8,936 bases of DNA from Promethearchaeia archaeon (GTDB taxonomy: Archaea > Asgardarchaeota > Lokiarchaeia > Sigyniarchaeales > SOKP01). The notes beneath the pieces are model-generated. The model worked only from the letters and a program-made list of their open reading frames with translations, had not been told where the DNA came from and searched no databases. Positions 1 to 8,936 of this stretch are shown piece after piece; the first letter of the stretch is position 1, and each line of letters begins with the position of its first letter. The position numbers were made by a program, and so were the translations under genes. The DNA lies in NCBI GenBank assembly GCA_046497275.1, contig JAWOFX010000039.1, positions 1 through 8,936 of the forward strand. Reading direction: 5' to 3'.

Positions 1-212
1 ATGTTTTTCTCTCGAAATAATTTACTATCTTCAATTTTGTTTTTTGCGCCACATTTTGGACATTGCCATTCTGTATTGCTAATCTTGATAGAATTTATAC
101 ACTCATCACATACAGAAATGTCGCAAATACAATAAAAGAGAGTATCGACTTCATGTTCGAAATCTTTTTTGCAAATGTAACAGTTGGTAGGCGGGGTCTG
201 TCTTTTATTCAT
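1..212 (-). CDS. C4C4 RING-finger protein (CNOT4/Not4-type spacing), possible E3 ligase; 3' end runs off the window
   Basis: Manual translation from ATG at 212-210: MNKRQTPPTNCYICKKDFEHEVDTLFYCICDISVCDECINSIKISNTEWQCPKCGAKNKIEDSKLFREKN..., with no stop before position 1. Eight Cys spaced C-x2-C-x13-C-x-C-x4-C-x2-C-x12-C-x2-C. Absent from the ORF track because it is truncated. Confidence 0.8.
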   Translation of the reverse strand, partial: MNKRQTPPTNCYICKKDFEHEVDTLFYCICDISVCDECINSIKISNTEWQCPKCGAKNKIEDSKLFREKN

Positions 213-290
213 TTTTTCCAGTGTATTTTTATAAATTAATATTATATAATGTATTACTATCTTATATAATATAAAATAATTTTGTTTCAA
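213..290. promoter_or_regulatory. Divergent AT-rich promoter region with two TATA-like TTATATAAT copies
   Basis: TTATATAAT at 242-250 and 262-270 (20-bp period), between divergent starts at 212 (-) and 291 (+). Confidence 0.45.
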
Positions 291-476
291 ATGAAAGAAA
301 TAGGCTTTTATATACGATTGCTTTTACTTTTCAGTATTTTCTTTCTTTACAAATTCATAATGGGATTTGTGTATAATAACCAATTTGAGATCATATTTTG
401 GGGTATATTTCTTGGAGTCTACGTTTCATCCTTACTTGTTTTGTCTTTTGTAGTTAATAAATATCAGAAGAAATAA
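291..476 (+). CDS. Small hypothetical membrane protein, two predicted TM helices (61 aa)
   Basis: The track starts at TTG 282, but ATG 291 is more likely. Two hydrophobic stretches (FYIRLLLLFSIFFLYKFIMGFV; IIFWGIFLGVYVSSLLVLSFVV) and a basic C-terminus (NKYQKK). Confidence 0.55.
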   Translation: MKEIGFYIRLLLLFSIFFLYKFIMGFVYNNQFEIIFWGIFLGVYVSSLLVLSFVVNKYQKK

Positions 477-515
477 ATATAATTTAATTCATCAGAAAAG
501 AAGCAAGGATATTAT

Positions 516-869
516 TCATTTTTTCTTCTTTAAAAAATCAGGTAATATGCCTTCAAGACCTAAACTTTTTAAAATGGTTTCTCTAACATCCATTTGAAGT
601 TTAAATTCAGACATTTTCATTAATGCTTCTTCTAATGCCTTAGAAAAATTTTCACTCATATTATTAATTGTATCTGACGTTAACTTCAACGAATCGCGAA
701 TTGTGATATTTGTCTCATGAAGAACAGAGCTCATTTTATCCATGGATGTTGAGATTTGTTCGCTTATACTAATTACTTTATCAGAAAGGTCAGTAATTTT
801 TTCTGCGACTGTCTTCATCTCTGAATTCATTTCAGAGAGCTCATCCTTTAGGTCCTTTATGCCAAGCAT
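516..869 (-). CDS. Coiled-coil/amphipathic helical hypothetical protein (117 aa)
   Basis: Heptad pattern I4/L7, L11/M14, M18/V21, I25/L28, V32/I35, then 11-residue periodicity (I35, M46, I57, I68, L79). Ends in LGLEGILPDFLKKKK. Confidence 0.8.
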   Translation of the reverse strand: MLGIKDLKDELSEMNSEMKTVAEKITDLSDKVISISEQISTSMDKMSSVLHETNITIRDSLKLTSDTINNMSENFSKALEEALMKMSEFKLQMDVRETILKSLGLEGILPDFLKKKK

Positions 870-932
870 TTTTTTAAAATATCGAAAATTTCTTTTAGTC
901 TTTCTAACAAAATGGTAATTATAATGAAATAG

Positions 933-1583
933 CTAATTTTCTAAATTAAATTTTATGTTCAATTTTTGTAGTTGTTCAATAAGATGTTCTGTATAATAGT
1001 ATTGTATAGCATTTAACCCAACAGATTGCCCGATCTTTACATTCTTTAGTTCATCGTCAATTAAAAGAGCCTCTGATGGATGACAATTTATATGTTTTAA
1101 TAATTCTTTATAGAATTCAATATCATTCTTATTTTTTTGATAATCATAGCTGAAAACCCAATCATTGAAAAATTTTAGAAATCCATATCGTTGGTTTAAG
1201 AAATGCACTCTCTCTTTTATATTTCCGCTGAATATGACGAGTCGGTAATCTTGACTGAGATCCTTCACTAATTCTTCTATTCTGTAATGTGGGAGATAGG
1301 AACCAAACCAAATTTTAATAATATGCTCATGATCTTCTCTTGGAATCTGAAGTTTTTCCCCTACTCGCATTTTAAATTCATCAAGAGATATAAGCCCTTT
1401 TCGAAGTAAATATCCCTCTTTTTGATATCTATCACCAAATATCTCATATAAAAGAAAAAAATTATCGATATTATACAAATCCATTAATTTAATAATTGCC
1501 AGATAAGTTCCTCTCGTAAAATACACTCCTCCCAAATCAAAGACTATTGTTTTAATAAATCTATTTTTCTTATCCATAGTCAT
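933..1583 (-). CDS. HAD-superfamily hydrolase/phosphatase (YihX-like, subfamily IA)
   Basis: Motif I IVFDLGGV, motif II IFSGN, motif III Lys near YQKNK, motif IV LLIDDELKNV. Start could be ATG 1583 or 1577. Confidence 0.88.
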   Translation of the reverse strand: MTMDKKNRFIKTIVFDLGGVYFTRGTYLAIIKLMDLYNIDNFFLLYEIFGDRYQKEGYLLRKGLISLDEFKMRVGEKLQIPREDHEHIIKIWFGSYLPHYRIEELVKDLSQDYRLVIFSGNIKERVHFLNQRYGFLKFFNDWVFSYDYQKNKNDIEFYKELLKHINCHPSEALLIDDELKNVKIGQSVGLNAIQYYYTEHLIEQLQKLNIKFNLEN

Positions 1584-1693
1584 TGTTTTAAATTAAATTA
1601 ACTTTTAAAATCAAATTAATTTCTTCCTTCCTTGATTTTTTAATCTTCAAAAAATAGTAAAAAGTGAAGATATTTAGTAATAATTATTTAAAA

Positions 1694-2098
1694 TTAATGG
1701 TTATGATCATGTTTATATTCATCATCTGCTTCCGTATGAATCTTTTCAACTCCGTACCCTTTTCCACCACCAGGTGCGCAAAGACTTTCACCGCCCTCTA
1801 AGGTATTATTTTTAATTTTCTCAATGACTTCATCTATAGTACCTTGAATCCCTGTAATAACATTTATTCCGTATTGCTCGAAGAATTGTACTGCTCTCCG
1901 TCCCATACCCCCTGCAATCATGCAATTTGCCCCGTGTTCATTGACAAATTGAGGAATACTTCCCACTGTATGACCTGGATTTGATAATGCTTCTTTTTCA
2001 ACAACGTCCCCCTCTTCTATAGTGACAAAAGTAAATAATGGAGCACGACCAAAATGAGCAGAAACTCTATTACCTTCAGTACTTATGGCAAATTTCAA
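1694..2098 (-). CDS. NifB/NifX-family (dinitrogenase FeMo-cofactor biosynthesis domain) metal-cluster-binding protein
   Basis: Family motifs SAHFGRAPLF, IAGGMGRRA and GINVITG. TTG start with an AGGTGA Shine-Dalgarno upstream. His-rich tail HDHNH. Confidence 0.88.
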   Translation of the reverse strand: MKFAISTEGNRVSAHFGRAPLFTFVTIEEGDVVEKEALSNPGHTVGSIPQFVNEHGANCMIAGGMGRRAVQFFEQYGINVITGIQGTIDEVIEKIKNNTLEGGESLCAPGGGKGYGVEKIHTEADDEYKHDHNH

Positions 2099-2104
2099 AT
2101 TATT

Positions 2105-2110
2105 TCACCT
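2105..2110 (-). promoter_or_regulatory. Archaeal-type Shine-Dalgarno AGGTGA for the NifB/NifX-family gene
   Basis: TCACCT on + at 2105-2110 reads AGGTGA on -, 6 nt before the TTG start at 2098. Confidence 0.75.
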
Positions 2111-2129
2111 ATTGATTTTTATTCTATTA

Positions 2130-2187
2130 TTTATAAAAGTATAATGAAATAAATTATTTATTTTTTATAAAAGTATAATGAAATAAA
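2130..2187. repeat. Exact 24-bp direct repeat, two copies, 34-bp period, each starting with the palindromic TATA box TTTATAAA
   Basis: TTTATAAAAGTATAATGAAATAAA at 2130-2153 and 2164-2187. Confidence 0.9.
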
Positions 2188-2252
2188 ATAATTATTCAGA
2201 ACATATATAAATTTAACCCAGAGACACCGATATTAAAGTGATTATGAAATAT

Positions 2253-2268
2253 AATGAGAATATATAAA
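2253..2268 (+). promoter_or_regulatory. Putative BRE + TATA promoter for the small + strand ORFs
   Basis: Purine-rich AATGAGAA (2253-2260) directly followed by TATATAAA (2261-2268), about 50 nt upstream of ATG 2319. Confidence 0.5.
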
Positions 2269-2318
2269 ATCTGCTTTTATTTTTAGTTCATAAATACAAA
2301 CGATTTGGTAATTTAATT

Positions 2319-2459
2319 ATGCAAGAATTCAATCAAGAGAAAAGTTCTAAAAAATCCGATTTTCATTGTACAGGATGAGGTATTATAGACGGAATTCTCT
2401 ATTGTGTAAAAAAAGTTAAGGAATGGCGACAAGATAAACAATCCGAAAATAATAAATAA
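2319..2459 (+). CDS. Candidate small selenoprotein with a CxxU motif (46 aa if TGA 2376-2378 is read as Sec); alternatively a nonsense-disrupted gene
   Basis: ATG 2319 gives MQEFNQEKSSKKSDFHCTG, then TGA, then the frame stays open for 26 more codons (GIIDGILYCVKKVKEWRQDKQSENNK) to TAA 2457-2459. TGGTAA upstream and a TATA box at 2261. Confidence 0.45.
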
Positions 2460-2464
2460 ATTAT

Positions 2465-2526
2465 ATCTCAAAAATTAAATCAAAAATGCTAGGATTTAAT
2501 TTAATGGTTCCGCAAGAGCTTGAGAT
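2465..2526 (+). other. Predicted branched RNA stem-loop directly 3' of the candidate selenoprotein ORF
   Basis: ATCTCAA (2465-2471) pairs with TTGAGAT (2520-2526). AAATTAAATC (2472-2481) pairs with GATTTAATTT (2493-2502). A side hairpin at 2507-2519 has a possible GCAA tetraloop. Confidence 0.45.
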
Positions 2527-2617
2527 TTAGAAATTTTTATAAAATAAAAAAAAGTTTTTTAAATAATTCCGCTTGATTATCTAATAACAATCCAATTAAA
2601 ATTAGAGTGTGAATAAA

Positions 2618-2773
2618 ATGGTTAGCTGTGAAGAATTAAAAGAAAATGATGTGTTTATATGCTCTGAATGTGGTTTAGAATTAACTGTAACTAAGGCATG
2701 TGATTGCGCTGAAGAGGGTTCATGTACTGAAGAAGGTTTCTCTTGCTGTGGAGAACCAATGAAAAAGAAGTAA
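2618..2773 (+). CDS. Cys-rich desulforedoxin-like small metal-binding protein (51 aa)
   Basis: Manual translation: MVSCEELKENDVFICSECGLELTVTKACDCAEEGSCTEEGFSCCGEPMKKK*. It has the desulforedoxin signature CxxCG...CCGxPM plus four extra Cys (C4, C28, C30, C36). GAGTGTGA SD-like sequence upstream. Not in the ORF track. Confidence 0.85.
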   Translation: MVSCEELKENDVFICSECGLELTVTKACDCAEEGSCTEEGFSCCGEPMKKK

Positions 2774-2820
2774 TTCAAATAATTAATATAAAAATTTTAG
2801 AGCAAACTAATTTTACTTAA

Positions 2821-2835
2821 TTTTTTCTTTTTTCT
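2821..2835 (+). terminator. Oligo-T tract, likely archaeal intrinsic terminator for the small + strand genes
   Basis: TTTTTTCTTTTTTCT about 50 nt after the stop at 2773, in the gap between convergent genes. Confidence 0.45.
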
Positions 2836-2880
2836 ATATTTTAATTAAAAAACTATTTCGGAGTATTTATTTAAGGGATA

Positions 2881-4257
2881 TTATTTATTTGGACCATCCC
2901 CCACTTTGCGATAAATAAATCCCATATTCTCCATGATTTCTTTATTAAATATATTTCTACCGTCAATAATAATCGGTGTTCTCATTTTCTCCTTAATATC
3001 CTTCAGATCTAAATTATAATATTGTTTGTGATTAGTTGCGAACAGAAGGACATCTGAATTTGATATTGCTTTGCCAATATTATCAGTTAATTGTGTCATA
3101 TCATAATCTCGTTCTTTTACATAAGGATCATGGGCAATATAGATAATATTATGTGAATGGTATCTTTTCATTAAAGATTCAATTATATTTTTAGCCGGTG
3201 TGTTTCGAGTATCATCAGTATCGGCTTTATAGGACACTCCCATTAAGGTGATTTTTATATTGTCAACAAATTTACGTGCTTGACGTAATGCATCTTCCAT
3301 TAATTCTACCATATGATTAGGCATGAAATCGTTGAGTTCTCGACTATAAGGAACAATTTTAATGTGGGATTTATAATTCCTTTCAGAATAAGCATCATGT
3401 CCATAAAGGAGAAGGAAAGGATCTTTAGTCAAGCAGTGACCTCCCACACCTGATCCAGGCATATGCATCATTCGGTCATGCCGATGATTAATTAATTCTA
3501 TAATTTCAAAGATATTTCTATTGAAATCTTCACATAGTAATGCCATCTCATTGGCAAAAGCTATGTTTACATCTCTGTAAGAGTTTTCTATACATTTTGT
3601 TAATTCTGCGGTAAGAGTGTCTGTAACTTGAAGCTCTTTTTTCACAACTTTTCCATACAAATACTTAGCGCGTTTATTAGCTTCATCACAGCCTCCGCCG
3701 ATAACTCTTGGAAAATCAGTTATGTATTCAATTAATTTCCCAGGCATTACGCGTTCAAATGAAAATACTAGATAAAACCCCTCTCCCCGTTTCATTCCGC
3801 TTGCTTCTTCCAGAATAGGTTTCACAATATTGTTCGTAGTTCCAGGAGCAACTGTTGATTCGATGATCACCGTTGCACCTTTTTTTAGATGGTTACCCGC
3901 TTTTTCGGATACTTCTTTTAGCGATTCATACATTGGAATCTTTGTGTAAAGATCTATGGGTGTCTGGACATCGATAAGCACATAGTCAGCATCATCAACA
4001 CAGTCATACTTCGAAGTAACATGAAATTTTCCATTTTTTACAACGCGTTCAATTAATTCATCCAATCCGGGTTCATCACCTTCAAACGGGTTTCTCCCCG
4101 CATTTAACCAATCAATTTTCCACCCACTTCTTTGGGATCTTCTCTGGATTCCCGTTACATAAAGATTTGGTACATCCGCTAATAATGCTGCCATAGGAAT
4201 TCCCACGTAACCCATACCAATTACTATTATAGATTTTGAATCTTCTTCTTTAGACAT
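2881..4257 (-). CDS. Nucleotide-sugar (UDP-HexNAc/UDP-ManNAc) dehydrogenase, WecC/WbpA-like
   Basis: Rossmann motif VIGMGYVG, VIIESTVAPGTT, ELTKCIENSYRDVNIAFANE, catalytic-Cys motif PGSGVGGHCLTKDP, and SYKADTDDTRNTP. Confidence 0.93.
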   Translation of the reverse strand: MSKEEDSKSIIVIGMGYVGIPMAALLADVPNLYVTGIQRRSQRSGWKIDWLNAGRNPFEGDEPGLDELIERVVKNGKFHVTSKYDCVDDADYVLIDVQTPIDLYTKIPMYESLKEVSEKAGNHLKKGATVIIESTVAPGTTNNIVKPILEEASGMKRGEGFYLVFSFERVMPGKLIEYITDFPRVIGGGCDEANKRAKYLYGKVVKKELQVTDTLTAELTKCIENSYRDVNIAFANEMALLCEDFNRNIFEIIELINHRHDRMMHMPGSGVGGHCLTKDPFLLLYGHDAYSERNYKSHIKIVPYSRELNDFMPNHMVELMEDALRQARKFVDNIKITLMGVSYKADTDDTRNTPAKNIIESLMKRYHSHNIIYIAHDPYVKERDYDMTQLTDNIGKAISNSDVLLFATNHKQYYNLDLKDIKEKMRTPIIIDGRNIFNKEIMENMGFIYRKVGDGPNK

Positions 4258-4404
4258 TTTGTCTTAATTCTCTTAATAAGATTATTGAATATGGATTTTA
4301 ATTAATCTTAATTCAAAAACTTTTATTTTGCTTTATAATAAACTATTAAGTTTTCTTTAGATCACTATAATTAATCGATAATTACATAAGAAAATTAGAA
4401 TTCT

Positions 4405-5079
4405 TTAGAAATTTTTATATTTCCCTAAATCCTCTAATTTAAAAACCCCAAACCGTTCCCGTTTTTTCTTTTTCATTCTCTCAAAACTCGCTTTCACCGT
4501 TGATATAACCTTTTGAGAACCATACAGCTGTAATGCTTGATATACTTTATAAGAATAATCTTTAATATTAATTTTAACTTGCTTTTCCTTAGGAACATCA
4601 ATGCTCACATATAAAGCGTAGATATAAAATTCAATATCCTTTAAATTGAGTTCTTTTGCGGCAGTTGACGCAATATCAAATGTTGCCTGGTGATCTTTAT
4701 GTGCATTGTTATTACTAGGAGCAACTATTCGGTCAGCATCACTTATAATTGGTTTACACATTTCAATACCTGTTTCTTGAAAATCCATGACTTCTTGATC
4801 TGGTATTTTAAATTTATGGACGTTTTCTTTAGGAATCTCTAAAAATTCAATCACTTTATCGATTTCTTTCATACGAATACCTGCTAAATCATCTTCCGAG
4901 ATCTGAGTTTTCTCAATCTCAATTAAGCGTCCCATTCGTCTTTCAAAAGTATAGGCTGCCCTTCCATCAGAAATATAAATAATTTCAACATGATTTCCCT
5001 CATCCATCCATTTGAGAATACTCCCTCCAGCTCCTAATAATTCATCATCTGGATGAGGTGCGAAGATTACAATTTTCAT
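4405..5079 (-). CDS. PIG-L/LmbE-family zinc-dependent N-acetyl-sugar deacetylase
   Basis: Metal-binding motif FAPHPDDELLGAGG, then YISDG, RMKE and the HKDH motif. Confidence 0.9.
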   Translation of the reverse strand: MKIVIFAPHPDDELLGAGGSILKWMDEGNHVEIIYISDGRAAYTFERRMGRLIEIEKTQISEDDLAGIRMKEIDKVIEFLEIPKENVHKFKIPDQEVMDFQETGIEMCKPIISDADRIVAPSNNNAHKDHQATFDIASTAAKELNLKDIEFYIYALYVSIDVPKEKQVKINIKDYSYKVYQALQLYGSQKVISTVKASFERMKKKKRERFGVFKLEDLGKYKNF

Positions 5080-5163
5080 ATTTTTTATAAGTATCTCAAA
5101 TCTTTTCTTCTTAATTATTTTAATAGAATAAACTTTAAAACTTATAGGTTGAACAATATTAAT

Positions 5164-6381
5164 ATGAAGTTGGGAAAATCGAGTTTAAATGATATAGCCA
5201 AACTACGACCAGACGGAGTGAAAAGAAGAAGACTATCCAGCTATGATTTATATGGGGGGAATCATGATTGGATTGATATTGAGCCTGGAAAAACCGTTAT
5301 ACTTGGAGAATATGAAGGGAGTGGATGCATAACTCATATTTGGTGTACATGTATGAGTTTTTTTAAAAATTATCTTCGCCATGTAATTATAAGAATGTAT
5401 TGGGATGGGGAGACGGAAGATACTCCAAGTGTAGAAGTTCCACTCGGGGATTTTTTTGGAATGGGACACGCCGAAAGGGAAAATTTTGTTTCTCTCCCAC
5501 TTCAAATGAGTCCACAAAATGGAAAAGGTTTTAATTGCTGGTTTCCTATGCCCTTCTCTCAAAGTTTCAAAATTACATTGGAGAATGATACTTCTAAAAA
5601 TTTTAGGCTTTATTATTATATTGATTATGAGATCTATGAGGAATCTTTTGATAATGCGGAAGAATATGGGAGATTTCATGCTCAATGGCGTCGGGAAAAT
5701 CCCACAGACCCTAAGAAAATAGATTTGGAGACCGGTAAGAAATTCTCTAAATTAAGACCATTTAATTTCAATGTTCGTGGAGGGAGAAATAGAAATCCCT
5801 TAGAAAGAAATTATACTATTCTTGAAGCAAAAGGTAAAGGGCATTATGTAGGATGCCATTTGGATATTGATAATCAAACATTTATGCCCTGGTTTTTAAA
5901 TTGGCCTGGAGAGGGCGATGATATGATATTTATTGATGATGATATTGATCATGGCATAATAACTTTACCAGGAACAGGGACAGAGGATTATGTAAATCAA
6001 GCGTTTTGTCCTCGCCAAAAACAAAGCACGCCGTATCACGGTACAATAAAACCAGGAGGGTTTAATTTCTTTGGAAAAATAACTTATTATAGGTATCATA
6101 TTGAGGATCCAATTTATTTTAATAAAAAAATAATAGTTTGTATCGAGCATGGTCATGATAATCACAGAGCTGATGATTGGTCCTCTACAGCATATTGGTA
6201 TCAAAAAGAACCCCATGACCATTTATTATATCCGGCATTATTAGATAGAAATGGTAGAGAGCCTAATTCTCACTTATCACATATACTGAGAAAAACTTTG
6301 TGCATTTTAATATTATTAGGTTTACTTTCATGGATTTTAATTTGGCCTTTAATTAAATATCTTATGGAGATATTTTCTTAA
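5164..6381 (+). CDS. DUF2961 / glycoside hydrolase family 172 protein with a C-terminal transmembrane anchor (405 aa)
   Basis: Motifs GSGCITHIW, MYWDGE, PLGDFFG, FPMPF, WPGEGDD, GTGTEDY and EHGH. The start is moved from track position 5053 (which overlaps the PIG-L gene) to in-frame ATG 5164, with AGGTTGA upstream. Hydrophobic tail LCILILLGLLSWILIWPLI. Confidence 0.88.
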   Translation: MKLGKSSLNDIAKLRPDGVKRRRLSSYDLYGGNHDWIDIEPGKTVILGEYEGSGCITHIWCTCMSFFKNYLRHVIIRMYWDGETEDTPSVEVPLGDFFGMGHAERENFVSLPLQMSPQNGKGFNCWFPMPFSQSFKITLENDTSKNFRLYYYIDYEIYEESFDNAEEYGRFHAQWRRENPTDPKKIDLETGKKFSKLRPFNFNVRGGRNRNPLERNYTILEAKGKGHYVGCHLDIDNQTFMPWFLNWPGEGDDMIFIDDDIDHGIITLPGTGTEDYVNQAFCPRQKQSTPYHGTIKPGGFNFFGKITYYRYHIEDPIYFNKKIIVCIEHGHDNHRADDWSSTAYWYQKEPHDHLLYPALLDRNGREPNSHLSHILRKTLCILILLGLLSWILIWPLIKYLMEIFS

Positions 6382-6521
6382 GAAATGAACACAACATTTC
6401 TTTTTTCTTTACAAATATTAGTTTTAAAATGATTTAATTCATTTTATCCTTCAACTAGTTTTTGGATTAATAAATATTAATATATGGAAAATTCTTCTTA
6501 ATTATATGGGGATGAAAGAAA

Positions 6522-6638
6522 ATGAAATCAAATGATTTATTTTTAAATACTTTAGGGGTTATTGGGATTATAGGTCTAGTTTTTTTAATTATAATGCTAA
6601 TCCTTGTTGCTATTGCAATTTCTAATATATTGGAATAA
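6522..6638 (+). CDS. Small single-TM membrane peptide (38 aa)
   Basis: Manual translation: MKSNDLFLNTLGVIGIIGLVFLIIMLILVAIAISNILE*. SD-like GGGGATGA at 6508-6515. Not in the ORF track. Confidence 0.55.
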   Translation: MKSNDLFLNTLGVIGIIGLVFLIIMLILVAIAISNILE

Positions 6639-6800
6639 TAAATTATGATTTTTTCTTTATAAAATATTTTCGTTTGTCACATATAGAGCATAAAATTAAT
6701 CTCTATTATATGAAATAATTTAGATCAAAATTTTATTAATCTTAAAAACGGAACTTTATGTGTAAAGTGGTTTAACCAACTTGAGTAATAGAACAAGGAA

Positions 6801-7184
6801 CTAATCTTTATTAAGAATTTCTTTTATTTTCTTAAGTAATTCTTTTCCTGAAAAAGGTTTAGTAATATAATAATCTGCGCCTAATCTTTTTCCTTTTTGA
6901 ACATCTTCATTAAAACTTTTAACAGTAAAGAGAACGACTACTATATCTTTAAGATCATCATCGGTTTTTATTGTTTCAAGAACTTGATATCCGCTCATTC
7001 CGGGCATCATAATATCCAATAATATAAGTACTATATCATTAGATCTATCCTTAATTATCTTCATTGCTTCTTTCCCATTACTACAAGTAATAGTATTAAA
7101 ATCTCCCAATTCTAGAAACTTTTTTGTGAGATTTAATATATCCGGTTCATCATCCACAACTAAGATTGTTTCTTTGTCGGGCAT
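6801..7184 (-). CDS. Single-domain response regulator (CheY-like receiver)
   Basis: Acidic pocket VVDDE, phospho-acceptor Asp in LLDIMMP, conserved Thr in LFTV, and YITKPF. No output domain. Confidence 0.93.
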   Translation of the reverse strand: MPDKETILVVDDEPDILNLTKKFLELGDFNTITCSNGKEAMKIIKDRSNDIVLILLDIMMPGMSGYQVLETIKTDDDLKDIVVVLFTVKSFNEDVQKGKRLGADYYITKPFSGKELLKKIKEILNKD

Positions 7185-7305
7185 ATTCTTTTGATTTTTT
7201 ATCTAAGTTCTCTACTATTTTTTTAATTATATTAAAGTTAAATTCATAATATATTTAAATTTTAATTTTATTATAAGGTTTGATTTTTAGAATATTTGAT
7301 CCTAT

Positions 7306-7962
7306 ATGCCACGTAATAATTTTTTGCCTCAATTTCCTTATGACTATCTAGGTGCTAAGGCTGAAGAATATAATGAACTTCAATGGATGGAGCGAAATCA
7401 GAAAAAAACAACTCTCGAGTGTGTTGAATATCTTTTTGATCAAAAATTGGGACCTATTAATATATTGGATTTTTCAAATTATTTAATATTAGACTTAGGC
7501 TGTGGAACAGGGTTTTCGACTGAAGTTTTAATAGATCTTGGCTTTAATGTTATTTCTATTGATGTATTAATGGATATGCTGGAAAAGACTTATCATAAAA
7601 AAGAATTATTTAGTGATATGAATGTTTTAGAATTAATATTAGCAAATATGGTTAACCTTCCATTCAAACCTTCAACATTTCATTATATTATATCTGTGTC
7701 AGCATACAATTTCATTACGTATAAGAAAACAACTCAATCAGAGATAAAAAAAACCTTGGATTTTACTGCTAAATATTTAAACAAATGCCTTAAAAAAAAT
7801 GGACGGATTGTAATAGAGTTTTATCCTAATACTGATAAGGAATTAGATCTTTTTGTCTCCTCTTTCACCGCAAATAACTTTGACGGGTATTTTATAAAGA
7901 ACAATCCAAATCAAAAAGGGGGTAAAACTTTTCTACTCCTAAAGAAGGTTGATAATATATGA
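7306..7962 (+). CDS. bud23: Class I SAM-dependent methyltransferase, Bud23/WBSCR22-like (SSU rRNA m7G methyltransferase family)
   Basis: SAM motif LILDLGCGTGFS plus family-like segments along the whole length: PYDY..AEEY, NQKKT..ECVEYL, LPFKPSTF..IISVSA, IVIEFYP, and F.G....NPNQKGGKTFLLL. Confidence 0.7.
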   Translation: MPRNNFLPQFPYDYLGAKAEEYNELQWMERNQKKTTLECVEYLFDQKLGPINILDFSNYLILDLGCGTGFSTEVLIDLGFNVISIDVLMDMLEKTYHKKELFSDMNVLELILANMVNLPFKPSTFHYIISVSAYNFITYKKTTQSEIKKTLDFTAKYLNKCLKKNGRIVIEFYPNTDKELDLFVSSFTANNFDGYFIKNNPNQKGGKTFLLLKKVDNI

Positions 7963-8936
7963 CCAAATGCAGATTCTGTGGAAAAAAAGACAAATTCATC
8001 TCTAACACACTACAAATCTGTCGAGACTGTATTCTTACGGGGAATTGGAATGAGATTAAGGAACATATTTTTAGAGTTCATGCTAATGTGAGAACGAATG
8101 AAGGATTACCCGCGAATTCTCCTCATGCGAAAAAGGATGATATCGTTTTACAATGTAATTTTTGTATAAATGAATGCTCTTTATCTAAAGATCAAACCAG
8201 TTATTGTGGGCTAAGAAATTTGGAGAAAGCAAAAGATGAGGAATTACCTATTCCCAGTAAATCTGAAGGATACATTCATGGATATATTGACGCCAACCCT
8301 ACTAATTGTTGTAATGCCTGGTTTTGTCCTGCAAATACTTCAAATGGATATCCCGAATTCTCAGATTTTGATGGACCAGAATACGGAACTTATAGTTATG
8401 CCGCTTTTCTCTATGGATGTTCTTATGACTGTTTATTCTGTCAAAATGCTTCCCATAAAAATATCTCTAAATCAAAATTTTCAAGCGTTGATGATATCAT
8501 AACCCAAATTATTGAGAATGAAAAAATAACGTGTGTTTGTTTTTTTGGTGGTGATCCTGAACCTCAACTTCCCTTTACTATTAATATTGCAGAAAGAATT
8601 CTAAAAAAAGTAAAAGAAAATTCGGATAGAAAAATCCGTTTTTGCTGGGAATGGAATGGAAGCGGTAATCAAAAACTTATTGAGGAGTGTATGAAAATTG
8701 CAGTGAAAACTGGTGGAAATATAAAATTTGACTTGAAATCTTTTCATGAGAAGCTTAATTATGCTCTTTGTGGGGTAAGTAATAAAAGAACCTTGGATAA
8801 TTTCAAATTTTTAGCTGAAAATTACTTCGGAACACGAAATGGTGTACCTGAGATGAGTGGATGCACTTTATTGGTTCCAGGTTATATTAATCATGAAGAG
8901 GTCGAAAAAATTGCCAAATTTGTAAGCTTAATTGAT
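7959..8936 (+). CDS. Radical SAM protein (PFL-activating-enzyme/AmmeMemoRadiSam-like, archaeal type); 3' end runs off the window
   Basis: ATG 7959 overlaps the upstream TGA (ATGA). The frame is open for 326 codons to the window end: MTKCRFCGK...ICRDC...QCNFCINEC...YCGLR...NPTNCCNAWFCP...YGCSYDCLFCQN...FFGGDPEP...CWEWNG...IKFDLK...TLLVPGY. CxxxCxxC at 8418-8441. Confidence 0.92.
   Translation, partial: MTKCRFCGKKDKFISNTLQICRDCILTGNWNEIKEHIFRVHANVRTNEGLPANSPHAKKDDIVLQCNFCINECSLSKDQTSYCGLRNLEKAKDEELPIPSKSEGYIHGYIDANPTNCCNAWFCPANTSNGYPEFSDFDGPEYGTYSYAAFLYGCSYDCLFCQNASHKNISKSKFSSVDDIITQIIENEKITCVCFFGGDPEPQLPFTINIAERILKKVKENSDRKIRFCWEWNGSGNQKLIEECMKIAVKTGGNIKFDLKSFHEKLNYALCGVSNKRTLDNFKFLAENYFGTRNGVPEMSGCTLLVPGYINHEEVEKIAKFVSLID

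Follow-up and report, generated by a model that had tools for sequence, protein, structure and literature searches.

The window analysed here, the whole stretch of 8,936 nucleotides, opens with the gene of a complete single-domain protein of 71 residues, whose eight Cys are predicted to build a RING-type fold, with every method used agreeing on the fold class. The protein belongs to a lineage-specific family that is present as a single copy in one order of Lokiarchaeia-type Asgard archaea. Its most likely role, which we advance only tentatively, is that of an E3, and it would serve the Asgard ubiquitin system as a minimal adaptor. Asgard archaea were already known to have RING proteins, E1, E2 and ubiquitin, and the family is an uncharacterised addition to this set.

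Contig C119, which begins with the window, is part of a draft genome of 3.85 Mb (188 contigs, 98.9% complete). Translation of the minus strand gave a stop-free frame of 70 residues, Met1-Asn70, at positions 3-212, with Cys at residues 11, 14, 28, 30, 35, 38, 51 and 54. Their spacing on the minus strand of window 1-212, C-x2-C-x13-C-x-C-x4-C-x2-C-x12-C-x2-C, reproduced exactly that given by an earlier reading made from the letters only (hereafter the sequence-only reading). The same reading had supposed that truncation at the window edge hid further domains, which proved incorrect. Window positions 1-191 are identical to the final 191 bases of contig C50 of the same genome, G000 (G000:C50:13168-13358), and the frame read through this overlap ends in Asn-Ile-stop, one codon past the window edge; therefore, the protein is complete at 71 residues. 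Leftward extension added Ile71, the last residue, and the stop codon, which are all that was lost at the edge, and no extra domain; the relatives are likewise 61-72 aa long. The join with C50 is matched by synteny, since the RING gene, a 162-aa gene and a ~278-aa gene run unbroken on contigs of the same genus and family. The left end of the window is not a genome end: the assembly holds 196 contig-end matches of this kind, so many of its contigs could be joined. The features of the gene are as follows.

1..212, minus strand: coding sequence of the RING protein, 71 residues (translation, C50 overlap, orthologue lengths of 61-72 aa)
212-210, minus strand: codon of Met1 (translation)
5-3, minus strand: codon of residue 70 (translation)
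2-1, minus strand: first two bases of the Ile71 codon; the codon is completed on C50, to the left of the window, where the stop codon also lies
51..182, minus strand: predicted RING core, residues 11-54, with the eight Cys ligands (profile alignments, AlphaFold2, fold matches, ligand conservation)
12..26, minus strand: conserved C-terminal tail, Ser63-Lys-Leu-Phe-Arg67 (motif in 31 of 33 distinct family sequences; Leu65 nearly invariant)
213..290, minus strand: AT-rich upstream region with TATA-like runs about 40 bases or less from the start codon, a possible archaeal promoter (sequence reading)

A word-indexed search found three relatives of the RING protein, all labelled Lokiarchaeota, and an exhaustive profile search of 1.84 billion representatives returned 16 matches, 12 of which are proteins of 61-72 aa. 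A second indexed search brought the family set to 24 sequences, whose labels, where named, are Lokiarchaeota or Promethearchaeota; the Asgard-type host proposed from the letters was thus correct, and it is Loki-type. Six-frame searches of 400 genomes of the phylum with the family profile detected the gene, in single copy, in 126 of them. The window's own family carries it in 116 of 134 genomes, one copy each, and three sister families of the same order in 1/1, 3/14 and 4/4 genomes (together 8/19), while the remaining phylum yielded one weak partial match only (E 6.8e-6). Family members are named 'hypothetical protein' by NCBI, and the ESM Atlas cluster of the protein bears the automatic name 'putative RING-type domain-containing protein'. 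NCBIfam has no family for the protein or for its two neighbours, and the literature searched contained no description of the family or of a C4C4 RING in archaea.

Across 33 distinct family sequences, seven of the ligand positions are Cys without exception, and the fourth is Cys in all but two sequences, which have Asp. The Tyr preceding Cys3 (Tyr27) and the Pro following Cys7 (Pro52) are present in all 33 sequences, the Trp two positions ahead of Cys7 (Trp49) in 32, and a tail motif, [ST]-x-[LI]-[FILV]-[RKA], in 31. With ligands and flanking residues so strongly conserved in these sequences, the Cys pattern is, on this comparison, real and not due to chance. The tail possibly binds a partner, makes a dimer contact or packs on the core. 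Only one longer protein, P0014 (414 aa, from a JGI metagenome contig of 21.7 kb), clearly matched the family profile (E 4.8e-9); it contains two tandem copies of the Cys pattern, the first with Trp in place of ligand 7, and has no Pfam match.

The eight Cys fit the RING-superfamily ligand pattern used here, C-x2-C-x(9-39)-C-x(1-3)-C/H-x(2-4)-C/H-x2-C-x(4-48)-C-x2-C. The best Pfam match of the protein was zf-RING_4 (PF14570), with E 5e-4 and 19.8-20.2 bits over profile positions 1-43 of 48, against a curated gathering cut-off of 27 bits; this model is preferred because of its all-Cys set and spacing. No RING model reached its curated cut-off on the protein or the family, and the top-scoring family member had 26.7 bits against zf-RING_4. 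Among 16 members, zf-RING_4 was the commonest match (11 of 16 at E < 0.1, best E 7.6e-6), and other RING-clan families, FYVE, C1 and PHD came behind it. The protein also gave a partial, sub-threshold match to Zn_ribbon_RanBP over its last Cys pair. When PDB sequences were searched with a shallow profile, the RBBP6 RING was the best single-domain match (E 0.003). With the 24-sequence profile, the RNF4 RING reached E 3e-5, a value that adds up both copies in a fused dimer, and the RINGs of TRIM32 (E 3e-4) and RBBP6 (E 4e-4) came next, followed by a mixture of FYVE-like, PHD, B-box and RING sequences. In these profile alignments, each Cys fell on a RING zinc ligand of RNF4, TRIM32 and RBBP6.

The structure was modelled with AlphaFold2 from the 24-sequence alignment; a model from four sequences (pLDDT 47.9) was discarded. 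The model had a pLDDT of 85.5, a pTM of 0.70 and a beta-beta-alpha topology; residues 26-34 are predicted to form a beta-hairpin, 36-42 a helix, and 48-50 and 57-59 strands. Foldseek against the PDB returned RING domains in the first 23 rows (probability 0.84-1.0, TM ~0.5), including those of TRIM2, TRIM23, TRIM32, TRIM25, TRIM21, KAP1, TRAF6 and Slx1. VIA-align, which is independent of Foldseek, gave the Slx1 RING as the best match (Z 6.3, rmsd 2.3 A over 59 residues), followed by Nse1, CTLH, an atypical VIN3 PHD, Lassa Z, TRAF3, FANCL, KAP1 and RNF4; the Z-scores are middling, as is to be expected of a domain of ~60 residues. By shape, the ESM Atlas returned the protein's own cluster first, and then small bacterial proteins and eukaryotic RING E3 clusters (TM 0.53-0.61). 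RING domains outranked PHD structures in every search, and the RING finger proposed by the sequence-only reading was supported by the model and by RING matches in Foldseek, VIA-align and the ESM Atlas. Because the ligands align one by one and the fold class agrees, a cross-brace is predicted, with Cys11/14 and Cys35/38 forming site 1 and Cys28/30 and Cys51/54 forming site 2, and the eight Cys would bind two zinc ions. The nearest non-self clusters in the ESM Atlas are 72-78-aa hypothetical proteins of Thermodesulfobacteriota (0.91 by features; TM 0.60-0.65 by shape). These did not come up in the exhaustive search by sequence and could be either bacterial look-alikes or very remote relatives.

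The genome itself contains a eukaryote-like ubiquitin system, as the proposal of a ubiquitin E3 had called for. We found a ubiquitin-like protein whose GG motif lies one residue from the C-terminus, five ThiF/E1-like genes, three RING-H2 proteins above the Pfam cut-off and one clear E2 gene (UQ_con), on the minus strand of contig C79. In same-genus genomes (compare L050, L051 and L058), a second E2 is encoded in an operon together with an E1-like gene, a JAB/Rpn11-like gene and a gene for a membrane protein, and this operon lies away from the RING gene. In G000, tblastn detected no copy of the second E2 and only distant E1 and JAB paralogues; this E2 may have been lost, or it may fall into a gap of the assembly.

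The E2 gene on C79 carries a 32-nt insertion (G000:C79:2990-3021, minus strand, equal to L003:1461-1492), which shifts the frame relative to an intron-less orthologue of the same genus, with both flanking halves of the E2 well conserved. Splicing was read from RNA contigs against the DNA of the genome assembly; DNA run X1, possibly the source sample, yielded no contigs over the E2 locus. The organism's RNA occurs in salt-lake metatranscriptomes (runs X4-X13). In RNA contigs of three metatranscriptome runs, which come from three studies, exactly these 32 nt are skipped, which restores the frame; the contigs have 0 mismatches to the flanks in this genome's assembly. The insertion fits a bulge-helix-bulge in which the central helix has 4 bp and each of the two bulges 3 nt, with the cuts placed symmetrically, and a second species has a 32-nt insertion of different sequence at the same site, with compensatory changes in the hairpin. 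We read the insertion as a bulge-helix-bulge intron that is removed in RNA. Two other readings, a -1 frameshift at U-UUA-AAG and the excision of 23 nt, were dropped on account of the exact 32-nt skip and the fitting bulge-helix-bulge cut. The E2 is intact after splicing, so the genome does not lack E2. This type of E2 is intact and intron-less in most of the 154 genomes of the order; in ~17 genomes (L060-L074) it carries insertions of 29-39 nt, as many as three in one gene. They fall at no fewer than six sites, which lie near nt 168, 193, 220, 380-388 and 436. A strict bulge-helix-bulge test was passed by 17 of 22 such insertions, and public databases contain truncated E2 gene calls that stop at these same places. 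The E2 frame opens after a TGA (G000:C79 ~3402-3416, minus strand; L049:240-260). Ahead of the conserved N-terminus, neither G000 nor G274 has an ATG, GTG or TTG. The same-genus orthologue in G275 (L052) has ATG where G000 and G274 have ATT, which suggests that ATT is the start codon in the latter two.

If the protein is an E3, its RING face would dock a ubiquitin-charged E2 and promote ubiquitin transfer, as for the small RING finger protein (srfp) of Caldiarchaeum subterraneum, and the C-terminal tail would supply contacts to a partner, a substrate or a second copy in a dimer. The putative E2 docking and ligase activity draw on the proposed RING face, formed by Ile13 (Cys1+2), Ile42 (Cys6+4) and Pro52 (Cys7+1). 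In the sequence comparison, the protein keeps all three canonical E2-contact positions, so that the hydrophobic surface expected for E2 binding appears to be present. Position Cys1+2 is Ile, Val or Leu in 28 of 33 family sequences, and Ser, Lys, Thr, Gly or Ala in the most divergent members; position Cys6+4 is Val, Leu, Ile or Met in 25 of 33. The linchpin position after Cys8 is occupied by Gly55 here and by Arg or Lys in 11 of 33 members. The strictest conservation outside the ligands falls on Tyr27, Trp49 and the tail, not on the classical E2 face or the linchpin. A complex prediction with the E2 (E2-A) scored 0.00 against a mark of 0.32, in a single run without controls, and speaks neither for nor against binding. 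The RING gene is distributed far more narrowly than the E2, which occurs across the whole order and has homologues that are also labelled Hel- and Hodarchaeota.

Small RING finger proteins have been described in Aigarchaeota and Asgard archaea, and one of them, combined with E1 and E2 in vitro, works as an E3 (PMC5654768). That protein, srfp, is the closest functional analogue of the family; by pattern, the closest are the Not4 and RBBP6 RINGs, and by predicted shape the Slx1 RING. Both srfp, which is also reported from Asgard archaea (PMC5654768), and the present protein are small single-domain RINGs in genomes with ubiquitin, E1 and E2, and they share a hydrophobic residue after Cys1 (I30 in srfp) and a Pro after Cys7, the presumed E2 face. 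They differ in that srfp is a RING-H2 with two His ligands (4 and 5), whereas the present family is all-Cys, with Cys30 and Cys35 at those positions; srfp has a functional Arg linchpin, R69, and the present protein a Gly. Moreover, the srfp gene shares an operon with the genes of ubiquitin, E1, E2 and Rpn11, whereas the present gene stands outside any such operon, and srfp activity was shown in vitro, whereas the family is known from sequence and model. The proposal of a RING in an Asgard archaeon stands as to the predicted fold but is not new in kind, in view of srfp (PMC5654768) and the existing Atlas label.

The neighbours of the RING gene encode a HAD hydrolase, a NifB-like protein, an SRPBCC-like protein and an Asgard-specific protein of 278 aa; no gene for ubiquitin, E1, E2 or a deubiquitinase lies beside it in the window, on C50 or in the same-family genomes. 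Throughout the window's family, in many genera, the RING gene is followed in fixed order on one strand by genes of 157-165 aa and 277-283 aa. Pfam had no match for the 162-aa and 278-aa proteins of this genome. The former resembles SRPBCC/START-like proteins by language-model features (0.95-0.96, a lead only), and the latter gives a faint roadblock/longin lead. A divergent clade has a different pair upstream of the RING gene, of 199-201 aa and 291-293 aa, the 199-aa member of which has only a weak Longin match in Pfam. BLASTP and hhalign detected no homology between the 162/278-aa and 199/291-aa pairs (probabilities 0.1-0.4); since the pairs of the two clades have no detectable similarity, the neighbourhood gives no functional link across clades. 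In the divergent clade, a gene for a Urm1/ThiS-like product ending in GG lies ~1.2 kb from the RING gene, with a coiled-coil gene between them, which is a weak hint of a link between the RING and a modifier; it is weak because we know of no Urm1-type modifiers that use RING ligases. The full order in L012 and L015 is the 199-201-aa gene (weak Longin), the 291-293-aa gene, the RING gene, the coiled-coil gene on the other strand and the Urm1/ThiS-like gene, followed by genes for a histone deacetylase and an Arf-like small GTPase.

It is quite possible that the domain is a RING/PHD-like zinc module for protein-protein interaction only, without an E2, comparable to the Slx1 RING that holds Slx4, to Nse1 or to MAT1. 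Tyr27, Trp49 and the [ST]-x-L-F-R tail would then form the binding site for a lineage-specific partner, and it is these residues, unlike the linchpin, that are conserved most strictly. The Slx1 RING that led the VIA list (Z 6.3) is bound to Slx4, and Nse1 and the atypical VIN3 PHD finger stood near the top of that list. The Slx1 match (PDB 4zdt) covers 59 of 70 residues at 19% sequence identity; it is a C-terminal domain of a nuclease, binds Slx4 and is not a proven ligase, and the nuclease domain is absent here. PHD fingers (C4HC3) have the cross-brace scaffold, and a Trp two residues ahead of ligand 7, as in the present family, is more typical of them; those of WSTF, KDM5 and BRD1 gave weak profile matches. 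However, ligand 5 of a PHD finger is His and is invariantly Cys in the family (Cys35), ligands 3 and 4 form C-x-C here, the model has a RING-type helix after ligand 6, unlike a PHD finger, and RING structures came ahead of PHD fingers everywhere. A dedicated partner would fit the fixed order with the 162-aa SRPBCC-like and 278-aa Asgard-specific proteins in many genera, as well as the short distances in the divergent clade, where the RING gene starts 14 bases after the 291-aa gene (L012) or 44 bases after the 293-aa gene (L015). Against it, no homology could be detected between the neighbour sets of the two clades, and in the main clade ~200-450 bases separate the RING gene from the next gene; therefore, the linkage may be inherited synteny only. 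The conservation of the three canonical E2-contact positions also speaks for an E3 and against a pure interaction module. That the protein is instead a micro-protein whose zinc finger serves for ribosome or nucleic-acid binding, of the HVO_2753 or zinc-ribbon ribosomal type, and is only superficially RING-like, appears improbable. Its small size, the C-P-x-C-G at the last Cys pair, the sub-threshold Zn_ribbon_RanBP match over that pair and weak sequence or fold matches to an HVO_2753-like 30S-bound protein, eL40 and zinc-ribbon RNA-binding proteins point in that direction. Yet the HVO_2753 and ribbon matches span only part of the domain, with Foldseek probabilities of 0.47-0.51 and TM of 0.33-0.40 versus 0.97-1.0 and 0.50-0.57 for RINGs, and two traits of the protein are those of a RING, namely the C-x-C formed by ligands 3 and 4 and the helix that follows ligand 6.

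The sequence-only reading had likened the protein to the eukaryotic ligase CNOT4/Not4, but a specific tie found no support. That reading gave the spacing of the Not4 RING as x2-x13-x1-x4-x2-x11-x2. The Not4 RING shares with the family the all-Cys C4C4 ligand set (PF14570; PDB 1e4u, 5aie) and nearly the same spacing, the last loop being one residue longer here, and the Pfam zf-RING_4 alignment is consistent with this one-residue difference. Yeast Not4 requires L35 to bind E2 (PMC4890865), and the residue at that position here, Ile13 at Cys1+2, is hydrophobic too. The near-identical all-Cys pattern and the frequency of zf-RING_4 among the Pfam matches would suit an orthologue or N-terminal fragment of Not4/CNOT4, a multidomain Ccr4-Not-like E3 cut by the window edge, but the protein is almost certainly nothing of the kind. 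The frame stops one codon past the edge, all relatives are 61-72 aa long, and the zf-RING_4 match lies below its cut-off. Other RINGs outrank Not4 by sequence profile and by fold: in the 24-sequence search of PDB sequences Not4 had E 0.015-0.025, versus 3e-5 to 4e-4 for RNF4, TRIM32 and RBBP6, and in the Foldseek search of the PDB it was rank 34. Not4 contains an RRM, a C3H1 finger and a Not1-binding tail, none of which is present in the 71-aa frame, and no match to Not1 (PF04054) was found in the draft genome, where at 98.9% completeness an absence is not proof. A truncated Not4-like protein was thus rejected by the stop codon on C50, and the likeness to Not4 is limited to ligand chemistry and spacing. 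RBBP6 has another all-Cys (C4C4) RING. Its Cys (PDB 3ztg, 2yur) align one to one with those of the protein, although RBBP6 is a large multidomain eukaryotic protein and the likeness is marginal, confined to the ligand scaffold. It is very unlikely, in our estimation, that the family is an archaeal representative of an all-Cys (C4C4) RING lineage ancestral to eukaryotic Not4- and RBBP6-type ligases; if this were true, the RING subtype would predate eukaryotes, and the 71-residue protein would be its minimal working form, together with a Lokiarchaeal E2.

Taken alone, the RING family leaves the picture of archaeal ubiquitin systems unchanged, as an archaeal small RING E3 has already been reconstituted. 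The protein would lend itself readily to structure determination and to ubiquitylation tests in vitro. As an all-Cys, 71-residue, single-copy RING that is nearly universal in one Lokiarchaeal family, it is an uncharacterised candidate for a part of the ubiquitin machinery of these archaea.

Follow-up and report, generated by a model that had tools for sequence, protein, structure and literature searches.

Does the methyltransferase gene carried on this stretch of Lokiarchaeial DNA encode the Bud23 of its genome, as the initial annotation had supposed from a comparison with human WBSCR22, and if it does not, what might the enzyme modify? The gene lies in a window of 8,936 nucleotides (the whole stretch of DNA that was analysed; contig C119, G+C about 28%) belonging to a Lokiarchaeial metagenome-assembled genome (MAG) of 3.85 Mb and 98.9% completeness. 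Reading of the sequence gave a start codon, ATG, at 7306 and a stop codon, TGA, at 7960-7962 on the + strand, and the product, P0001, was classified from its open reading frame (ORF) and translation together with sequence and fold matches.

7306..7962, + strand: NF-type Bud23-family class I SAM methyltransferase (P0001), 218 aa.

P0001 was compared with all PDB sequences by phmmer, and the five top chains were all of Bud23 type. Yeast Bud23 (4qtt_B) was matched at E 2.7e-16 and the human protein (6g4w_q) at E 1.6e-15, and both alignments spanned residues 59-212, C-terminal lobe included. As deposited, four of the five chains are named Bud23 or 18S rRNA (guanine-N7)-methyltransferase and one is named "methyltransferase-like protein." The first chain that was not Bud23, PH0226, was matched at E 2e-7 over the SAM core only. 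A Foldseek search with the AlphaFold2 model of P0001 (pLDDT 82.5) returned Bud23/WBSCR22 chains as its top eight matches (E 1e-16 to 1e-17, TM 0.84-0.88 by target), after which the next fold stood at E 1e-11 and TM 0.6; Archaeoglobus fulgidus Trm11 was among these second-tier matches. The proposal that similarity to WBSCR22 extends well past the SAM motif was thus borne out by both searches, and all five peptide strings that had been quoted for it were found in the P0001 translation. We conclude that the likeness between P0001 and Bud23 is real and specific and goes beyond chance or a common SAM motif.

Domain libraries and relatives of P0001 were consistent with that assignment. Pfam recognized generic methyltransferase domains only, and PF12589 (WBS_methylT, the basic C-terminal extension) had no Pfam match in P0001 and was present in three eukaryotic representatives, in agreement with the initial annotation that the eukaryotic extension is absent. 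By motif and alignment, the extension was also absent from the sampled short archaeal members of the family. The P0001 family profile matched eukaryotic PF12589-bearing proteins at 1e-17 to 1e-23. No NCBIfam equivalog came near its cut-off (16-38 bits versus cut-offs of 100-575): the best scored 38 bits versus 575, BioC 34 versus 185, and UbiE-type models 17-28 versus 158-420. A UbiE-, BioC-, or ArsM-type small-molecule methyltransferase was rejected, as all equivalogs were far under their cut-offs. Moreover, a tree set the Bud23 family apart, with support of 96/95, from two generic methyltransferases that this genome also encodes, so that the choice of Bud23 over a UbiE/BioC-type enzyme held. 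The family alignment of 25 homologues had a mean column identity of 64% and 40 invariant columns, and the close homologues, 50-92% identical, came from Lokiarchaeota or Promethearchaeota MAGs; a few of them bear the automatic JGI name "18S rRNA (guanine1575-N7)-methyltransferase." We conclude that P0001 is a member of the Bud23 family in the broad sense and not a generic class I enzyme.

The P0001 family profile also found a second gene in the same genome, on contig C17, at E 1.4e-24. Its product, P0121 (211 aa), is 32% identical to P0001, matches yeast Bud23 at E 4.3e-26 with residues 13-207 against Bud23 residues 3-199, and carries an N-terminal RPEE block, SISALQW, and QFYP. In the opposite direction, a eukaryotic Bud23 with PF12589 (P0195) found the C17 gene first (3.4e-21) and P0001 second (2.4e-15). 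Because the better match to Bud23 in both directions is P0121, P0001 is a paralogue; we define P0001 as type A, or NF-type, and P0121 as type B, the QW (canonical) type. The claim that P0001 is the Bud23 of this genome was therefore not upheld. One could still suppose that P0001 is a functional orthologue (K19306) that makes N7-methylguanine (m7G) at the 16S P/E-site guanine together with Trm112, whether it duplicates the activity of the C17 copy or is itself the true enzyme, and its Bud23 fold and family blocks would suit that role. We consider such orthology unlikely, as the reciprocal best hit went to a gene that has the RPEE, Q-W, and QFYP blocks and stands head-to-head with the single eS25 gene of this genome. 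We conclude that the likely Bud23 orthologue here, as judged by sequence, is the type B gene on C17 and not P0001.

If type A is a paralogue, its residues may indicate whether its chemistry was kept and where it was changed, and four elements of the reading frame are relevant.

7489..7512, + strand: motif I LDLGCGTG, the SAM-binding glycine loop (aa 62-69); in the alignment to 4qtt_B, G67 corresponds to yeast Bud23 G57.
7561..7563, + strand: codon of D86, the acidic residue ending strand beta2; aligns with yeast Bud23 D77, a SAM ribose binder.
7693..7713, + strand: motif IV SVSAYNF (aa 130-136), with N135-F136 in place of yeast Q121-W122.
7816..7827, + strand: EFYP (aa 171-174), with E171 where the Bud23 QFYP has Q (yeast Q157).

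Four sets of sequences were aligned jointly: type A (36), clade B (43), eukaryotic (22), and other archaeal (17). Residues D63, G65, G67, and G69 of P0001 were invariant or nearly so in every clade, Asp occupied the D86 position in 86-100% of each clade, and all clades retained motif I L-D-x-G-C-G-x-G, the ribose-binding Asp, the S-x-S of motif IV, and F-Y-P. By contrast, the pair that follows in motif IV was N-F in 36/36 type A sequences and Q-W in 22/22 eukaryotic and 43/43 clade-B sequences, and the E171 position held E in 36/36 type A sequences and Q in 95% of the eukaryotic and 100% of the clade-B sequences. The N-terminal helix of type A has a fixed W-M-x-R-x-Q block (W-M in 36/36), and the RPE of the RPE...FY...Y...IQ lid block was absent from type A in the alignment. 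In class I methyltransferases, the substrate site is lined by motifs IV and VI and the N-terminal lid, and it is from this general architecture that yeast Q121, W122, and Q157 would have a role in guanine binding. Because the changed residues lie in substrate-site motifs, we read the type A pocket as remodelled at three near-invariant positions (Q-W to N-F and Q to E), apparently under selection and not by decay.

Two readings of P0001 bear on these residues. One is that it assists ribosome assembly without catalysis or is a duplicate in decay; the altered pocket residues would accord with this, and Bud23 itself offers a precedent, as the protein and not its methyltransferase activity is needed for 40S biogenesis in yeast and human cells (PMC5372719). 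That reading is very improbable given that the SAM-binding residues are kept in all clades, that the changed residues are themselves invariant (36/36), which points to selection on a new pocket and not decay, and that intact type A ORFs, mostly of ~210-220 aa, occur in more than 100 genomes. The other is functional orthology at the canonical site. Chemically, the three substitutions (Q to N, W to F, and Q to E) are conservative, which would be compatible with an unchanged target, but the N-terminal lid of type A differs, with W-M fixed and RPE absent. The N-F pair was also present in the nearest relatives of type A, namely, genes found as single copies in another Asgard family (genome G397) and a group with Tara small-fraction contigs.

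Among 400 Asgard genomes, the type A profile at E < 1e-40 matched only in the window gene's own family (f1) and in the remainder of its order (f2-f4). The clade-B profile at E <= 1e-25 matched in 95/99 genomes of f1, 8/8 of f3, 1/1 of f4, 3/4 of f27, and 1/1 of f32, and at that threshold it matched in none of the other 23 of the 28 Asgard families sampled, for example, in 0/58, 0/21, and 0/15 genomes at least 85% complete. Submitter labels on MAG proteins about 55% identical had suggested a spread to Thor-, Hod-, Hermod-, and Odinarchaeota; these labels were set aside as evidence, as a search by genome taxonomy gave matches that strong only in f1. Type A-like genes were present in Lokiarchaeum ossiferum B35, Promethearchaeum syntrophicum MK-D1, and "Candidatus Harpocratesius repetitus," and the two cultured organisms, L. 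ossiferum B35 and P. syntrophicum MK-D1, each hold both types. In G397, the NF-type gene was the sole Bud23-like gene found, which favors the orthologue reading of P0001, as an NF pocket may still serve the canonical site there, and the same observation counts against a changed target for type A. Outside Asgard archaea, the Bud23 family includes at least one protein from Aenigmarchaeota. A profile search of the whole library gave 353 clusters at E <= 1e-10, and the few names obtained for cluster members were one Aenigmarchaeota, one "archaeon," and one Promethearchaeota, plus Tara small-fraction contigs.

Phylogenetic analysis (IQ-TREE, 75 rows, LG+C20+F+G4 by PMSF) divided the family into four groups, with the backbone order between them not resolved. 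Eukaryotes formed group 1 (support 100/100), an RPE/QW clade with type B (P0121) formed group 2 (97/96), a QW clade of DPANN-like and other single-copy genes formed group 3 (88/92), and an NF clade formed group 4 (93/86), inside which type A was monophyletic (98/82). The branch order inside both A and B tracked genome relatedness (f4 or f2, then f3, then f1), a pattern that fits both copies having probably been inherited vertically since the ancestor of the order. Both types have persisted together throughout the order, and their branch orders match, which argues for distinct roles and against P0001 as a functional Bud23 orthologue. When type A and Loki type B were forced into one clade, the cost was 51.9 log-likelihood units and the arrangement was rejected (AU p 0.005). 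An origin of type A as a recent tandem duplicate of Loki type B was rejected on the same test and because the tree does not nest A in B.

The initial annotation had further suggested that this lineage may carry the ancestral eukaryote-type small-subunit modification. That suggestion did not stand as made: Bud23-like genes were found at E <= 1e-25 in 5 of the 28 Asgard families, the tree leaves the placement of the eukaryotes unsettled, and no placement of the archaeal clade nearest to eukaryotic Bud23 was resolved among the 75 rows. Because the Asgard spread is patchy and the tree is unresolved on this point, direct descent of eukaryotic Bud23 from this family cannot be asserted at present. 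The evolutionary argument fits the C17 gene better than it fits P0001.

Gene neighborhoods provided a further view of type A. In sister families, type A lies 20-60 nt after type B or overlaps it by 4 nt, and this B-A tandem was found at 7 of 10 fetched order-level loci with a type A-like gene and at 9 of 14 distant named loci, including those of L. ossiferum B35 and P. syntrophicum MK-D1. The tandem does not stem from recent duplication, because a single clade of A and Loki B was rejected. Of 21 loci of type A or B that were checked, 16 had the ribosomal protein gene eS25 within about 0.4-2.2 kb, and in several of these, L. ossiferum among them, eS25 was head-to-head with type B. No radical SAM gene was found near these sister-family tandem loci. 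In the window, different genes flank type A.

6801..7184, - strand: single-domain response regulator (CheY-like receiver), Pfam Response_reg E 9e-27, divergently transcribed.
7959..8936, + strand: first 326 codons of a Cys-rich radical SAM gene that continues beyond the window; Pfam Radical_SAM and Fer4_12.

The response regulator was upstream of type A at 66/66 family-level loci of f1 (12/12 in the first set), and a radical SAM gene was directly downstream at 55 of the 64 f1 loci with room to show it. Here the ATG of the radical SAM gene overlaps the stop codon of P0001 in the sequence ATGA. We conclude that type A of f1 moved from the eS25 locus to beside the radical SAM gene. A full-length relative of the radical SAM protein has 377 aa and weakly resembles PflA or AmmeMemoRadiSam-type activases; assignment as either activase was rejected, the likeness being too weak for a function to be assigned.

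Contigs from RNA libraries covered the response regulator, methyltransferase, and radical SAM genes in part. In four metatranscriptome libraries from a single salt-lake study, contigs had 0-1 differences over much of the P0001 gene, and one contig, at 7907-8037, spans the junction of P0001 and the radical SAM gene. Positions 7225-7265 and 6700-6849 were uncovered by these contigs, and uncovered stretches prove nothing. The contigs are compatible with transcription and cotranscription, and contaminating DNA is a possible source of them.

Presence and absence of the radical SAM gene were then set against those of type A. Searches for the radical SAM gene, in which positive controls matched, gave no hit in seven f1 genomes that lack type A, in three complete sister-family genomes, all with type A, or in f1 genomes G187 and G250, which also have type A. 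By this pattern, the radical SAM gene is restricted to genomes with type A, and type A does not depend on it. The adjacency of the two genes is seen in one family only and may be synteny that was inherited, and the joint absence of both could come from one deletion.

The pairing raises the alternative that P0001 has left RNA modification altogether and, with the radical SAM enzyme, methylates a small molecule, a cofactor, or a peptide. Such a role would suit the ATGA overlap with a Cys-rich, PflA- or AmmeMemoRadiSam-like gene, the pairing at most f1 loci, and the lack of a radical SAM match in every searched genome without type A. The stem branch to the type A genes of f1 is also long (0.52, support 100/100). 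However, type A occurs without the radical SAM gene in G187, in G250, and in all three complete sister-family genomes, where it immediately follows the canonical-type gene near eS25. We consider a role outside RNA modification quite unlikely, and the partner protein predicted for P0001 also argues against it.

The initial annotation had looked to Trm112 as that partner, and this genome does encode a Trm112 homologue, a 208-aa protein on contig C69 with a Pfam Trm112p match at E 2.4e-10 across a long insert. The protein has CPxC near its N terminus and CxxC near its C terminus, with about 140 residues between them. A Trm112 homologue was found in 41/41 searched genomes of the order, as a single match in 40 and as two adjacent pieces in one. 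A complex of type A with Trm112, predicted with own family alignments for both chains, scored 0.91, and the best of three controls scored 0.44. The mark applied is reached by 58 of 80 solved complexes and by 2 of 110 mismatched pairs, and this calibration is only roughly valid here, where own alignments were used. Contact agreement between runs was at least 98%, and the pLDDT of the partner was at least 88.

7624..7668, + strand: predicted Trm112 beta-zipper surface, strand beta3 plus loop (aa 107-121), from the complex model.

In the modelled interface, P0001 residues 107 and 109-121 face Trm112 residues 167-173 and 1-17, and strand beta3 comprises aa 108-112 in the AlphaFold2 model of P0001. 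Bud23 and Trm112 bind each other through a beta-zipper (PMC5372719). Because that complex is already solved, the pass in the controls counts as likeness and not as proof of binding; it may also echo the model's memory of solved Bud23-Trm112 complexes. Thus, the expected partner gene is present, and the complex passes its controls as a prediction only. A Trm112 homologue and a passing complex model would also accord with P0001 as a functional Bud23 orthologue. Conversely, the kept predicted interface speaks against a small-molecule, cofactor, or peptide substrate, as known Trm112 partners target components of the translation apparatus (PMC5372719, PMC6144793).

Taken together, family membership, paralogy, motif changes, gene neighborhoods, and taxonomic spread are observed directly, and the explanation that we prefer for them is that P0001 is a catalytically competent, divergent Bud23 paralogue with a remodelled pocket, probably a Trm112-dependent RNA base methyltransferase whose target is unlike the canonical Bud23 site. 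We put the probability of this explanation at roughly 55%. Under it, type A would form a heterodimer with the long-insert Trm112 homologue of the genome and would methylate an RNA base, most likely in the rRNA of the small-subunit head, a target suggested by the ancestral place of type A directly downstream of the canonical-type gene by eS25. The site or base would differ from the P-site guanine (yeast G1575, E. coli G1338), which the type B enzyme on C17 would be expected to modify. In f1, type A may be translationally coupled to the radical SAM gene, and both products may serve one pathway. The target of type A is drawn from homology and gene order only. As far as is known, the guanine at the yeast G1575/E. 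coli G1338 position is universally conserved, and because of this conservation, the presence of a G at the equivalent position does not discriminate between these explanations.

Extending the preferred explanation, Lokiarchaeales may have two Bud23-family enzymes of ancient and separate inheritance, each working with Trm112, with the NF-type performing a second RNA methylation at another base or site of the small-subunit head and, in f1, contributing to a two-step hypermodification with a dedicated radical SAM enzyme. We regard this fuller scheme as doubtful. If it were true, the two-step hypermodification would be without a described counterpart in any domain.

Specialist papers of 2017-18 reported no Bud23 homologue in archaea and no known modification at the archaeal 16S position equivalent to G1575 (PMC5372719, PMC6144793). 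A literature search for Bud23 or WBSCR22 as an Asgard or Loki gene found no relevant paper, a search for an Asgard ribosome structure with mapped modifications found none, and the supplement of a paper on the evolution of ribosome biogenesis (PMC8997704) leaves Bud23, WBSCR22, and Trm112 unmentioned. The P0001 locus and the C17 gene place two Bud23-family lineages plus a long-insert Trm112 in Loki-type Asgard archaea, so that the Asgard inventory gains a eukaryote-type module for ribosome biogenesis and modification. The same data caution against equating P0001 with Bud23, as P0001 is the divergent one of the two copies, its pocket is altered, and its radical SAM partner is new, and they raise the question of what the substrate of a second Bud23-type enzyme is. 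The predictions can be tested because cultured L. ossiferum B35 and P. syntrophicum MK-D1 hold both types.

Compared with known systems, P0001 resembles generic Methyltransf_11 enzymes (PH0226/1VE3, UbiE, BioC, and ArsM-type) in the SAM core only. The other Trm112-activated enzymes, Trm9, Trm11, Mtq2, METTL5, and Haloferax volcanii partners such as Hvo_0019 (PMC6144793), have a class I fold and a Trm112 beta-zipper as predicted for P0001 but are without the Bud23-specific N- and C-terminal blocks, and they are matched far more weakly by sequence and fold, at E 1e-11 versus 1e-17 for Bud23. Type B (P0121 and its counterparts in other Lokiarchaeales) is of the same family and the same length class (about 210 aa) as type A, and both occur across the order, but type B keeps RPEE, Q-W, QFYP, and the eS25 neighbor, whereas type A here adjoins a response regulator and a radical SAM gene. 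Bud23/WBSCR22 itself (PDB 4QTT, 4QTU, 6G4W, and 7WTS-7WTW) is 26-28% identical to P0001 and has the same class I fold and C-terminal lobe, and it has motif I, the ribose-binding Asp, the S-I-S-A block, the F-Y-P block, and the basic C-terminal strand in common with P0001. Unlike Bud23/WBSCR22, P0001 is without the WBS_methylT extension and the N-terminal RPE block, and the beta3 zipper predicted between P0001 and Trm112 is of the same mode as that of Bud23-Trm112.

The window genome encodes two Bud23-family methyltransferases: the divergent, NF-type paralogue of the window (type A; 7306-7962, plus strand) and a canonical-like, QW-type homologue (type B) on another contig, C17. Of the two, the type B protein, P0121, stands closer to Bud23; it matches yeast Bud23 with an E value of 4.3e-26 and carries all three of the motifs RPEE, SISALQW and QFYP. 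Its gene lies head-to-head with that of ribosomal protein eS25, present in the genome as a sole copy.

C17:3659-4294 (locus L015:1495-2130), minus strand: type B Bud23 homologue P0121, 211 aa
L015:2294-2593, plus strand: eS25

In one relative (G144, contig C491), the type A gene (L034:1628-2311, minus strand) is preceded by a type B gene that overlaps it by 4 nt, an arrangement of reading frames which suggests that the two paralogues are translationally coupled there.

The type A gene of the window is flanked by two neighbors.

6801-7184, minus strand: single-domain CheY-like response regulator, divergent from the methyltransferase
7959-8936, plus strand (also L006:2163-3296, plus strand): Cys-rich radical SAM gene, 3′ of the methyltransferase

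The response regulator is kept upstream of the methyltransferase in 66 of 66 family-level loci, some of which have a second copy farther upstream. It has no evident connection to the methyltransferase. The radical SAM gene was seen, among the genomes tested, only where type A was present: it was found in three of five genomes having type A, in none of seven genomes of the family lacking type A, and in none of three genomes of a sister family in the same order. In some relatives the methyltransferase and radical SAM open reading frames share a single frame of approximately 590 to 600 codons, interrupted by a single TGA, which may reflect either read-through or a chance phasing.

G242:C38:27708-28364: relative with the single-frame arrangement
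G233:C65:752-1408: relative with the single-frame arrangement
G247:C8:53682-54341: relative with the single-frame arrangement

Neither type A nor type B was found in three genomes of the window's family that are 92 to 97% complete (G170, G192 and G204), and other family genomes that are 99 to 100% complete (e.g., G161, G179 and G234) carry type B without type A. We conclude that some lineages can dispense with type A and with type B alike. Type A genes also occur in several metagenome-assembled genomes of the JBHL... series labeled by their submitters as Hermod-, Hod-, Thor- or Odinarchaeota. The order response regulator, methyltransferase, radical SAM in those assemblies is that of the window's Loki family, which suggests that the labels are taxonomically loose rather than that type A is widely spread.

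Each of the 41 genomes searched in the order has kept a homologue of Trm112, the partner protein of eukaryotic Bud23 and the putative partner of type A.

C69:108900-109526 (L001:1489-2115), plus strand: Trm112 homologue of the window genome, 208 aa

Its zinc-knuckle halves, CPIC and CNEC, are separated by approximately 140 residues; most relatives have CPxD as the first pair. Whereas reviews give archaeal Trm112 as 60 to 80 aa, the homologue on C69 is far longer.
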